Shown piece after piece: positions 1 to 64,000 of a DNA stretch of 64,000 nt. The stretch is taken from assembly GCA_965243545.1 (NCBI GenBank), contig OZ251573.1, positions 74,510-138,509 of the forward strand, read 5' to 3'. Origin of the DNA: Spirochaetia bacterium (GTDB taxonomy: Bacteria; Spirochaetota; Spirochaetia; SZUA-6; Bin103). Within the stretch, counting starts at the first letter, position 1. Every line of letters starts with the position of its first letter. A program made the translations under genes and the position numbers. A model generated the notes under the pieces. The model saw only the letters and a list, made by a program, of their open reading frames with translations. It did no database searches and had not been told where the DNA came from.

Positions 1-65
1 GGCGCGGCGGCCATGCCGGCCAGCGCGATCGCCGCCAGCCACCGAATCGTCCTGCGTGCTTTCAT
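1..65 (-). CDS. exported protein precursor, 5' fragment only (gene runs off the window start); possibly the ABC transporter solute-binding protein
   Basis: ATG at 65-63 is preceded by a GGGAGGTG Shine-Dalgarno. The reverse complement of 1-65 encodes MKARRTIRWLAAIALAGMAAA, a classic signal peptide. It lies directly downstream of two ABC permease genes on the same strand. Confidence 0.4.
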   Translation of the reverse strand, partial: MKARRTIRWLAAIALAGMAAA

Positions 66-108
66 GCGCACCTCCCGTGTAGTGCTCGCCGGGTTCGACC
101 GGCGGCCT

Positions 109-993
109 TCAACCCTTCAAGGACCCTACCATGATGCCCTTGACGAAGTATCGCTGAACGAACGGATAGGCCACGATGATCGGCCCGATGCTGACGAACA
201 TGGTGGCCGCCTTCACCGTGTCTTCGGTCAGCGCCGTCATGGCGGTTTCTTCCGAGGCGAGCTCCAACCACTCGGCGGCCTGGTTCTCGATCAGGATGCG
301 CCGCAGCAGCAGCTGCAGCACGATCAGATCGCGGCGCCCGGCGTAGATCATGGCGTGAAACCACTCGTTCCAGTGGTAGACCACGGACCACAGGCCGACG
401 GTGGCGATCACCGGCAGCGACAGCGGCGCGATGATCCGCGCCAGCAGGGTGAAGATGCCGGCGCCGTCGAGCACCGCCGACTCCTCCATCTCCGCCGGCA
501 GCTCCTGGAAGAAGTTGCGCATGATGATGATGTAGAACGCCCAGGCCAGCGTCGGCAGGATCAGCACGACCCTGGTGTTGAGCAGGCCGAGGCTCTTGAA
601 CCAGAGGTACTCCGGAATCAGCCCGCCGCGGAAAAACATGGTGAACAGGATCACCACCGTGATCGTCTTGCGGAACGGCAGCGTCGTCTTGGCTACGCCG
701 TAGGCGGCCAGCATGCAGATTACCAGCGTCAGCGACGTCCCGGAAAACGCGCGGATGACGGTGTTGAGGTAGCCGACGGCCACGCTGTTCTTGGAGAACA
801 CCTCCCGGTACGACTGCAGGGTCACCTCTTCCGGGAACAGCTTGAGCCCCATCCTGATGGCCGCCGCCGGCGTGCTGAACGAATCGACCAGCATCTTCCA
901 GAAGGGATAGATGATCGACAGGGACACCAGCACCATCACCACCGGCACGACGGTGTCCAGGACCAGGTCTTCGGTGGTGCGCCGGCGCGTCAC
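109..993 (-). CDS. carbohydrate ABC transporter permease (CUT1 family, MalG/LplC-like)
   Basis: 294-aa ORF with multiple TM helices and a binding-protein-dependent permease signature region (…EMEESAVLDGAGIFTLLARIIAPLSLP…). Its ATG makes a 4-nt ATGA overlap with the stop of the upstream permease. Confidence 0.85.
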   Translation of the reverse strand: MTRRRTTEDLVLDTVVPVVMVLVSLSIIYPFWKMLVDSFSTPAAAIRMGLKLFPEEVTLQSYREVFSKNSVAVGYLNTVIRAFSGTSLTLVICMLAAYGVAKTTLPFRKTITVVILFTMFFRGGLIPEYLWFKSLGLLNTRVVLILPTLAWAFYIIIMRNFFQELPAEMEESAVLDGAGIFTLLARIIAPLSLPVIATVGLWSVVYHWNEWFHAMIYAGRRDLIVLQLLLRRILIENQAAEWLELASEETAMTALTEDTVKAATMFVSIGPIIVAYPFVQRYFVKGIMVGSLKG

Positions 994-1919
994 AGCACCG
1001 TTCCGCGCGCGCCGAGGCGCCTGATCACGTAGTTCACGATGAGCAGCAGCAGCAGTCCCAGGAGGTTCTGGCTCACGCCGACCGCGGTGGTGTAGCTGAA
1101 CTGAAAGTTCACCAGTCCCTGCCGATAGACGTAGGTGTCGATGATGTCTCCCACCGAGTAGACGATGGGGCTGTAGAGGTTGAAGATCTGATCGAACCCG
1201 GCTTCGAACATCTCACCGACGCGGAGCAGGAACAGCACGACGATGACCGGGAGGATGGCCGGCAGCGTGACGTGGCGGATGCGCTGCACGCGCCCGGCGC
1301 CGTCGATCTGGGCCGCGTCGTAGAGCTGCGGGTCGATGCCGGCGATCGCCGCCAGATAGATGATCGAGCCCCACCCCACCGTCTTCCAGATGCCGGTGAC
1401 CACCACCGCCAACAGAAAGAAGAACGGGTCCTGCATGAACACCACGCCGCGCGTCCTGCCGAACAGTTCCACCAGGACGTAGTTCACCGGTCCCTCGAAC
1501 GCCAGGAACGAATGAAACAGGCCGCCGGCGACTACCCAGGAGATGAAGTGCGGCAGATAGCTGATGGTCTGAAAGGATTTCTTGAGGCGGACGCCGAACA
1601 CCTCGTTGAGCATCAGCGCGAACAGGATCGGCGCCGGGAACACCGTGAACAGCTTCAGCAGGCTGATCATGACGGTATTGCGAAACACGCGCAGGAAGTC
1701 GGCGCTCTGCAGCATGCGCTCGAAGTACTTGAGGCCGGCCCACTCGCTGCCCCAGATGCCGCCGGTGATGGTGAAGTTCTTGAAGGCCAGCACGATGCCG
1801 GCCATCGGCACGTACTTGACCGCTACCAGGCAGACCAGGGCGGGGACGATGATCAGGTAGTAGGCCCGGTGCCGGTACATCTCCCGGAGCAGGCCGGACC
1901 GCCCGGCGCCTCCGATCAC
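990..1919 (-). CDS. carbohydrate ABC transporter permease (MalF/LplB-like)
   Basis: 309-aa ORF, polytopic. It carries the LplB/YtcP-type motif IDGAGRVQRIRHVTLPAILPVIVV and is adjacent to the second permease. Confidence 0.85.
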   Translation of the reverse strand: MIGGAGRSGLLREMYRHRAYYLIIVPALVCLVAVKYVPMAGIVLAFKNFTITGGIWGSEWAGLKYFERMLQSADFLRVFRNTVMISLLKLFTVFPAPILFALMLNEVFGVRLKKSFQTISYLPHFISWVVAGGLFHSFLAFEGPVNYVLVELFGRTRGVVFMQDPFFFLLAVVVTGIWKTVGWGSIIYLAAIAGIDPQLYDAAQIDGAGRVQRIRHVTLPAILPVIVVLFLLRVGEMFEAGFDQIFNLYSPIVYSVGDIIDTYVYRQGLVNFQFSYTTAVGVSQNLLGLLLLLIVNYVIRRLGARGTVL

Positions 1920-1921
1920 GG

Positions 1922-3400
1922 TCAGTCCAGCAGGCGGAAGGCGTACAGCTCACCGTCCTGCAGGCGAAAGCGGAGCGCGACGGGACGCTCCCCGGCCGGC
2001 AGCCGCTCGCGGCCGCCCCAGGTGACCGGCTGCCGTACTCCGCCGGCGCGCAACGGAGCGCAATCGCCGGCGCCGTAGCCGTCCAGGGCGGCGCCGTCCG
2101 GGTCCACCACCTCGACCAGCAGACGGCCGCCGGAGACGTCGGCGTTGACCGCCAGGCGGCGCCCGCCGGGCGCGAACGGCGCCGTCCGCACCGACCCCTC
2201 GAACGGGCCGGCGTCGAGCGAAACGAACCCGTCGAGGCGCCAGGAGACTCGCCCGATGGCGCACACCTTGGGCGGCAGTGGTCCGCCGTGCGTGGTGTTG
2301 ATCCCGGTGTAGTAGTGCCACACCTCGTCGCCGTGAATCACCGGGCGGTCCGCCGAGCAGAGAATGCAGCCGGCGTCGAAGCTGCCGCGTTCGCCGCGCG
2401 GGATGATCGGCGACCGGTCCGGGAACCGATGCCAGCGCAGGCCGTCCCGGCTGTGCGCCAGCTGCGCCTCGATCGGGCCGTCCCACGGGCTCTGCTCGGT
2501 ACGCTGCTCCGGCGGCCGGTCGCGCTCAATGGTGGAGTGGCGCACCACGTCGAAGACCGGCAGGAACCCCAGAAACTGGCCGCCGTAGCAGAATCCGGCC
2601 ATGCCGTAGAACTCGCTGCGCTGTTCCCGGTCCAGGGTCCAGCGGTCGTCCTGCTCATCCGGCTCCAGGATCGTCTTCGGCGCAGACCAGTGTTGGAAGT
2701 CCTGACTCGTCGCCACGGCGATGAGCCGGCGCTTGAACGGGTCATTTCCCCAGCGGCGATGAAACGCGAAGTAGACGCCGTCCTCCGGCCGCCGGGCCAG
2801 GGTGACGGTCTCCAATATCTCGTCTCCGCCGGCGATCACGGGATTGGCCGGGTACTCCCGCCAATCGATGCCGTCGGCGGAGTGAGCTATCCAGTAGCCG
2901 CGCTGCGCGCTACGCCATTCCCACGCCATCATCCGGTAGCGTTCGTGCGGGTTGTGCGCCGCCGGATCGATGATCACGGTGGGGCTGTGCTTGTCGAAGA
3001 CGATGATGTTGTTGGCCCGGGAGCCGTCGAACGGGAACCGCCCCAGGTCGGGCTTGTCCCAATGCAGGCCGTCCGCGGAGGTGGCGTAGAGGATCAGGTC
3101 GCCCTGCCGCTCCCGCATCTCCGGCGAACGGTGCTCGTTGCCCCGGCCTAAGCGGCTCAGGTACCACATGCGGAACTGCCCGCTGTCCGGGTCGTGGTGC
3201 ACGGTGCCGTAGACGTAGACCCGCTTCCCCTCCCACGGGCGGTCCGGCGTCAGCACCGGTTGCTCCGGTTTCCTGCCGGGGTGCACGGTGCGCACCATCC
3301 CGTGCAGGTCCGCGACGATGCCGTCGTCCACGAAGAGCTGCGGCACGCCCGTCGCCATTGCGGCCGGTCGGTTCAGGTCCATGACCGCAAAGGGTAGCAC
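1922..3400 (-). CDS. glycoside hydrolase, five-bladed beta-propeller type (GH43/GH32/GH130-like); family not resolved
   Basis: 492-aa ORF with repeated blade motifs (YATSADGLHW, IAVATSQDFQHW, WHYYTG). It sits between the ABC ATPase and permease genes of a sugar uptake operon. The start is uncertain (M1, M7 or M15). Confidence 0.5.
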   Translation of the reverse strand: MLPFAVMDLNRPAAMATGVPQLFVDDGIVADLHGMVRTVHPGRKPEQPVLTPDRPWEGKRVYVYGTVHHDPDSGQFRMWYLSRLGRGNEHRSPEMRERQGDLILYATSADGLHWDKPDLGRFPFDGSRANNIIVFDKHSPTVIIDPAAHNPHERYRMMAWEWRSAQRGYWIAHSADGIDWREYPANPVIAGGDEILETVTLARRPEDGVYFAFHRRWGNDPFKRRLIAVATSQDFQHWSAPKTILEPDEQDDRWTLDREQRSEFYGMAGFCYGGQFLGFLPVFDVVRHSTIERDRPPEQRTEQSPWDGPIEAQLAHSRDGLRWHRFPDRSPIIPRGERGSFDAGCILCSADRPVIHGDEVWHYYTGINTTHGGPLPPKVCAIGRVSWRLDGFVSLDAGPFEGSVRTAPFAPGGRRLAVNADVSGGRLLVEVVDPDGAALDGYGAGDCAPLRAGGVRQPVTWGGRERLPAGERPVALRFRLQDGELYAFRLLD

Positions 3401-3458
3401 GGTCCGGCCGGCTTGCGGCGGCGCCGCGCGGGCTGCGGCTCCGGGTCGAGCGCCGCGG

Positions 3459-4454
3459 TCAGCGCTCGTAGAGCCAGCAGGCGACGGCGTGTTTGGGCCC
3501 GATCCGGGTATGGCCGGGGTCGGCGGCGCACCGTTCGTGCGCGTGCGGGCAGCGCGGCGCGAAGCGGCATCCGCGAATCGCTGCGGTCGGATCCGGCACC
3601 GAACCGGAAATGACCTCCAGTTTTTCCTTCGGAGCCGCCGCCATCGCGGGAATCGACCGGAAGAGCGCCTGCGTATAGGGGTGGGACGGATTGGCGAAGA
3701 GATCGGCGGCCGGCGCCCGCTCCACGATCCGGCCCAGGTACATCACCAGCACCGTGTCCGCCATCTTGGCGATGACTCCCAGATCGTGAGTTATGAAGAG
3801 TACGGCCATGTGGTACTCGCGCTGCAGGTCGGTCAGGAGCTGCAGTATCTGCGCCTCTATCGTCACGTCGAGCGCCGTGGTCGGTTCGTCCGCGTTGAGC
3901 AGCTTGGGACGGCACGACAGCGCCATGGCGATCATGGCCCGCTGCCGCATGCCGCCGCTCAGCTGATGCGGGTACTCGTCGACGCGCCGTTCCGGGTCCG
4001 GCATCCCGACGCTGCGGAGCATGCGCACGGCGTACTCCTTGGCGTCCCGCTTGTTCAAGCCGACGTGCAGCCGCACGCTCTCCATGATCTGCGATCCTAT
4101 CGAATAGATCGGGCTCAGAGTCCGCATCGGCTCCTGAAACACCATCGAAATCTCCGCGCCGCGAATCCGGCGCATCTTCTTTCCCTTGGCCGGCAGCGCG
4201 GCGATGTCGACGATCTCATGGTCGCGGCGCAGGCGTATCGAGCCCGATTCAATGCGTCCCGGCGGGCTCGGTATCAGGCGCAGAATGGAAAGCGCCGTGA
4301 CGCTCTTGCCGCAACCGCTTTCACCGACTACGCCGACTATTCGCCGCTTCTCCAGGTCGAAGCTCACGCCGTCCACGGCGCGGACCACGCCGTCGTCGGT
4401 GTGGAACCAGGTGCGCAGATCGCGGACTTCAAGGAGTGTGCCGGTGTCACTCAT
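3459..4454 (-). CDS. ABC transporter ATP-binding protein (Opp/Dpp DppD-type with C-terminal oligopeptide-transporter extension)
   Basis: Walker A GESGCGKS, signature LSGGMRQR, Walker B ADEPTTALD, H-loop ITHDLGV, and C-terminal CRFAPRCP motif. The start was trimmed from the six-frame ORF (4991) to ATG 4454-4452, which gives an MSDTGTLLEVRDL N-terminus. The 180-codon upstream extension is low-complexity. Confidence 0.85.
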   Translation of the reverse strand: MSDTGTLLEVRDLRTWFHTDDGVVRAVDGVSFDLEKRRIVGVVGESGCGKSVTALSILRLIPSPPGRIESGSIRLRRDHEIVDIAALPAKGKKMRRIRGAEISMVFQEPMRTLSPIYSIGSQIMESVRLHVGLNKRDAKEYAVRMLRSVGMPDPERRVDEYPHQLSGGMRQRAMIAMALSCRPKLLNADEPTTALDVTIEAQILQLLTDLQREYHMAVLFITHDLGVIAKMADTVLVMYLGRIVERAPAADLFANPSHPYTQALFRSIPAMAAAPKEKLEVISGSVPDPTAAIRGCRFAPRCPHAHERCAADPGHTRIGPKHAVACWLYER

Positions 4455-4566
4455 CTCACGTTCCGCGTTTTGCCTCAAAAGAGCCGCGGCGCCGATCCTA
4501 TGCGGACGCCCGGCCGCGCGGCAAGCGGCGGTTGATGATCCGGTCGATTCGGGACATGGTCGCGGC

Positions 4567-6177
4567 ATGGGATTCGACACGGTGATAGCCGGCGGCTCGG
4601 TGATCGACGGGACCGGCGGCAGGGCGTACCGGGCGGACGTGGCGGTCGCGGACGGGCGCATCGCCGCGGTCGGCGACTTGTCGGCTGCCGGACGGGCAGA
4701 GACGATCGACGCCGCCGGCCGGGTGGTGTGCCCGGGTTTCATCGACGTGCACGCGCATTCCGACGTCTCCATGCTCGACGATCCGGGCGGCGAGTGCAAG
4801 GCGCACCAGGGCGTCACCACCGAGGTGGTGGGCAACTGCGGCTCGTCTGCGTATCCGGCCGGACTGCTCACCCCGGCGGAGCTGCAGGCGGTCGCGCCCG
4901 TGCACGTGATCGAGGGATCGGGCGTGCGGTATGACTGGACGGACTTCGACGGCTGGGCGGCCGCGCTCGAACGCCGCGGCATCAGCCTCAACGTCGTGGG
5001 TCAGGTCGGGCACGGCACGCTCCGTCAGGCGGCGAAGGCTACGCGGAACCGGCCGGCGAACGACCGGGAGCTGGCGGTCATGAAGCGTCTGGTGGCCCAG
5101 GCGGTGGAGCAGGGGGCGGTCGCGCTCACCACGGCGCTCACCGGCCCGCCGGCCATGGGGGCCTCGACCGGCGAGATCGCAGCGCTTGCCGCCGAGGCGC
5201 AACGCTTTCCGGGCGCCTTCTACGCCACGCACGCGCGGCTGCACGACGGCAATCACTTCAACGCCGTGGACGAGGCGATCGCGATCGGCGAGCTGACCGG
5301 AATCGCCGTGCAGTACTCCCACATCGCCCTGATCGACACGCGGCGCCACGGCGAAGGCGCGGAGATGGTGCGGCGCATGGAGGCGGCGCGGGAACGGGAC
5401 GTGGACGTGCTCTACGACGTCTATCCCTATACCGCCGGGTCATGCGGGATCACGGGCGTGCTGCCGCTGTGGGCGCAGGAGGACGGAACGGCGGCGGTGC
5501 GGCGCCGGCTTGCGGATGCGGAAACCTGCGCCCGGATGGCGCAGGAGATGGCGCGCGGCTTCTGGGGAGGGTTGCCGCTGCCCTGGGACAAGTACGTGAT
5601 CACCAAGGCCAACAAGGATTCGACCCGCTGGATGGTAGGCAAGCCGTGGACGGAGATCGCCGCCCGGCGGGGCGAGTCGCCGGTGCAGGCGGTCCTGTCG
5701 GCCGCGCGCGAGGATTGCTGGCTGGAAGGGGTGATGCACCTCCGGTCGGAGGACGACGTGCGCTACTTCGTGGGCCACCCCCTGGCCATGATCGGCTCCG
5801 ACGGCACAGCGGTGTCGCCCGACGGGCCGTGGGGCGCCGGGTCGCCGCATCCCCGTTTCTACGGCTGCTACCCGCGTCTGCTCGGACGGTACGTGCGCGA
5901 GTACGGGGTGCTCACGCTGGAGGATGCGGTCTACAAGATGACCGGCGCGGTGGCGGACCGGCTGCGGATGGCAGGCCGCGGGCGGATCGCCCCGGGAAAG
6001 GCGGCCGACCTGGTCGTGTTCGACGCGGACACCGTCATGGACAACGCGACCTGGGAGGACCCGCACCGGTACCCGGACGGGATCGGCCACGTGCTGGTGA
6101 ACGGCCAGCCGGTGATCCGTGACGGCGCCCACACCCGGGCGCGCCCCGGCCGCGTGCTGCGCCGGGGCGCCGAGTAG
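4567..6177 (+). CDS. N-acyl-D-amino-acid deacylase (D-aminoacylase), amidohydrolase superfamily
   Basis: N-terminus MGFDTVIAGGSVIDGTGG…PGFIDVHAHSD (metal-binding HxH), length 536 aa. It is divergent from the ABC ATPase gene, separated by a 112-bp intergenic region. ATG at 4567 was chosen over the upstream ORF start at 4186. Confidence 0.8.
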   Translation: MGFDTVIAGGSVIDGTGGRAYRADVAVADGRIAAVGDLSAAGRAETIDAAGRVVCPGFIDVHAHSDVSMLDDPGGECKAHQGVTTEVVGNCGSSAYPAGLLTPAELQAVAPVHVIEGSGVRYDWTDFDGWAAALERRGISLNVVGQVGHGTLRQAAKATRNRPANDRELAVMKRLVAQAVEQGAVALTTALTGPPAMGASTGEIAALAAEAQRFPGAFYATHARLHDGNHFNAVDEAIAIGELTGIAVQYSHIALIDTRRHGEGAEMVRRMEAARERDVDVLYDVYPYTAGSCGITGVLPLWAQEDGTAAVRRRLADAETCARMAQEMARGFWGGLPLPWDKYVITKANKDSTRWMVGKPWTEIAARRGESPVQAVLSAAREDCWLEGVMHLRSEDDVRYFVGHPLAMIGSDGTAVSPDGPWGAGSPHPRFYGCYPRLLGRYVREYGVLTLEDAVYKMTGAVADRLRMAGRGRIAPGKAADLVVFDADTVMDNATWEDPHRYPDGIGHVLVNGQPVIRDGAHTRARPGRVLRRGAE

Positions 6178-6225
6178 CGGCCGGGTTCGATTCGGGAGCT
6201 CGATTGAAGCGCACGCGACCCCGGC

Positions 6226-6262
6226 GCATTGGCTATGCTATAGTAGGAGGAGGAGATACTGA
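6226..6262 (+). promoter_or_regulatory. putative extended -10 promoter (TGcTATAGT) and strong RBS (AGGAGGAGGAG) for the repeat-protein gene
   Basis: The sequence cattggctaTGcTATAGTaggaggaggagatactgaATG was read directly. No convincing -35 is present. Confidence 0.3.
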
Positions 6263-7150
6263 ATGGGAGACCCGGTGATGCTGCAGGAGCAGGATGTCGT
6301 CCGCATCGGAGACTACGTCAAGCCGTGGCTCCGGGAGCTGGTGGACCGCATGGCCCCGCGGGCGGAGATCGACGTCGGCCCTGCGCTCCTGGAGCGCATG
6401 GTTCGCGTCGAGGAGGAGCTCCGCGCCCAGCGGGAGCTGATGAACGAGCGCTTCGGGTTCATGGAGCAGCGTTTCAAGGCGGTCGACCAGCGTTTCGAGG
6501 CTGTGGACAGGCGGTTCGCGGAGTTGATCGCGCAGATCGACAAGCGGTTCGAGGCGATGGACCAGCGGTTGGCGGAGTTGATCGCGCAGATCGACAAGCG
6601 GTTCGAGGCGTCGGACCAACGGTTCGCTGAACGGCTCGCGGCGTCGGACAAGCGGTTCGAGGAACGGTTCGCGGCGTCGGACCAACGGTTCGCGGATTTG
6701 ACCGCGCAGATCGACGAGCGGTTCGCGGCGTCGGACAAGCGGTTCGAGGAACGGTTCGCGGCGTCCGACCAACGGTTCGCGGACTTGACCGCGCAGATCG
6801 ACGAGCGGTTCGCGGCGTCTGACAAGCGGTTCGCTGAACGGTTCGCGGCGTCCGACCAACGGTTCGCGGACTTGACCGCGCAGATCGACAAGCGTTTCGC
6901 GGCGTCGGACCAACGGTTCGCTGAACGGTTCGCGGCGTCTGACAAGCGGTTCGCTGAACGGTTCGCGGCGTCTGACAAGCGGTTCGCTGAACGGTTCGCG
7001 GCGTCTGACAAGCGGATCGCCGACCTGATCGCGCAGATGGACAAGCGGTTCGACGCGGTGGACAAGCGCTTCAACACGCTGACCTGGATGATCGGCTTGG
7101 GCTTCGTGGTCATCACGTCGTTGACGACGGTGTTCGCGCTGCTCGCCTAG
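6263..7150 (+). CDS. tail-anchored membrane protein made of about 20 tandem 11-residue (hendecad) repeats (consensus D[QKE]RF[AE][ED][RL][FT]A[AQ][SI])
   Basis: 295 aa with an N-terminal non-repeat head, then the long repeat run …DQRFAERFAASDKRFAERFAAS…, then a single C-terminal TM helix TLTWMIGLGFVVITSLTTVFALLA. It has a strong RBS. The antisense ORFs 6233-6913 and 6313-7116 are repeat artefacts. Confidence 0.7.
   Translation: MGDPVMLQEQDVVRIGDYVKPWLRELVDRMAPRAEIDVGPALLERMVRVEEELRAQRELMNERFGFMEQRFKAVDQRFEAVDRRFAELIAQIDKRFEAMDQRLAELIAQIDKRFEASDQRFAERLAASDKRFEERFAASDQRFADLTAQIDERFAASDKRFEERFAASDQRFADLTAQIDERFAASDKRFAERFAASDQRFADLTAQIDKRFAASDQRFAERFAASDKRFAERFAASDKRFAERFAASDKRIADLIAQMDKRFDAVDKRFNTLTWMIGLGFVVITSLTTVFALLA
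6470..7030. repeat. 33-bp tandem coding minisatellite (about 17 copies, e.g. gaccaacggttcgc(g/t)ga(a/c)…) encoding the hendecad repeats
   Basis: Near-identical 33-nt units are visible directly, e.g. cggttcgcggcgtc(t/g)gacaagcggttcgctgaa repeated. They are in-frame and lack the spacer structure of a CRISPR array. Confidence 0.8.
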
Positions 7151-7159
7151 GAATCGGCG

Positions 7160-7185
7160 GGAGACGCCTTGCGGCGTCCGCGTTG
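7160..7185 (+). terminator. stem-loop GGAGACGCC-ttgc-GGCGTCC just downstream of the repeat-protein gene (no U-tract)
   Basis: A perfect 7-bp inverted repeat lies between the gene's stop at 7150 and the convergent tRNA-Leu. It could terminate either transcript. Confidence 0.3.
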
Positions 7186-7200
7186 CCCCGAAGAGGACGT

Positions 7201-7284
7201 TGCCCGGAAGAGGACTCGAACCTCCACAGCCTTGCGGCCACTAGACCCTGAACCTAGCGTGTCTACCAATTTCACCATCCGGGC
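7201..7284 (-). tRNA. tRNA-Leu (anticodon CAG), class II with long variable arm
   Basis: The reverse complement is GCCCGGA-TG-GTGAAATTGGTAGACAC-G-CTAGG-TTCAGGG-TCTAG-(long variable arm)-GGAGGTTCGAGTCCTCT-TCCGGGC-A. The acceptor stem is a 7/7 match, the T-loop is TTCGAGT, the anticodon loop carries CAG, and position 37 is G. Confidence 0.85.
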
Positions 7285-7470
7285 CGGACGGACCGGTACC
7301 GTACACAGGCGGGCGGGCGGCTGTCAATCGCCCGCACGGCGTCCCGCCGGGCGGGCGGCTCGACGCCGCGCGGCGGCGTGCGGTAGCCTCCGCGGCTCGA
7401 TGACGCGGAGCCCGGTCCGCCGGACCGGGCGTCAGGTCGATCCCGGCTCGGACCATCGCCGGGATACCCC

Positions 7471-8889
7471 TTGCAAGAGAGCAGCATGATCGGGATCGGA
7501 CTCGATTTTGGCACCACCAACAGCACCCTGGCCGTCCGGGAGTCGGACCGCGTCACCTACGTCGACCTCGACCCGGCCGCGGCCAACCCCAAGATCATGC
7601 CCTCGGCGCTGTACCTGGACCGCGCCATGGGGCGGTCGGTCGGCACCGCGGCGATCGATCGCTACCTGGGCGACAACCGCGGCCGGATCGTCCGCCTGAA
7701 GCGGGTCAACGTGGGGCAGATCGCCATGACCTTCGGCACCACCGACACGCAGCGCGCCGGCCGCGGGCGCGGCGACACCACGCGCGTCCATCAGGTGTCG
7801 GGCTACGACGACACCGAGCTGCCGGGGCGGCTCTTCCGGGGACTCAAGAGCTTTCTGGGAGTCGCCGAGCAGAGCCGCTTCAAGGTGTTTCACCGCAGCT
7901 TCCACATCGTCGCCTTGATCACGCTGATCCTGGCCGAGATACGCTCCGTCCTGGAGCGGGCCGGCTACGACGCGGGGCGCGGCATCCACGTCGGCCGGCC
8001 GGTCCGCTACGTGGGGGGCGGCGCAGCCAACGACGTCGCCGTCAGGCGGATGACCACCGCCTGCCGCAACGCCGGCTTCGAGGAGGTGGTGTTCTACCCC
8101 GAACCGGTGGCCGCCGGGCTGAGCTACCTGCGGGCCTCCGCCGCCCGGCCCGATCACCTGCTCACCTTCGACTTCGGCGGCGGCACGCTCGACCTGAGCC
8201 TGCTGTCGACGCGCAACGGCGGCTTCCGGGTGGTGGCGACGCGCGGGCTGCCGATCGGCGGCAACCACGTCGACCAGCAGATCATGCGCGCCGTGGTCTT
8301 CCCCGAGCTGGGCGAGGGGTGCGCGGTGAAGAGCTCGCTGTCCCGGCCGGCGCCCGACGCGGTGTTCCCGTTCTTCCGGTACCAGGACTACCTGCTCAAC
8401 TGGCAGACGTCGTACATGTCGAACCGGCCGGAGCTGATGGAGAGCATCTTTACCGGCATCCAGTCCGGTCCCGATTCGCGCCGGAAGCTGACCCGGCTCT
8501 GGAAGCTGATCCGCGGCAACGCCGTGTACGCCCTGCTGAGCGCCACGGAGGCGGCCAAGGCCGAGCTTTCCGAGCGGGAGACGACGGAGATCGGCCTGGA
8601 CCAGATCGACCTGCGCCTGCCGTTCGACCGCGCCCGCCTGGAGCAGGTGCTCAAGCCGACGATGGAACGGATCGACGCCACCGCGCGGACGCTGCTCGAC
8701 CAGGCCGGCTTGGCCGCCGGCGACGTCGATCAGGTGGTGTGCACGGGCGGCTCGTCGCAGCTGGCGCCGGTGCAGCGCTGGCTGCGCGGGACCTTTCCGG
8801 GCCGCGTGGAGGACTTCGACTACTACCGGAGCATCGCCGGCGGCCTGGCGATCGCCAACGCCGGCCAGCGGGAGCCTGCGGCGGTCTGA
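7471..8889 (+). CDS. Hsp70-family ATPase (DnaK-like nucleotide-binding domain protein, short C-terminal region)
   Basis: N-terminus IGIGLDFGTTNSTLAV (the Hsp70/actin-fold phosphate-1 motif), then DFGGGTLDLSLL and VVCTGGSSQLAPV (connect and adenosine motifs). At 472 aa it lacks most of the substrate-binding domain. The antisense ORF 7432-8997 is rejected. Confidence 0.75.
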   Translation: MQESSMIGIGLDFGTTNSTLAVRESDRVTYVDLDPAAANPKIMPSALYLDRAMGRSVGTAAIDRYLGDNRGRIVRLKRVNVGQIAMTFGTTDTQRAGRGRGDTTRVHQVSGYDDTELPGRLFRGLKSFLGVAEQSRFKVFHRSFHIVALITLILAEIRSVLERAGYDAGRGIHVGRPVRYVGGGAANDVAVRRMTTACRNAGFEEVVFYPEPVAAGLSYLRASAARPDHLLTFDFGGGTLDLSLLSTRNGGFRVVATRGLPIGGNHVDQQIMRAVVFPELGEGCAVKSSLSRPAPDAVFPFFRYQDYLLNWQTSYMSNRPELMESIFTGIQSGPDSRRKLTRLWKLIRGNAVYALLSATEAAKAELSERETTEIGLDQIDLRLPFDRARLEQVLKPTMERIDATARTLLDQAGLAAGDVDQVVCTGGSSQLAPVQRWLRGTFPGRVEDFDYYRSIAGGLAIANAGQREPAAV

Positions 8890-8908
8890 CGCGGCGCGTG
8901 CGCGGCGC

Positions 8909-9535
8909 TCAACCGTCGGCCGGCCCGCGGCCGGCGGCCGGCTGGCCGGCTGCCCCCGCGTCATCGGCCCCCGCCCCATCGGCTGGCCCGGTGTCATCGG
9001 TTGGCCCGGCGCCGTCGTCGGCGGCGGCTGCCTCCGCGCGCAGGTAGTCGGCCACGTTGCGGGCGCCGCGCAGGTCGATCTCCTCGAATTCGGTTCGTTC
9101 GCGGACTGCGGCCGCCAGCGCGCCGAACGACTCGAACTCGTCGGACAGCTCCACCAGCTGGTCGACGTCGGCCCGGTACAGGAAGACGCTGCGCCGGCGG
9201 CCGTTCGCGGCCAGCCCGGCCCGCGTCAGCTCCGTCCAGCGCATGACCGCCTGCTCCTCACCCATGAAGTCGAGCTCGATCCGGTCCTCGTAGACCCGGA
9301 CCCGGCTGCGGAACTGCTTGAGCAGATAGCGGATCACCCGGTAGCCGATCAGCCCGATCGGCGCGGCGGCGATCAGCACCGGCCACGCGTCGGCGAGCAG
9401 CGCGACCGCCGCCGCGGCGGCGATCAGCGCCGGCGGCAGCAACAGCGGCACCAGGGCGCGTGGGTTTGAGCGCAGCGTGATGCGCGACCGCAGGAGCGCC
9501 GCGTCACCGGCGGGCTCGGCAGTCATCCCGGGCAT
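8909..9535 (-). CDS. hypothetical membrane protein (two TM helices, soluble domain, and an Asp/Gly/Ala-rich C-terminal tail)
   Basis: Two hydrophobic helices (LVPLLLPPALIAAAAAVALL and WPVLIAAAPIGLIGY) are followed by a charged domain. The tail AAADDGAGPTDDTGPADGAGADDAGAAGQ is encoded by imperfect catcggc(c/t)(c/g)gcccc-type repeats at 8900-9010. The start is uncertain (9535 or 9526). Confidence 0.4.
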   Translation of the reverse strand: MPGMTAEPAGDAALLRSRITLRSNPRALVPLLLPPALIAAAAAVALLADAWPVLIAAAPIGLIGYRVIRYLLKQFRSRVRVYEDRIELDFMGEEQAVMRWTELTRAGLAANGRRRSVFLYRADVDQLVELSDEFESFGALAAAVRERTEFEEIDLRGARNVADYLRAEAAAADDGAGPTDDTGPADGAGADDAGAAGQPAAGRGPADG

Positions 9536-9598
9536 GGCGCGGCATCCTACGGGCAAGGCGCGCCGGGGGAAAGGCCGGCCGTTGGACCGCGGGGCGCG

Positions 9599-9660
9599 GA
9601 TTGGCTATATTGGCGCCATAGCTTGAAGCCACAGCTTGAAGCGGCGCTGCCACGCCGCGG
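9599..9660 (+). promoter_or_regulatory. hppA upstream region with the ATTGGCTAT motif, a 10-nt direct repeat (AGCTTGAAGC N3 AGCTTGAAGC) and a GCGGCG-N6-CGCCGC hairpin
   Basis: Read directly as gattggctatattggcgccatAGCTTGAAGCcacAGCTTGAAGCggcgctgccacgccgc. The same ATTGGCTAT 9-mer and a TTGAAGCG element occur upstream of the repeat-protein gene at 6203-6236. Confidence 0.25.
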
Positions 9661-9691
9661 CGCTTCCACACACTCTCCGCAAGGACATTCG

Positions 9692-11989
9692 ATGAGACGC
9701 ATCTTCGCCGTATTGCTCATTCTGTCCCTAGCCGTGCTCCCGGCCGCAGTCGGTTTCGCCCAGGGAACCGACCCCGCGCCGGCGCGCGATGAGGGCCCCG
9801 ACATGATGTGGGTCACCTGGATCGGCTCCGTTGCCGCTCTGGGCTTCTCACTGATCTTGGCGCTTGCCGTGCTGCGCAAGGAGCCCGGCAACGAACGGAT
9901 GCGGGACCTGAGCCGCGCCGTGCAGGAGGGGGCGATCGCCTACCTGAAACAGCAATACAAGGTCGTCGCGATCTTCTTCGTGGTGCTGTTCGCGGTGCTG
10001 GGGGTGATCTCCTGGGGGTTGGGGCTGCTGTCCGGCTTCGTGCCGTTCGCCTTCATCACCGGCGGGTTCTTTTCCGCGCTGGCCGGCTTCATCGGCATGA
10101 CCGTGGCGACCCGCGCCAACGCGCGCACCGCCTGGGGCGCCAGCCAGAGCCTCAACGCCGGGCTGCGCGTCGCCTTCTCGTCGGGGACGGTGATGGGCAT
10201 GACCGTCGTCGGCCTGGGGCTGCTCGACATCTCGATCTGGTGGTGGCTGCTGCGCGCCGTCTTCGACGTGCCGCCGGAAGAGATCCCGCCGATCATGATC
10301 ACCTTCGGCATGGGCGCGTCCGCCATGGCGCTGTTCGCCCGCCTGGGCGGCGGCATCTTCACCAAGGCCGCCGACGTCGGGGCCGACCTGGTCGGCAAGG
10401 TGGAAGCCGGCATTCCCGAGGACGACCCCCGCAACCCCGCGTCGATCGCCGACAACGTCGGCGACAACGTCGGCGACGTGGCCGGCATGGGCGCCGACCT
10501 GTACGAGTCGTACGTCGGCTCCATCATCGCCACCATGGCGCTGGGAGCGGTCGCTTCGCTCGGTCTCGACTCGATTTCGGCCCTGCAGGCGATCCAGGTC
10601 CCGGTGTCGATCGCGACCATCGGCGTGCTCTGCTCGATCCTGGGCACCTTCGTCGTGCGCGCCAAGGGGGACGCCAGCCAGGCGGTGCTGCTGAGCGCCT
10701 TGCGGCGCGGCACCTACGGTTCGACCGCGCTGATCGCGGTCGGCTCCTTCCTGCTGGTCATGCTGACGCTCGGCGGCGAGTTCCTCGGCATCTGGGCCGC
10801 CATGATCGTCGGGCTGATCGCCGGCAACATCATCGGCTACTTCACCGAGTACTACACCTCCGACCACTACAAGCCGACGCAGCTCCTCTCCAATGAGGCG
10901 CTCACCGGGCCCGCCACCACCATCATCGGCGGCGTGTCGCTCGGCATGCTCTCCACGCTGATTCCGGTGCTCACCGTGGTCGTGGCCACGCTGGCGGCCT
11001 TTTTCCTGTCGGGCGGGGCCGCCACTCCCGGCCTCGGCCTGTACGGAATCGGGTTGTCGGCGGTCGGCATGCTGTCGACGCTCGGAATCACCCTGGCCAC
11101 CGACGCGTACGGGCCGGTGGCGGACAACGCCGGCGGCATTGCCGAGATGGCCAAGATGGAGCCGCACGTCCGCGAGCGCACCGACGCGCTCGACTCGCTC
11201 GGCAACACCACCGCCGCCACCGGCAAGGGGTTTGCGATCGGCTCCGCCGCGCTCACGGCGCTGGCCCTGCTGGCCGAATACGGCAACAAGATCGTCGAAG
11301 CGTTCGAGCAACTCACCATCTCGCCCCTGTTCGAGGAGTTCTACGCCGGCGTGGTGAACATCGCGCGCGGCGCCGACGGCCACGTGACCGGCGTGACGAT
11401 GAGCATCAACCTGCTGGACCCGAAGATCCTCATCGGGCTGTTCATCGGCGCCATGCTGCCGTTCGTCTTCTCCTCGCTGTCGATGCGCGCGGTGGGCCGG
11501 GCCGCCGGCGACATGGTCAAGGAGGTGCGCCGCCAGTTTCGGGAGAAGCCGGGCATGTTGGACGGCAAGGACCGCCCGGACTACGCCGGCTGCGTAGCGA
11601 TCTCCACACAGGGCGCGCAGCGCGAGATGCTGGTGCCGTCGCTGCTGGCGGTCGTGGCGCCGATCCTGACCGGGATCATCTTCGGACCGTTCACGGTGAT
11701 CGCGCTGCTGGCCGGCGCGCTCACCTCTGGATTCGTGCTGGCCATCATGATGGCCAACGCCGGAGGCGCCTGGGACAACGCCAAGAAGTTCATCGAAGGC
11801 GGCGCGCACGGCGGCAAGGGGTCGGAACCGCACAAGGCCGCCGTCGTCGGGGACACGGTCGGCGACCCGTTCAAGGATACGTCGGGGCCGTCGATCAACA
11901 TCCTCCTCAAGCTGATGTCGATGGTCTCGATCGTGTTCGTCACCACGGTGATCGCCCTCAACGACCTGTTCATACGCCTCTTTTCCTGA
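9692..11989 (+). CDS. hppA: K+-insensitive pyrophosphate-energized proton pump (membrane H+-translocating pyrophosphatase) with N-terminal signal-like segment
   Basis: 766 aa, polytopic, with the canonical H+-PPase motifs GGG(I/A)FTKAADVGADLVGKVE, DNVGDNVGD and AMIVG. ATG 9692 is preceded by AAGGA with a 6-nt spacer. The antisense ORFs 9848-11833, 9940-10713 and others are rejected. Confidence 0.9.
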   Translation: MRRIFAVLLILSLAVLPAAVGFAQGTDPAPARDEGPDMMWVTWIGSVAALGFSLILALAVLRKEPGNERMRDLSRAVQEGAIAYLKQQYKVVAIFFVVLFAVLGVISWGLGLLSGFVPFAFITGGFFSALAGFIGMTVATRANARTAWGASQSLNAGLRVAFSSGTVMGMTVVGLGLLDISIWWWLLRAVFDVPPEEIPPIMITFGMGASAMALFARLGGGIFTKAADVGADLVGKVEAGIPEDDPRNPASIADNVGDNVGDVAGMGADLYESYVGSIIATMALGAVASLGLDSISALQAIQVPVSIATIGVLCSILGTFVVRAKGDASQAVLLSALRRGTYGSTALIAVGSFLLVMLTLGGEFLGIWAAMIVGLIAGNIIGYFTEYYTSDHYKPTQLLSNEALTGPATTIIGGVSLGMLSTLIPVLTVVVATLAAFFLSGGAATPGLGLYGIGLSAVGMLSTLGITLATDAYGPVADNAGGIAEMAKMEPHVRERTDALDSLGNTTAATGKGFAIGSAALTALALLAEYGNKIVEAFEQLTISPLFEEFYAGVVNIARGADGHVTGVTMSINLLDPKILIGLFIGAMLPFVFSSLSMRAVGRAAGDMVKEVRRQFREKPGMLDGKDRPDYAGCVAISTQGAQREMLVPSLLAVVAPILTGIIFGPFTVIALLAGALTSGFVLAIMMANAGGAWDNAKKFIEGGAHGGKGSEPHKAAVVGDTVGDPFKDTSGPSINILLKLMSMVSIVFVTTVIALNDLFIRLFS

Positions 11990-11993
11990 GAGG

Positions 11994-12521
11994 TCAGTCG
12001 AGGCGGTAGCCGCGGCCGCGTACGGTGGCGATCGGCTGCCGGGCCGCCAGCCGGGCAGCGTCCCCCGGCCGGGGCGCGTCCGCTGGCGCCGCCACCGCGG
12101 CCAGATGGCGCCGCAACGCGGTGACGTGCATGTCGACCGCCCGGCTGCGCCGGCCGGGCGGCCGGCCCCAGATGGCGTAGAACAGCGCGTCGCGGGTCAC
12201 CGCCGCGCCGCGGTTGGCCAGCAGCATGCGCAGGATCTCGGCTTGTTGCGCGCCCAGGGTGACGGCGCCGGCCGGTCCCGACAGGACCCGGCCCGACAGC
12301 CGTAGCGCGCCGCCGTCACCGAAGCGGGCGGCCGCCTCAGCTTGGCCGACGGTGCGGAGCGCGCGCAGCTCCAGCTCCTGCGGCGTCCACGGATCGCGCA
12401 GGTAGTCGGCGCAGCCGGCCAGGAACAGGCGCGGCAGCGCGTCCTCCGGCCCGTAGGCTATGAGCGGCCAGGCCGGCTCGACCGGTCCGGTCAGCAGACG
12501 TTCGGCGGCGGCGGCCGGCAT
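11994..12521 (-). CDS. OmpR/PhoB-type winged-helix transcriptional regulator with a truncated, aspartate-less receiver domain
   Basis: The C-terminus (TLGAQQAEILRMLLANRGAAVTRDALFYAIWGRPPGRRSRAVDMHVTALRRHL…VRGRGYRLD) is a trans_reg_C wHTH. The N-terminal 60 aa (PLIAYGPEDALPRLFLAGCADYLRDPWTPQELELRA) aligns with the alpha4-beta5-alpha5 region of a receiver. The same frame stays open upstream to a stop at 12888-12890 without any ATG, GTG or TTG, and encodes beta1-beta3-like strands (VCLVAPSG…AAVIMP) in which the phospho-acceptor Asp is replaced. Confidence 0.6.
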   Translation of the reverse strand: MPAAAAERLLTGPVEPAWPLIAYGPEDALPRLFLAGCADYLRDPWTPQELELRALRTVGQAEAAARFGDGGALRLSGRVLSGPAGAVTLGAQQAEILRMLLANRGAAVTRDALFYAIWGRPPGRRSRAVDMHVTALRRHLAAVAAPADAPRPGDAARLAARQPIATVRGRGYRLD

Positions 12522-12694
12522 GATGACGGCCGCGTAGCCGGGGTCGCGCGCGGCCGGCGGCTCGGCGGCGACTGCGAGCGTGAACCCTGCGATCCGGCGG
12601 GAGTAGGCGTTCAGACGGGCGCCGAGCGCCCCCGACGGAGCAACCAGGCAGACACACGGCAGTCCGGCGCGCGCCGCCGCGCCGCCCGGCGGGC

Positions 12695-12790
12695 TGTCGC
12701 CCGGGGGTTTGGCGCCCGGGGGTTTGGCGCTCAGGGGTTGGCGCCCGGATGGTTGGCCGCCCGGATGGTTGGCGCGCGACTGCGCCGAGA
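12695..12790. repeat. imperfect 15-16-bp tandem repeat (ggtttggcgcccggg-like, about 6 copies)
   Basis: Read as cccgggggtttggcgcccgggggtttggcgctcaggggttggcgcccggatggttggccgcccggatggttggcgc. It lies in the start-less upstream extension of the regulator frame, where it would encode PPGAKPPGAKPPG. Confidence 0.5.
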
Positions 12791-12819
12791 TGGCGGCGGG
12801 TCCGGCCGGCGCCGCCCGG

Positions 12820-13545
12820 TCAGGCGCCCGGCGCGGCTTGGCCCGAGCTCTCCTGGGACTTGTCTTCGATCTGTCCCATCTTCCGCTTCAGGTCTTCGAG
12901 CAGCCGGTCCGCGGACGTGTCGCCCCCCTCCAGCTGTTTGAACTCGCGTTCAAGCGCCTTGTCGCCGGCGTCCAGCTCGTTGATCTCCCGTTCGGCGTCG
13001 GCCTGCGCCTCGATCTGATCGACCTTCTTGGTCATGCGGTCGAACGCCTCGAACGCCGACGTATCGCGCGACACGCTCAAGGTCGACTGGATGCGCTGCT
13101 GCGCCTCGGCCCGTTTGGTGCGAGCGATCAGGATGTTTTTCTTGCGCTGCGCTTCCTCGATCTTCTGGGTCAGATCGCGCAACGATCCCTTGAGCTGCTC
13201 GACCGCATTGTGCTGCGCCTCCCACTGCTCCTGATAGCTCGACACGTCCTCGTCGAGCTCCTGCTTGCGGACCAGGGCGCGCTTGGCCAGCTCATCCTTG
13301 CCCTCGCGCACCGCCAGCACGGCGCGTTTCTCCCAATCATCTGCCTGGGCGCGCTGCTGCAACAGCTGCCGCTCCAGCTGCTTCTCGTCCGCGATGGCGC
13401 CGGCGACCGCCTTCTTGGATTCGATGAGCTGGCCGTTCATGTCCTCGATCAGCTGCGTGAGCATCTTCTCGGGATTCTCCGCCTTGCTGATCATGTCGTT
13501 GATGTTCGACTTGACGACTCTGCGGAACCGATCGAACAGGCCCAT
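12820..13545 (-). CDS. pspA: PspA/IM30 (phage shock protein A / Vipp1) family protein
   Basis: N-terminus MGLFDRFRRVVKSNINDMISKAENPEKMLTQLIEDM is the PspA/IM30 signature, and the rest is coiled-coil. Its ATG lies 1 nt from the stop of the upstream ybjN-like gene. Confidence 0.9.
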   Translation of the reverse strand: MGLFDRFRRVVKSNINDMISKAENPEKMLTQLIEDMNGQLIESKKAVAGAIADEKQLERQLLQQRAQADDWEKRAVLAVREGKDELAKRALVRKQELDEDVSSYQEQWEAQHNAVEQLKGSLRDLTQKIEEAQRKKNILIARTKRAEAQQRIQSTLSVSRDTSAFEAFDRMTKKVDQIEAQADAEREINELDAGDKALEREFKQLEGGDTSADRLLEDLKRKMGQIEDKSQESSGQAAPGA

Positions 13546-13546
13546 A

Positions 13547-13939
13547 TCAGCGGTCCCCCGTTTTCACCAGCGGCAGAAGCCGCTCGTAGTGCTCGGCGAC
13601 CGACAGGCTGATCGCGTCGAGCGTTGCCTGGAACTCCTCGATGTCGATCGTCTCGCTGAGCAGCGTGTTGATCATGACGATGGAGTCCCCTTCCAGAGCG
13701 TAGGCGCCGTGCAGCAGGTCGGTGCCGTTGAGGCGCAGCAGTTCGGCGTAGAGCGCGCAGTGGTCGCCCGGCGGCAGGTCGGTGACCTTGAGCCGGAAGA
13801 TGACCACCGGTTCGTCGTGCGCGACGACGAGGTTTTCGACCCCGCGCTCTTCGTCGTTGATCACCCAGGTGTCGCTGTCGAGTTCCTCGAACGACAGCCC
13901 GAGCGTGCGGAGAAAGCTTTCGATTCGTTGACGAGTCAT
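13547..13939 (-). CDS. YbjN-domain protein (putative sensory-transduction-regulator / T3SS-chaperone-like fold), PspA-associated
   Basis: 131 aa, MTRQRIESFLRTLGLSFEELDSDTWVINDEE…LYAELLRLN…GAYALEGDSIVMINTLLSETIDIEEF, a YbjN-like pattern. It overlaps the upstream STAS gene's stop by 4 nt (ATGA) and is 1 nt from the pspA start. Start trimmed to ATG 13939. Confidence 0.6.
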   Translation of the reverse strand: MTRQRIESFLRTLGLSFEELDSDTWVINDEERGVENLVVAHDEPVVIFRLKVTDLPPGDHCALYAELLRLNGTDLLHGAYALEGDSIVMINTLLSETIDIEEFQATLDAISLSVAEHYERLLPLVKTGDR

Positions 13940-14445
13940 GCTGCGAATACCTGTGCGCCGTAGTTGATCGCCAGGACCGCCTGGCACTGAGAGCAGCGGA
14001 ACCGGCCCGGCTTGACGGTGCGGAGCCGGGCCGCGCACGCCGGGCACGTCACTACCTGTGGAAAGAGTACCGCCGGCGCGGGCCGTCCGGCCGCGGTCAG
14101 CCGGGACACCGCTTGGTCGACGTCTGCGGCGACGGTGAACAGATCGGCAAAGCCGAGCAGACGGAACGCTTCGCCCGCCGGCGCCGGCAGCGCGGCCAGC
14201 GCCACGTCACCGCCGCGCAGCCGCAACGCCCGTTGCAGGGCCGCGAACACGCCGATGGCGGGGCCGGTGAGCTCCCGCAGGCCGGCGCAGTCGATGATGA
14301 GCCGCACGCAACCGGCCGCCAACGCCGCGTCGGCGCGGGCCCGGAACCGGTCCGAGTCATCGGCGCCGAGGCGGCCGTTGAGGCGCAGCACCATGCAGCC
14401 GTCGGCCCCGCTACGGGCTTCGGCCCCGGCCGGCTGCGGCCGCAT
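13936..14445 (-). CDS. STAS-domain protein (anti-sigma-factor-antagonist fold) with C-terminal CxxC…CxxC zinc ribbon
   Basis: MVLRLNGRLGADDSDRFRARADAALAAGCVRLIIDCAGLRELTGPAIGVFAALQRALRLRGGDVALAAL…FADLFTV is a SpoIIAA-like STAS domain. The C-terminal segment CPACAARLRTVKPGRFRCSQC is a zinc ribbon. The start is ambiguous: ATG 14445, ATG 14394 or TTG 14562. Confidence 0.55.
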   Translation of the reverse strand: MRPQPAGAEARSGADGCMVLRLNGRLGADDSDRFRARADAALAAGCVRLIIDCAGLRELTGPAIGVFAALQRALRLRGGDVALAALPAPAGEAFRLLGFADLFTVAADVDQAVSRLTAAGRPAPAVLFPQVVTCPACAARLRTVKPGRFRCSQCQAVLAINYGAQVFAA

Positions 14446-14609
14446 CGCCGGATGGTCCGATCGCCCGCCGAGCCGGCCGCTCACGGTTGCGTCTACTGCG
14501 GATTCGGTTGCGGCGTTCGACACGACACCGCAAGCATAGCCGCGGCGGCCCATGCTCGTCAAACGCCGCAGGCAGGTCGGGTCGATCCACGCGGGGTCGA
14601 TCGCTGCGG

Positions 14610-15758
<1,149 letters not shown>

Positions 15759-16257
15759 AGGAGGCGCACGGCCACGATCGCCGCGACCGCGGCGGTCTCC
15801 GCCCTCAGCGTCGCGGCGCCGAGCGAGCAGCGGCGAAAGCCGGCCTCGGCCAGGCGGTCGAGCTCCGGGGCGGAGAAACCGCCTTCCGGTCCGATCAGCA
15901 GCCAGACCGGCGCCGCGGGGTCGAGCGTGTCCGGCAGATCGAAGCCGGCTTCGCCGCGCGCCGGCGGCTGCAGGACCAGCTTGCCGGCCGCTTCCGGCAG
16001 CGCCGCGTCCCGCAACAGCTCCGCCAGGCCGCGGGGAGACGCGATCGCCGGCAGCGGCCGGCGGCCGCTCTGCTGGGCGGCGCTGCGCCCGATGCGCTGC
16101 CAGCGCGGCAGGCGCGGATGCGCCTGCGCGGCGGGGGCGGAACGGCCGGTCAGCACCGGGATGATGCGGGCCGCGCCGAGCTCGGTCGCCTGCCGGACGA
16201 TCAGGTCCATCGCCGCCGGCTTGACGACCGCCTGCGCCACGGTGATCGGCGCCGCCG

Positions 16258-16335
16258 CCCGCCGTTCGTCAGAGACCGGGCCGTCAGGGACAGGCCCGTC
16301 AAGGACAGGCCCGTCAAGGACAGGCCCGTCAAGGA
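16258..16335. repeat. 15-bp tandem repeat x5 (caggcccgtcaagga) inside rsmE
   Basis: Read directly as …gacaggcccgtcaaggacaggcccgtcaaggacaggcccgtcaaggacgggg…. Confidence 0.75.
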
Positions 16336-16561
16336 CGGGGCGCAACGTGACCGACAGCCGGTCGCGGCTCCGCTCCCGGACGGTCATGGCGTAGCGCGCG
16401 CCGTCCGCCGTGCTGGCCGGGATGCTGTCGCCCGGGCGCATCCGGCGCACGTGCGCCAAGTAGTGGAAGTCCGCGCCGGTCAGCACCGCGGACCGGGCCG
16501 CCGCGGCGCTCCGTCCGCCGGCCGCGATCGCCTCGTCGGGGATGACGAACTGCCGCACTCC

Positions 16562-18121
16562 CTACTCGCCGGCGGGCAGGTTGCGCGCGTCCGGCCGGCG
16601 GTCCGGCGGCGCGATCGGGTCCGGCTGCGCCGGGCGGGCGAGCTCGGCGGCGACCGCCGGAAAGGAGTGCGCGGTCACCTCGCCGGTCCGCAGCAGCCGC
16701 ACCGCTTCGATCACCGACGGATCGTTGACCAGATCGTAGATCGGGGTCTGCCGGTGGATGCGCGCGATGGCGCGCGCCAACTTCCGCCGGGCCATCCCTT
16801 CATCGAGATCGACACAGCCGTCCGCGACGGCCGCGCCGGCGTCTCCGGGGCATACGCCCATGCCGGCGTCCGCGGCGTCCGCCAGCAGCTGCCGGATCTC
16901 CGCTTCGGTCGGCGCCGGGTGGTCCAGGGCGAAGCGCACCAGCAGCTCCGACCGGCCGAACCGGTCGAGCGCGTAGTGCTCGTCGCTGCTGATCTCCGGC
17001 TCGGTAATGCGGTGCGGGGCGACGCCGACGCCGTCGATCTTGGTTCCGGCCGGCGTGAAGTACCGGGCGGTGGTCACCTTGACCGCGCGATCGCTCTCTA
17101 TGCGCATCACCTGCTGCACCGACCCCTTGCCAAAGCTGCGCTGACCGATCAGATAGGCCCGCTCCTGGTCCTTCAGCGCGCCGGCCAGAATCTCGGCGGC
17201 CGATGCCGACCGGCCGTCGATCACCACGATCACCGGCAGGTCGCCGCCGATCACCGTGCCGCGCCGCGTGGCCGGGTAGTCGTGGTTCTCGCTCTCCACG
17301 CGGGAGCGGGTCTTGACGATCGTCCCCGCGTCCAGGAACAGGTCGGCCACCTCGACGACGGCGGCCAGCAGGCCGCCGGAGTTGCCGCGCAGATCGACGA
17401 TCAGCGATCGCGACCGGCCGTCCAGGTCGTCCAGGGCTTCGCGCATCCGGTCGGCGGTCTTGTTGGTGAACTGGCTCACCTGCAGGTAGCCGACGTCGGG
17501 GTCTATCAGCGCGTGCCGGACGGTGGGGACCTCGATCAGCTGGCGCGTGACCGTCACGTCCAGCGTCCGGCCGGCGCGCACCAGGGAGACCCGCACCTGC
17601 GATCCGGGCGGACCGCGCAGGCGGGCCACCGCGCCGGCGCCGCCCAGGGCGCCGATGTCGTCGCCGTCGACGCCCACGATCAGGTCGCCGGCCTCGATGC
17701 CGGCCGCCCGCGCCGGCGAGTCCGCGAACGGCTCGATGACCAGCACGCCGCCGTCGACCGCTTCGATGTAGAGGCCGAGGCCGCCGAACTCACCGGTGGT
17801 CATGTCGTTGAGGTCATCGATGCCGTCCCGGTCGACGAAGGTGGTGTAGGGATCGTCGATCGTCCGCAACATCCCCTCCAGCGCGCCGGTCAGCAGCTGG
17901 TCGGTGTCGGCGGCGGCGGCGTCGACGTAGTTTTCCCGCACGAAGTCCATGACGTCGCGCAGGATGGCGATCGCGCGCTCCGATTCGCGGGTCCGGCTCT
18001 GCGCCAGCACCTGCGGCGCAAGCAGGAGCAACGTGCCGACGATGGCGACGATGACGGTGGCGGTGGTCAGAAACGCTCGCAGGACCCCGAGCCCGGTCCG
18101 CCGCGGCTCAAGTCCCCTCAT
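16562..18121 (-). CDS. ctpA: carboxyl-terminal processing protease, S41 family (CtpA-like; PDZ + S41 peptidase domains)
   Basis: N-terminal TM/signal (GLGVLRAFLTTATVIVAIVGTLLLLAPQV), then a PDZ region, then S41 catalytic motifs LIVDLRGNSGGLL and SASAAEILAGALKD. Start trimmed to ATG 18121; a TTG at 18139 is also possible. Confidence 0.85.
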   Translation of the reverse strand: MRGLEPRRTGLGVLRAFLTTATVIVAIVGTLLLLAPQVLAQSRTRESERAIAILRDVMDFVRENYVDAAAADTDQLLTGALEGMLRTIDDPYTTFVDRDGIDDLNDMTTGEFGGLGLYIEAVDGGVLVIEPFADSPARAAGIEAGDLIVGVDGDDIGALGGAGAVARLRGPPGSQVRVSLVRAGRTLDVTVTRQLIEVPTVRHALIDPDVGYLQVSQFTNKTADRMREALDDLDGRSRSLIVDLRGNSGGLLAAVVEVADLFLDAGTIVKTRSRVESENHDYPATRRGTVIGGDLPVIVVIDGRSASAAEILAGALKDQERAYLIGQRSFGKGSVQQVMRIESDRAVKVTTARYFTPAGTKIDGVGVAPHRITEPEISSDEHYALDRFGRSELLVRFALDHPAPTEAEIRQLLADAADAGMGVCPGDAGAAVADGCVDLDEGMARRKLARAIARIHRQTPIYDLVNDPSVIEAVRLLRTGEVTAHSFPAVAAELARPAQPDPIAPPDRRPDARNLPAGE

Positions 18122-18193
18122 GATCGCGCCGATTCTCAAAGCGGGGCGAAGCGTGTGTCAACGCGGGCGGATGCGCTTTATCATGCCCGTCCG

Positions 18194-19300
18194 ATGACCG
18201 GAGGTCACATCCCGTTTCCGACTTGGCTCAACCCGGAGATCGTACCCGGTCTGCCGCTCCGCTGGTACGGCTTGACGTACCTGGTGGCGTTCTATCTCAC
18301 CTACCGTCTGCTGCGCGTCCGCATAGCCGAGCGCAAACTCGGCGTGGACCGGGAGACGGTGCTCAATCTCTTCTTCTGGGGGATCGTCGGCGTGCTGATC
18401 GGCGGGCGGCTGCTCTCCGTGATCGTCTACGATCCGAGCGGGCACTACCTGCGCAATCCGCTGCAGATCGTCTTCCCCTTCGCGCGCGAGGGGGGAAGGC
18501 TCCGCTTCGTCGGCCTGCAGGGCATGGCGTATCACGGCGGCCTGCTCGGCGCGATCGTGGCGGTGGCCCTCTACTGCCGCGCCAAACGGCTGCCGGTCGC
18601 GGAGTGGATGGACATGATCGCCGCCTGCACCCCGCTCGGCTACACGTTCGGCCGGCTCGGCAACTTCATCAACGGCGAGCTGTTCGGGCGGATCACCACC
18701 GTGCCGTGGGGCATGGTCTTTCCCGGCGCGCCGGAGTTCCCGGCGGATCAGGCGTGGGTGCGGCAGATGGCGGAGCGTTCCGGAATCGACGTCGGCGCCG
18801 AGCAGGCGCTGGTCAACCTGGCGCGCCACCCGTCGCAACTCTACGAGGCGGCCCTGGAAGGGCTGCTGCTGTTCGCGGTCCTGTGGTTCGCGCTGCGCAA
18901 GCGCGCGCCGTTTCCCGGCGTGCTGTTCTCCGCCTATCTGGTCGGGTACGGGATCGTGCGCTTTGCGGTCGAGTACGTCCGTCAGCCGGACCCCGGACTC
19001 GACTTCCCGATCATGCTGGTCGACGTCGCCAATCCGGCGCAGACGTCGCTGCTCAACTTCACGACCGGCCAGATCCTGTCGGCCATCATGATCGCCGCCG
19101 GCGTGGTCGTGTTCTTCCGGTGCCGCCGCCGCGCCGCGCTGACCGGCGGCAGGGCTCCAGGCGGCGGCAGGGCTCCAGGCGGCGGCAGGCCGCCGGGCGA
19201 TGCGGCGGCCGGCGGAGGCAAGCCCGCGACGGGGCCGCGTCCCGGATCGGGCCGCTCGCGCCGCCGGCGCGCGGCCGCCCGCCGCTCGCAGCCGTCGTGA
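18194..19300 (+). CDS. lgt: prolipoprotein diacylglyceryl transferase with Gly/Arg-rich C-terminal tail
   Basis: Lgt signatures YGLTYLVAFYL…GGRLLSVIVYD…GRLGNFINGELFGR. The C-terminal tail GGRAPGGGRAPGGGRPPG is encoded by an 18-bp x3 tandem repeat at 19141-19196. ATG 18194 is the start. The long +-frame ORF 15737-19300 upstream of it is an artefact. Confidence 0.85.
   Translation: MTGGHIPFPTWLNPEIVPGLPLRWYGLTYLVAFYLTYRLLRVRIAERKLGVDRETVLNLFFWGIVGVLIGGRLLSVIVYDPSGHYLRNPLQIVFPFAREGGRLRFVGLQGMAYHGGLLGAIVAVALYCRAKRLPVAEWMDMIAACTPLGYTFGRLGNFINGELFGRITTVPWGMVFPGAPEFPADQAWVRQMAERSGIDVGAEQALVNLARHPSQLYEAALEGLLLFAVLWFALRKRAPFPGVLFSAYLVGYGIVRFAVEYVRQPDPGLDFPIMLVDVANPAQTSLLNFTTGQILSAIMIAAGVVVFFRCRRRAALTGGRAPGGGRAPGGGRPPGDAAAGGGKPATGPRPGSGRSRRRRAAARRSQPS
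19141..19196. repeat. 18-bp tandem repeat x3 (ggcggcagggctccaggc) at the lgt 3' end
   Basis: Read directly. It encodes GGRAPG x3. Confidence 0.75.
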
Positions 19301-19378
19301 AGGGCCGTGCGGCATCGGTGGTGAGGGGCGCGCCGAGCTGCCGCAGGTTGCGGAGCTGCCGTCAATTGTCTACGGTGA

Positions 19379-19450
19379 TGGGCGATACTGGATTCGAACC
19401 AGTGACTTCTACCGTGTGAAGGTAGCACTCTCCCGCTGAGTTAATCGCCC
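19379..19450 (-). tRNA. tRNA-Val (anticodon CAC)
   Basis: The reverse complement is GGGCGAT-TA-ACTCAGCGGGAGAGT-G-CTACC-TTCACAC-GGTAG-AAGTC-ACTGG-TTCGAAT-CCAGT-ATCGCCC-A. All four stems are perfect, position 37 is A, and CCA is not encoded. Confidence 0.85.
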
Positions 19451-19461
19451 GTGGAGCGCAA

Positions 19462-20118
19462 GTGTATCGCATAGTGCCGCAAACGTCACCCGTCCTGCTC
19501 GCCGAGCTGCGGCGGCCGGCTTCGGCGGCGCCGGCCGGTCTGGACCGCGAGCTGATGCGCAAGGCGATCCACCTGCTGGTCGCGCTCGTGCCGCCGCTCG
19601 CCTCCGTGCACCTGCACCTGGCCATGGGGCTGCTGATGGCCGGCACCCTGTTCTACACCGTCGCCGAGGCGATGCGGTTGACCGGCGTCCGCGTGGCGGT
19701 GGTGTCGGGACTCACCGTGGCGGCGGCGCGGCCCGGCGACGCCGGGTTCGTGCTGGGACCGGCCACGCTCGGCTTGGGCGCCATGCTGGCGCTGCTGCTG
19801 TACCCGTTGCCGGCGTCGGCCATCGCCATCTACGCGCTGGCGTTCGGCGACGCCGCCGCCAGCGTGGTCGGCATGGCGTGCGCGGGGCGGCGCAGACCGC
19901 CGCACGGCAAAACCGCGGCCGGCAGCGCGGCGTGCTTCGCGGCCGTCTTCCTGGTCACGGTCACCCTGACCGCCGACGCCCGCCTGTCGGCCGCGGCGGC
20001 GGCCGCCGCCATGACGATCGAGGCGCTGTCCGGCCGGGACCTCGACAACCTGCTGCTCCCCGTCGGCGTCGGCATGGTCGTGCAGGCGGCGCGGACGTCG
20101 GGCGCTGCCGTGCTGTAG
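19462..20118 (+). CDS. CTP-dependent polyprenol/phytol kinase-like membrane protein (phosphatidate cytidylyltransferase superfamily, SEC59/DGK1/VTE5-like)
   Basis: Polytopic 218-aa ORF with the conserved HGKTAAGSAACFAAV cytidylyltransferase-family motif near the C-terminus. The start may be internal (M32). Confidence 0.5.
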   Translation: MYRIVPQTSPVLLAELRRPASAAPAGLDRELMRKAIHLLVALVPPLASVHLHLAMGLLMAGTLFYTVAEAMRLTGVRVAVVSGLTVAAARPGDAGFVLGPATLGLGAMLALLLYPLPASAIAIYALAFGDAAASVVGMACAGRRRPPHGKTAAGSAACFAAVFLVTVTLTADARLSAAAAAAAMTIEALSGRDLDNLLLPVGVGMVVQAARTSGAAVL

Positions 20119-20132
20119 GCTCGCGGCCTGTC

Positions 20133-21338
20133 ATGCGCAACATCGGCCTTCTCACCAGCGGCGGTGACGCACCCGGGCTCAACGCGGTGTTGTCCGGCGC
20201 CGCCGGCATGGCCGCGGCGCGCGGCGCGCGCGCCTGGATCATCCCCAACGGCTACGCCGGCCTCTACAACCTGGAGCGGCTGCCCGGGCTGATCGAGCTC
20301 GACGCGGCCCGCCGCGACGCCATCGACTGCGCGGCGGCCGGCTCGGCGGCCGGCCATTCCCGCATCAAGATCGCCGCCATCCCCGATGAGCGGCGCTACG
20401 AACGGATCATCGCGGGACTGCGGCGCTTTGCGATCGACGGCTTGGTGATCGCGGGCGGGGATGACACCGGATCGGTGGTGGTCGATCTTGCCGGCCGCGG
20501 CATCGCGGTCGTGCACGCGCCCAAGACGATCGACCTTGACCTGCACACCTACTCGGTCGGGGGCGACACCGCGGCCAACCGCACCGCGCGCATCGTGGAC
20601 GATCTCAAGTCGACCGGCCGCAGCCATAACCGGGTGATGATCACGGAGGCGTTCGGGCGCTACGCCGGCCACGTCGCGTTGTGCGGCGGCATCGCCGCCG
20701 ACGCCGACTGCATCCTGCTGCCGGAGATTCCGGTCGACCTGGACGTCGTCCACCGGCACCTCAAGCGCCGGCTGCTCGGCCGCCTGCGCGCCGCCGACGG
20801 TTTTGCGGCAACCTACACCGTGGTGGTGGCCGAAGGAATGACCACGGTCGACGGGGTTACGGTGACCGACGACCGCGTCGCCGCCGACGCCTTCGGCCAC
20901 CGCAAGCTGTCGGGCGCGGGCCGCTACGTCCGGGATCGACTGCAGGCGCAGCTCGACCGCGATCCGGAGGTCCGGCAGACCATGCGGGAGCTCGGCATGT
21001 ACGTGCCGAAGCTCTACGAGGCGCCGGAGGCGCGTGAGGTGGTTCCCGCGCACGTGGTGCGCGCCGGCGCTACCTCCGTGTTCGACGTCAACTTCGGCAA
21101 GCGGATCGGCGCCGGCGCCGTGCTGTTGCTGCTGGCCGGCGTATCGGGAGTGACGGTGAGCTGGGTCGACGGGCGCACCGTTTCGTACCTGCCGACCCGG
21201 ACCGCCATCGAGCAGCGTTACGTCGATCCGGCCATCGTGAGCCTCCATGAGGAGCTGGGCGTCTGTTTCGGCCGGCAGCCCGAGCGGTACGCGCCCGAGC
21301 TGCGCGCGCTCGACCGGCCGGAGCCGCGCTATCTCTGA
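20133..21338 (+). CDS. pfk: 6-phosphofructokinase, probably pyrophosphate-dependent (GGDD instead of GGDG)
   Basis: MRNIGLLTSGGDAPGLNAV…VIAGGDDTGS…PKTIDLDL. The Asp replacing the second Gly of GGDG is typical of PPi-PFKs. The H+-PPase gene hppA is in the same window. ATG 20133. Confidence 0.85.
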   Translation: MRNIGLLTSGGDAPGLNAVLSGAAGMAAARGARAWIIPNGYAGLYNLERLPGLIELDAARRDAIDCAAAGSAAGHSRIKIAAIPDERRYERIIAGLRRFAIDGLVIAGGDDTGSVVVDLAGRGIAVVHAPKTIDLDLHTYSVGGDTAANRTARIVDDLKSTGRSHNRVMITEAFGRYAGHVALCGGIAADADCILLPEIPVDLDVVHRHLKRRLLGRLRAADGFAATYTVVVAEGMTTVDGVTVTDDRVAADAFGHRKLSGAGRYVRDRLQAQLDRDPEVRQTMRELGMYVPKLYEAPEAREVVPAHVVRAGATSVFDVNFGKRIGAGAVLLLLAGVSGVTVSWVDGRTVSYLPTRTAIEQRYVDPAIVSLHEELGVCFGRQPERYAPELRALDRPEPRYL

Positions 21339-21371
21339 GGCCTGAGTCATCGAATACATCGGGAGGCGCGC

Positions 21372-22244
21372 ATGAAAGCGGTGATCGTCGCTGCCGGGTA
21401 CGGCAGCCGGTTTCTGCCGGCTTCGAAGACGGTGCCCAAGGAGATGTTCCCGATCCTCGACCGGCCGGCGATCGACTTCATACTACAGGAGCTGCGCGAG
21501 TCCGGGATCGAGGACGTCCTGTTCATCACGTCGCGCCGCAAGCGCGCTCTGGAGGACTACGTCGACCGCGAGGTCGAACTGGAGCAGGTGTTCGAGTCCG
21601 AAGGCAACGCCGCCAAGCAGCGGTCCGTCGCGGCGCCGCCCGGCCGGTTCGTCTTCCTGCGCCAGCAGCGGATGCTCGGCACCGGCCACGCCATCCTGCT
21701 GGCCGAACCGTTCACCGGCGGCGATCCGTTCGTGGTCGTCTTTCCCGACGACCTGCACGTCGGCGGCCTGCCGCTCGCGCGGCAGCTGATCGACGCCTAC
21801 GACCGGACCGGGTGCAGCGTGCTGGCCGTGGAGCACGATCCGCCGCACCTGGAACGCTACGGCGTGGTGGCGCTGGCCGCCGACGGTCTGCACGTGACCG
21901 ACATCGTGGAGAAGCCGCCGCCGGGCGCCGAGCCGAGCCGCGACGCTTCGATCGGCCGCTACCTGTTCACCCCGGAGATTTTCCCGGCGTTGCGGCGGCG
22001 GTGGGAGCGCCATCAGGGCCGCGAATTCAACTACACCGAGGGGGTGCAGGAGCTGGCGCGGGACGGGCGGGTGGTGATCCGGCGCATGGACGGCCGCCGG
22101 CTCGACATCGGCGCCCCGGCCGGCTACCTGCAGTCGATCTTGGAGTACGCGGCGGCCGATCCGGCGTTGGCGGCTCAGATCGAGGCGTTTTGCTCCGGCG
22201 GACGGGACCTGTCGGGCCGGGATTCGGTCGCCAGCGCTTCGTAG
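21372..22244 (+). CDS. galU: UTP--glucose-1-phosphate uridylyltransferase
   Basis: MKAVIVAAGYGSRFLPASKTVPKEMFPILDRPAIDFILQE…LGTGHAI. The antisense ORF 21483-22769 is rejected. Confidence 0.85.
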   Translation: MKAVIVAAGYGSRFLPASKTVPKEMFPILDRPAIDFILQELRESGIEDVLFITSRRKRALEDYVDREVELEQVFESEGNAAKQRSVAAPPGRFVFLRQQRMLGTGHAILLAEPFTGGDPFVVVFPDDLHVGGLPLARQLIDAYDRTGCSVLAVEHDPPHLERYGVVALAADGLHVTDIVEKPPPGAEPSRDASIGRYLFTPEIFPALRRRWERHQGREFNYTEGVQELARDGRVVIRRMDGRRLDIGAPAGYLQSILEYAAADPALAAQIEAFCSGGRDLSGRDSVASAS

Positions 22245-23056
22245 CGCTCGGCTTCGGCGCCCCGGCCGCGCTTGCGGGCGCCGGCCGCATGGATCCGGCA
22301 CTTGCGGGCCAGCTCGCGCCACGCGATCGTCCGCTCCGGCTCGGCCCACCGGCCGGCCGCCACCAGGGGCGCCAAAGCGTCGATGCGGAACCGCTCGATA
22401 TGGCCGTAGCGCTCCGATAGCTGATCGCCGTGGCCGGCCCGCTTGATGACCAGCGGCCGGTCGCAGTACGCCACCGGATAGCGGGCCGTCACCCGCAGCC
22501 ACAGCTCGTAATCCTCGGCGATCTCCAGGTCTTCCCGAAACCCGCCGGCCTCCTCCATGACGGCGCGGCGCATGACCACCGTGGACGGTCCGATCACGCA
22601 CCTGCGCGCCGAATCGGCAAAGATGCGGCCGGCCCGCCGGTGGCGTTGCCCGGACTGCGACACCGTCCTGCCGTTGCGTACCCAGAGCTCCCGGCAGTGG
22701 ACGACCGGCGGCCGGTCGCCGCCGCGCAACAGCAGCGCCATCTGCACGTCCAGCTTGTCCGGCAGCCACAGGTCGTCGGAGTCGAGGAAGGCGAGGTATT
22801 CGCCCGCCGCGATCGCCGCGCCGGCGTTGCGCGCCGCGCCGGGGCGGCCGGTGTGGTCGATGCGGAGCAGCCGCACGTCGCGCGCGGCGCGCAGCCGCTG
22901 CGCGGTGCCGTCGGTCGACCCGTCGTCGACGACGATCACCTCGACCGGCGCGTAGGTCTGCGTCCGCACCGAATCGATCGCCTCCATCAGCATCTCGGCG
23001 CGGTCGTAGGTCGGTATGATCGCCGAAACCAGGGGACGAGCGTTCGCGGACCGCAT
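22175..23056 (-). CDS. family 2 glycosyltransferase
   Basis: VSAIIPTYDRAEMLMEAIDSVRTQTY…VEVIVVDDGSTDGT…AFLDSDDLWLPDKL, a GT2 GT-A fold with a DxD motif. It overlaps galU convergently by 70 nt. Confidence 0.8.
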   Translation of the reverse strand: MRSANARPLVSAIIPTYDRAEMLMEAIDSVRTQTYAPVEVIVVDDGSTDGTAQRLRAARDVRLLRIDHTGRPGAARNAGAAIAAGEYLAFLDSDDLWLPDKLDVQMALLLRGGDRPPVVHCRELWVRNGRTVSQSGQRHRRAGRIFADSARRCVIGPSTVVMRRAVMEEAGGFREDLEIAEDYELWLRVTARYPVAYCDRPLVIKRAGHGDQLSERYGHIERFRIDALAPLVAAGRWAEPERTIAWRELARKCRIHAAGARKRGRGAEAERYEALATESRPDRSRPPEQNASI

Positions 23057-23066
23057 CGGCGTTAGT

Positions 23067-23648
23067 ATGCCACCCGTGGCGAGCGCCCGATCGGAACGTC
23101 AGCGCCCGCCGGCGCCCTCCGCGCCGGCGACTGTCCCCGGCCCGGTCACGCGGGTGGCGCTGATCGGCTTCATGGGCGCCGGCAAGTCGTCGGTCGGCGC
23201 GGCGTTGGCGGAGGCGCTCGCGTGGCGGTTCGTCGACCTGGACCGCGTGATCGAGGCGGAACAGGGGCGCACCGTGCGCGAGATCTTTTCAGCCGCTGGC
23301 GAATCCGGTTTCCGCGCGGCCGAGACGACCGCGCTGTACCGGCTGCGCGGCGCGCAACGGACGGTGCTGGCGGCCGGCGGCGGAGCGCCGGTGCAGCCGG
23401 CGAACCGTCCGTTCTTTCACGACTGGACGACCTTCTACCTGGCGGCGCCGCTCACCGCCCTGCGCGAGCGGGCCGGCAGGCCGGGCAACCGGCCGCTGCT
23501 CGACCTGCCGGGCCCGCAGCTGCGCGCCTTGTACGAACGGCGCGAGCCGGTCTATCGCAGCATCGGCATACCCATCGACACCGCCCGCCGGCCGGTCAGC
23601 GCGGTGGTGGCCGCCATCCTGGAACGGCTGCGCCCGCCGGGACCGTGA
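23067..23648 (+). CDS. aroK: shikimate kinase
   Basis: VALIGFMGAGKSSVGAALAEAL (P-loop) …VLAAGGGAP… The start was trimmed to ATG 23067 to avoid a divergent overlap with the GT2 start. Confidence 0.8.
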   Translation: MPPVASARSERQRPPAPSAPATVPGPVTRVALIGFMGAGKSSVGAALAEALAWRFVDLDRVIEAEQGRTVREIFSAAGESGFRAAETTALYRLRGAQRTVLAAGGGAPVQPANRPFFHDWTTFYLAAPLTALRERAGRPGNRPLLDLPGPQLRALYERREPVYRSIGIPIDTARRPVSAVVAAILERLRPPGP

Positions 23649-23679
23649 CGGCCGCGCCCGCGGCGCCGGCGCGGGACCG

Positions 23680-24420
23680 TCACCCCGCCCACCCGGCGGC
23701 GTCATCCCCGCGCTGCAGCAGGTCGATCGCCGCCCTGAGATCGACGCGCCGTTCGTAGACGGCGGTGCCGACGATGGCGCCGGCCGCCGCCCCGCCGGCC
23801 GCGACCGCCTGCAGGTCGGCCACGGAGCCGATCCCGCCGGACAGCAGCACCGGCAGCCCGGACGCCTCGGCCGCCGCCCGGCCGCCGGCCACGTCCGGCC
23901 CCTGCAGCATGCCGTCGCGGTCGACCGCCGTGTAGACCAGCCCGGCCAGCTGCGAGCCGCGCAGGGCGGCGGTGAGCGCGCGCTCACCGCCCGCCGACTC
24001 CGACCAGCCCCGCACCCGCACCTGTCCCCCGCGGGCATCGACCCCGCCGATCACCCGCCCCGGCCAGCGTTCGGCCCACGCCAGCACCTCCGCCGTGCGG
24101 GTGGCGAGCGCCGTGCCGGCCACCACCGCGTCGATCCCCAGGTCGATCAGCGCTTCGGCGTCCTGTTCGGTGCGGACCCCGCCGCCGACCTGCACGCGCA
24201 CGTCGACCGCCTTCCGTATCCGGCCGATCACCGCGCGGTTGTCCCCCGCGCCGCGCGCGGCGTCCAGATCGACCACGTGCACCCACAGCGCTCCCTGCTC
24301 GGCGAACCGCGCCGCCACCGCGGCGGCGTCGCCGCCGTAGCGGCGCGCGCGGTCAAAGTCCCCCTGCTGCAGCTGCACGCAACGGCCGCCGAGCAGATCG
24401 ATGGCGGGTACGATGAGCAC
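23680..24420 (-). CDS. hisA: 1-(5-phosphoribosyl)-5-[(5-phosphoribosylamino)methylideneamino]imidazole-4-carboxamide isomerase (HisA/PriA)
   Basis: MLIVPAIDLLGGRCVQLQQGDF…VQVGGGVR…LLSGGIGSVADL, a (beta/alpha)8 His-biosynthesis barrel signature. Confidence 0.8.
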   Translation of the reverse strand: MLIVPAIDLLGGRCVQLQQGDFDRARRYGGDAAAVAARFAEQGALWVHVVDLDAARGAGDNRAVIGRIRKAVDVRVQVGGGVRTEQDAEALIDLGIDAVVAGTALATRTAEVLAWAERWPGRVIGGVDARGGQVRVRGWSESAGGERALTAALRGSQLAGLVYTAVDRDGMLQGPDVAGGRAAAEASGLPVLLSGGIGSVADLQAVAAGGAAAGAIVGTAVYERRVDLRAAIDLLQRGDDAAGWAG

Positions 24421-24430
24421 GGCGGTGCCG

Positions 24431-24883
24431 TCAGCGCACCGGATCGAACGCCTGGCTCAACGTGCGCTCGACGGTGTCCGAGTCGGCGTTCCGGTCCCAC
24501 AGGCCGGCCAGGCGGCCCTGCCGGCCCAGGCGGCAGATGGCCGCCAGCACCTGCAGGTACTCCGAGCGTTGCGCGGGCGGCGTGGCAAAGACGAACAGCA
24601 GGTGCACCGGCTGCCGGTCGACCGCGCCGAACTCGATACCGACGCGGGAGACCCCGACGGCGACCAGCAGCGACGCCAGCCCCTTCATCTCGCCGTGCGA
24701 CAGCGCTATGCCGCGTCCGACCGCCGTCGAGTGCAGGCGTTCGCGGGCCACGACGGCTCGCTCTATCGCCTCCCGATTGCGGCCGCTCAGGGCCGGCCAC
24801 TGGCTGATCACCTCGTGAATTGCCGCCCATTTATCGCGGCTCGAAAGATCGGGAATCACCGCAACAGAGGGGACGCGCTCCAC
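24431..24883 (-). CDS. PTS EIIA-type (fructose/nitrogen-regulatory PtsN-like) protein
   Basis: …RERLHSTAVGRGIALSHGEMKGLASLLVAVG…QPVHLLFVFATPPA, an EIIA-2 fold with the phospho-His motif. It has a probable GTG start at 24883. The longer ORF start (25297) would overlap the divergent peroxiredoxin gene. Confidence 0.55.
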   Translation of the reverse strand: MERVPSVAVIPDLSSRDKWAAIHEVISQWPALSGRNREAIERAVVARERLHSTAVGRGIALSHGEMKGLASLLVAVGVSRVGIEFGAVDRQPVHLLFVFATPPAQRSEYLQVLAAICRLGRQGRLAGLWDRNADSDTVERTLSQAFDPVR

Positions 24884-25026
24884 CGTACTGCGGACGATAC
24901 ACCGGACCGGCCGCGCGCACAAACGGCGCGCCGCCGGTCCGGACACCGGCTTGCCACGCGGGTCCGGTTGCGCTATCGTCAGGGAAGAGCCGGGCCCGCG
25001 CGCGGCCCGGCTGCAGGAGGACATCG

Positions 25027-25687
<661 letters not shown>

Positions 25688-25779
25688 CGCAGGGGAATCG
25701 GCGCCGGCTTGCCCCGGCGGGCGGGCCGGCGTACCATGAAGAGACCGCGCGCGTGCGTCCGCCGCGCACGCGCCGAATC

Positions 25780-25853
25780 GGGGGCGTAGCTCAGTTGGCT
25801 AGAGCGCGTGAATGGCATTCACGAGGTCGTGGGTTCGATTCCCGTCGCCTCCA
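25780..25853 (+). tRNA. tRNA-Ala (anticodon GGC) with G3:U70 identity pair
   Basis: GGGGGCG-TA-GCTC-AGTTGGCTA-GAGC-G-CGTGA-ATGGCAT-TCACG-AGGTC-GTGGG-TTCGATT-CCCGT-CGCCTCC-A. G3·T70 is a wobble pair, position 37 is A, and CCA is not encoded. Confidence 0.85.
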
Positions 25854-25857
25854 TCCG

Positions 25858-26601
25858 ATGACAGAACCGATCAAGGAAGCGTTGGCGGCCGGCCGGCCGT
25901 CGCTCGGCTCGTGGCTCAACCTGGGCTCGCCGCTGGCGGCGGAGGTGATGGCGTCCGCCGGGTACTCGTGGCTGGTGGTCGACGCCGAGCATACCGCCTT
26001 CGACGTCGGCCTGATCGCCCACACCTTCCGCGCCATAGAGGCGCGCGGCGCGGTGCCGCTGGCCCGCATCTGGGAACACGACCCGGTCACCATCGGCCGC
26101 GTCCTGGACGCCGGCGCGTACGGTCTGGTGATCCCGCACGTCAGCACGCCGGAGCAGGCGCGGGCGATCGTCTCCGCCATGCGCTACCCGCCGGCCGGCG
26201 CGCGCTCACAGGGGACCGGGCGGTGCGTGGCGCTGGCGGACGACTACCGGCAACGCGCCAATGACTTCCTGCTGTGCATCCCGCAGATCGAAGATCTGCA
26301 AGGGATCGACAACGCGGAGGCCATCGCCCGCGTCGACGGCGTCGACATCGGCTTTCTGGGGCCGGGCGACCTGGCGCTCTCCATGGGCGTCGCCGCCGGC
26401 GATCCCGCGCACGAAGCGGCGCTGCAGCGGTTCCGGGAGGGGTGCGCGCGGGCCGGCGTGCCGTGCGGCATGCCGGTGCCGAACCCAGCCGACGTCCCGC
26501 GCCGCCTGCGCGAAGGGTTCCTGTTCATCGACATAGCCAGCGACCTGCGGTTCACCGATTCCGCGGCGCGCGCGGCGTTGGCGCAAGCGCGCTCAGGGTA
26601 A
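25858..26601 (+). CDS. HpcH/HpaI-family aldolase (2-keto-3-deoxy acid aldolase)
   Basis: MTEPIKEALAAGRPSLGSWLNLGSPLAAEVMASAGYSWLVVDAEHTAFD… (HpcH fold). The ATG lies 5 nt after the tRNA-Ala discriminator base. Confidence 0.8.
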   Translation: MTEPIKEALAAGRPSLGSWLNLGSPLAAEVMASAGYSWLVVDAEHTAFDVGLIAHTFRAIEARGAVPLARIWEHDPVTIGRVLDAGAYGLVIPHVSTPEQARAIVSAMRYPPAGARSQGTGRCVALADDYRQRANDFLLCIPQIEDLQGIDNAEAIARVDGVDIGFLGPGDLALSMGVAAGDPAHEAALQRFREGCARAGVPCGMPVPNPADVPRRLREGFLFIDIASDLRFTDSAARAALAQARSG

Positions 26602-26655
26602 GCGGAGCAGGGGGCGGGCGGACTTCCGGCGCGCCTCTCGACAGCCGGGCGCCGT

Positions 26656-26943
26656 TCAGCGCCGTTTGCGCTGGAACAGTGGATAGATCTTGGACGACAG
26701 GTCGAGCTTGCGGTCGACCAGCTTGATCACCCGCCCGTAGACGAAGAACGACCCGGCCAGCCCGCCCAGGGTAAAGACCACCAGCAGCACCGAGGCGACC
26801 CCCTGCGGGACCACCCCCCGTTGGGTGAGCCAGCCGGCCAGCACGATGGATATCAGGACCACCACCACCATCATCGCCAGCGAGAACACGGTGGCGGCCA
26901 CCATGAAGACGGCCGTGTTCAGAGCCTTGTTGTTGCTGTTCAT
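26656..26943 (-). CDS. small membrane protein (two TM helices), hypothetical
   Basis: MNSNNKALNTAVFMVAATVFSLAMMVVVVLISIVLAGWL…LLVVFTLGGLAGSFFVYGRV…KRR. It overlaps the lspA stop by 4 nt. Confidence 0.45.
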   Translation of the reverse strand: MNSNNKALNTAVFMVAATVFSLAMMVVVVLISIVLAGWLTQRGVVPQGVASVLLVVFTLGGLAGSFFVYGRVIKLVDRKLDLSSKIYPLFQRKRR

Positions 26944-27515
26944 GTCCTCTCCTCCGGCGGACGCTCCCCGCCGGCCGGCTGTTCCCGGTCCGCCGGACGC
27001 CGTTCCCGCGAACCCGGCGACCGCGCCAGCGATGTCGCGAGCAGCAGGATGCTGGCGATCACGACGGTCGAGTCGGCCAAGTTGAAGGTCGGAAACCGGC
27101 TGAAGCCCAGGATGCCGTAGAACTTCACGTCCACGAAGTCGACCACCCCGTCCGGGCGGACGATGCGGTCGACGTAGTTGCCGATGCCGCCGCCCATGAT
27201 CGCCGCCAGCAGCCAGCGCTGCAAGCGGGACAGATCGGCGCTGGTAACGTAATAGACGCCGATCAGGAGAATCGCCGCCAGCGGCGCGATCAGCAGCAGC
27301 ACGCGGCGCAGGTCGTCCGGGATGCCCCGGCCGATGCTGAAGGCTATGGCGGTGTTGTGCACGTAGGTGAAGCGCACGACGTCGCCGATCACGGAGACCG
27401 GACGCTCCAGCGGCAGGGTGGCGACCACGATCAGCTTGACGATCTGGTCGGCCGCCGCCACCGCCGGCGCCAGGAGCAGCGGCAGGTAACGGCCGCCGGC
27501 GTTCGCGGTGCTCAC
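26940..27515 (-). CDS. lspA: lipoprotein signal peptidase (signal peptidase II)
   Basis: …DQIVKLIVV…FTYVHNTAIAFSIG…GGGIGNYVDRI…FPTFNLADSTVVIASILL. The GTG start at 27515 forms a GTGA overlap with the nif3-like stop. The long ORF extension to 27923 is low-complexity and is rejected. Confidence 0.8.
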   Translation of the reverse strand: MSTANAGGRYLPLLLAPAVAAADQIVKLIVVATLPLERPVSVIGDVVRFTYVHNTAIAFSIGRGIPDDLRRVLLLIAPLAAILLIGVYYVTSADLSRLQRWLLAAIMGGGIGNYVDRIVRPDGVVDFVDVKFYGILGFSRFPTFNLADSTVVIASILLLATSLARSPGSRERRPADREQPAGGERPPEERT

Positions 27516-28294
27516 AGGCCGGTCGGCAGGTCGATGAAGGTGGTGGCCAGCTCGGTGTGAGCGGCGACGTGCTCCATCATGGCGCGTACGCCCCACGTCT
27601 CCGTCGCGTAGTGGCCGGCGAAGACGACGTTGATGCCGGCCTCCAGCGCCTGGTGGTACACCTCGTGGGAGGCGTCGCCGGTGACGTACAGGTCGAGCCC
27701 GGCGGCGATCGCCTGATCGACGATGCGCGTGCCGCCGCCCGAAACCAGCCCCACGGTGCGGATGCGCTCGGCGCCGAACGGCAGCACCGCCGAGCACCGC
27801 TCCCGGCCGCCGAACGGGGCGGCCAGCAGCTCGTCGAGGGTGGCGCCTCCGGGGTAGCGCGCCGCCGGAACGCGGCCGGCCACGCCGATGTCGACGCCGT
27901 GGTAGCGGCCGAACGGCCGGCAATCGGTGAGCCCCAGCGCGGCGGCCATGCCGGCGTTGTTGCCGAGCTGCGGGTGCGCGTCGAGCGGCAGGTGCACGGC
28001 GTACAGGGCAAGGCCGTGTTCCAGCAGCGTGCGGATGCGCCGGAACAGGCCGCCGGTAATGGTGACCTGACCGCCCCAGAACAGGCCGTGGTGGGCGAAC
28101 AGCAGCTGCGCGCCCTGGTCGGCGGCGCGGCGCAGCACCTCCAGCCCGCTGTCGACCGCGAACGCCACGCGTTCGACGCGGGCGTCCTCCGCGCCCACCT
28201 GCAAGCCGTTCGGCGCCGAGTCGGCCGCGTCGGCCGGCTGCATCGGCGTGATGAGCGCGTCGCGGACGAATGCGTCGAAGTCGCTGATCAGCAA
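27512..28294 (-). CDS. Nif3-like dinuclear-metal-centre protein (YqfO/GTP cyclohydrolase 1 type 2 family)
   Basis: 260 aa with …LLFAHHGLFW…AVHLPLDAHP…VVFAGHYATE… (NIF3 motifs). Confidence 0.8.
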   Translation of the reverse strand: MLISDFDAFVRDALITPMQPADAADSAPNGLQVGAEDARVERVAFAVDSGLEVLRRAADQGAQLLFAHHGLFWGGQVTITGGLFRRIRTLLEHGLALYAVHLPLDAHPQLGNNAGMAAALGLTDCRPFGRYHGVDIGVAGRVPAARYPGGATLDELLAAPFGGRERCSAVLPFGAERIRTVGLVSGGGTRIVDQAIAAGLDLYVTGDASHEVYHQALEAGINVVFAGHYATETWGVRAMMEHVAAHTELATTFIDLPTGL

Positions 28295-28358
28295 GGGGCG
28301 GCAGTATAGCGGATGCGGCCGTTCCTCAACCGGCGCGCGCCGCTCATCCGCCGGTGAT

Positions 28359-28643
28359 TCAGACGCCGACCGGATCCTGCACGCGCTCGGCGACCCGGTC
28401 GATCACGGCGGCGGTGACGTAGCCCGGACTCTGCAGCTTGGCCTTGATCTCGGCGACCAGATCGGCCCGCACGTCAGGGCTGTTGTGAGCGATCTCCACC
28501 GCGGCGTAGAGGTCGCCTACCGACCGGGCTTCCGGCGAGAGGGTGACCGAGTCGGCGGCGTTCGAAGGCGGGGTTGGCGTAGTCCGGTCGATGCCCTTGA
28601 GACCGGAGACCGGATCGATTGAACCGAGGGGGTCGACGGCCAT
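28359..28643 (-). CDS. flgM: anti-sigma-28 factor FlgM-like protein
   Basis: 94 aa. The C-terminal half VRADLVAEIKAKLQSPGYVTAAVIDRVAERV matches the FlgM family helix (…I.…G.Y.VD..K.A…). ATG 28643 is preceded by GGAAGGAG. No other flagellar genes are present in the window. Confidence 0.6.
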   Translation of the reverse strand: MAVDPLGSIDPVSGLKGIDRTTPTPPSNAADSVTLSPEARSVGDLYAAVEIAHNSPDVRADLVAEIKAKLQSPGYVTAAVIDRVAERVQDPVGV

Positions 28644-28824
28644 TTTGAGTGCTCCTTCCCTCGCGCATGCCGATGAGCGGCAGCACGTGTTCTCGGACCT
28701 CCCCCTCCCCTGAGGCGCGCCGGCAACCATCAGGGGAGCCGACGCGCGCCACTCTGCCGGATGCGCGGGATGCCGTCAACCCCCGGTCGGACGGCGCTCG
28801 AACGGCGCTCCGGCGCCGGCCGGC

Positions 28825-29574
28825 TCAGCTGCGCCAGCCGCCGGCGACCTTGAGATTCTCTCCGGTGACGTAGGCGGCCTCCCGCCGCAGGAAGAACTCG
28901 ACCGCGCCGTTGAGGTCGGCGTACGTGCCGTAGCGGCCCTTGGGGATCGCCGCCGGTCCGCCAGGCGGTTTGCTGACCGAGTTCTCCATGATCCCCGGCG
29001 ACACCGCGTTGACGGTGACGTCGCAGCCGGCGGTCGCCGCCGCCAGGCTTTTGGTCAGGATCAGGACGCCGGTCTTGCCGACCATGTACGGCGCCAGCGT
29101 CGGTTGCGGGGACAGTTTGTCGGCGGCCGAGTCGGCGATGTTGACGATGCGCCCGTACCCGCGGCGGCGCATGTGCGGCAGCGCCGCCCGGCAGACCAGA
29201 AAGGCGGCGGTCACCGTGGTCCGTATGGCGTAGTCCCACTCGGCCGGCTCCACCCGTTCGATCGGCTTTACCTGAAAGGTTCCGACGTTGTTCACCAACA
29301 GGTCCAGGCGGCCGCTGCGGGCGACGATCCGCTCGATCAGCGCGTTCGCGCCGCCGGGCAGGGTGAGGTCGGCGCCTTCGGCGTAGCAGCCGGCCGCGTC
29401 CCCGCCCAACCGCTCCGCCAGCGCCCGCGCTTCGGCGGCGCCGGTGTGGTAGTGCACGGCCACCGCCGCGCCGCGGCCGGCCAGGTGGGCGGCGATGGCG
29501 GCGCCGGTGCGGCGGGCGGCGCCGGTCACCAGCGCCACTTGGCCGGCGAAGGGCAGGTCCGGGCCGCCGGTCAC
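28825..29574 (-). CDS. SDR-family oxidoreductase (short-chain dehydrogenase/reductase)
   Basis: ALVTGAARRTGAAIA (a TGxxxGxG variant) …NNVG… and Y-x3-K in LAPYMVGKTG. The GTG start at 29574 forms a GTGA overlap with the folK stop. The 133-codon upstream extension is a repeat artefact. Confidence 0.8.
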   Translation of the reverse strand: MTGGPDLPFAGQVALVTGAARRTGAAIAAHLAGRGAAVAVHYHTGAAEARALAERLGGDAAGCYAEGADLTLPGGANALIERIVARSGRLDLLVNNVGTFQVKPIERVEPAEWDYAIRTTVTAAFLVCRAALPHMRRRGYGRIVNIADSAADKLSPQPTLAPYMVGKTGVLILTKSLAAATAGCDVTVNAVSPGIMENSVSKPPGGPAAIPKGRYGTYADLNGAVEFFLRREAAYVTGENLKVAGGWRS

Positions 29575-30104
29575 GGCGTCACGCGGGCGACGATCTGCCG
29601 GTACCGGAGCCGGGGCCGCCACGCGGCGAGCGGCCGGCCGTCGGCCGGATGGGCAAGATCGGGCGCGACGTCGAGCAGCGGGACCAGCATGAAGTCGCGC
29701 TCGGTCAGACCGGGGTGCGGGATCGTCAGGCGATGGCCTCCGCCTGTCCCCGGATCGCCTGTCCCCGGATCGCCGGTCGCCGGATCGCCGATCACCAGGT
29801 CGCCGTACAGCAGGATGTCCAGGTCGATCGTGCGGGGGCCGTGGCGGACCGTGCGGGTGCGGCCGAGCGCCCGCTCGATCGCCTGCAGGTCGTCGAGGAG
29901 CGCGTGCGGAGCCGCGGCGGTGCGCACGGCGGCCACCAGGTTGAGGAACGGCGCTTGGTCTCTCACCCCCCACGGCCGGGTCAGATAGGTGGGCGACCTG
30001 CGGAGCAGATCGGCGGCGGCGCCAAGCCGCGCCAGGGCGCGCGCCAGGTTCGGGCGCGGGTCGATGTTCGATCCGCAGGCGATGAACGCGGTCACCGCGG
30101 TCAT
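29571..30104 (-). CDS. folK: 2-amino-4-hydroxy-6-hydroxymethyldihydropteridine pyrophosphokinase (HPPK) with an inserted Gly-Asp-Pro repeat loop
   Basis: MTAVTAFIACGSNI…RPWGPRTIDLDILLYG…TIPHPGLTERDFMLVPL. An insert IGDPATGDPGTGDPGTGGG is encoded by a tandem repeat at about 29738-29795. The ATG forms an ATGA overlap with the folB/folP stop. Confidence 0.85.
   Translation of the reverse strand: MTAVTAFIACGSNIDPRPNLARALARLGAAADLLRRSPTYLTRPWGVRDQAPFLNLVAAVRTAAAPHALLDDLQAIERALGRTRTVRHGPRTIDLDILLYGDLVIGDPATGDPGTGDPGTGGGHRLTIPHPGLTERDFMLVPLLDVAPDLAHPADGRPLAAWRPRLRYRQIVARVTP
29738..29795. repeat. about 15-bp tandem repeat (ctgtccccggatcgc-like, 3-4 copies) inside folK
   Basis: cgcctgtccccggatcgcctgtccccggatcgccggtcgccggatcgccgatcacc. 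It shares the ccggatcgcc core with the folB repeat. Confidence 0.7.
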
Positions 30105-31339
30105 CGGACCGCGTCCGCCGCGCCGCCCTGCGGCCGCACCGCGCGCAGCGCGGCGATCAGCTCCGGGTCGTGGGTCCGTATCCACGCCGGCCGCGCCGCC
30201 AGCAGCAGGTGGGACAGGATGATGCGGCTGGTGCGGCTCTCCTTGCGCGGGCAGTTGATCAGCACCGGGTAGCCGCGCTCCTGCAGCCGGCCGGCGGCGG
30301 CGATCGCCTGCATCTGCAGATCGACCTTGCGGTATTCGTCCAGGCCGGGATGGACGATGCCGGTATTGGGATCGACGTACAATTCCCCGGCCCCGGCGGC
30401 GCGGGCGGCGTCGGCGCGCGCCGCCAGGTCGGAGGTCATCCGTCCGGCGTCATGGGCGATCGGCGCGCTGCCCCGCATCCGCGCCGGATCGCCGTACGGC
30501 AGGTGGACCAGCGCCAGCGCCGCGCCGCACTCTCCGGCGCGGCGGCACACCTCGGCCGGGACCGGTTCGCCGGTGTAGTCGATCATCGCCGCGCCGGCGC
30601 CGAGCGCCCAGAGCGCGGTACCGGCGCTCCAGGTCTCCACGGCGGCGCGAAAGCCGCCGGCGGCAAGCTGCCGCAACGCCGGCCGCAACCGCTCGATCTC
30701 CTCGGCGCCGGTGATGTCCGGGGCGCCGGGCGACGGATTGGTCGACCGGGCGCCGAGCTCGATCAGCCCGCATCCTGCGCCGCGCAGGCGCTCGGCGCGT
30801 TCGACGATCCGTTCCGGGCCGGCCGCCACCGACTCGCTGACGCGCGACTCCGGCGACAGGTTGAGGACCCCCAGCAGCCGCGGCGGCGGACGCGGACGGC
30901 GGCGCACCACCTCCACCGCCGCGGCCTGCGCGTCGCGGAGCGCGGCCGGCTTGCGCACGCGCACCCGCGCCTCCCGGACGCCGGGGCGGCGCAGGCACAG
31001 CCCGGCCAGCGCCTCGGCCAGCGTCTCCAGCAGACGGTGCCGGCCGCGCCGCGCCTCGGCGGCAGCCGCATCGGCCAGATCGGCGTAGTCGATCGTGTCG
31101 GCCAGCCGGCCGCTCGCCGCCGCCGGCGCCAGATCGACCGCCATCGACAACGAGATCCTCACCTCCTGGGGCGACCGCCGTTCCCAGGGATGGACGCCGA
31201 CCACGCAGCTCACCCGCAGGTCGTCGATGGCGACCCGGTCGCCGCGCGATCCGGGATCGCCGATCCCGCCCGGATCGCCGATTCCGCAAGGATCGCCGAT
31301 CCCGCAAGGATCGCCGGTCCCGCAAGGATCGCCGGTCAC
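30101..31339 (-). CDS. folP: fused dihydroneopterin aldolase (FolB) - dihydropteroate synthase (FolP) with an N-terminal (GDPCGI)x5 hexapeptide repeat
   Basis: A single frame with no internal stop reads VTGDPCGTGDPCGIGDPCGIGDPGGIGDPGSRGDR, then VAIDDLRVSCVVGVHPWERRSPQEVRISLSMAVDL…TIDYADL (FolB), then LLGVLNLSPESRVSE…GLIELGARSTNPSPG…IDYTG…YVDPNTGIV…GYPVLINCPRKESRTSRI (the DHPS pterin-binding barrel). The proposed GTG start at 31339 forms a GTGA overlap with the folE stop. The six-frame ORF's ATG at 31666 lies inside folE. Confidence 0.7.
   Translation of the reverse strand: MTGDPCGTGDPCGIGDPCGIGDPGGIGDPGSRGDRVAIDDLRVSCVVGVHPWERRSPQEVRISLSMAVDLAPAAASGRLADTIDYADLADAAAAEARRGRHRLLETLAEALAGLCLRRPGVREARVRVRKPAALRDAQAAAVEVVRRRPRPPPRLLGVLNLSPESRVSESVAAGPERIVERAERLRGAGCGLIELGARSTNPSPGAPDITGAEEIERLRPALRQLAAGGFRAAVETWSAGTALWALGAGAAMIDYTGEPVPAEVCRRAGECGAALALVHLPYGDPARMRGSAPIAHDAGRMTSDLAARADAARAAGAGELYVDPNTGIVHPGLDEYRKVDLQMQAIAAAGRLQERGYPVLINCPRKESRTSRIILSHLLLAARPAWIRTHDPELIAALRAVRPQGGAADAVR
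31247..31335. repeat. 18-bp tandem repeat x5 (ggatcgccgatcccgcaa-like) encoding GDPCGI hexapeptides
   Basis: Read as ggatcgccgatcccgcccggatcgccgattccgcaaggatcgccgatcccgcaaggatcgccggtcccgcaaggatcgccggtcaccggatc. It is related to the ccggatcgcc repeat inside folK. Confidence 0.8.
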
Positions 31340-31902
31340 CGGATCAGGTCGAGGAACTCCGCGCGCGCGGCGCGGTCCGTGCGCACGGCGCCGAGCAGGC
31401 ACGAGGTGCGCATCACCGGGTTCTGCTTGCGCACCCCGCGCATCATCACGCACAGATGGCGCGCTTCGATCACCACGCCGACGCCGCGCGCGTCGAGCAG
31501 CTCCATCAGCGCGTTGGCGACCTGCGCGGTGAGCCGCTCCTGCGTCTGCAGCCGGTGCGCGTAGCCGTCGATCACGCGCGGAATGGCGGAGAAGCCGGCG
31601 ATCCGTTCGTTGGGGAGGTAGGCGACGTGGGCGTGGCCGAAGAACGGCAGCAGATGGTGCTCGCACAGCGAATGGAACTCGGTCCGCTTCACGGCGATCA
31701 TGCCGTTCGCTGCCGCGTCGTCGGACTCGGACGGAAACACCGCGCCGGCCAGCTCGGCGGCCGGGTCGAAGCCGTAGCCGGAGGTGAGGAACGCAAACGC
31801 CTCCGCGGCGCGCTCGGGCGTGCTCCGCAGGCCGCCGCGGGCCGGATCGTCGCCGGTTTCGGCCAACAGCGCGCGGTACAGCGGCGCGAGCGCGTCACCC
31901 AT
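31336..31902 (-). CDS. folE: GTP cyclohydrolase I
   Basis: …MIAVKRTEFHSLCEHHLLPFFGHAHVAYLPNERIAGFSAIPRVID…QERLT (canonical FolE motifs). Confidence 0.9.
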   Translation of the reverse strand: MGDALAPLYRALLAETGDDPARGGLRSTPERAAEAFAFLTSGYGFDPAAELAGAVFPSESDDAAANGMIAVKRTEFHSLCEHHLLPFFGHAHVAYLPNERIAGFSAIPRVIDGYAHRLQTQERLTAQVANALMELLDARGVGVVIEARHLCVMMRGVRKQNPVMRTSCLLGAVRTDRAARAEFLDLIR

Positions 31903-31968
31903 GAGACCCGCACTCTACGGACTGCGGGCGGGCCGGACAACCGCGGGCGGCCCGTGGTATGAATTGCC

Positions 31969-32922
31969 ATGCTCAAACGCCCCAAGATAGCCGTGATCGG
32001 CGCCGGCAACGTCGGCGCCACCTGCGCCCATTGGCTGGTCGCCCGCGAGCTCGGCGACGTGGTGCTGCTCGACATCCCCCAGGTCGCCTCGCAGACCCGC
32101 GGCAAGGCGCTCGACCTGTACCAGGCTACGCCGATCGAGCGGCTCGACTGCCGCGTCACCGGCACCGACGACTACGCGGAGCTGGCCGGTTCCGACATCG
32201 TGGTGCTCACCGCCGGCTCGCCGCGCCGGCCCGGCATGAGCCGCGACGACCTGATCAAGGTGAACGCCGGCATCGTCTCCGCGGTCGCGGCCCGGATACG
32301 CGAACGGGCGCCGGACAGCATCCTCATCGTCATGACCAATCCGCTCGACGCCATGGTGTACGCCGCCTGGAAGGCGAGCCGCTTTCCGCGCGAACGGATC
32401 GTCGGGCAGGCCGGCTGCCTGGACGTGGCGCGCTTCAAGACCTTCATCGCCGAAGAGACCGGCTACAGCGTGGAAGACATCAACGCGCTGCTGCTCGGCG
32501 GGCACGGCGACGACATGGTGCCGCTGCCGCGCTTCACCAACGTCGGCGGCATACCGGTGACCGAGCTGATGAGCGCCGAGCGGCTGGACCAGCTGGTGGA
32601 GCGCACCAAGACCGGCGGCGGCGAGATCGTCGAGCTGATGGGCACCAGCTCCTATTACGCGGCGGCGGCCGCCATCCTGCAGATGGTCGAGTCGATCGTC
32701 CGCGACAAGAAGCGCATCCTGCCGTGCGCGGCGCTCTGTCAGGGCGAGTACGGCGTGGACGGCATGTTCGTCGGCGTGCCGTGCGTGCTCGGCGCCGGCG
32801 GCGTGGAGCGGATCATCGAAGTGCGGCTCGACGCCGGGGAGCGGGCGGCGTTTGCGGCGTCGGCCGGCCACGTGCGCGAGCTGGTCGACGTGGTGCGCGG
32901 GCTGTTCCCGCAGCTCGCCTGA
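31969..32922 (+). CDS. mdh: malate dehydrogenase (LDH-like MDH family)
   Basis: [24 protein letters not shown]…LLDI…[18 protein letters not shown]…MTNPLD…GGHGD. Confidence 0.9.
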
Positions 32923-32929
32923 GGCGGCC

Positions 32930-34345
32930 GTGGCTGACGTGCCGGGCGCCGCGGAGCGGTTCCGCGAAGAGACCGATTCGCTCGGCGCGGTGCGCGTGCC
33001 CGCCGGCCGCTACTGGGGAGCGCAGACGGAACGGTCGCGCAACAACTTCCGCATCGGCGGCGAGCGCATGCCGGTCGAGGTGGTGCGCGCCTTCGGCATC
33101 GTCAAGAAGGCGGCGGCGATCGCCAACGCCGAGATCGGCGTGCTTGGAGCGGAAACGCGTGACCTGATCGTGCGCGCCGCCGACCAGATCATCGCCGGCG
33201 AGCTCGACGACCACTTTCCGCTGGTCGTCTGGCAGACCGGCAGCGGCACGCAGTCGAACATGAACGCCAACGAGGTGATCGCCAACCGCGCCATCGAGCT
33301 GGCCGGCGGCGAGCTCGGCAGCAAGACGCCCGTCCACCCCAACGACGACGTCAACCGGTCGCAGTCGTCCAACGACACCTTTCCGACCGCCATGCACGTG
33401 GCCGCCGCGGCGGCGTTGCGCGGGCGCCTGCTGCCGGCCGCGGCGGCGCTGCAACAGGTGCTGGAGGCCAAGCGCGACGCGTTCGCGTCGATCGTCAAGA
33501 TCGGCCGCACGCATCTGATGGACGCCGTGCCGCTCACCCTGGGCCAGGAGTTCTCAGGCTACGCGGAACAGGTCTCGCGCGGCCGGCAGCGAGTCGAGCG
33601 CGCGCTGCCCGGACTGTACGAGCTGGCGCTGGGCGGCACCGCGGTCGGCACCGGGCTCAACGCGCCGCCGGGGTTTTCCGAGCGGGTGGCGGACCGGATC
33701 GCGCGGCTCACCGGCATCCCGTTCGTCACCGCTCCCAACAAGTTCGAGGCGCTGGCCGCGCACGACGCGATCGTGGAGACGTCCGGCGCGCTCAAGACGC
33801 TGGCGGCCGCGCTGATGAAGATCGCCAACGACATCCGCTGGCTCGGTTCGGGGCCGCGCTCCGGCCTGGGCGAGCTGCGGTTGCCGGAGAACGAGCCGGG
33901 CAGCTCGATCATGCCGGGCAAGGTCAACCCCACGCAGTGCGAGGCGCTCACCATGGTCTGCGCGCGCGTGTTCGGCAACGACACCGCCATCACTGTGGCC
34001 GGCGCGTCCGGCGCGCTGGAGCTCAACGTCTTCAAGCCGTTGCTGATCGACAGCCTGCTGCAGTCGACCCGGCTGCTGGCCGACGGGATGGCCAGCTTTA
34101 CCGAGCATTGCGTGGCCGGCATCGAACCGGACACCGGCCGGATCGCGGAGCTGGTGGGCCGGTCGCTCATGCTGGTGACAGCGCTCAATCCGCACATCGG
34201 CTACGACAAGGCGGCGGCCATCGCCAAGGCCGCCCACCGCGAAGGCGTCACGCTCCGCCAGGCGGCGATCCGTAGCGGCCACCTCACCGCCGACCAATAC
34301 GACCGATGGGTCCGCCCCGAACACATGGTGAGCGAGTCGCCGTAG
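32930..34345 (+). CDS. fumC: fumarate hydratase class II
   Basis: [20 protein letters not shown] (fumarate lyase signature), [23 protein letters not shown] 32930 is preceded by GAGG. Confidence 0.9.
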
Positions 34346-34364
34346 CCAGAAATATGGCCCGGTG

Positions 34365-34943
34365 TCACGGCGCCGATGAACGGGCGGGAGCTTGGATGCG
34401 TTGAGCGAGATGGTCGAAGTCTTCCCGGCACTTCTGGCGAATCGCGCGAACGTTGCTGGCGGCCTCTTCTCCCAGACGCATGCGCCCTTTGCCCGGACCG
34501 TCGGCGACGCCCCGCTGCCGCGCCAGCACGGCGAAGTAGCGCTCCTTCACGGACACCTCGGCCCGTATTTCCGACCAGCGCCAATTGGACGGCAGCTTCA
34601 GTCCTGCGAGCGTCCAGGTTTCGAGCTCCTCCCATGCGTTTTCGGCCAGGAACCGTCGCCGTTCGCTGCCGAACTCCGCTTCGATATGATCGAGTCGGTG
34701 ACGGCGCGATGTTTCACCATCCCGGTCCACGCACAGGATGAACAGGTCGATCATCCCTTCGTAATCGTCGACGATCTCCCGTAGACATTCGTATTTCAGC
34801 GCCTCGCGGACGCCGCCGAGCAACGGATCACTGCAGACTTCAATGTCCGCCCGGATGTTCAGAGATCGAAAGAGCCGGCGAAACAGAGGGCGCAGGAGAT
34901 ACTGATCGTTGCGGAAGTCTTCCGGGATGATGAGCACTCTCAT
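34365..34943 (-). CDS. DUF4276-like protein with TOPRIM-type E…DxD signature (putative nuclease partner of the adjacent ATPase)
   Basis: MRVLIIPEDFRNDQ (conserved Glu), then about 65 aa later LFILCVDRDGETS (DxD), the TOPRIM spacing. The ATG forms an ATGA overlap with the upstream ATPase stop. GC is lower than in flanking genes. Confidence 0.65.
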   Translation of the reverse strand: MRVLIIPEDFRNDQYLLRPLFRRLFRSLNIRADIEVCSDPLLGGVREALKYECLREIVDDYEGMIDLFILCVDRDGETSRRHRLDHIEAEFGSERRRFLAENAWEELETWTLAGLKLPSNWRWSEIRAEVSVKERYFAVLARQRGVADGPGKGRMRLGEEAASNVRAIRQKCREDFDHLAQRIQAPARSSAP

Positions 34944-36211
34944 GAATCACGCTCGCCGTCAGCGTCCGAGCTGAACAGGATTGCGTTTTCCATCCAGTTC
35001 GACCGGTGGAGCCTTCCCAGGCCACGTGACCGGCGCAGTCGGTCCGCGTTGGGCAAGTCGGCCAGCGGGCGCACCACGGCGTCATCGGCGTCCGGCAGGC
35101 GGCATACGGCCGAGGTGTGCTTGAACGTGCGGTCGCCGACGAGCTCCAGCAGATCGGGCGAGTGGGTGGTGGTGACCACTTGGACATGGCCTTTCTCGGT
35201 CTGGTTTTCGATCAGGTCGATCAGCAGCCGCTGCCGCGCCGGGTGAATCCCGTTGTCGATCTCCTCGAACACGTACAGGCCGACAGGCTTGGGGCCGAGT
35301 AGAGCGGCCAGCATCGCGAGCATCCGCAACGTGCCGTCGGAGGCGGCATAGGACGATACGATCCGTCCGTTCCTCTCACGCAGTGCGAGCTGGATTCGTC
35401 CGGTTGTCGGATCGGTCGGAAACTCGAAGTCTACGACGTCCATCGGCGTCAACTCCCGTGTCCAATCGGTCAACGTGCGCTTACGTTCCGGGTCTGCGCA
35501 CACCGCTTTCAGCACCGTCGGCAGGTTCTCGCCTCGGTCACCCAACACTTTCTGTCCGGGAAACGCAGGTCGGCGCATGTGGTCCGGCGACAGGTCCAGA
35601 AACCGCATGTTGGAAAACGTCGTCGCGGCCTGCTCGGCCAACATCTTCTGCTGCCGGATAACGTGCTTGTGTTCACCGATCTGGCTCAGCGCCGGCTGGT
35701 CCGGCCTCACGGCGATCCGATGTCCGAGTTTCTTCTGATTCGGGCTTCTGCCCATACGGAGTAGCAGGTGATTGTGGTCGTCCTGATCTCGGACCCGATC
35801 TCCGGCGTCCGGATGGCTCGTGTAGATCGGTTCATAGCCTTCGACGAGGAGGCTCTCGACTTGAACAGTGAACACGCCCGCGTCCTCGGCACGGATGGAG
35901 ACCCCATAGGCAACCGGCACGTCGTTCAATCTCATGGTGACAAGCATGCCGAACGACGGCTGGCCGAATCTTGCGATTTCGTTCGGTTTACCGCGGATTG
36001 GTTGCCACTCGACTTGACCGCCGGCGCCGTACTTGCCGCCGATAATGTCCGCAAGCGCATACCCGCGCCCGATGCCGTGCAGGAACCGGAATGCGTCGCG
36101 GAGATTGCTCTTGCCGCTAGCGTTTGCGCCTACGATCACGGTGAACGGCCCTATAGCCAGCGTTTCGCTCACGAAGTTCTTGAAGTTGACCAGCTTCAGG
36201 GAGGTGATCAT
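34940..36211 (-). CDS. OLD/RecF-like ABC-type ATPase (AAA_21/AAA_15 family) of a two-gene defence module
   Basis: MITSLKLVNFKNF…IVGANASGKSNLRDAF (Walker A) … SDGTLRMLAMLAAL (signature-like) … LYVFEEIDNGIHP (Walker B) … TTHSPDLL (H-loop). It is intact at 423 aa. ATG 36211 is in the same frame as a truncated ygjP-like remnant upstream. Confidence 0.75.
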   Translation of the reverse strand: MITSLKLVNFKNFVSETLAIGPFTVIVGANASGKSNLRDAFRFLHGIGRGYALADIIGGKYGAGGQVEWQPIRGKPNEIARFGQPSFGMLVTMRLNDVPVAYGVSIRAEDAGVFTVQVESLLVEGYEPIYTSHPDAGDRVRDQDDHNHLLLRMGRSPNQKKLGHRIAVRPDQPALSQIGEHKHVIRQQKMLAEQAATTFSNMRFLDLSPDHMRRPAFPGQKVLGDRGENLPTVLKAVCADPERKRTLTDWTRELTPMDVVDFEFPTDPTTGRIQLALRERNGRIVSSYAASDGTLRMLAMLAALLGPKPVGLYVFEEIDNGIHPARQRLLIDLIENQTEKGHVQVVTTTHSPDLLELVGDRTFKHTSAVCRLPDADDAVVRPLADLPNADRLRRSRGLGRLHRSNWMENAILFSSDADGERDS

Positions 36212-36571
36212 TCTGGCGTTACCATCCTTACCAGTCCAGGCCGGGCCGCGTTGGCGAAGATCTTCGCGGCGGCGTTCGTAGTCGGGGAGGACGCGGCCGA
36301 CGGCCTGCCAGTAGTCGCGGCCGTGGCCGGGGTGGCGCAGGTGCGCCAGCTCGTGGACCACGACGTAGTCGACCAGGCGCATGGGAGCCTGGATGATACG
36401 CCAGTTGAGGCGGATGGCGCCATTGCGGTCGCAGCTGCCCCACCGCTTCCGCTGATTGGCGATCACGACGCGCGGCATCGGGACGCCGGCCTTGGCGCGC
36501 CACGCCGCCACCCGTTCCGGCAAGCGCTCGGCGGCGCGCCGGCGGTACCAGGCGACCAGGGCGGCGCGCAC
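36212..36571 (-). pseudogene. YgjP/WLM-like zinc metallohydrolase (DUF45) remnant, N-terminally truncated and read-through-fused in frame to the ATPase ORF
   Basis: …RKRWGSCDRNGAIRLNWRIIQAPMRLVDYVVVHELAHLRHPGHGRDYWQAVGRVLPDYERR is the HExxH-containing C-terminal two-thirds of a DUF45 protein. The N-terminal 60 or so residues are absent and no stop codon precedes the ATPase start. Confidence 0.5.
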
Positions 36572-36689
36572 GTGCGCCGTGAGATCCTCGTCGTCCGGCG
36601 CGGGGACGTGCAGCCAACCGCCGCGCAGTGTGGCGTCGCCTGTCGCGCCGGCCGTGACCTTCAGGCGATAGCGCCGGCCCAGAGTCGTC

Positions 36690-37688
36690 GGTAATCACAC
36701 AGTTGATCTGTTGGTTGGTGCAGCATCTCTCCCCGGCGATTCCGATCTTACCTATAGTTGAACCAATGCAGGTTACCATGACAGCTCCGGGTGGAATTTC
36801 ACGGACCTGAGAGAGACCTTCCTCCGAGACGTTGCGGCCGGTTATGTTGACTCTCTTGGTCCTTCCAAGATCGGCTGGCGTAACAAAAGGAATCGTACCG
36901 TTCCAGAAATCATGACTGCCAGTGCTCGGCGTACCTCCAGTTACCACTTTGCCAATTTCTCCAATGGTGTTTACGACCCACCCATTCTCGCCGGTCCCCG
37001 TCCTCTTGAATTGTGTGTGCCTTCCACGCAGGCTACGTGTAAAGAGTTCCTGCATCACGCCGCGCTTAACGATCTGCGCTTGGTCGACGGCCGCCTGAGT
37101 CTTCTCTATGGAATCATCCACCGAAGAAAGGACCGCGGCAATCTTGCGTTGCTCTTTCGGTGGAGGAAGCGAAAGCTCCAACGTGTGAAGGTCGGCTTTG
37201 CTCACCGCGGAGAACGTGCTCCCCTGAGAGACACGGACGAGATCAGGCACCGCCCGAGAAAGCGCATGCCACAGGAACGCCGGGTCCACTCCGTCCGCAG
37301 CTATAGCCGAAAGCCCTCGTCCGATCGCTAACTGTTCATGAGCTCGGTTCAGCGCCCCGACCGGAGCCCGAACGCTGAGAAGAATCGCGCCCTGCGCGGC
37401 CTGCTTGGGCGGATCGGTGCAGAACTTCGTGGGTCGCGGGCTTCTAAAGCCAAACTCGGCGTTACCCTGGACGAAAGGAAGTCCGATCCCGTCCTCATTA
37501 ACGGTAGTGGATGGCGGCGACTGGCCCATGGTGATAGCCGCAACCTCGCCGAGGAACGCCGGTACCCATGCCGGACCACTACTGCCGATCCGCCGACGGT
37601 GGATCATGCCGTCAAGGTTACCACAGGGCGGGCCGGCCTGGCCAAGGGCGTCGTAGAGATCGTAGAGGGGCCGCAGAGACCTTGCCAT
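36690..37688 (-). pseudogene. hsdS: type I restriction-modification specificity subunit HsdS, C-terminally truncated
   Basis: MARSL…WVPAFLGEVAAITMGQSP (TRD1) …LPPPKEQRKIAAVLSSVDDSIEKTQAAVDQAQIVKRGVMQELF (central conserved helix) …WVVNTIGEIGKVVTGGTPST…CIGSTIGKIG (TRD2). The frame then degenerates at about 36690 without the second conserved helix. It is AT-richer than the flanks. Confidence 0.65.
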
Positions 37689-37802
37689 GACGGGATGGGT
37701 CGGGCCGTTTTTCAGCGGAGCATGGACCGAGGGCGGCGGGTTGGTGTATACCGCCCACATCGTCTACCTGCTCCCAGAATCACCCGGCCCGGACGCTACC
37801 CG

Positions 37803-40800
37803 ATGATGCTCCCAGGCGGCTCCGCGAACAAGTTGGGCAACCGCTACGAGAAGTGGTGGACCGTGTCGCAGCTCGTCCGAATGCTGGGCGGCGAGGTGGA
37901 CGCTATCCGCATTGAAGACCCTGATGCGGAGAAGGCGGAGTTCGTTGTGACCGTGGGCTCGCGCAGGGAGCTACATCAGGTGAAACGGGTCGCCCCGAAA
38001 GACAATTGGACACTCACAGCGCTTAACGCCGACGGGCTCCTTCGGAAAATCGGCGAGCAGTTGGCTAACAACAACGTCCGGTTCGTCTTTGCGTCGGGTA
38101 GCGGCGCACGTCATCTGTCCAAGCTCTGTGACGCGGCGAATTCCGCGGAATCCACGGAGGAGTTCGAACGCTTCTCTCACGCAGCCAAGGAGGAGCGGAG
38201 TCAACCGTTCAAGAAGCTGCTTCTATACTCAGCGGGGAAGCCAGGGGTGTTGATAGTTGACCAGCTGGACGCGGTGAGCACCATGTCCGGCAGGGGCTCT
38301 GATGCGTTCGATCTGGTAGAACAGCTTCTACACGAGGCACGCGGAACGCGCGCGCGGGTCACAATCCACACGGTCGTTGTCTGTAGGGCCTTCGACTGGG
38401 AGCACGATCCGCGCCTCCGGAAGCTCATGCCTCCTGGGAAAGATCCCGTCGAAGTCACCGAATTCTCCGTGGACGAAGTGAAGACGATTCTCGCCAGAGC
38501 AGACTTCGATCTTGGACTGTTTCGAAGCCGTCAGTTGGAATTGCTGAGAGTTCCCCAGAACCTCTTGCTCTTCCTGGAGGCTGGATTTGAAAAGTCGCAC
38601 AAACCCGAGTTCGGTTCGGCGACGGATCTGTTCGATCGGTATTGGAACGAGAAGAGGCAGGCGGTCGCCGCACGGGTCGCGCAACCGGTGGATTATTGGA
38701 TGGATGTAGTGGACACGCTCTGCGACGAGATGACTGCCAATCAGCAGCTTTCGGTTCCGCGGGAGAAACTCGACAAGATTCCGCCGGCATACTTGGATCA
38801 ACTGGCATCGGAAGGCGTGCTCACTGTTGCCGGCAACCGCTACGGGTTTGGCCATGAGAGCTTCTTTGACTACTGTTTTGCGCGTGTGTTCTTCCGTCGG
38901 TCAGAATCGTTGGTGTCGTTCCTCAAGGAGTCGGAACAGCACCTGTTCCGTCGCGCCCAGGTGCGGCAGGTACTGGCGTATTTGCGTGACCACGATGCTG
39001 ACCGGTACATTCGGGAACTTGGTGGTTTGCTCGCAGACGCCGACGTCCGTACGCATATCAAAGACCTTGCCTTTGCCTTCCTCGCCGATGTCACGGAGCC
39101 AACCGAGCAAGAGTGGAACATCTGGAATGGGTGGATCCCGCCTGCGATAGAGGCCATCAAGGACGGAGCGCGAAACTCGAATGAGCTGTCAGTGCTCGCG
39201 TGGCGGCGATTCGCTGGATCACCGTCGTGGTTTGCGGATGCGAACCAGCGTGGCCTGATAAGGACATGGCTATCGTCAGGCAGCGAACGTCTCGCCGATA
39301 TGGCGGTGAGCTACCTGACCGGCCACCAGCGCCACTCGCCGGATCAAGTCGCCGCCATCATGGAACCGTACGCCGGTCGCGGCGGCGTGTGGGCGCAGAG
39401 GCTGCGCTCTTTAGTGGAACGAGCCCAGCACCACGCCAGTCGCCGCTTCTTTGATTTCGTTCTGCGTCTGGTAGCAAACGGCACGCTCGACGAGGCGCGT
39501 AGGCCGTCCGGGGCGGACGGCACGTTCTGGCGCATGTTCTACAACCTGGGCGAGGAGCGCCCTGAGTGGGTGCCGGAGCTTCTGGCCGATTACCTCCGGC
39601 GTCGCCTTGCGGTGGTCCGCCGTGGCGGCGATGTGGTGAATGAACGCATGATCGGCTACGACGACTACGCAGGACGGCTGTTTGCCAAATCGGCAGCAAG
39701 CGCTCCCGCCGAGTTCGTTCGGCGTGTGCTTCCTCCGGTTCTTGAAATTGCTGACTTGGCCGTGGTTGGTGACGAACGTCCGAAGCGGGACACCGTGTGG
39801 CCAACTCGCATAGCGACGGAACATCCCCGGGGCGACCAAGCGTGCGTAATGGGCTTGGCGAGCGCGTTGGCTGCCGTTGCAAGTCAGGAAACCGCGAGGC
39901 TACAGGATGTGGTCGGTGACCTGCGCCGTCGCGACACGTACATCGCGAATTATCTCCTGCTGTCTCTCTACGGCGGGGCTTCTGCGCGATACGCGGACGA
40001 GGCGGCGTTGTTACTCTGCGACGAACCGTGGCGATTTCAATGCGGATTTGCCGGCAGTTCGAATTGGTGCGCGGTAGAACTGATTCGGGCGATAGTTCCA
40101 CATTGCGCTACGAGCAATCGTATGCTACTTGAAAGAGCAATAATGGGTTACACATCTCGCTCGGAAGGTACCGTAGACGGCTTGAAGTACAGACAGATCG
40201 GGCGGGCGAGGTTCAACTTGCTCTCGGCGATACCCGGAGAACTCCGCAGCAGGCGCGCAAACTCCCATTTCGATGATGCAGAGGTTTCAAGCAGTCTCAA
40301 ACTCCGGGTCTGCGGCAAGGCGTTTGCTGAGTCGCGTGTGCACTGCGGTAGGGCGATCGCGGATGTTCTCGGCGCCATTGGAGATTTGCTTCCGGAGCGC
40401 GCAATCGGAATGCTCGACTGGCTCGCTACGGAACACGACGATCCAGTCAAGGAAGCGTGGAGGGAGGAGGCCGGTGGAGGCCAAAGCTACTACAACGGCG
40501 ACATCCACATGAACGGCATAAACACGGCGCGCGGGAGAGCAGCCGAAGCAGTTCAGGCTCTCATTCTGAAGGACGCCGCATACGTCACACGGTTTCGCCC
40601 GACTATTGAAAGGATGATACGCGATCGGAGCGCCGCGGTCCTCTCTTGTGTCGCGGGTACGCTCCGGGCGGTAGCGTCGCGTGACCCTGCGCTCGGTGTG
40701 TCGTTGTTCTTGCGGATGAATCTGGACGAGGAACGGTTGCTCGCAACTCGACACGTAACCGGGATGATCAGGAGCAATTTGCGGCACAGCCGAACGTATG

Positions 40801-40829
40801 ATCCGGTCGTCAGAACCGGAAGTCCGTGA
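37803..40829 (+). CDS. large uncharacterised protein: N-terminal PD-(D/E)xK-like (Mrr/DUF4297-type) nuclease-like domain, degenerate NTPase-like core, C-terminal HEAT/TPR-like alpha-solenoid (Avs/STAND-like architecture)
   Basis: N-terminus MMLPGGSANKLGNRYEKWWTVSQLVRMLGGEVDAIRIEDPDAEKAEFVVTVGSRRELHQVKRV (hh-ED … E-hh … QVK pattern). Then VRFVFASGSGARHLSKL (a P-loop-like segment lacking Lys) and GVLIVDQLDAV (Walker-B-like). A further 600 or more aa are Trp/Leu/Arg-rich helical repeats. ATG 37803 has a tandem ATG. It lies between the hsdS and hsdM remnants on the opposite strand. Confidence 0.55.
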   Translation: MMLPGGSANKLGNRYEKWWTVSQLVRMLGGEVDAIRIEDPDAEKAEFVVTVGSRRELHQVKRVAPKDNWTLTALNADGLLRKIGEQLANNNVRFVFASGSGARHLSKLCDAANSAESTEEFERFSHAAKEERSQPFKKLLLYSAGKPGVLIVDQLDAVSTMSGRGSDAFDLVEQLLHEARGTRARVTIHTVVVCRAFDWEHDPRLRKLMPPGKDPVEVTEFSVDEVKTILARADFDLGLFRSRQLELLRVPQNLLLFLEAGFEKSHKPEFGSATDLFDRYWNEKRQAVAARVAQPVDYWMDVVDTLCDEMTANQQLSVPREKLDKIPPAYLDQLASEGVLTVAGNRYGFGHESFFDYCFARVFFRRSESLVSFLKESEQHLFRRAQVRQVLAYLRDHDADRYIRELGGLLADADVRTHIKDLAFAFLADVTEPTEQEWNIWNGWIPPAIEAIKDGARNSNELSVLAWRRFAGSPSWFADANQRGLIRTWLSSGSERLADMAVSYLTGHQRHSPDQVAAIMEPYAGRGGVWAQRLRSLVERAQHHASRRFFDFVLRLVANGTLDEARRPSGADGTFWRMFYNLGEERPEWVPELLADYLRRRLAVVRRGGDVVNERMIGYDDYAGRLFAKSAASAPAEFVRRVLPPVLEIADLAVVGDERPKRDTVWPTRIATEHPRGDQACVMGLASALAAVASQETARLQDVVGDLRRRDTYIANYLLLSLYGGASARYADEAALLLCDEPWRFQCGFAGSSNWCAVELIRAIVPHCATSNRMLLERAIMGYTSRSEGTVDGLKYRQIGRARFNLLSAIPGELRSRRANSHFDDAEVSSSLKLRVCGKAFAESRVHCGRAIADVLGAIGDLLPERAIGMLDWLATEHDDPVKEAWREEAGGGQSYYNGDIHMNGINTARGRAAEAVQALILKDAAYVTRFRPTIERMIRDRSAAVLSCVAGTLRAVASRDPALGVSLFLRMNLDEERLLATRHVTGMIRSNLRHSRTYDPVVRTGSP

Positions 40830-41382
40830 AGCTGGCGCACGCATGGTAAGCCTTGCCGCGTTGGAAAAACAAAGTGCAGCGGATCTCGAGGACGAGGTGT
40901 TGCGTGGTGACGTCAGTCACCGGCTTGGCGTCGCTCAGGTCGCTTCCGCTAACATAACGTTGACCGATTGTCGAGCGTGGTGTGAAGCGAGGATAGCGGT
41001 CCTATTCAACGATAGCGATGCGCGCGTCCGGCGCGAAGCGGCGTCATGTTTCTCTCGGTTGACAGATGATGAGGCCCTCGACACATACAACGATCTGATC
41101 ACGGCGTTTTGCGAGAGCGCGGCGTTCGAGAGCGGCTCGCTCTGGCTCGTTAGCGCACTGGAGGAATCGTTGGAGCGTCTTCCGGGGATGACGTGCATGG
41201 TCTGTGAACGGTACCTTGATCGTGGCGCCGGCGAGAGGTTCGATGTCGCCAAACTCATATTTCGGACGTACCAGCAACATCAGAACGACGAATGGACAAG
41301 GCCGTCGTTGGACCTGATAGATCGCCTGTGTCTGGGGCGGCATCTCGGGGCGGAGCACGAGCTGGAGCAGTTCGATCGGTAA
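40798..41382 (+). CDS. HEAT-repeat-like fragment; probable frameshifted C-terminal continuation of the preceding large gene
   Basis: …SEPEVREAGARMVSLAALEK…NDSDARVRREAASCFSRLTDDEAL… (HEAT-like s.d.VR..Aa..L units). It overlaps the upstream ORF by 32 nt in the +1 frame. Confidence 0.35.
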   Translation: MIRSSEPEVREAGARMVSLAALEKQSAADLEDEVLRGDVSHRLGVAQVASANITLTDCRAWCEARIAVLFNDSDARVRREAASCFSRLTDDEALDTYNDLITAFCESAAFESGSLWLVSALEESLERLPGMTCMVCERYLDRGAGERFDVAKLIFRTYQQHQNDEWTRPSLDLIDRLCLGRHLGAEHELEQFDR

Positions 41383-41533
41383 GCGGGAGCACGGACGACT
41401 TTGAGCGCGGGCGGCGCAGTGCGGTAGGGCTGATGGACTACGGGTGGGTGTGCTCGGCGCGATGCGGCCGCGGCTGGTAGGGGCAGTGACCAACGCGCGG
41501 TCAGCAATCGGCTGCAACACAACGCGGCGGCGC

Positions 41534-41826
41534 ATGGACCAGGAGCGGCGGTTGGTGTACACTGCCTACATGGCCTACACCGACAGGATCACCATCGAGC
41601 CGGGCAAGCGTGGCGGCAAGCCCTGTATTCGCGGGATGCGGATGACGGTATACGCATTCGCGGGACGCGGGTCACGGTAATCGAAGTACTCGAATCCCGC
41701 GGCTCGGGGATGACGCAAGAACAGACTCTGGCGAACTTTCCGGACCTGCAAGCGGCCGACGTTCAGGCATGCCTGGAGTACGCCGCGGACCGCGAGCGCA
41801 AGATGGTGGCGATCCCGCGGGAGTAA
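41534..41826 (+). pseudogene. DUF433-family (antitoxin-like) gene disrupted by a 29-nt diverged tandem duplication
   Basis: Frame 1 reads …AYTDRITIEPGKRGGKPCIRGMRMTVYAFAGRGSR then a stop. The next frame, from 41656, reads IRGTRVTVIEVLESRGSGMTQEQTLANFPDLQAADVQACLEYAADRERKMVAIPRE then a stop. Removing copy 1 (41627-41655, attcgcgggatgcggatgacggtatacgc, versus copy 2 attcgcgggacgcgggtcacggtaatcga) restores an intact DUF433 protein. Confidence 0.55.
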
Positions 41827-41941
41827 CGCGGCGGCGGTGGGTGGCGCCAGGAGACGGATCGTCGACGTCGGGGCCCTCTCGGGCGGCTTGCCACGCACCG
41901 CGTATGCGCGTATTCTCTGTTGCCGAACGGATGGGGAGACC

Positions 41942-43012
41942 ATGAGTACGCTCCAAGAGCAGGTAACGGATCTGAGCTACCGGACCGATCGACTGGAAGT
42001 GCTGTGCGAACGGCTCCTGGACAGCATCGATCAGACCGTCCGGGAAATGAAAGCGGAAGGCGCCAGAGACCGGGCGGCAGCTGCGCGAGCACGAGAGGAA
42101 GACCGGGCGGAAGCTGCCAGAGCACGGGCGGAGGACCGGGCGGAAGCTGCCAAAGCGTGGGAAGCGGCTGCCAAAGCACGAGAGGAAGACCGCGCGGAAG
42201 CTGCCAAAGCGCGGGAGGCGGCTGAGCGAGCGCGGGCGGAGGACCGGGCGGCAGCTGCGCGAGCACGAGAGGAAGACCAAGCGGAAGCTGCCAAAGCACG
42301 GGAAGCGGCTGAGCGAGCACGGGCGGAGGACCGGGCGGAAGCTGCCAAAGCGTGGGAAGCGGCTGCCAAAGCACGAGAGGAAGACCGGGCGGAAGCTGCC
42401 AAAGCACGGGAAGCGGCTGAGCGAGCACGGGCGGAGGACCGGGCGGAAGCTGCCAAAGCACGGGAAGCGGCTGACAGAGCGCGAGAAGCGGCTGACAAAG
42501 AACGGAAAGAGGACCGGAGGGCGTGGAACCGGCGCTGGGGTCGGTTAGCCAACAAGATGGGCACCGTCGTGCAGGACATCGTCGCTCCGAGCCTGCAGCG
42601 TATCGCGCGCGACGAATTGAACTGCGGCGAGGAACAGTCCTTCAGCGTCTCCGTGTCCCGCTACCGTAGCGATGACCGGCACTACCGCCGCGAGTTCGAC
42701 GCGCTCTACGTCGGGGCGCGCGGGGTGCTGCTCAACGAGACCAAGTCCACGGCCCACAGCGAGTATGCAACGCGCTTCGTCCAGTTCCTGAAAAGCGGTG
42801 AGTTCGCGCTCTACTTCCCGGAGCACCGGCATCTGAAGCTGGTGCCGGTGTTCTCGTCGCTGCGTCTGCCCGACCATCTGATCCCGTTTCTGACCAAGAA
42901 CGGAATCTATGCGGTGAGCATGGGCGAGGAAACGATGCAGGTGCTCAATCGGGATGCGATAGCCGCCCGCGAGCGCAACTCGCCCGCTGCGTCCGCCGGC
43001 AGCGTGAAGTAA
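41942..43012 (+). CDS. coiled-coil protein with C-terminal PD-(D/E)xK-like nuclease domain (DUF3782-like)
   Basis: MSTLQEQVTDLSYRTDRLEVLCERLL…, then about 150 aa of AEAAKAREAAERARAEDR-type repeats encoded by 33/66-bp periodic DNA repeats at 42040-42500, then REFDALYVGARGVLLNETKS (D … E-x-K) and a further conserved C-terminal segment. Confidence 0.6.
   Translation: MSTLQEQVTDLSYRTDRLEVLCERLLDSIDQTVREMKAEGARDRAAAARAREEDRAEAARARAEDRAEAAKAWEAAAKAREEDRAEAAKAREAAERARAEDRAAAARAREEDQAEAAKAREAAERARAEDRAEAAKAWEAAAKAREEDRAEAAKAREAAERARAEDRAEAAKAREAADRAREAADKERKEDRRAWNRRWGRLANKMGTVVQDIVAPSLQRIARDELNCGEEQSFSVSVSRYRSDDRHYRREFDALYVGARGVLLNETKSTAHSEYATRFVQFLKSGEFALYFPEHRHLKLVPVFSSLRLPDHLIPFLTKNGIYAVSMGEETMQVLNRDAIAARERNSPAASAGSVK
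42040..42500. repeat. 33/66-bp periodic coding repeats (coiled-coil region of the DUF3782-like gene)
   Basis: Repeated gaagctgccaaagcacgggaagcggctgagcgagcacgggcggaggaccgggcg-type units. On the opposite strand they generate the spurious ORFs 41763-42461 and 42031-42579. Confidence 0.7.
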
Positions 43013-43064
43013 GGTGAAGTAGCTTCAGAACTTACCGCCGAGCTCGTTCCTGTCGCTGGTTGAC

Positions 43065-44310
43065 TCAACCGACGTCATATCCGAGCTCTGCCAGGTAGCG
43101 GTTCATCGTTGCCTCGGCGGCGGCGCGCTCGCGCTCCAGCTCCCGCAGCTTGCGCACGGCGTCCGCCACGTCGATCCGTTCCTCCTCGTCGGCGTTGTCC
43201 ACGTAGCGGCTGATGTTCAGATTCCAGTCGTTTTCTTCGATCTCGGCGACCGGCACGACCCGTGCGTACTTCTGTACGTCAGCGAAGGCGTGGAACGTGC
43301 CGGCGACGTGTTCGACGTCCTGCTGGCGCAGGCGGTTCTGGTTGCTGCCCTCCTCGAACTCGGCGGAGGCGTCGATGAACAGCACCTTGCCGCGGCGCGG
43401 CGCCGGCTTGTCCCGGTTGAGCAGCAGGATGGAGGCCGGGATGCCGGTGCCGTAGAACAGGTTGGGCGCCAGGCCGATCACCGCCTCGAACAGGTCCTCC
43501 CGGAGCATCCCCTGGCGAATCTTGCCCTCGGCGCCGCTGCGGAACAGGACGCCGTGCGGCATCACCACGCCGAGCCGGCCGGTCCGGTTCAGCACCGCCA
43601 CCATGTGCTGCACGAACGCCAGGTCGCCCTTGGTCTTCGGCGGCAGGCCGAACCGGAAGCGCCCGTACCCGTCGCTCTCGGCCACCTCGCGGCCCCACTC
43701 GTCCAGGCTGAACGGCGGATTGGCGATCACCCGGTCGTATGCGCGGCGTGTAGAACTCGCCGCCCTTCTTGCCCGCGTCGTCGGCGAACTGCTTGATCAG
43801 GTACTCGTAAGCGCGGCCGAGCAGATCGGGCTCCGCCATGCGGTCGTTGCGGAGCGAAACCTGCGAGAAGTGCTGCACCAGCCGGGCCAGCACGGTGTCG
43901 CGGTTGCGCGCGTCGCCGAGCTTGCGTTCGTCGTTGAAGTCGATACCGGCGAGCACGCCCTCCAACGCGGCGTTCTGTTCCTCCAACGCCGAGCACGCCT
44001 TGTTGAGGGTCTCGCCGATGTCGGCGGCCGCGGCACCGATGGCGCCCCACCGCGCCCGCTTCGGCACGAAGAACTGGTGCTCGTCCGGATCGGTCCGGGC
44101 CGCGTCCGCAGGCACGCCGTCGGCGATCAGCTTCTCCGCCTCCTCCTCGAACCGGTCCGACAGCCGCTTCAGGAACAGCAGGCCGAAGATGTAGGTCTTG
44201 TAGTCGCTGCTGTCGATCGATCCGCGCAGGATGTCGGCCGCCGCCCAGAGGTACTGTTCGAGCTGCGCCACGCTCAGCACGCCGGCCGCCGGCGCGGCCG
44301 TGTTCCGCAC
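43065..44310 (-). pseudogene. hsdM: type I restriction-modification methyltransferase HsdM with internal deletion of the catalytic core (frameshifted)
   Basis: The N-terminal frame reads …LSVAQLEQYLWAAADILRGSIDSSDYKTYIFGLLFLKRLSDRFE…LLGRAYEYLIKQFADDAGKKGGEFYTPR (HsdM_N plus the start of the methylase). Immediately afterwards, in another frame, it reads (Y)DRVIANPPFSLDEW…VLFIDASAEF…NLNISRYV (motif IV to the C-terminus). About 130 aa, including the AdoMet motif I, are missing between them. Confidence 0.7.
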
Positions 44311-44563
44311 CGGGCGGGGCGAGGACGATGCGGGGGCCGGCGCCCCCCGAACGCGGCGGCTCACTCGTTGCTCCCCGGCGGGCGGTTTTGCATGGCGGCC
44401 CCATTCAACGACATTCCCGGCCCGTGGTCCAGTCGCTGAATAGGCCAACGCGGCCGAAGACCGTGGGAGTGACAGCGTGACGGCGCCTCATCGGATGCGG
44501 TAGAATGGACGGCCGGAAGCTCGCGCGGAGCGAGATGGCCGGCCGATAACGGGAGGTGCGCCG

Positions 44564-44947
44564 ATGAAGGCATTCGGTATCGTGGTCGTGATCCTTGCCT
44601 GCGTGCTGGGGGTGATGGGCGTCTTCGGGTCGATCACGGACATCGCCAACCGCACGCTCACGTTTTTCAGCGTCGCCATTGAGAGTATCCTGAGCGTCGT
44701 CACCGCGGCGCTGATCGTCATCGTGGTGCTCGGCCGCAGTCAGGACTCACGGTTCGGGCGGCTGGCGGCGTCCGTCGTTTCGTTCAGCATGATAGCGAAT
44801 CTGATCCTGTTGATCGGATTCGTGACCGGTTCCGTCGAGCAGGGCAATCCCGAATTGGCGTGGTTCATGCCGCTGGTTCCGGCTGCGGTGCAGGGCCTCT
44901 TTCTCATCCATTATCTGCGGTCGGAGGATACGGGCGCGGACCGCTGA
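44564..44947 (+). CDS. small 4-TM membrane protein, hypothetical (low GC, island-associated)
   Basis: MKAFGIVVVILACVLGVMGVFGS…, four hydrophobic helices. The RBS GGGAGGTG lies 5 nt upstream. There is a possible -10 TAGAAT at about 44501. Confidence 0.5.
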   Translation: MKAFGIVVVILACVLGVMGVFGSITDIANRTLTFFSVAIESILSVVTAALIVIVVLGRSQDSRFGRLAASVVSFSMIANLILLIGFVTGSVEQGNPELAWFMPLVPAAVQGLFLIHYLRSEDTGADR

Positions 44948-45388
44948 TGCAGGCGGTCACGTCCACGGCGGCCGGTCGCAGCCGCGGAACGGGTAGTGGT
45001 CGCCCGGCCGGAAGCGCGGTAACGGCGGGTAGGTGTTGACCCCGCGTACTGCCTTGCCGCGGCACAGATACGCCGGATGGTACACTGCCGGCATGTGCCG
45101 CAGTATCCGCCCGCTCCACAACTTCGCCCCGCCGGCCAGCGACCGGGAGATGCGCGCCGCGGCGCTGCAGTACGTCCGCAAGGTCAGCGGCGCGTCCAAG
45201 CCGTCGCAGGCCAACGCCCGCGTCTTCGAGCGCGCGGTCGACGAGGTCGCGCTCGCCACGCGGCGGCTGCTCGACTCGCTGGTGACCGCGGCGCCGCCGC
45301 GCAACCGCGAGGCGGAGGCCGCCAAAGCGCGGCAGCGAGCCGAGCGGCGCTTCGGCCCGGCAGCGGCGCAGCCGGCGCCGGCGCGCCG

Positions 45389-46291
45389 ATGACGCCGACG
45401 GTCGCCGACCTGGAGATGCCGGCCGACGCCCTGGACACCGGCAGGGCAGCGGCCGTCTTCGAGGAGCACGGCTGCCTGGTGGTGCGCGGCCTGATGCGCG
45501 CGCACGCCGGCGCCCTGTACCGGGACATCATGGCCACGGTCGACGACGCGATCGCCGACCTGGACCGGGCGTGGAAGGTCCCCGAAGGGTGGGTGGCGCC
45601 GAACGGCAGCCTGTTCCTGCCGGCGCCCGCGCATTACGGCCGCGACAAGCAGATCATGGTGGCCGGCATCGACTACACCACCAGCGCCGCGTTCCTGGCC
45701 GCGGCGCTCGACCCGGCCGCCATCGACGTCGTGGAAGCGATCATCGGGCCGCAGATCGAGCTGTTCGGCCAGGGACAGGCGCTGGTCAAGGAGCCGGTCG
45801 GCGGCCATCCCAAGCACCTCCATCAGGATTCCGCCTACTTCGAGCACCGCTACGGCGGCCCGGTGGCGATCCTCAGCTACACCATCGACACCGATCTGCG
45901 CAACGGCGCGCTGCACGTGGCGCCCGGCAGCCATCGGCTGGGACAACTCGCGCACGTCGACACCTTCTCTCACCTGGGGCTGGACGAACGAGAGTGGCCG
46001 TGGGAGAAGGCGCTGCCGATCGAGGGCGCGGCCGGCGACTCGATCTTCTTCAACGTCAAGACCGTGCACGGCTCCAAGCCCAACTACGGGGACGCGCCGC
46101 GTCCCGTGTTCATCATTCGCTACCGCCACCCCGACGACTACGCGATCGTCCGCGCCACCCGGACCGAGGTGCGCGCCGAGGCCGAGAAGCAGGCGGCGGA
46201 AGCGACGCGCGCCGACGATCAGCGCGGGCTCATGGTGCGCGGCTTCCGCCACACCGACTCGAAGAGCGCCGTGCAGCGCGCGCGGGCGTGA
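45389..46291 (+). CDS. phytanoyl-CoA dioxygenase (PhyH) family Fe(II)/2-oxoglutarate oxygenase
   Basis: …HPKHLHQDSAYFEH… (the HxD facial triad) …ALHVAPGSHRLG… Start trimmed to ATG 45389. Confidence 0.8.
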   Translation: MTPTVADLEMPADALDTGRAAAVFEEHGCLVVRGLMRAHAGALYRDIMATVDDAIADLDRAWKVPEGWVAPNGSLFLPAPAHYGRDKQIMVAGIDYTTSAAFLAAALDPAAIDVVEAIIGPQIELFGQGQALVKEPVGGHPKHLHQDSAYFEHRYGGPVAILSYTIDTDLRNGALHVAPGSHRLGQLAHVDTFSHLGLDEREWPWEKALPIEGAAGDSIFFNVKTVHGSKPNYGDAPRPVFIIRYRHPDDYAIVRATRTEVRAEAEKQAAEATRADDQRGLMVRGFRHTDSKSAVQRARA

Positions 46292-46299
46292 GCGCGGCG

Positions 46300-47151
46300 A
46301 TGGGCCAGCGTCCCGACTCGTCCGAGCGTCCCACCGCGTCCGAGCGGTTCTTCTTCGACACCAACGGCTATCTGTTGCTGGAGGGCGTGCTCGACATCGG
46401 CCACGTCGCCCGGCTGCGCGCCGCGCTGGACGCGGCCGTCGAGCGGCGCCGCGCGCTGGCGCGCACCGGCAGCGAGGTGTTCCGCGCCACCCAGGAACTG
46501 GAGAACGGCGCGCGCATCTTCTACCTGCTGGCCGAGGACGAGCTGTTCCTGGACCTGATCGACCTGCCGGCGGTGATGCCGTACGTCACCGGGCTGCTCA
46601 ACGAGGCGCCGCACTTCCACGCCTCCGACGCGTTCCGGGAGCGCGGCCCCAGCGCTCACCCGCCCGGCTGGCACGTCGACGGCGCCGATGACGGCTACCG
46701 CCGGCTCGGTCCTTACGTCCCGCTCCTGCAGCTCAAAATCGCCTACTTCCTGTCTGACATGAGCGCCCCGGACCAGGGCAACCTGACCGTGGCGCCGGGG
46801 TCGCACCGCGCGCAGGTCCCGCCCGGCGAGCGCGACCTGCAGGGGTTCGAGTCGATGCCGAGCGCGGTGCAGCTCCGCTGCCCGCCGGGGTCGTGCGTGA
46901 TGTTCCACAACGCGCTCTGGCACACGCGCGGACCCGCGCGGCGCGCCGACGGCGAGCGGGTCATCCTCTATTACGCCTACGAGCACCCGTGGATGGCGGC
47001 GAGCCCGGAGCCGACCTCCTATCCGCCCAGTTTCTACGCGGCGCTGTCGCCTGCCCGCCGGCGGTTCTTCCACCCGGTGGTGCTGCCCAAGGCCCGCCGG
47101 GCGCTGCCAAGGCATGTGGCGGGACAGGCGCGGACTGACCATGTCAAGTAG
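46300..47151 (+). CDS. second phytanoyl-CoA dioxygenase (PhyH) family oxygenase, tandem paralog
   Basis: MGQRPDSSE…FFFDTNGYLLLEGVL…GWHVDGADD…VAPGSHRAQ…FHNALWHTRG. ATG 46300 is 8 nt after the preceding stop. Confidence 0.8.
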   Translation: MGQRPDSSERPTASERFFFDTNGYLLLEGVLDIGHVARLRAALDAAVERRRALARTGSEVFRATQELENGARIFYLLAEDELFLDLIDLPAVMPYVTGLLNEAPHFHASDAFRERGPSAHPPGWHVDGADDGYRRLGPYVPLLQLKIAYFLSDMSAPDQGNLTVAPGSHRAQVPPGERDLQGFESMPSAVQLRCPPGSCVMFHNALWHTRGPARRADGERVILYYAYEHPWMAASPEPTSYPPSFYAALSPARRRFFHPVVLPKARRALPRHVAGQARTDHVK

Positions 47152-47308
47152 CCGAAAACTGGAAGCGCACCTGCAGCATTTGGCGACCAGAGAGGACATC
47201 GAGAAGAGTGCGAGGAACACCATGAAATGGGTGGTCGGGATAATGATCACGTCGCTGATTGCGGCTGTGGCGGCTACGGCGGCCGTCATGGGTGCGGTGG
47301 TCAACTAA
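47141..47308 (+). CDS. small tail-anchored protein, minimal paralog of the hendecad-repeat protein at 6263-7150
   Basis: MSSSRKLEAHLQHLATREDIEKSARNTMKWVVGIMITSLIAAVAATAAVMGAVVN. Its C-terminus shares the T-x2-W-x2-G-x2-ITSL TM motif with …FNTLTWMIGLGFVVITSLTTVFALLA of the long repeat protein. It overlaps the PhyH-2 stop by 11 nt. Confidence 0.45.
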   Translation: MSSSRKLEAHLQHLATREDIEKSARNTMKWVVGIMITSLIAAVAATAAVMGAVVN

Positions 47309-47364
47309 CCCTGCAGGCGCGATGTGTAGTAGGTTTCCGCCGACTGGAATCTGAGGAGTGACAC

Positions 47365-48645
47365 GTGGCAAAGAACGCCCCGTCCGCCGCGGCGCAGGCC
47401 GCGCAGCAACCGGCGCCGCCGGCCGCACCGTTTCGCAGTAGCGCGATCCCGCTCATCGCCATGGCGCTGGCCGCGGCGGGGGTCGCGCTCGGCTACATAC
47501 TGACCCGCAACTTCTTTCAATACAACGTTCTGGGCGCGGCGTCCGGCTGCGCCGTGAGCGCTTACGTCGACTGCGACCGGGTCAGCTCGTCGCCGTTCGC
47601 GGCGATCGGGCCGGCGCCGATCTCGGCGTTCGGGATCGGCCTGCACGGCGCGGTGCTGGCGGCGCTGGCGGTCGCCCACTTCGGACGCGCCCGCGCCCGC
47701 GACGCGCTGGTCGGCGGCAGCGCGGCGCTGGCGCTGGCCGCCGCCGCAGTGTCGGTCGCGCTGGCGGTGATCTCGATCGCCGTGATCCGGGCGCTCTGCC
47801 TGTACTGCACGGCGCTGCAGATCGTGAACCTGGCGCTGGCCGGCGTCCTGACGTTCGGCTTGGCCGGCGGCGCCGCCGGCCGGTTGCGGCTGCGGCAGGC
47901 GCTCCCGGCGCTCGGCGGCCCGGCGCTCGGCGGCGGCGTTCTGGCCGCCGGCATCGGCGTGGTCGTGGCCGTCGTCGCCACGTTCGGCCTGTCGAGCGCC
48001 GCCGACCGGCAGCTGCTGGAGCGGCAGATACAAGAGGCGCGCGCGTCGCAACGGCTGGCCGACCGGTACCTGGACTTCACCCGCCACGAGTTCGACGCGA
48101 CCGGCAGCCCGCAGCTCGGCGATCCCGACGCGCCGATCACCCTGGTGGTCTTTGCCGACTACAACTGCCCGCACTGCCGCAACTTCGACCCGCCCATCTC
48201 GGAGATCGCGCGCGCCGACGCCAACGTGCGGCTGGTCTACAAGTTCTTCCCGCTCGACGGCACCTGCAACCGGTCGATACCGCGCGACCGCCGCTCCACG
48301 TCCTGCGCCGCCGCGGCGGCCGCCTACGTGGCGCACCAGGAAGGGAAGTTCTGGGAGTACAGCGAAACGCTGTTCGCCAACTTTCAGCGGTACGGGCCGA
48401 ACCGGCTGGTCGAGTACGCCGAGCGGGTCGGCCTGAGCGATCCCGAACGCGTGCGCGCCGCGCTCGACGACCGGACGGTGCGCGCCAAGATCGACGCCGA
48501 CGTCTCCGAGGCGCTCGCCGCCGGCCTGCGGGCGACGCCGACCATGTACGTCAACGGCCGGCAGTTCCTCACCGCCCGCGTGCCGCCCAACCGCGACCAG
48601 TTTTCGGTGATCCGCTTGATGCTCGCCGAGGAGGGCGGCCGCTGA
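47365..48645 (+). CDS. vitamin K epoxide reductase (VKOR) domain fused to DsbA-like thioredoxin domain (disulfide-bond formation)
   Basis: The N-terminal 5-TM VKOR has the CLYC active site. The C-terminal periplasmic Trx domain has CPHC (…VVFADYNCPHCRNF…). GTG 47365 is preceded by GAGGAG. Confidence 0.85.
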   Translation: MAKNAPSAAAQAAQQPAPPAAPFRSSAIPLIAMALAAAGVALGYILTRNFFQYNVLGAASGCAVSAYVDCDRVSSSPFAAIGPAPISAFGIGLHGAVLAALAVAHFGRARARDALVGGSAALALAAAAVSVALAVISIAVIRALCLYCTALQIVNLALAGVLTFGLAGGAAGRLRLRQALPALGGPALGGGVLAAGIGVVVAVVATFGLSSAADRQLLERQIQEARASQRLADRYLDFTRHEFDATGSPQLGDPDAPITLVVFADYNCPHCRNFDPPISEIARADANVRLVYKFFPLDGTCNRSIPRDRRSTSCAAAAAAYVAHQEGKFWEYSETLFANFQRYGPNRLVEYAERVGLSDPERVRAALDDRTVRAKIDADVSEALAAGLRATPTMYVNGRQFLTARVPPNRDQFSVIRLMLAEEGGR

Positions 48646-48646
48646 G

Positions 48647-49747
48647 GTGCGCGAGCGGGCCGATGCGGTCGCCGCGGCGCTGGCCGGCGCTGACGGCGGC
48701 GCCGGCGTCGACGCGCTGCTCTGCCTGCACGCCGAGTCGCTGCCGCGGCCGAACGTCCGGTATCTGAGCGGCTTTACCGGCAGCACGGCGGCGTTGCTGG
48801 TCGCTGGCGGCCACCGCGTGCTGATCACGGACGGGCGCTACCGGGAGCAGGCCGCCGCCGAGTGCCCGGACTGGGAGGTGGAGGTACTCCCGCCCGGCGG
48901 CGTCGACGTCGCGGCGATCGGCGAGTGCTGCCGGGCGCGCGGGTTCGCGCGCGTCGGCTACGAGCCGCACGGGATCACCGCCGGCAAGCTGGACCAGCTG
49001 CGCGCCGCTGACGGCGTTATGTTCGCGCCGGCCGGCGGGCTGGTGGAGGCGCTGCGCCGGCGCAAGGGGCCGGACGAGATCGCCGCCATCCGGGCTGCCG
49101 CCCGGATCGTCGACGCCGCCCTGGAAGCGACCGCCGGCGTGGCGCGCGCCGGCGCGTCCGAGCGCGACCTGGCGCTGGAGCTCGACGTGCAGATGCGGCG
49201 GCGCGGCGCGGAGGAGCCCGCCTTCACCACCATCGTCGCCTCCGGTCCGCGCAACGCCATACCGCACGCGCTCCCCTCCGACCGCCGGCTGGCCGCCGGC
49301 GATCTGGTGTGCATCGACTGCGGGGCCGTCGTGGACGGCTATCGCAGCGACCTGACGCGCGTCTGGGTGGTGGGCGAGCCGGACGCCGAGCAGCGGCGCG
49401 CGCACGCGGCGGTGCTCCGGGCGCATGACCGGGCGCTCGCCCTGGTGCGGCCGGGCGCGGGCGGCGACGAGATCAACGCCGCCGCCCGCGCGGCGCTTGC
49501 CGACGCCGGGATGGAAGACTGGTGGCGGCACGGCGTCGGCCACGGCGTCGGTCTGGAAATCCACGAAGCGCCGAGCCTGCGCGTCGGCGCCGGCGCCGAG
49601 CTGGCCGCCGGCGACGTGCTGACGATCGAACCGGGCGCCTACCGGCCCGGGTGGGGCGGGGTGCGGATCGAGGATCTGGTGCTGGTGACGGACACCGGCG
49701 CCCGCACGCTCAGCGCCGCCCCGGCCGATCTGCGGGTGATCGGCTGA
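48647..49747 (+). CDS. M24-family Xaa-Pro aminopeptidase/prolidase
   Basis: …DLVCIDCGAVVDGYRSDLTRVW…HGVGHGVGLEIHEAP…VLTIEPGAY…GVRIEDLVLVT (pita-bread metal ligands). GTG 48647 lies 1 nt after the VKOR stop. Confidence 0.85.
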   Translation: MRERADAVAAALAGADGGAGVDALLCLHAESLPRPNVRYLSGFTGSTAALLVAGGHRVLITDGRYREQAAAECPDWEVEVLPPGGVDVAAIGECCRARGFARVGYEPHGITAGKLDQLRAADGVMFAPAGGLVEALRRRKGPDEIAAIRAAARIVDAALEATAGVARAGASERDLALELDVQMRRRGAEEPAFTTIVASGPRNAIPHALPSDRRLAAGDLVCIDCGAVVDGYRSDLTRVWVVGEPDAEQRRAHAAVLRAHDRALALVRPGAGGDEINAAARAALADAGMEDWWRHGVGHGVGLEIHEAPSLRVGAGAELAAGDVLTIEPGAYRPGWGGVRIEDLVLVTDTGARTLSAAPADLRVIG

Positions 49748-49777
49748 GGCCAAGCTGCCCGCCCGGCCGGAGCGTGG

Positions 49778-50251
49778 TCAGGAAATGACGATCTGGACCC
49801 GGTGGCCGGACTCCTCGTCCTTGTAGTCCAGGACTTCGCACGGCTCGCCGGCCCGCAACGCCTCCCGAATGCGGTTGATGTCGACGCCGTGCTCGCCGAG
49901 CACCGCCGCCGCCGGCAGGTCGAACAGCGGAAGCGCGAACCGGGCGAGCTGCAACGGCAGCACCAGCGTGACCAGATGGCCGTCCGCGGTGGCAAGCGCG
50001 ATGCGCACCTGCAGCTCATCGGAGGAGGAGGCCGACGACGCGGCGACCGCCTCCGCCGTCGCCGCCGTCGGCGCGGAGCGCCCGGACGGCCCCCGCGAAC
50101 GGCCGGACGTCTCCTCGTCGCCGCCGAGCGCGGTGAGCAGGCGCGCCCCCTCGTCCGCCGTAATCGTGCCCTGCTCCACCATCCGCAGCACCTGCTGCCG
50201 CTCGTCGCTGAACATGCGCAGCAAATGCTGCCGCTCTTCACTCGAAGCCAT
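49778..50251 (-). CDS. hypothetical protein with duplicated SHOCT/DUF1707-like motif (EERQxLLRMFxDERQQVLRMVEQGTITADEGARLL)
   Basis: 157 aa. The N-terminal tandem motif resembles the G(K/T)I(T/S)xEE…LL oligomerisation helix of SHOCT/DUF1707 domains. There is an acidic/Ser-rich linker. The C-terminal 80 aa have no recognisable motif. Confidence 0.45.
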   Translation of the reverse strand: MASSEERQHLLRMFSDERQQVLRMVEQGTITADEGARLLTALGGDEETSGRSRGPSGRSAPTAATAEAVAASSASSSDELQVRIALATADGHLVTLVLPLQLARFALPLFDLPAAAVLGEHGVDINRIREALRAGEPCEVLDYKDEESGHRVQIVIS

Positions 50252-50777
50252 CGGTCACCCCCTGCGGCACAGTGTAGCGCGGAATGCGCCGGCTCGCCAA
50301 ACCGGGGCGCCGGCCGCTCGACGGCACCGCGCCGCTGCGCCGATAGTACTACCGTCATGGAACTGACGGAACTGATCGCCCGGGCGCCGTGGCGGGAAGC
50401 GGTCACCTACCGGGACAGCTGGCCGCACGAGTACGTGCTGCTGCGCAAGGACCGGCAGCGGGACCTGCTGGCGGCGGTCCGCGCCCGGATGCTGGCCGGA
50501 GAAGGGGTCACCGGCCAATTCTTCGGCTACGTCAAGCCGTACCTCTTCATCGGCGACTACAAGTACTGGTTCATGACTCCTCCCGATCGGATCGACCCCG
50601 ACGGGCAGGACGAAATCGTGTTGAACCGGGCCGCGCTCTACCGCGACCGGCGCGACTTCACCATCCAGCCGGGCGATACCGGCAAGCGGGAGGACTACCC
50701 GTCCGCCCCGGCCCGCGCGGGCGTGCTACACTCACCGCGCCGGCCCGCAGCCGAGCAAGAAGAAGGCAGGTAACACG

Positions 50778-51692
50778 ATGGCTCCACGGTCAAGCTGGAA
50801 GGCGTTTCTCAAGCTGAGCCTGGTCTCCGTGCCGGTGCGCGGCTTCACCGCGTCCAAGTCGGGCCGCGACGTCCGGTTGAATCAGCTCCACAAGGACTGC
50901 AACACGCGCGTCAAGTACCAGAAGGTGTGCCCGGAGCACGGCGAGTTGTCGTCCGACCAGATCGTCAAGGGGTACGAGCACAGCAAGGGCGAGTACGTGA
51001 TCATCGCCGATGACGAGCTGGAGAAGCTGCGCACGGAGAACGACCACTCGATCAGCATCGAGGGGTTCATCCCGCCGGACGCGGTCGACCCGGTCTATCA
51101 CGCCGGCCGCACCTACTACCTGGTTCCCGACGGCGCGCCGGGGCAGAAGCCGTACGCGCTGCTGCACCGGGGTATGCGCGAAAACGGCGTCCACGCGCTG
51201 GCGCACGTCGTGATCGGCGGGCGCGAGCAGATCGTGCTGCTGCGGCCGATCGGCGACCTGCTGGGGCTCACGGTGCTGTACCACCACGCCAAGGTGCAGT
51301 CGGCGGAGGCGCTGGGCGATGAGGTCGTCGGCGTGGAGGTGACCGACGAAGAGATGACGCTGGCCAACACCCTGATCGGCGCCTCCCGCATGGAGAAGTT
51401 CGATCTCTCCTCCTACGAGGACCGGTACCACGCCAGGCTGACCGAGCTGATCCGCATGAAGGTCGAAGGCCAGGAGGTGGTGCAGGCCGAGGACGCCGAG
51501 GAGCCCAAGATCATCAACCTGATGGACGCCCTGAAGAAGAGCGTTGCCGACGCGCAGAAGGCCGGCGCCGCCGAGGCGCCGCCGGATGCCGAGACGCCGG
51601 ACGCCGAAACGCCGGCCGCCAAGGCGTCGGGCCGGAAGATGGCGCCGAGCGCCCGCACGCGCCGGACCGGGACCAGGAAGAAGGCGGTGTAG
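50778..51692 (+). CDS. ku: Ku protein (non-homologous end-joining DNA-binding protein)
   Basis: MAPRSSWKAFLKLSLVSVPVRGFTASKS…VKGYEHSKGEYVII…YYLVPDG (bacterial Ku core). It has a Lys/Ala-rich C-terminal tail. Confidence 0.9.
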   Translation: MAPRSSWKAFLKLSLVSVPVRGFTASKSGRDVRLNQLHKDCNTRVKYQKVCPEHGELSSDQIVKGYEHSKGEYVIIADDELEKLRTENDHSISIEGFIPPDAVDPVYHAGRTYYLVPDGAPGQKPYALLHRGMRENGVHALAHVVIGGREQIVLLRPIGDLLGLTVLYHHAKVQSAEALGDEVVGVEVTDEEMTLANTLIGASRMEKFDLSSYEDRYHARLTELIRMKVEGQEVVQAEDAEEPKIINLMDALKKSVADAQKAGAAEAPPDAETPDAETPAAKASGRKMAPSARTRRTGTRKKAV

Positions 51693-51743
51693 GGCCGGCC
51701 GGAGGGTAGGGACCTGTCGGAGCTGCCGCGCCTTATCGCCCCG

Positions 51744-52613
51744 ATGCTCGCCGCCGCCGGCAAACCGTTCGACTCGGCCGACCACCTGTTCGAGATCAAG
51801 TGGGACGGGTTTCGCACCATGGCGCACGTCGAACACCGTTCGTTGCGGCTGGTGAGCCGGGGCGGGCGTGACGTGACCGGGCAGTACCCGGAGCTCGCGC
51901 CGCTGGCCGCGCTTCCGGACGGTAGCGTCGTCGATGGCGAGATCGTCATGCTGCGCGACGGCGTGCCCGACTTCGAGTCACTGCAACCGCGCGATCAGGC
52001 GCGCGGCGCGCGGCGCGCGGCGGCGCTGGCCGCGGAGCGTCCGGTGCGGTACATCGCCTTCGACCTGCTGTATCGGGATTACCGTCCGCTCATGGCGCAG
52101 CCGCTCCGCGCGCGCCGGGAACGGCTGCTGCGGATCGACCCCCCGGCGCCGATGGCGGTCTCGGACGCGATCCTCACCGGCGGGCGGCAGCTGTATGAGA
52201 GCGTCTGTTCGGCCGGCCTGGAAGGGATCATGGCCAAGCGCCTTGACAGCCCGTACCGGCCCGGCCGGCGGTCGGACGCCTGGATCAAAGTGAAGCGGCG
52301 GATGCGGGCGCTGTGCGCGATCGTCGGCTTCATGCCCGCCGAGGGAGGCGACATTCAGAGCGTCGCGGTGGCGATCGACCGCGGCGGCGTGCTCACCTAC
52401 GCCGGCCGGGTCGGCACCGGTTACAACGAGCGGGAGCGCCTGCAGCTGGCCCGGCGGGTGCGCGAGCGCGTCACCGGCCGGCCGCTGGTCGCCCTGCCGG
52501 CCGGCGCGGCCGGCGTGCGTCCCGGACTCTATTGCGAGGTGAGTTTCGTCGACCAGACGCGCGCCGGGGTGCTGCGGGCGCCGGTGTTCGAGCGGCTGAT
52601 CGAGGAGCCGTAG
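51744..52613 (+). CDS. ATP-dependent DNA ligase (minimal LigD-type ligase domain)
   Basis: HLFEIKWDGFR (motif I, KxDG) …IAFDLL…EGIMAKRLDSPY…WIKVKR (motifs IV-V). It is in the same frame as ku, separated only by ku's TAG. ATG 51744. Confidence 0.85.
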   Translation: MLAAAGKPFDSADHLFEIKWDGFRTMAHVEHRSLRLVSRGGRDVTGQYPELAPLAALPDGSVVDGEIVMLRDGVPDFESLQPRDQARGARRAAALAAERPVRYIAFDLLYRDYRPLMAQPLRARRERLLRIDPPAPMAVSDAILTGGRQLYESVCSAGLEGIMAKRLDSPYRPGRRSDAWIKVKRRMRALCAIVGFMPAEGGDIQSVAVAIDRGGVLTYAGRVGTGYNERERLQLARRVRERVTGRPLVALPAGAAGVRPGLYCEVSFVDQTRAGVLRAPVFERLIEEP

Positions 52614-52615
52614 CG

Positions 52616-53551
52616 GTGGCGGAGGAGGTCGTGACGCTGTTCAGCACCGAGCGGATCGCGCGGATACTCGACGTTCCGCCGGCCGAGGTGCGGCGCTGGG
52701 TGCGGAGCGGGCTGCTGCGGCCGGCGCGGATCGAACGGCGGTCGGCGTTGTTTGCCTTCAAGGACGTAGCCGCGTCGCGCGCGGTCGCGGCGCTGACCCG
52801 CGCCGGCGTCACGCCGCGGCGCATCGAGCGGTCGTTGCGGCAGATCGGGGAGTGGCTGCCGGACGCGCATGACCACCTCACCCGCCTGGAGGCCGGCGGC
52901 CGGGCCGGCGGCAAGGCCGGCCGCGGCGTGCGGGTGCGGCTCCGCTCCGGCCAGGCGGCCGACCCGTCCGGTCAGCTGCTGATGGAGCTGACCGGCGCGG
53001 CCGGGCCCGCCCGGCCGGCGGCGGCGCGCATCGTGACGCTCTACCCGGCGGCCGGCGGCGCGCCGGGCGAGGGACCGGACGCGGACAGCGCGGAGGCGTG
53101 GTTCGACGCCGGCGTGCGCGCCGAGGAGGCCGGGGCGCACGAACAGGCCGTGACCGCCTACCGGCGGGCGGTGGCGCTCGGCGCCGCCTCGGCGGAGGTC
53201 GACTTCAACCTGGGCAACGCGCTGTACGCGCTCGGCCGCTCGGCGGACGCCGCCGCCAGCTACGTGCGCGCCGTCGCCCGGGAGCCCGGCTACGTCGAGG
53301 CGTGGAACAACCTGGGCAACGCGCTGATCGACGCCGGCCGCGCGGCCGAAGCGATCGACGCCTACCGCCGCGCGGTCGCCCTGGACCCGCACTACGCTGA
53401 CGCGCACAGCAATCTGGCCCAGGCGTTGACGCAGGCCGGCCGCACCGCCGAAGCGCGGCGCCACCGGCAGGCGTACCTGCGCGAAGCGCAGCAGGACGTC
53501 CGCCTGTCCCGCTGGCAGCTGCTGCGCCGCCAACCCCCGGAGCTCCCGTGA
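52616..53551 (+). CDS. MerR-type HTH protein with C-terminal TPR repeats
   Basis: LFSTERIARILDVPPAEVRRWVRSGLL (MerR-like HTH), then AYRRAVAL…NLGNALYALGR…AYVRAVAREPGYVEAWNNLGNAL…AYRRAVALDPHYADAHSNLAQAL (three or more TPR units). It has a probable GTG start just after the ligase stop. The coordinate is approximate to within 1-3 nt. Confidence 0.55.
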   Translation: MAEEVVTLFSTERIARILDVPPAEVRRWVRSGLLRPARIERRSALFAFKDVAASRAVAALTRAGVTPRRIERSLRQIGEWLPDAHDHLTRLEAGGRAGGKAGRGVRVRLRSGQAADPSGQLLMELTGAAGPARPAAARIVTLYPAAGGAPGEGPDADSAEAWFDAGVRAEEAGAHEQAVTAYRRAVALGAASAEVDFNLGNALYALGRSADAAASYVRAVAREPGYVEAWNNLGNALIDAGRAAEAIDAYRRAVALDPHYADAHSNLAQALTQAGRTAEARRHRQAYLREAQQDVRLSRWQLLRRQPPELP

Positions 53552-54444
53552 AGCGCCGGCCCGGGTCGAACCGGCGGCCAAGGTGAGCCGGCGGCCAGGG
53601 GTGAAGCGGCGCCGAGGGCTGCTGGTCACCGATCTGGACGGCACGCTGCTCGGCCCCGACCGGCGGCTGCGCGACGGCGACCGCGCGGCCCTCAGCCGGC
53701 TGGGGCGCGACGGCTGGCGCCGCGCCATCGCCACCGGCCGCAGCCTCCATTCGTTCGGCCTGGTCGCCGGCCAGCGGTTCCCGGTCGATTACGTGGTGTT
53801 CTCGTCGGGGGCCGGCGTCTACGACGTGCGTGACCGCCGCCTGCTCCGCGCGCACGCGCTCACCGGCAGCCAGGCGGCCGGCGCGGCGCGCGTGCTGCGC
53901 GCCCTGGACGTCGACTTCATGGCGCACCGGCCGATCCCGGACAACCATCACTTCCGGTACCGGCGCAGCGGGCGGCCGAACCCGGACTTCGACGTGCGGA
54001 TCGACCGTTACCGCCGGTTCGGCGCGCCGCTGGCCGGCGATCCGGGGCCGAGCGCGCAGCTGCTGGCGGTGGTGCCGGTCGACCGCGCGGCGCCGTCCAG
54101 CGAGCAGGTGGCCGACCTGCTGCCGGACCTCACCGTGATCCGCACCACCTCGCCGCTCGACCATCGTTCGACCTGGATCGAGATCTTCCCGCGCCAGGTC
54201 TCCAAGAGCCAGGCGGCGGCGTGGCTGGCCGCCCGCCACGGCATCCCGCGCGGCCGGGTCTGCGCGGTCGGCAACGACTACAACGACGGCGACCTGCTGG
54301 CCTGGGCCGGCCGCAGCTACGTGGTCGCCAACGCCGCGCCGGAACTCCGCGCGCGCTACGACGTGGTCGCCGCCGCCGGCGGTTGCGGCGTGGCCGAGGC
54401 GATCGGCCGCTGGCGTGGGTGCGGGCGGCGGGACGGCGCGCGTC

Positions 54445-57288
<2,844 letters not shown>

Positions 57289-57308
57289 CGAACCTGCCGG
57301 TGCGGCGC

Positions 57309-58085
57309 CTATGAGGACTCGCCGGCCAGCAGCTCGTCGAACACCGCGCGGCCGCGCTGCAGCTCGGCGATGATGGCCATGAACTCGCTGCCCTGCACCA
57401 GGAGCTGCGCGCCCTTGGCGTGGATGCGGGCGGTGAGCGCCGGGTCTCCCGGCACGCCCCACGCCTTGCCGTGCTGCTTGGCCGCGGCGGCCACCCGGTC
57501 GATGGCGCTGTCGAGGTCCAATCCGCCCCCGTTGTGCCGCAGGCGCAGGTTGAGGTCGGACGGGCCGATGAACAGCCCGTCCACGCCTTCGACCGCGGCG
57601 ATCGCGGCGGCGTTCTCGACCGCCTCCGGAGTCTCGATCTGGACCACCACGAACGTCTGGCGATTGGCGTTCTCCTGGTAGTCCTCAGCCGGGTCCAGGA
57701 AGTAGTCGCCGTCCAGGCCGGCGCCGTCCATGCCGCGGCTGCCGACCGGCGGGAACCTGGTCGCTTGCGCGATCTGCCGCGCCCGCTCCGGGGTGTTGAC
57801 CAGCGGGAACATCATCCCCGTGGCCCCGTCCTCCAGCACCCGGTAGAGCTGCGCGCCGTCGACCAGCGGCACGCGCACCATCACGTCGACGTCGACCAGG
57901 TGCGACAGCGTCAGCAGCGACTGCAGCTCGCGCTGATCCATGGAGCGGTGCTCCAGGTCGAGCCACACGCAGTCGAAGCCCTGATGCGCGGCGTGGCGCA
58001 GGAAGGCGGGAACGTAGTGGCCGAGCCCGCAGATGCGCGCGGCGCGGCCGGCGCGCAGCTTGGCCAGGGTCTTGCTGATTCTCAT
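57309..58085 (-). CDS. HpcH/HpaI-family aldolase (GarL/5-keto-4-deoxy-glucarate aldolase-like)
   Basis: …GFDCVWLDLEHRSMD…VMVRVP…VVVQIETPEAVENAAAIAAVEGVDGLFIGPSDL… It sits immediately upstream of the dehydratase on the same strand. Confidence 0.8.
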   Translation of the reverse strand: MRISKTLAKLRAGRAARICGLGHYVPAFLRHAAHQGFDCVWLDLEHRSMDQRELQSLLTLSHLVDVDVMVRVPLVDGAQLYRVLEDGATGMMFPLVNTPERARQIAQATRFPPVGSRGMDGAGLDGDYFLDPAEDYQENANRQTFVVVQIETPEAVENAAAIAAVEGVDGLFIGPSDLNLRLRHNGGGLDLDSAIDRVAAAAKQHGKAWGVPGDPALTARIHAKGAQLLVQGSEFMAIIAELQRGRAVFDELLAGESS

Positions 58086-58097
58086 GGTGATTCCCTC

Positions 58098-58421
58098 TCA
58101 GGCATCGGTGTTCGCGGTATCGTCCACGAACGGTATCTGGTTCGCATCGCAGAACTTCCTCGTCCCGGCCAGGTAGTCGTCGAACCGGTCGCGGTTCCGG
58201 CGCCGGCGCAGCAGCAGCGGCTCGATCGTGCCGCGCACGTGCAGCTCCAGCACGTCGTCCTCCACGAATCGGTAGAGGGCGAACGTCCGCTTGGTGACCA
58301 GCCGGAACCGCACCAGATCATCGCGCGTCAGGTTGTGGACCGCCGGCCGTTTCGCTTCCAGGTCGATCAGCACCAGCTCGGTCTTGTCGAAGGTGAGGAG
58401 TGGGCGGCGTGCGCGGCTCAT
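58098..58421 (-). CDS. hypothetical protein
   Basis: 107-aa ORF, MSRARRPLLTFDKTELVLIDLEAKRPAVHNLTRDDLVRFRLVTKRTFALYRFVEDDVLELHVRG…, with no recognised motif. The upstream part of the six-frame ORF is low-complexity. Confidence 0.3.
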   Translation of the reverse strand: MSRARRPLLTFDKTELVLIDLEAKRPAVHNLTRDDLVRFRLVTKRTFALYRFVEDDVLELHVRGTIEPLLLRRRRNRDRFDDYLAGTRKFCDANQIPFVDDTANTDA

Positions 58422-58450
58422 GCCGTCAGCGTACCCGATTCGGCGCCGCG

Positions 58451-58741
58451 CTAGCGATCCGCGGCGCCGGGGACGGAGGTGAGCTTGGGGTCCCACGCCG
58501 CGGTGAGCTCGGCGATCACCTCGTCCAGCACTTCCGGGGCGGAGCCGTCCCGCGCGGCGCGGCGGCTCCACTTCCACTGCTCCAGATAGGCGTCGGTGCC
58601 GGCCAAGCCCTCCTTCATGGCGACGCGGTCGATCTCGGTCTGGTAGCGGCCGGGCATCGGCGCGGACCGGGCGCCGCCTTCGCCGTACGCCTTCACCTGC
58701 GCGGGTATGCCCCGCCACGACAACACCTTGTACTCAGCCAT
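58451..58741 (-). CDS. hypothetical protein
   Basis: 96 aa, MAEYKVLSWRGIPAQVKAYGEGGARSAPMPGRYQTEIDRVAMKEGLAGTDAYLEQWKW…, not recognised. Confidence 0.35.
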   Translation of the reverse strand: MAEYKVLSWRGIPAQVKAYGEGGARSAPMPGRYQTEIDRVAMKEGLAGTDAYLEQWKWSRRAARDGSAPEVLDEVIAELTAAWDPKLTSVPGAADR

Positions 58742-58749
58742 CGGTCCGT

Positions 58750-59790
58750 TCAGCCCTCCTGGTCCAGCGCTCCCCGCCGGTGGGCGCGCAGGAACGCCTT
58801 GCAACGGTCGTCCCGGCCCAGCAGCAGGTCCTCCGCCATCGTGTAGCGGAACGATGATCGGTCCATGCCGTGCACTTCGTCGAGGTGGCTGGTCACCGGA
58901 TCGACGATCCCCGAATCGGCGCCCGCCTCTATCGCCAGCAGCAGGAACACGTCGTTGATCAACCGCCGTTGCGGCATCCCGAACGACACGTTGCTGAAGC
59001 CGCCGGTTATGTGGATGTCGGGGCCGAACCGGCCGCGGATCGTCCGCACCGCGTCCAGGCAGTGGTTGCCGAACTCAATGTCGACCGAGATCGGAAACAC
59101 CAGCGGGTCGACGAACACGTCGCTCGCCTCGATCCCCTTGCCCAACGCCGCCTCGATGATGCGGGTGGCGTTGCCGACCCGTTCCTCGGCGCCGGCCGGC
59201 ATGCCGGAGTCGCCGGCGGCGGTCACCACCACGCGCGTGTCGAAGCGCTTGACGTCATCCAGCACCTCGATCCGCTCGAGCGACGCGGAGTTGAGGAGCG
59301 GCCGGCCCGCCCGGTTCCCGTCGACCGCCTCCAGTCCGGTGCGGATCGTTTCGCCGTTGGAGGAGTCGACCGACAGCGGGGTCGATCCGGTCTCCTGCAC
59401 CATGCCGGCCAGCCACGCCATCGCCCGCTGCTGCTCCTCCGGCTTGAGCGACACCTCGTCGACGTTGAGGTCCAGATAGTCGGCGCCGGCGCGTTCCTGG
59501 CGGTCGACCAGCGTGGCCAGATACTCCAGCGCGGCCGGGGCGTCCGGCCCGCCGGCCATCGCCGTGCGCACGGCTATGCCGACGTGCTTGACGCGGCCCT
59601 CCTGGTAGTCCTGCCCCTTCTTTGCCGCGTCCGGGATCGGCAGATAGCGGCTGCCGCCGGCGCGGTCCTTGAAGCGGACCGATTCGCGTCCGTCGGGCGC
59701 CTCCGCGATGCGCTTGCCGCGGCGCAGCAGCACGCGGGTGGTGTGTATGTTCTCGCCGATCGTCGTGAATCGGCCGTTGCCGTTCCCCAA
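58750..59790 (-). CDS. pterin-binding methyltransferase (MtrH/AcsE-like; methyl-corrinoid:tetrahydrofolate methyltransferase)
   Basis: …RFTTIGENIHTTR…YLDLNVDEVS…SVDSSN… (DHPS-like pterin-binding barrel). The start is inferred as TTG about 59790, preceded by GGAGGAG with an 8-nt spacer. The six-frame ORF start at 59919 would overlap the RACo gene. Confidence 0.7.
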   Translation of the reverse strand: MGNGNGRFTTIGENIHTTRVLLRRGKRIAEAPDGRESVRFKDRAGGSRYLPIPDAAKKGQDYQEGRVKHVGIAVRTAMAGGPDAPAALEYLATLVDRQERAGADYLDLNVDEVSLKPEEQQRAMAWLAGMVQETGSTPLSVDSSNGETIRTGLEAVDGNRAGRPLLNSASLERIEVLDDVKRFDTRVVVTAAGDSGMPAGAEERVGNATRIIEAALGKGIEASDVFVDPLVFPISVDIEFGNHCLDAVRTIRGRFGPDIHITGGFSNVSFGMPQRRLINDVFLLLAIEAGADSGIVDPVTSHLDEVHGMDRSSFRYTMAEDLLLGRDDRCKAFLRAHRRGALDQEG

Positions 59791-59836
59791 ACCTGTCACT
59801 CCTCCGATTTGACCGGATGTTCCTTGGCGGTCGCCG

Positions 59837-61864
59837 TCAGCGCGCCGCGGCGGCGAGCCGCATGGGCTCGAAGCGGCAGCCGTCGACGAACAGCTCGAAG
59901 AAATCCGGCTCCTGCTCAAGCTCCACGTGTTCGATGCGTTGCGCCAACTCGTCGGCGCGCGTCCGTTCCGCGTCCGAGAGGAGCGCGATGCGGGCCCCTT
60001 CGACCGCGGCGTTGCCGACCTTCTCGATCCGCTCCGCGGGGACCGGCGCCAGCATACCGATGTCGATGGCGTTGCGCGCGTCGACGTAGGTGGCGAAGCC
60101 GCCGGCCAGATAGAGCCGGTCGATCTGCGCCGGTTCGATGCCGAAGTGGCGCATGGCGATCACCTGACCGCAGTAGTTGGCCGCCTTCGCCTGCGCCAGG
60201 GCGCTGGCGTCCGCGCGCGAAAAGGTGATGCGGTCCGCCACCTCGATCTCCCGCAGCCGCCGGTCGGCGGTAAAGACGCCCCGGGGCGTGATCAGGCCGT
60301 GGCGGCGCAGCTCGGCGACCAGATCGATCAGGCCGGACCCGCAGATCCCCTCCGGCGGCCCGCCGCCGATGGTGCGGAACGCAAAGCGGTCGCCCTGCCA
60401 CGCCAGCGACTCGATGGCGCCGTCGTAGGCCGGCATGCCGAAGGTGATCTGTCCGCCCTCAAAGGCGGGGCCGGCCGGGCACGAGGCGGCGATCATCCGG
60501 TCCCGGTGGCCGACCACCACCTCGGTATTGGTGCCGACGTCGACCAGCATGACCGGCCGGTCGACGTCGGCCATGCCGATCGCCGTCAGGCAGGCGACCG
60601 TGTCGGCGCCGACGTGACTGCCGATGAGCGGCAGCCCGATCACCGCCGCCTGCGGGTTGAGGTGGAGTCCGAGCCGCCGCGCGGGCACCTCCAACGCCGT
60701 GGTGGCGCGGCGGCCGGCGCGGAAGTCGGCTTCCACCGACGACCGGTAGGGCCGCTGGCCCAACCCCTGCACGTCGATCCCGAACAGGATGTCGCGCATG
60801 GTCGGGTTGCCGGCCACGACCATGCGGGTGACCGAGGTGCGCCGGAAGCCGCAGGCGCGCGCGACCGTGCGTATCTCGGTGTTGACGGCGTTGACGATGG
60901 CGCGCTGCAGCTCGTCGGTGAAGTTGCCGGCCGCGTAGGAGATGCGGTGCATGATGTCGCTGCCGGCGAACCCCTGCGGGTTGGCGAACGATGCGGTGAC
61001 GATGGTCGCCTGCGCCTGCAGGTCGATCACCTTCATCACCACGGTGGTGGTGCCCAGATCGATGGCCAGCCCCAACTCCCGGCCGCGGAACCGGTCGCGG
61101 CCGGCGGCGGGCGGGGCCGGGTCTGCGGTCCGTTCGCGGCCGCCCGGACCGCTGCCGTCGAAGCCGCTGCCGCCGTCGGCCAGGATGCGCGGCGCGCGCC
61201 GCAACGGCGCGAACGCCACCTGCGCGTCGAGGTCGATCACCTCGGTCTGGCACGCCAGCCGGAACGGGTCCTGCAGGAAGCGCTCCGCTTCGGTGCGCGG
61301 GCTCAGCGCGTCCGGGCCGGAGTCGACGCGGACCACACACTCGTGGCAGATGCCGGTGCGCGCGCACGAGCTCGGCACGCGGGCGCCGGCGCGGTCGGCG
61401 TAGTCGAACAACGTATCGCCGGCGGCCGGCCGCAACCGCTCCGCGCCGCACGCGACGGTCCCGGAGGCGCGCTCCGCGGCGCCGTGGCCGCCGTCCCCGT
61501 GCGCGCCGTGGCCGTGCAGGTCGGCGCCGTGGCCGGCGGCGCCGTGCCCGGTCGCGCCGTGAGCGTCAGCGCCGTGGACGCCGGCCGCCGCCGGATCGGT
61601 CTCCCAGGCGCTACGGTAGTCGAGCCGGTCGTCGCCGGCGCAGAGATAGCGGAGCCCGTCCGCGCCGCGCTCGAACCGGGGGTCGCCGGCCGCCGGCCGG
61701 CGCTGGTTGCGGCAGCCGAACTCGGCCGTGCACCGGTCGCGGCGGTCCTTGTACGGGCAGCGCCACTGCGCCTGCGCTCCGGCGTGGTCGGCGATCGGCG
61801 CCAGCACCGCGCTCAGGCGGTCCAGGCGCTCCTGCCAGGCGTCCGCGTCGAGCCCGGCGGCCAC
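59837..61864 (-). CDS. corrinoid activation/regeneration protein (RACo): 2Fe-2S ferredoxin domain + ASKHA-fold ATPase, with a His/Gly-rich N-terminal insert
   Basis: CARTGICHEC (plant-type ferredoxin Cys cluster) …AIDLGTTTVV…VDVGTNTEVV… (ASKHA phosphate motifs). An unusual segment GVHGADAHGATGHGAAGHGADLHGHGAHGDGGHGAAE precedes the ferredoxin domain. Confidence 0.8.
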   Translation of the reverse strand: MAAGLDADAWQERLDRLSAVLAPIADHAGAQAQWRCPYKDRRDRCTAEFGCRNQRRPAAGDPRFERGADGLRYLCAGDDRLDYRSAWETDPAAAGVHGADAHGATGHGAAGHGADLHGHGAHGDGGHGAAERASGTVACGAERLRPAAGDTLFDYADRAGARVPSSCARTGICHECVVRVDSGPDALSPRTEAERFLQDPFRLACQTEVIDLDAQVAFAPLRRAPRILADGGSGFDGSGPGGRERTADPAPPAAGRDRFRGRELGLAIDLGTTTVVMKVIDLQAQATIVTASFANPQGFAGSDIMHRISYAAGNFTDELQRAIVNAVNTEIRTVARACGFRRTSVTRMVVAGNPTMRDILFGIDVQGLGQRPYRSSVEADFRAGRRATTALEVPARRLGLHLNPQAAVIGLPLIGSHVGADTVACLTAIGMADVDRPVMLVDVGTNTEVVVGHRDRMIAASCPAGPAFEGGQITFGMPAYDGAIESLAWQGDRFAFRTIGGGPPEGICGSGLIDLVAELRRHGLITPRGVFTADRRLREIEVADRITFSRADASALAQAKAANYCGQVIAMRHFGIEPAQIDRLYLAGGFATYVDARNAIDIGMLAPVPAERIEKVGNAAVEGARIALLSDAERTRADELAQRIEHVELEQEPDFFELFVDGCRFEPMRLAAAAR

Positions 61865-61877
61865 GCCCGCCTGCTGC

Positions 61878-62639
61878 TCAGTCGTCGCTCCGCTCCCGCT
61901 CGGCCATCAGCCGCTTGGCCAGCTCCACGCACGCCACCGCGTCGGCGCCGTAGCCGTCGGCGCCCATGTCGTCGGCGAACTCCTGCGTGACCGGAGCGCC
62001 GCCCACCATGATCTGCACGTCATCGCGCAGGTCGGCGTCGATGAACGCCTCTATCGTCTTGCCCATGTTCGGCATGGTGGTGGTGAGCAGCGCCGACATG
62101 CCGAGCAGCGGCGCCTGATGTTCCTCCACCGCGTCGATGAACTCGTCCGGGGAGGTATCGACCCCCAGGTCGATCACCTCGAAGCCTGCGCCCCGCAGCA
62201 GCATGATGCACAGGTTCTTGCCAATGTCGTGCAGGTCGCCCTTGACGGTCCCCATCACCACCTTCCCCTGCGACGGCACGCCGGACTCCGAAAGGATCGG
62301 CTCGATGTGCGCCATGCCGGCCTTCATGGCGCGCGCGCAGGCCAGCACCTCCGGCACGAAGATGATGTTGTCCCGGAACTTGATGCCGACGATCCCCATG
62401 CCGGCGATCAGGCCGTCGTCCATGATCTCCAGCGCCGTGACCCCCTCGTCGAGCGCCTTCTTGGTCAGCTCGTCGACGTCGTCGTCCTCGCCTTCGATGA
62501 TCGCCGCCGAAATCTCCTGCATCGCCGGCCGCGTGTGGGCGAACACCTCGATCATGCGCTCGCGCTCGTCGGGCCGTTCGACGAACTCCTCTATCTCGGA
62601 CCGGATCAGCTCGTTGTCTATGTCGTGGATCTGCGCCAT
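61878..62639 (-). CDS. cobalamin-binding corrinoid protein (B12-binding domain, DxHxxG)
   Basis: …GTVKGDLHDIGKNLCIMLLRGAGFEVIDLG… (the DxHxxG…SxL…GG B12-binding motif), preceded by a helical cap domain. Confidence 0.85.
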   Translation of the reverse strand: MAQIHDIDNELIRSEIEEFVERPDERERMIEVFAHTRPAMQEISAAIIEGEDDDVDELTKKALDEGVTALEIMDDGLIAGMGIVGIKFRDNIIFVPEVLACARAMKAGMAHIEPILSESGVPSQGKVVMGTVKGDLHDIGKNLCIMLLRGAGFEVIDLGVDTSPDEFIDAVEEHQAPLLGMSALLTTTMPNMGKTIEAFIDADLRDDVQIMVGGAPVTQEFADDMGADGYGADAVACVELAKRLMAERERSDD

Positions 62640-62677
62640 GTGTGGTTTTTCCGTGTGGTTTCAGGCAGTGCGCGCGG

Positions 62678-63697
62678 TCAGTTGTGGCGTCGCCGCGTCC
62701 AGTCGGCCACCTCGGCCGGGATCGCCTTGAGGTTCTCCAGCGGCGTCTGCAGCGGTATCGCGCACTCCGGGCCGACCAGCTTGATGCCGGCGTCCAGGTT
62801 CTTGCGCACCTCCGCCTGCACGTCCGCAGGCCCGCACGCGAACAGCGTCTCCGGATTGTTGACGTTGCCGACCAGCGCGACGCGGTCGCCGACCACGCCG
62901 ATCGATTCCGCCGGGTCGTTCTTGGAATCGAAGTGGAAGGCGGCGAAGCCGGTCTCGGCTATGTAGGCCATCCGGTCGATCGTCTTGCCGCAGATGTGCA
63001 GGATGAGCGGAATCGGCAGCCGGTCCACGAACTCGGCGTGCAGGTCGCGCAGGTAGCGCCGGTAGTAGTCGCCGGACACCAGGTCGCCGGTGGCGTGGTC
63101 GGGCAGCGTCAGCGCGTCGGCGCCCGCCTCGATCTGCGCGACGCCGAAGTCGATGGTCGCTTTCTTGAGCCCGTCCAGTAACCGCTTGGTCGCGTCGGGA
63201 TCGTCCAGGGAGAGCAGCAGGAACGGCTCGACCCCGAAGCAGTGATAGGCCAGCGACCACGGCCCCATCGTCTTGCCGATCACCGCCGCCTCATCGCCGT
63301 ACTCGGCCTTGAGCCGGCGGATCGCGTCGAGCACGCAGGCGGTGTCGGGGTGGGTCAGGAAGTCGGGCGGAATGACGATGTCGTCCGCCGTCTCCCAGAT
63401 CGGCTCGCTCATCTTGACGGTGGGCCAGTTGTCCTTCTGCTCCCACTGGATCTTGCAGCCGAGCGCGGAGGAGTCCTGGATGATGGAGAACACCGGCATG
63501 ATGGTGTCAAAGCCGAGCTCCGTGTAGCCGGTCGCCGCCAGGCGGGCCATCATCTCGCCGTCGCGGTTGGCCTGCGGAAACGGCGCGTCGACCAGGTCCA
63601 TCAGCTCCACGGTCGCCACCGAGGTCGGGTTGCACACCGCCGGACGGTCGACCGGTTCGCCGCGAAACGCCGCCAGCACCCGTTCCCTGCCTGTCAT
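62678..63697 (-). CDS. uroporphyrinogen-decarboxylase-like methyltransferase (MtaA/CmuA/O-demethylase MT-I family)
   Basis: MTGRERVLAAFRGEPVDRPAV…, a UroD-fold TIM-barrel methyltransferase (…LILHICGKT… zinc/corrinoid-site region). The ATG 63697 was chosen, and the Arg-rich 24-codon upstream extension was rejected. Confidence 0.8.
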   Translation of the reverse strand: MTGRERVLAAFRGEPVDRPAVCNPTSVATVELMDLVDAPFPQANRDGEMMARLAATGYTELGFDTIMPVFSIIQDSSALGCKIQWEQKDNWPTVKMSEPIWETADDIVIPPDFLTHPDTACVLDAIRRLKAEYGDEAAVIGKTMGPWSLAYHCFGVEPFLLLSLDDPDATKRLLDGLKKATIDFGVAQIEAGADALTLPDHATGDLVSGDYYRRYLRDLHAEFVDRLPIPLILHICGKTIDRMAYIAETGFAAFHFDSKNDPAESIGVVGDRVALVGNVNNPETLFACGPADVQAEVRKNLDAGIKLVGPECAIPLQTPLENLKAIPAEVADWTRRRHN

Positions 63698-63710
63698 CGG
63701 TTTCCTCCGT

Positions 63711-63992
63711 TCATCGCTGTTGACTCGGCGCGGTGAGCATACCGCGCGCCGCCGCCGCTTCCTGCTCACGCAACGCGCCGCGCACGTTGAGCGCGCGGGT
63801 GAGCAGCAGGCCGATCAGCTCGTGGTGGTCGGCGCCGCACGGGAACCGCACCTCCGTCCCGTCGACCTGCAGCTCGGCCAGCTTGCCCAGGCCGGCGGCG
63901 ACCGCCGCCACCCGCCGCCGTTCGCGCGCGCCGTCCCGGTCGCCGCGGCAGCGGTAGCGGCCGCCGCCGAGCGCTTCGACGTCGATGGTCAT
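63711..63992 (-). CDS. small hypothetical protein upstream of the methyltransferase cluster
   Basis: 93-aa ORF with an ATG at 63992. It overlaps the MT-I start region. It has no recognised motif and could be spurious. Confidence 0.3.
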   Translation of the reverse strand: MTIDVEALGGGRYRCRGDRDGARERRRVAAVAAGLGKLAELQVDGTEVRFPCGADHHELIGLLLTRALNVRGALREQEAAAARGMLTAPSQQR

Positions 63993-64000
63993 ATCGTTCT

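Follow-up and report, generated by a model that had tools for sequence, protein, structure and literature searches.

The window, by which is meant the whole stretch of 64,000 nucleotides analysed here, comes from a Spirochaetia genome with 70% GC, and it carries a chromosomal gene for a tail-anchored, repeat-built protein whose neighbours are an amidohydrolase gene, a tRNA gene, and an Hsp70-like gene (Table 1). The coding ORF of 295 aa proposed in an earlier sequence-only reading was confirmed, and it is a real gene, with a strong ribosome-binding site, a GC3 of 0.89, and selection on its ends. In particular, the GC contents of the three codon positions (0.66, 0.40, and 0.89, respectively) resemble those of the adjacent genes; the syntenic ortholog in L073, the closest relative, has a shorter Shine-Dalgarno sequence, TAGGAGG, at the same position; and comparison with three relatives gives dN/dS ratios of about 0.1 in the membrane anchor and 0.1–0.3 in the start of the long helix, the non-repeat ends of the protein being under purifying selection. 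No second copy of the gene is present within the window. L073, L074, and L075 all share the tRNA-Leu(CAG) gene with 100% identity; of the three, only L073 has the tail-anchored gene.

Table 1. Coordinates of the features discussed (positions of the window)
Feature	Position	Strand	Basis or remark
Tail-anchored protein gene	6263..7150	+	ORF, 295 aa, stop codon included
Shine-Dalgarno AGGAGGAGGAG	6245..6255	+	7 nt 5' of ATG; read from sequence
N-terminal cap domain, residues 1–67	6263..6463	+	AF2 model, conserved columns
Repeat array, residues 68–266	6464..7060	+	Unit parse; 13 hendecads and 8 heptads, each beginning D-x-R-F
Three 87-bp (29-aa) higher-order repeats	6647..6907	+	81–84/87 nt identical pairwise
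Three successive 33-bp units	6908..7006	+	DQRFAERFAAS, then DKRFAERFAAS twice; 31–33/33 nt identical, final two identical
Last unit and membrane anchor DKRFNTLTWMIGLGFVVITSLTTVFALLA	7061..7147	+	Hydropathy
tRNA-Leu(CAG)	7201..7284	-	ARAGORN; 51 bp 3' of gene; context only, marks synteny breakpoint
55-aa tail-anchored ORF	47141..47308	+	Member of a separate small family; N-terminally shorter than most homologs

Architecture and periodicity of the 295-aa protein

The protein consists of an N-terminal cap, a long helix of D-x-R-F units, and a membrane anchor that closes the chain. In the AF2 model (mean pLDDT 84.5; above 90 across most of the array and in the 80s at its C-terminal end), the cap comprises a helix at residues 9–30 and a loop at residues 31–39, followed by the start of a helix that runs continuously from residue 40 to residue 294; the model is that of a monomer, and its helix is hence no proof of a coiled coil. 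The cap also contains the family signature LLERMVRVEEELxAQRELMxERF. Hydropathy bore out the single C-terminal TM helix and the tail-anchored architecture previously read from the sequence: the TM helix spans approximately residues 272–295 (nt 7076–7147), with zero residues beyond it, and the Kyte-Doolittle 19-mer mean reaches 2.2 in the anchor, as against a maximum of 0.26 in residues 1–260. This lone C-terminal TM helix, with no further hydrophobic segment, places the protein in the C-tail-anchored class. The TM helix is rich in Gly, Ser, and Thr. With its G-x-G and TSLTT motifs, the anchor is better conserved than any other part of the protein (dN 0.03–0.04 vs dS 0.28–0.37). Neither a signal peptide nor a twin-arginine motif was found at the acidic N-terminus, MGDPVMLQEQD; since Lys/Arg residues, moreover, precede the TM helix, the protein probably resides in the cytoplasmic membrane with its N-terminus in the cytoplasm and nothing exposed outside.

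The sequence-only reading had described the body as about 20 hendecads encoded by a nearly perfect 33-bp minisatellite. The body is indeed built of repeats, and the unit types then named (DQRFAERFAAS, DKRFEERFAAS, and DQRFADLTAQI) all occur in the protein, but the units are not purely hendecads, eight of the 21 having seven residues. The simple minisatellite did not survive analysis of the DNA either: the best period found by TRF is 87 bp (29 aa = 11+11+7), with further periods of 21, 33, and 54 bp, and the matches within arrays are 63–88% (79–88% in the main 33-, 54-, and 87-bp arrays). The 33-bp units, some of which are identical, form two classes, with a between-class identity of only 20–23/33. 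The repetition is nonetheless far above chance, with TRF scores up to 562; the DNA repeats of the array are 83–97% identical overall, and the three 87-bp copies 93–97%. The latter have the form D-K-R-F-x-E-R-F-A-A-S / DQRFADLTAQI / D-x-R-F-A-A-S; three synonymous and zero non-synonymous changes separate copy 1 from copy 2, and the other pairs have a dN of 0.04 vs a dS of 0.13–0.19.

The hydrophobicity spectrum of the array peaks at 3.63 residues, and the unit parse, with 199 residues in 55 turns, gives 3.62 residues per turn. An unstrained helix has 3.63 residues per turn, heptads 3.5, and hendecads 3.67 (PMC4786415, PMC9858780); the apolar period along the continuous predicted helix lies between the last two values, as in mixed heptad/hendecad repeats. 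All hendecads share Asp1, Arg3, and Ala9, and 19 of the 21 units have Phe4; the apolar residues form a narrow seam of Phe4, position 7/8, and position 11, with the invariant Asp1 and Arg3 beside it. This seam is thinner than in textbook coiled coils because several core positions of the window allele are polar or charged, with Arg at position 7 and Ser at position 11 in 7/13 hendecads each. From the periodicity, the chains may be predicted to pair or bundle as a nearly straight homo-oligomeric coiled coil.

Relatives, length variation, and the small ORF

At E ≤ 0.001, 602 homologs were obtained among 8000 candidates scored, and a search with the N-domain matched 141 of 1.84 billion representatives, nearly all at, or a few dozen residues from, the protein N-terminus. 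About 140 clusters at 50% identity combine the cap, D-x-R-F units, and the anchor. The shared signature, which the window protein displays in full, is YVKxxL ... ERMVRVEEEL ... RF, followed by D-x-R-F units 7 or 11 residues apart and a C-terminal TM helix; in the relatives, spacing analysis shows the units to be mostly heptads. The 150 sampled members with the cap motif and a C-terminal TM helix are 75–222 aa long (median 165), the residues beyond the TM segment numbering 1 in the median and 8 at most, and the window protein is 73 aa longer than any of the others. The genes of the family lie on chromosomes, and their hosts are diderm bacteria, sponge-associated ones among them; the close relatives derive from MKWU, a metagenome of the sponge Aplysina aerophoba.

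The family is unannotated and unnamed; it matches nothing in Pfam, NCBIfam, or the PDB, and no literature on it was found. For the 295-aa protein, NCBIfam gave nothing near the cut-offs, and the PDB gave no relative by sequence, by N-domain profile, or by Foldseek of the AF2 model. Pfam matches to KxDL (31.1 bits vs a cut-off of 27.2), Sec3_CC, Baculo_PEP_C, DUF7310, and DUF16 were rejected as coiled-coil periodicity noise, because the matches of dozens of unrelated coiled-coil families are confined to the repeats, with the cap and the anchor left uncovered by all of them. The reservation that the family might turn out to be a known, characterised one, which would have lowered its novelty, was not realised; the family is uncharacterised. 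Across at least five different genomic contexts, including amidohydrolase/tRNA-Leu, PhyH-sulfatase/GH32, abhydrolase/TRAP transporter, PFK/GspE, and others, there is no recurring partner gene. The Hsp70-like neighbour, a conceivable partner if the case resembled that of tail-anchored J-proteins, was discarded: there is no J-domain, and in L074 and L075 that gene adjoins tRNA-Leu without the tail-anchored gene. Similarity between a 391-aa repeat protein and archaeal DUF3782/PD-(D/E)XK fusions was not significant.

The length polymorphism anticipated from the DNA repeats was borne out in silico by the L073 ortholog and by alleles of a second locus. The L073 protein has 154 aa and 6 units, vs 295 aa and 21 units in the window, and its ends are 93% and 91% identical to those of the window protein; its units are of the RITERFEAS type, which indicates that each lineage has homogenised its units separately. 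At the abhydrolase/TRAP-transporter locus, alleles with flanks 96–100% identical have arrays of 107, 107, 114, 114, 125, and 143 aa, differing in steps of 7, 11, and 18 residues, and a member in L038, with 104 aa and only 2 units, retains a cap and anchor almost identical to those of long forms. ERFAAS and DLTAQI have 8 and 3 copies, respectively, in the window protein and no more than one in each of the other members; the window allele, the longest member found, apparently arose by amplification of two unit types in its own lineage. Among about 170 members, no array was seen to be frameshifted or degenerate. Mis-assembly could affect the window array as well as the short one of L073.

The 55-aa ORF had been proposed as a one-unit paralog of the 295-aa protein with a common T-x2-W-x2-G-x2-ITSL anchor. 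The motif holds for the 55-aa ORF, whereas the 295-aa protein (G-L-G-F-V-V-ITSL) needs a three-residue insertion to fit it. The similarity between both proteins is slight: BLASTP gives 11/41 identities with one gap (pairwise E = 0.004), tblastn within the window E = 0.04–0.46, the longer homolog P0122 only E = 0.007 against the 295-aa protein, and hhalign of both family alignments a probability of 14.8% over 34 columns. On the hhalign and tblastn values, and given that the 55-aa ORF has a family of its own, paralogy is not supported. This comprises eight homologs of 47–89 aa with 66–100% identity, among them P0121 of the public protein collection, which is identical to the ORF; four homologs of 77–89 aa have a conserved PG-rich N-terminal region, and identity to the 83-aa P0122 begins at LEAHLQ, with no remnant of a P0122-like N-terminus 5' of the ORF. 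All eight members match Pfam XhlA (PF10779) below threshold (best E = 0.015), the ORF itself scoring 13.7–14.2 bits against a cut-off of 34.7, and DUF1640 (PF07798) gives 13.2 bits against 33.5. In PHROG, the ORF matches the XhlA-type phrog_1193 'hemolysin' (E = 0.0022) and phrog_6701 (E = 0.0024). The small family of the ORF is thus a separate one with a weak likeness to XhlA.

Comparison with known systems

Stalks of the tail-anchored, coiled-coil kind form an architectural class already known from Bdr, DUF1640/MCUR1, XhlA, and the ZorA tail. Bdr (Borrelia direct repeat) proteins have repeats 11 residues long and a C-terminal anchor. As in the present family, they are small inner-membrane proteins whose body consists of tandem short helical repeats (the KID repeats), and the variation is illustrated by bdrT, whose copy in one strain has about 9 repeats, as against about 6 in an ortholog that is otherwise 99.4% identical (PMC3303823, PMC4370689). 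In both cases, the repeat number varies between paralogs and strains. Nevertheless, the repeat core is D-x-R-F here and KID/KIE in Bdr, which leaves the present protein outside that family, and Pfam scans of the 295-aa protein and its relatives returned no Bdr-type family; moreover, Bdr is described as unique to Borrelia and is located on cp32 and lp28-type plasmids, the cp32s being thought to be prophages, whereas the present genes lie on chromosomes and encode a conserved N-terminal cap.

In CCDC90-like/DUF1640 proteins (MCUR1, CCDC90B, and prokaryotic homologs; PF07798), a head at the N-terminus is followed by a long homo-oligomeric coiled-coil stalk and then by one TM helix at the C-terminus. 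According to Adlakha et al. (2019, Structure 27:464), as relayed in PMC7279490, they are conserved in prokaryotes and organelles. The overall plan of head, stalk, and C-terminal TM helix is the same, with stalk oligomerisation predicted in the present case; the large family, however, has no PF07798 match, its cap is a two-helix element instead of a globular head, and its stalk is a recent, length-variable tandem array. XhlA, a family of small tail-anchored proteins of phages and prophages, likewise combines a short coiled coil, a Trp, and a C-terminal TM helix, but the 295-aa family has no match to it, the 55-aa family reaches only about 14 of the 34.7 bits needed, and neither gene lies in a lysis-cassette context within the window.

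ZorA of the anti-phage system Zorya is also membrane-anchored and has a very long, non-heptad coiled coil reaching tens of nm into the cytoplasm; in its tail, five chains form a right-handed bundle about 70 nm long, a length that is thought to matter (PMC11946911). PADLOC matched the 295-aa protein to seven ZorA models (best E = 1.7e-9), with the match restricted to the tail, positions 264–508 of 692. Homology to ZorA was rejected, each model being matched by only 1–3 of 21 family members; because the match is not common to the family, it reflects the length and composition of one allele. Furthermore, the window protein has one TM helix and no MotA/ExbB-type membrane domain, its anchor lies at the opposite end of the chain, and zorB, zorC, zorD, and zorE are not seen among the neighbours. 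Scy and FilP are long Ala-rich rods in which hendecads occur among, or replace, heptads, with little or no supercoil (PMC9858780); they differ in being soluble actinobacterial cytoskeletal proteins with a DivIVA-like N-terminal motif and without an anchor or D-x-R-F, and no sequence relationship to the 295-aa protein was found.

Competing explanations and the proposed stalk

The explanation favoured here, and held to be rather probable, is that of a C-tail-anchored protein of the cytoplasmic membrane in which a cap, a stalk of D-x-R-F helical units, and a TM anchor form a straight, oligomeric coiled coil that can be expanded unit by unit. The sequence-only reading had likened the repeat to apolipoproteins, perilipins, and synuclein or to right-handed coiled coils. 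In the lipid-surface model, for which LEA proteins are a further parallel, an amphipathic 11/3 helix would lie flat on lipid and coat or scaffold a membrane or droplet. The 11-residue units, an Ala content of 21%, a mean muH of 0.44, and a weak match to Pfam Apolipoprotein (E = 0.019) agree with such a helix, although that match amounts to 15.1 bits against a cut-off of 90, the apolar face comprises only positions 4, 7/8, and 11 with the invariant Asp adjoining it on the wheel, and there is no interfacial belt of Lys, a residue that makes up 5.5% of the array. In addition, the heptads (8/21 units) would turn the 11/3 face away from the surface, the relatives are mostly heptads, and the unbroken run into the TM helix in the AF2 model directs the rod off the membrane and not along it. 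The lipid-surface assignment was consequently given up as very unlikely; with a period of 3.63, an almost untwisted coiled-coil stalk fits better. Equally improbable is an XhlA-like, holin-accessory, or otherwise membrane-perturbing protein, in which the coiled coil would drive a TM oligomer to form a lesion or pore in lysis or as a toxin. The high conservation of the anchor and its two motifs would suit this role, as would the matches of phrog_6701, which consists of phage proteins of unknown function, to the 295-aa protein (E = 3e-19) and to the 55-aa ORF, and that of phrog_1193 to the latter; the phrog_6701 match, however, falls in the repeat region (residues 59–104), the 295-aa protein and 20 relatives have no Pfam XhlA match, GC3 is host-like, and no prophage or lysis cassette appears among the contexts examined. 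Three IMG/VR scans gave no true family member; a phage origin was dismissed, since the scans yielded only giant-virus-like contigs with an N-terminal TM segment and DKRFEQV heptads, in which nothing but the repeat module is shared.

An assembly artefact, with a true gene resembling the 154-aa ortholog, would account for a 600-bp array in which units are up to 97–100% identical, for a length 73 aa beyond any other member, and for the absence of the exact protein from a collection of 15 billion proteins. That absence, nevertheless, is explained by the window genome itself not being included there, and the best match of the Hsp70-like neighbour in the collection is also just 92%; the reading frame is unbroken and the conserved ends are correct, the units show many private and ordered differences, with two classes and a higher-order structure, instead of being identical copies, and other alleles vary unit-wise in the same manner, so that an artefact is highly improbable. 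More weight, although still on the unlikely side, is given to an array length without function, in which the cap and the anchor, together about 100 aa, would be the essential protein, the repeats would be a tolerated expansion that arises by slippage or unequal recombination and drifts neutrally, and the 295-aa form would be an extreme allele. The 2-unit member in L038 with its conserved ends and the free variation of unit number among orthologs and near-identical alleles are consistent with this, and recombination between DNA repeats would preserve the register without selection. On the other hand, the differences between repeat copies are mostly synonymous, as between higher-order copies 1 and 2, Asp1, Arg3, Phe4, and Ala9 are retained in nearly all units, and the arrays of about 170 members are free of frameshifts and degeneration. 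Together, these observations show the units to be under selection as helix, which does not by itself make their number important.

In the proposed coiled-coil stalk, the cap would be held about 30–35 nm off the membrane in the window protein and roughly 10–25 nm in typical relatives. The array would behave as an accordion: the 21-, 33-, and 87-bp repeats would recombine or slip against one another, and whole units would be added or removed. Since only whole units are gained or lost, the hydrophobic register would never be broken. The best inference from these data is a cytoplasmic spacer or tether of variable length, and a role as spacer or ruler is plausible for the 295-aa protein. A more specific version, a previously undescribed cytoplasmic 'measuring rod' in which a straight, unsupercoiled coiled coil is anchored in the inner membrane through a specific TM bundle and the distance of the conserved two-helix cap is set by unit number and retuned from about 5 to about 35 nm through unit-wise recombination, is speculative and unlikely. 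Arrays ranging from 2 to 21 units among relatives may mean that length is not functionally tuned at all.

By itself, the family opens no long-standing question, and no partner is evident. It does provide a natural series in which one cap and one anchor are joined by 2–21 helical units and, for the coiled-coil field, a natural case in which the ratio of heptads to hendecads brings the periodicity to that of the relaxed helix (3.62–3.63). For annotation, the implication is that repeat numbers from short-read assemblies should not be trusted. In terms of cell biology, diderm bacteria, including those associated with sponges, may have in this family a membrane tether of tunable length; if the measuring rod were true, it would position a partner or internal structure relative to the membrane, or exclude one, and paralogs within one genome would supply different lengths.

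Repeat units and predicted structure

The sequence-only reading had described a 295-aa ORF built of repeats and ending in a tail anchor, and this is confirmed: AGGAGGAGGAG lies 7 nt 5' of the ATG, GC by codon position (0.66/0.40/0.89) follows the pattern of the neighbouring genes, and the repeat itself accounts for the long ORFs on the opposite strand. Cutting the protein at every D/E-x-R-[FLI] divides residues 68-266, the array, into 13 eleven-residue and 8 seven-residue units; the repeats therefore stand, but not as the proposed series of about 20 hendecads. In agreement with this split, Tandem Repeats Finder returned periods of 21, 33, 54 (7+11) and 87 bp (11+11+7), so that the 33-bp minisatellite of that reading is present without being the best description, the top-scoring array having the 87-bp period (5.1 copies, score 562). 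Nor is the DNA repeat nearly perfect, since the arrays match at 63-88% (79-88% for the main 33-, 54- and 87-bp arrays); the three 87-bp higher-order copies share 93-97% identity. Two classes of 33-bp unit can be told apart, class A, encoding D-x-R-F-A-[DE]-L-[IT]-A-Q-I, and class B, encoding D-x-R-F-x-E-R-[FL]-A-A-S, with 85-100% identity within a class versus only ~60-70% between classes.

Every hendecad has Asp1, Arg3 and Ala9, and Phe4 occurs in 19 of the 21 units, while positions 7 (Leu or Arg), 8 (Phe, Ile, Thr or Leu) and 11 (Ser, Ile or Met) vary. On a helical wheel the units display a narrow apolar seam, formed by hendecad positions a, d/e and h and by heptad positions a and d, and flanked by one acidic and one basic residue; the last 24 residues of the protein are its sole strongly hydrophobic stretch. 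An AlphaFold2 prediction based on an alignment of 21 family sequences (mean pLDDT 84.5, >90 across most of the array) consists of a helix (residues 9-30), a loop (31-39) and one unbroken helix (40-294). The hydrophobicity spectrum has its peak at 3.63 residues, and the array counts 8x2 + 13x3 = 55 turns for 199 residues, or 3.62 per turn; in the literature, heptads have a period of 3.5, hendecads one of 3.67 and an unstrained helix one of ~3.63 (PMC4786415, PMC9858780). We infer a nearly unsupercoiled parallel bundle, in which the modelled helix would run ~34 nm from residue 40 to the membrane.

A family with variable array length

The protein belongs to a family nobody has named. Its sequence gave only coiled-coil noise over the repeat region in Pfam, no match near cut-off in NCBIfam and none in the PDB, and neither its conserved N-terminal cap (residues 1-67), used as a profile against the PDB, nor its AlphaFold2 model, searched with Foldseek, found a match. 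In a large protein database, 602 of the 8000 candidates scored matched at E<=0.001; the best are 162-222 aa long and are mostly unnamed or called 'hypothetical', a few bearing generic labels assigned automatically. They have in common the cap (xxLxxEDVGRIGEYVKPWLRE...LLERMVRVEEELKAQRxLMDERF), a variable number of DKRFEAV / DKRFEDLIAHT-type units and an almost invariant anchor, RFxTLTWMIGVGFVVITSLTTVFALLA. A cap-only search of 1.84 billion cluster representatives found 141 proteins (21 at E<=1e-10), all small and almost all with the cap at or near the N-terminus; distant members show the same order of parts, a cap, heptads and hendecads of the D-x-R-F type, and a TM helix at the C-terminus. The spacing between successive R-F motifs in family members is almost always 7 or 11 residues, and in 150 sampled members length is 75-222 aa (median 165), with a median of one residue after the TM segment. 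In comparisons with three relatives, the first 35 residues have a dN/dS of 0.4-0.65, the helix start 0.1-0.3 and the anchor ~0.1, which marks the anchor as more than a greasy tail. The named sources are Spirochaetaceae and Spirochaetota MAGs, Desulfosoma, Tectomicrobia, Magnetaquiglobus, Methylomarinum and Halochromatium; the metagenome MKWU, of the sponge Aplysina aerophoba, supplies close relatives.

The length polymorphism foreseen from the sequence was borne out. The syntenic contig L073, reached via the adjoining Hsp70-like gene, carries in order the amidohydrolase (91% aa identity), the tail-anchored gene, tRNA-Leu(CAG) (100%) and the Hsp70-like gene (92%). Its 154-aa ortholog is identical at 65/70 cap residues and 43 of the last 47, and has an array of 6 units (58 aa) versus 21 (199 aa) in the window. 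Its hendecads read D-Q-R-I-T-E-R-F-E-A-S versus D-Q-R-F-A-E-R-F-A-A-S in the window, so that units have been homogenised separately in each lineage, which argues against simple assembly collapse. No other member has more than one copy of ERFAAS (8 in the window) or of DLTAQI (3 in the window), and the window expansion is thus lineage-specific; it arose through duplications of 87 and 33 bp, the copies of which show mainly synonymous differences, and the resulting allele is 73 residues longer than any other seen. A second locus (abhydrolase / gene / TRAP transporter) has six alleles with flanks 96-100% identical and arrays of 107, 107, 114, 114, 125 and 143 aa, differing by 7, 11 and 18. A minimal member, a 104-aa protein with cap (70% identical to the window cap), two units and anchor (L038, positions 210-524; A. 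aerophoba metagenome, MKWU01082164.1), offers a useful natural 'no-stalk' control.

Other loci and related repeats

Features of the window
Feature	Position	Strand	Remark
ORF, 295 aa	6263..7150	+
17-bp tandem duplicate of tRNA-Leu(CAG) 3' end	7181-7215		absent from L073
tRNA-Leu(CAG)	7201-7284	-
Hsp70/MreB-like ATPase, 472 aa	7471-8889	+	matches only part of Pfam HSP70 model
Low-GC stretch	~34000-42000		GC 60-63% vs ~70% elsewhere
ORF, 1163 aa	37338-40829	+	within low-GC stretch
391-aa repeat protein	41837-43012	+	7/11-residue helical array; repeats 42053-42509
Type I restriction-modification methylase (HsdM_N + N6_Mtase)	43065-44448	-	split in two overlapping ORFs, 43279..44448 and 43065..43730
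55-aa ORF	47141..47308	+	real, conserved small gene

The 55-aa ORF had been proposed as a paralog of the repeat protein. Both genes do encode a coiled coil followed by Trp and a TM helix with ITSL in it, but their similarity is weak (11/41 identities with a 3-residue gap, window-wide tblastn E=0.04-0.46 and an hhalign probability of 14.8% between the two family alignments) and does not establish common descent. Its homologs (47-89 aa) comprise one identical 55-aa protein and seven at 66-88% identity, and all eight family members match Pfam XhlA below threshold (best E=0.015, ~14 bits versus a cut-off of 34.7); PHROG 'hemolysin' phrog_1193 is matched at E=0.0022. Four homologs (77-89 aa) have a longer N-terminal region, of which the window ORF lacks ~30 residues: the PhyH gene upstream ends right where it begins, the 83-aa homolog P0122 is matched only from LEAHLQ onwards, just past that gene, and no remnant of the longer N-terminus was found upstream. 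GC3 is 0.73 versus 0.9 or more in neighbours, and the ORF could be a copy that was truncated or recently gained.

The duplicated tRNA-Leu end is precisely where synteny with relatives is lost; two other relatives' contigs (L074, L075) keep the tRNA and Hsp70-like gene, with other genes replacing the amidohydrolase and tail-anchored gene, which suggests that the region beside the tRNA is variable. The widely conserved ATPase (1099 matches at E<=1e-20; JGI label 'hypothetical chaperone protein') stays beside tRNA-Leu in three related contigs.

The low-GC stretch may be a defence or mobile island; its 1163-aa ORF, in which Pfam finds no domain, has a match to PDC-M54A, a candidate defence protein of PADLOC (E=7.7e-14). 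The split methylase, which could reflect a frameshift, a pseudogene or a sequencing error, directly adjoins the 391-aa protein, whose units (REEDRAEAAKA / REAAERA / WEAAAKA) have the same DNA periods, 21/33/54/87 bp, as the 295-aa gene. The ~150 aa after its array match nothing in Pfam, NCBIfam or PHROG; the protein's architecture recalls archaeal DKRFEA repeat-DUF3782/PF07788 fusions, without significant similarity. In Asgard archaeal MAGs, four proteins (P0075, P0088, P0097, P0112) have arrays of the type MDKRFEALQQQ / NKRFEESDQRLKELIDS fused to C-terminal DUF3782 (PF12644) and PF07788 domains, so the same repeat type serves unrelated domains as a stalk. In small proteins of two low-GC IMG/VR viral contigs, giant-virus-like in look (L030 4911-5267, L033 4857-5144), a hydrophobic segment at the N-terminus precedes 3-6 exact DKRFEQV heptads, so the D-K-R-F-E-Q-V module can also have its anchor at the other end.

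Function and relation to known architectures

The best reading is an N-in tail-anchored oligomer that holds its cap at a unit-set distance from the membrane. The C-terminal helix would insert the protein N-in, oligomerisation would proceed along the D-x-R-F seam and probably also through the conserved TM helix, and unit-wise recombination would reset the distance between cap and membrane. The main rival is a neutral accordion, in which array length does not matter. A helix lying on the lipid surface, as first suggested from the 11-residue periodicity, is less likely: the seam is narrow with charged residues on its flanks, any 11/3 face is broken by the heptads, which predominate in relatives, and the helix continues straight into the bilayer. 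No partner gene was found in five or more unrelated neighbourhoods of family members, no prophage or defence island among the contexts examined, and no true family member in IMG/VR.

The protein matches several ZorA models in their tail part (best E=1.7e-9), but each of these models matches only 1-3 of 21 relatives, which points to resemblance and not homology. The ZorA tail, a right-handed coiled coil of ~70 nm that is rooted in the inner membrane and extends into the cytoplasm (PMC11946911), is nevertheless a useful analogy. The architecture likewise resembles that of Borrelia Bdr proteins, the DUF1640/MCUR1 family and XhlA, and the coiled-coil geometry that of Scy/FilP, although on testing the protein proved a member of none of these, ZorA included. 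It is thus an undescribed family inside a known architectural class, offering a neat natural series of lengths and the 3.63 periodicity of an unstrained helix, with nothing surprising in kind.

Follow-up and report, generated by a model that had tools for sequence, protein, structure and literature searches.

Comparison with described systems

Avs3 (SeAvs3, PDB 8dgc) and Avs7 are receptors that join a Cap4 nuclease, a STAND NTPase and a repeat sensor. The Cap4 nuclease of Avs7 is switched on by ATP-driven tetramerisation, and a functional Avs with degenerate Walker motifs, KpAvs8, has been reported (PMC13581612). A 2026 census lists 198 defence-associated STAND clades, and STAND clades with a defence role are mixed with those that have none (PMC13581612). 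Cap4, LmuA and HamA carry DUF4297-type PD-(D/E)xK nucleases, and their partners are SAVED, SMC-like and helicase. Type I R-M loci can hold guest genes of the PrrC and RloC type, which encode ABC-ATPase anticodon nucleases. PrrC guards EcoprrI.

The window analysed here is a 64,000-nucleotide stretch of a Spirochaetia bacterium genome (contig OZ251573.1). It carries two overlapping open reading frames (ORFs) on the + strand, which very probably represent a recently eroded pseudogene of a widespread, unnamed family of about 1,500 aa with Avs architecture. The layout of the intact family is like that of Avs3 and Avs7. The family C-terminus differs in matching HEAT and not TPR, and the window copy, unlike Avs3 and Avs7, has no P-loop and is frameshifted. 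The likeness of the family nuclease to Cap4, LmuA and HamA is at the fold level only, and the family joins it to a STAND NTPase instead of their partners. The window gene, its relative in locus L001 and genes in other genomes occupy the position of PrrC and RloC, but the proteins are unrelated, since the family has a DNA-nuclease-STAND architecture.

Profile searches placed the family apart from named systems. The family profile, searched against all PDB chain sequences at E ≤ 1, found no Avs chain and only the P-loop of adenylate kinase (E 0.043). The Pfam Cap4 nuclease and DUF4297 models did not match the N-terminal 266 aa even at E ≤ 10. The NCBIfam search of full-length homologues gave nothing above noise. 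The PADLOC Avs models gave no match, and PDC-M54A was the sole match in the defence library (E 1e-11 to 1e-21). PDC-M54A proteins (about 1,620–1,657 aa) are similar in overall length to the family, and the NTPase lies at a similar offset. The family matches positions ~320–690 of the ~1,620-position profile (38–74 bits), covering the NTPase and adjacent domains, but its N- and C-terminal regions have no match. PDC-M54 is a candidate made up of several genes, but the family has no constant partner; no literature on PDC-M54A was found. The window also matched NCBIfam NF058535 EruA, a NACHT antiphage protein, at positions 67–202 with 17.6 bits (E 8e-4) against a cut-off of 1000 bits, and full-length homologues did not match this model at E ≤ 0.1. 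The family may already be among the 198 clades of the census (PMC13581612).

The ORF pair and its three deletions

The first ORF runs from 37803 (ATGATG) to 40829, with 1,008 codons still open, and the second lies in the +1 frame at 40798–41382, overlapping the first by 32 nt. These coordinates and the overlap agree with an earlier note on this DNA, and the strings quoted there (AIRIEDPDAEKAEFVVTVGSRRELHQVKRV, GSGARHLS, LIVDQLD and DARVRREAASCFSRL) are all present. Lesions were mapped against P0002, a 91% identical homologue of 1,498 aa from locus L001, by a MAFFT DNA alignment of L001 with the window and by tblastn of P0002 against the window. Relative to L001, the window copy lacks 579, 312 and 23 bp at 38228, 40274 and 40791, respectively (MAFFT). 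The tblastn search returned four HSPs, which skip P0002 residues ~139–333 and ~1020–1120 and change frame at residues ~1295–1303. The two larger deletions are in frame and the 23-bp deletion is frameshifting. The retained segments and junctions are as follows.

37803..38222, + strand: predicted N-terminal core of a Cap4-type PD-(D/E)xK nuclease, ~140 aa, alpha-beta-beta-beta-alpha-beta
38223..38228, + strand: deletion 1 junction, 579 bp (~193 codons, P0002 ~140–333) replaced by the filler CTATAC
38229..38940 (end approximate), + strand: STAND NTPase remnant, beginning at Walker B (VLIVDQLD) and spanning the helical and winged-helix domains
38941..40276, + strand: first part of the C-terminal region (putative sensor), containing a 9-bp gap at 39910 that keeps the frame and is harmless
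40274..40277, + strand: deletion 2 junction, 312 bp (104 codons, P0002 ~1020–1123) absent
40277..40790, + strand: C-terminal region continued to the frameshift, P0002 residues 1121–1294, 88% identity (tblastn)
40790..40792, + strand: deletion 3 junction, 23 bp absent, codons for LSELRPLV
40792..41382, + strand: family C-terminus (~196 aa), shifted to the +1 frame, P0002 residues 1303–1498, 97% identity (tblastn)

The nuclease core shares 72% identity with P0002 residues 1–138 (tblastn) and retains the equivalents of the family-invariant E15, E37, E45 and Q58-x-K60 (RYEKWW, IRIED, KAEF, HQVK). The NTPase remnant contains the family signature RYGFGHESFFDYCFAR and is 93% identical to L001 at the DNA level. 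Its region matches PADLOC PDC-M54A (E 5.5e-14) and, weakly, NCBIfam EruA-NACHT and Pfam nSTAND1. P0002 residues 334–1019 align to the window with 91% identity (tblastn). The HEAT-like repeat DARVRREAASCF lies in the out-of-frame segment (Pfam HEAT, E 9.7e-5). Of the HEAT/TPR-like repeats proposed earlier, this weak HEAT match in the C-terminal ORF stands, but the family gave no TPR matches.

Deletion 1 cost the nuclease domain its rear half and the NTPase its strand 1, Walker A and helix 1; the linker helix was lost as well. The HSPs end and resume at P0002 residues 138 and 334, and in all full-length representatives window residue ~143 pairs with their own residue ~335. The true Walker A, GRAGVGKT, corresponds to P0002 residues 272–279 and is within the 579 bp absent from the window. 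The earlier note took GSGARHLS for a degenerate P-loop, but this string aligns to FASGSDARDLS of the full-length homologue, which AlphaFold models as strand 92–97 and helix 102–113 of the N-terminal nuclease domain. The idea of a non-canonical member with a degenerate P-loop arose because the motif was mis-assigned; the P-loop is wholly deleted. Its reading of LIVDQLD as Walker B was right: all of 83 homologues carry D344, Q345, L346 and D347 unchanged.

Deletion 2 lies in a predicted helical C-terminal region and is flanked on both sides in L001 by GATG microhomology. At the site of deletion 3, the consensus of the 83 homologues keeps FAELRPIV. The loss of 23 bp shifted the frame, producing the 32-nt overlap and a stop of the first ORF at 40827–40829; the suspected frameshift is therefore real, but it is a deletion relative to the closest relative and not a single-base slip. 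All three large deletions are specific to the window copy. Together they removed 61 of the 336 conserved columns (≥97%), the whole P-loop included. The ORF had been called intact; against P0002 and L001 it is a pseudogene with two in-frame deletions and one frameshifting deletion. The window copy is thus not an intact colinear gene, and core motifs are lost. The STAND NTPase with Walker A and B is complete in the family and incomplete in the window copy.

The intact family

Homologues are about 1,500 aa long in nearly all of the 79 genome loci and 1,019 clusters (at least 1,000; 50% identity clusters, E ≤ 1e-30). The family is patchily distributed over more than 10 phyla and also occurs on plasmids. 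AlphaFold models of intact homologues (pLDDT 83–84) show an N-terminal Cap4-type PD-(D/E)xK nuclease and a STAND NTPase. About 900 aa with HEAT-like sequence matches follow the winged helix. The predicted N-terminal elements are H13-27, E33-36, E46-50, E53-60, H78-87 and E92-97. In Foldseek, a 630-aa model matched Avs3 best (4.7e-12) and then Avs4 (1e-10), and the N-terminal domain alone matched the folds of LmuA, HamA, Avs3 and Cap4. The nuclease head that had been proposed for the window protein is supported by this fold in intact homologues, but only its first ~140 residues are left in the window. Likewise, the Avs/STAND layout fits the family, but the window copy has no Walker A.

E15, E37, Q58 and K60 are invariant down to homologues at 30–40% identity, and these acidic, Gln and Lys residues fit the PD-(D/E)xK pattern. 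GxAGxGKT (Walker A) and hhhhDQLD (Walker B) are invariant across the family. The NTPase also includes helical and winged-helix domains bearing an invariant His; H542 is invariant in the 83 homologues. Full-length homologues gave sub-threshold matches to NACHT, AAA_16 and nSTAND1. In the C-terminal region, Pfam HEAT reached 24.8 bits in P0002 against a cut-off of 23.5; HEAT_2, Cnd1 and Adaptin_N were the only further matches in the family. The family is a widespread, single-gene Avs-type architecture that Pfam, PADLOC and NCBIfam leave unnamed. We found no literature on it and no experiment on any member. We infer an anti-phage role from the architecture and genomic context.

Genomic context and the decayed type I R-M locus

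Genes near the family were counted at 82 loci, and R-M genes were scored within 10 kb. HsdS was found at 16/82 loci, an HsdM-like methyltransferase at 25/82 and HsdR at 12/82; about 70% of the loci have no R-M gene within this distance. Insertion of family genes is recurrent: they share strand and operon with the hsd genes and either separate hsdS from hsdR or follow hsdS. The gene orders R-M-S-X-AAA21 and M-S-X-R (X, family gene) were observed, with 0–46 bp between hsdS and X. Adjoining genes include Methylase_S, ResIII, AAA_21/15, N6_N4_Mtase, AbiJ, BrxL, Type ISP and integrases. Some neighbours are metabolic, and a distant homologue on a Rhizobium phaseoli plasmid lies among metabolic genes. 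No constant partner gene or conserved regulon was found. The family is associated with defence islands (type I R-M adjoining in about 16–25 of 82 loci, raw counts), and the guest position suggested for the window gene recurs beside or inside type I R-M operons.

In the window and in L001, the family gene is flanked by hsdM and hsdS, both of which run the other way. The neighbouring features of the window are as follows.

34365..36571, − strand: genes beyond hsdS, context separate from the big gene
34365-34943, − strand: DUF4276-like gene, 192 aa (Pfam DUF4276 0.005, below threshold)
about 34940-36211, − strand: AAA_21 ATPase, apparently intact (Pfam 1.7e-34), fused in frame to the YgjP-like fragment
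about 36250-36571, − strand: YgjP-like metallopeptidase C-terminal fragment, Pfam profile positions 101–206 of 207 only
36635..37604 (approximate), − strand: hsdS remnant, N-terminal target-recognition domain and central region kept
41942..43012, + strand: downstream syntenic gene, ~356 aa
43065..44310, − strand: hsdM pseudogene, split between two frames

The hsdS and hsdM remnants on the minus strand, either side of the gene, are as first described. The hsdS remnant (Pfam Methylase_S 4.6e-24; PADLOC Specificity_I 4e-39) has lost its 3′ end and its frame continues into unrelated sequence; two HsdS proteins cover only 36654–37328 of the window by tblastn. In hsdM, HsdM_N and N6_Mtase profile positions 3–32 are in one frame and positions 130–310 in another, with an internal loss of ~97 profile positions (33–129) at about 43730–43740. 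hsdR is absent from the locus. The hsdM, hsdS and YgjP-like genes are broken within the same island. A PADLOC PDC-M07A match (3.9e-64) lies in the gene group beyond hsdS.

The big gene had been considered the sole large intact ORF on the + strand of this locus, but the ~356-aa gene is also there. The N-terminal half of its protein is made of Ala/Arg/Glu-rich tandem repeats, and the C-terminal domain of 171 aa is conserved. This gene has no Pfam match and is common only to the window and L001. The 97-aa gene upstream in L001 is missing from the window, and the upstream promoter may have been lost with it. The locus holds the remains of a type I R-M system and of the guest gene inserted in it.

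Probable decay of the window copy and alternative explanations

The gene probably arrived as a guest cassette, inserted with hsdM on one side and hsdS on the other as in L001, and the locus has decayed since then. hsdM now has a deletion inside it, hsdS is truncated and hsdR is absent. Missing from the big gene are 579 bp that held half of the nuclease domain together with the P-loop, a further 312 bp, and the 23 bp whose loss shifted the frame. At conserved positions, substitutions number 9/275 in the window copy and 8/336 in the intact sister, showing no excess, and pairwise dN/dS is 0.33–0.44, not 1, which indicates that the decay is recent. With the P-loop and the first NTPase strand and helix gone, ATP binding or folding should be impossible and the protein inactive. 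The window copy is almost certainly dead.

The shortened protein could instead be a selected P-loop-less Avs. It might then serve as a decoy or scaffold, or as a nuclease that is constitutive or regulated in another way. Only one of the three large deletions breaks the frame, the 1,008-codon ORF is still open, the nuclease core residues are kept and the conserved sites have no excess of substitutions. KpAvs8, with its degenerate Walker motifs (PMC13581612), also means that loss of the ATPase alone does not prove death. We consider this very improbable, because deletion 1 is more than P-loop degradation: it takes ~193 residues over two domains, so that a strand and helices are gone from the Cap4-like domain and the NTPase lacks its first strand and helix. 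The last 196 aa sit in another frame, the architecture is absent from 120 close matches, 79 genome loci and 150 representatives, the upstream gene and perhaps the promoter are missing, and the surrounding R-M genes are also broken. Slightly less probable still is that the real gene is intact and that errors in assembling a metagenome-derived genome, or in calling its consensus, produced the deletions and the frameshift. The host lineage is uncultured and known only from assemblies; its FumC shares 98% identity with unnamed metagenome proteins and only about 70% with those of named taxa. Automated annotation gave a 1,163-aa protein (P0001) with no problem flagged. Typical assembly errors are homopolymer indels, and clean losses of 579, 312 and 23 bp do not resemble them. 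One junction carries filler and another 4-nt microhomology, four neighbouring genes bear independent lesions, and the region lies in a 4.6 Mb contig and not at a fragmented low-coverage edge.

A further alternative concerns the whole family, which could be a housekeeping or regulatory STAND NTPase with an inactive nuclease-like N-terminus and an incidental adjacency to R-M genes. The interspersed non-defence STAND clades (PMC13581612), the ~70% of loci without nearby R-M genes, the metabolic neighbours and a mean column identity of 69% among top homologues, unusually high for an immune sensor, are compatible with such a role. It is nevertheless very improbable. The invariant residues match a PD-(D/E)xK pattern, the best domain matches are all anti-phage effectors (LmuA, HamA, Avs3, Cap4), and insertion into hsd operons is recurrent. 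The patchy distribution over many phyla and on plasmids and the lack of a conserved partner or regulon also argue against it.

Significance of the family

If the intact family works like Avs3 and Avs7, its C-terminal region may bind a phage-derived protein, which would free the ADP-locked NTPase. ATP binding would then lead to oligomerisation and bring the nuclease domains together, and the assembled nuclease would degrade DNA and abort infection.

The window itself is of little importance, and the automated protein call P0001 is better treated as a pseudogene. The proposal of a candidate novel defence gene applies to intact relatives elsewhere and not to this locus. The by-product is a large multi-phylum family that combines Cap4-nuclease, STAND and HEAT-like parts and turns up repeatedly with type I R-M operons. 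We speculate, at low probability, that the intact family is an uncharacterised Avs whose new HEAT-like sensor is functionally tied to type I restriction, and that the window copy is the fossil of a guarded R-M module. If true, the family, repeatedly inserted in-operon by hsdS (0–46 bp gaps), might act as a back-up to R-M and would sense anti-restriction proteins or R-M loss, in the manner of PrrC with EcoprrI, and not a phage structural protein. Intact P0002 or P0013 are reasonable candidates for phage-gene co-expression screens that assign Avs triggers.

Organization of the Window Locus

The G+C content of the window is approximately 70%, and that of the stretch at approximately 34–45 kb is lower (58–67%). 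The big gene is read as two overlapping open reading frames (ORFs), whose coordinates and peptide strings had been correctly quoted in the earlier note, as the ORF listing showed. The features of the locus are as follows, with L001 denoting the contig that carries the closest intact homologue.

37338–40829, + strand: ORF1, 1,163 aa if read from the first possible start
37803–40829, + strand: ORF1 from ATGATG, 1,008 aa, with the start shared by all homologues (MLPGG...)
40798–41382, + strand (+1 frame): ORF2, 194 aa, with a 32-nt overlap with ORF1
41444–41680, + strand: 78-aa ORF containing YTDRITIEPGKRGGKPCIRGMRMTVY
41942–43012, + strand (L001 counterpart 6456–7550): ~356-aa gene with an Ala/Arg/Glu-rich tandem-repeat N-terminal half and a 171-aa C-terminal domain
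Broken at ~43730–43740, − strand: hsdM, with Pfam N6_Mtase profile positions 33–129 absent and a frame change
Flank of the big gene, − strand: hsdS remnant (Methylase_S, 4.6e-24), 3′ end missing, frame continuing into unrelated sequence
Beyond hsdS, − strand: C-terminal fragment of a YgjP-like metallopeptidase (profile positions 101–206 of 207), joined in frame upstream of the AAA_21 ATPase ORF
Within 34365–36571, − strand: apparently intact AAA_21 ATPase, start ~36211 (MITSLKLVNF), PADLOC PDC-M07A 3.9e-64
Within 34365–36571, − strand: DUF4276-like gene, 192 aa (Pfam E 0.005, sub-threshold), adjoining the AAA_21 ATPase

No hsdR was found within the window. The AAA_21 ATPase and the DUF4276-like gene look like a candidate two-gene defence pair, and the YgjP-like fragment is presumably a relic of a ygjP gene associated with restriction-modification (R-M). 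A fumarate hydratase gene at 32951–34345 (+) forms the left edge of the island, and its product is 98% identical to metagenome proteins and only approximately 70% identical to those of named taxa (Acidimicrobiales and Actinomycetota MAGs). The source of the window is therefore an uncultured lineage of high G+C content. No tRNA genes were found at the island borders.

The repeats of the ~356-aa gene (42053–42509) have periods of 33, 54, 87, and 108 bp. Its 171-aa C-terminal domain shares 95% identity with the L001 neighbour and contains a possible PD-(D/E)xK motif (EFDALYVG...LLNETKS). The gene had no Pfam match and was seen in the window and L001 only. By eye, YTDRITIEPGKRGGKPCIRGMRMTVY of the 78-aa ORF resembles a truncated DUF433 (antitoxin-like) domain. 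Window bases 41531–41654 are 96% identical to L001 6231–6355.

Deletions in the Window Copy

The database search with the window ORF retrieved more than 1,600 homologues, virtually all of approximately 1,500 aa. Only ~68% of the query was spanned in the best local alignment. The closest homologue, P0002 of L001 (1,498 aa, 91% identity), aligned to the window in four tblastn pieces, which skipped residues ~139–333 and ~1020–1120 and changed frame between residues 1294 and 1303. The L001 contig and the window are syntenic. Along L001, hsdS on the − strand is followed by three + strand genes (one of 97 aa, the big gene, and one of 364 aa), and the contig ends in the hsdM 3′ tip. The 97-aa gene is confined to L001 and absent from the window, the 364-aa gene occurs in L001 and the window only, and neither had a Pfam match.

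DNA alignment with L001 showed three deletions in the window copy: 579 bp at 38228 with a 6-nt filler (CTATAC), 312 bp at 40274, where the ends share a GATG microhomology, and 23 bp at 40791, which is the frameshift. Since this lesion is a 23-bp deletion, a single-base sequencing error as its cause was ruled out. Further changes of +3 and −9 bp are harmless. The Walker A motif GRAGVGKT (P0002 residues 272–279) falls within the 579-bp loss, and 61 of the 336 positions with at least 97% conservation are deleted.

All three deleted segments are present in the consensus of 83 homologues. ORFs of ~4.5 kb were found in 79 loci in a scan of ~185,000 species genomes, and when 1.8 billion representatives were searched exhaustively, the full-length matches paired window residue ~143 with their own residue ~335. 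The direction of change is therefore clear, namely loss in the window. The gene had been described as intact, and these deletions contradict that description. The ORF is a decayed pseudogene, an outcome that the earlier note had itself named as refuting its reading. The observation was thus borne out in part; the earlier interpretation holds for the kind of protein and its position as an R-M guest, and it fails for integrity and the P-loop.

History of the Erosion

Changes at surviving conserved positions numbered 9 of 275 in the window copy versus 8 of 336 in the intact sister, and the pairwise dN/dS was 0.33–0.44. Because of these few changes and this ratio, the erosion of the window copy looks recent. 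P0002 and P0003 showed eight changes at positions that are otherwise nearly invariant. Synonymous divergence between the window gene (37803–41382) and its closest relative (L001 1522–6018) varies about tenfold along the length, with dS falling from 0.42 in codons 1–135 to ~0.13 in the central part and 0.04 at the C-terminal end. Such unevenness suggests a recombinant (mosaic) history of the gene. Stop-interrupted or truncated copies were also seen at L038 9995–12217, L073 541–2413, and L071 ~5016, so erosion of the big gene also occurs outside the window.

Domain Architecture of the Intact Family

AlphaFold2 models were built for P0002 residues 1–630 (pLDDT 82.8) and 1–250 (pLDDT 84.0). Foldseek against the PDB placed Avs3 (8dgc, 4.7e-12) first for the 630-aa model, followed by Avs4 (8dgf, ~1e-10), both above generic AAA+ proteins, CED-4, and Orc. 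The nuclease domain alone matched LmuA (2.2e-6), HamA (4.5e-6), the Avs3 N-terminus (8e-6, TM 0.58), and several Cap4 structures, all of which are anti-phage effector nucleases. The fold of PrrC and RloC is unrelated to that of the window protein, and an identity of this type was ruled out.

The N-terminal nuclease motif proposed from the sequence was essentially right. E15, E37, Q58, and K60 show no variation and E45 almost none, even among homologues of 30–40% identity. In the models, these positions lie on helix 1 and strands 1–3 of an alpha-beta-beta-beta-alpha-beta unit. LIVDQLD was likewise confirmed as a true Walker B motif, with D344 and D347 invariant. GSGARHLS had been read as a P-loop without the lysine; its counterpart in P0002 is FASGSDARDLS, which in the AlphaFold2 model forms strand 92–97 and helix 102–113 of the N-terminal nuclease domain, with S97 invariant. 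The "degenerate P-loop" reading was therefore dropped.

Searches of the window ORFs against Pfam, NCBIfam, and PADLOC gave no named family; the only matches were to PDC-M54A, across the NTPase region, and to EruA and nSTAND1 at noise level. Among the homologues, the sequence libraries gave sub-threshold NACHT, AAA_16, nSTAND1, and AAA matches around the P-loop and HEAT matches near the C-terminus; the PADLOC PDC-M54A match to the NTPase region was partial. The family profile found no solved structure among PDB sequences, and literature searches yielded nothing relevant on PDC-M54 or on an antiphage role of EruA. Source databases label the members "AAA family ATPase" or "hypothetical protein".

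The models show a Cap4-type nuclease followed by a STAND NTPase. The remaining ~900 aa is, from its sequence, probably an alpha-solenoid sensor, and the layout as a whole is the Avs architecture. By sequence it lies outside every named family within the libraries searched, and it is an unnamed, new addition to the Avs-type STANDs. A 2026 census counted 198 STAND clades associated with defence (PMC13581612), and the family may already be one of them.

Distribution and Genomic Context

Clustering at 50% identity gave 3,407 clusters with E ≤ 1e-3, including 1,019 with E ≤ 1e-30. The hosts, almost all metagenome-assembled, include Latescibacterota, Gammaproteobacteria, Alphaproteobacteria, Binatia, Acidobacteriota, Spirochaetia, Rhodothermales, Gemmatimonadota, Verrucomicrobiota, Chlorobi, and others. 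Identity across phyla is often 60–66%, which implies horizontal transfer. Distant members (25–27% identity over the full length) are located on Rhizobium, Sinorhizobium, and Isosphaeraceae plasmids. No homologues were found in the phage genome collection. We take Latescibacterota, Binatia, Tectimicrobiota, Rhodothermales, Gemmatimonadota, and the Langseth MAGs to be typical marine-sponge symbiont lineages. By record titles, lineages of this type supply many of the closest homologues at this cross-phylum identity (loci L005–L083). The distribution suggests that the closest homologues may have spread within one habitat.

All-against-all ORF clustering within 10 kb in 82 loci found no constant partner gene. 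The commonest neighbours were type I R-M genes, namely HsdM-like methyltransferases (25 of 82 loci), HsdS (16), and HsdR (12). With X as the big gene, the order was hsdR-hsdM-hsdS-X-AAA21 in L003, L006, L007, L012, and L022, and hsdM-hsdS-X-hsdR in L035, L058, and L061. The gap from hsdS to X is only 0–46 bp. Other direct neighbours were ResIII helicases, AAA_21/AAA_15 ATPases, N6_N4 methyltransferases, AbiJ, BrxL, Type ISP enzymes, and integrases, with ordinary metabolic genes interspersed. On raw counts, this neighbourhood pattern looks like that usually seen with mobile single-gene defence systems.

Proposed Mechanism and Fate of the Window Allele

In Avs3 and Avs7, binding of a phage protein by the sensor releases the ADP-bound NTPase; once ATP binding has driven the formation of a tetramer, its Cap4 nucleases cut DNA (PMC13581612). 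By analogy, the intact family would most likely work in the same way. In the window allele, the nuclease domain is missing its rear half, and the interdomain helix is gone. The nucleotide-binding domain has lost its P-loop along with its first strand and helix, 104 residues are missing from the sensor, and the final 196 residues are out of frame. Because of these losses, the allele should be inert. The Avs protein KpAvs8 is reported to be functional despite its degenerate Walker motifs (PMC13581612), whereas the structural core of the window allele is physically deleted, which goes beyond mutation. Overall, the locus itself is of low interest, and the family is of moderate interest.
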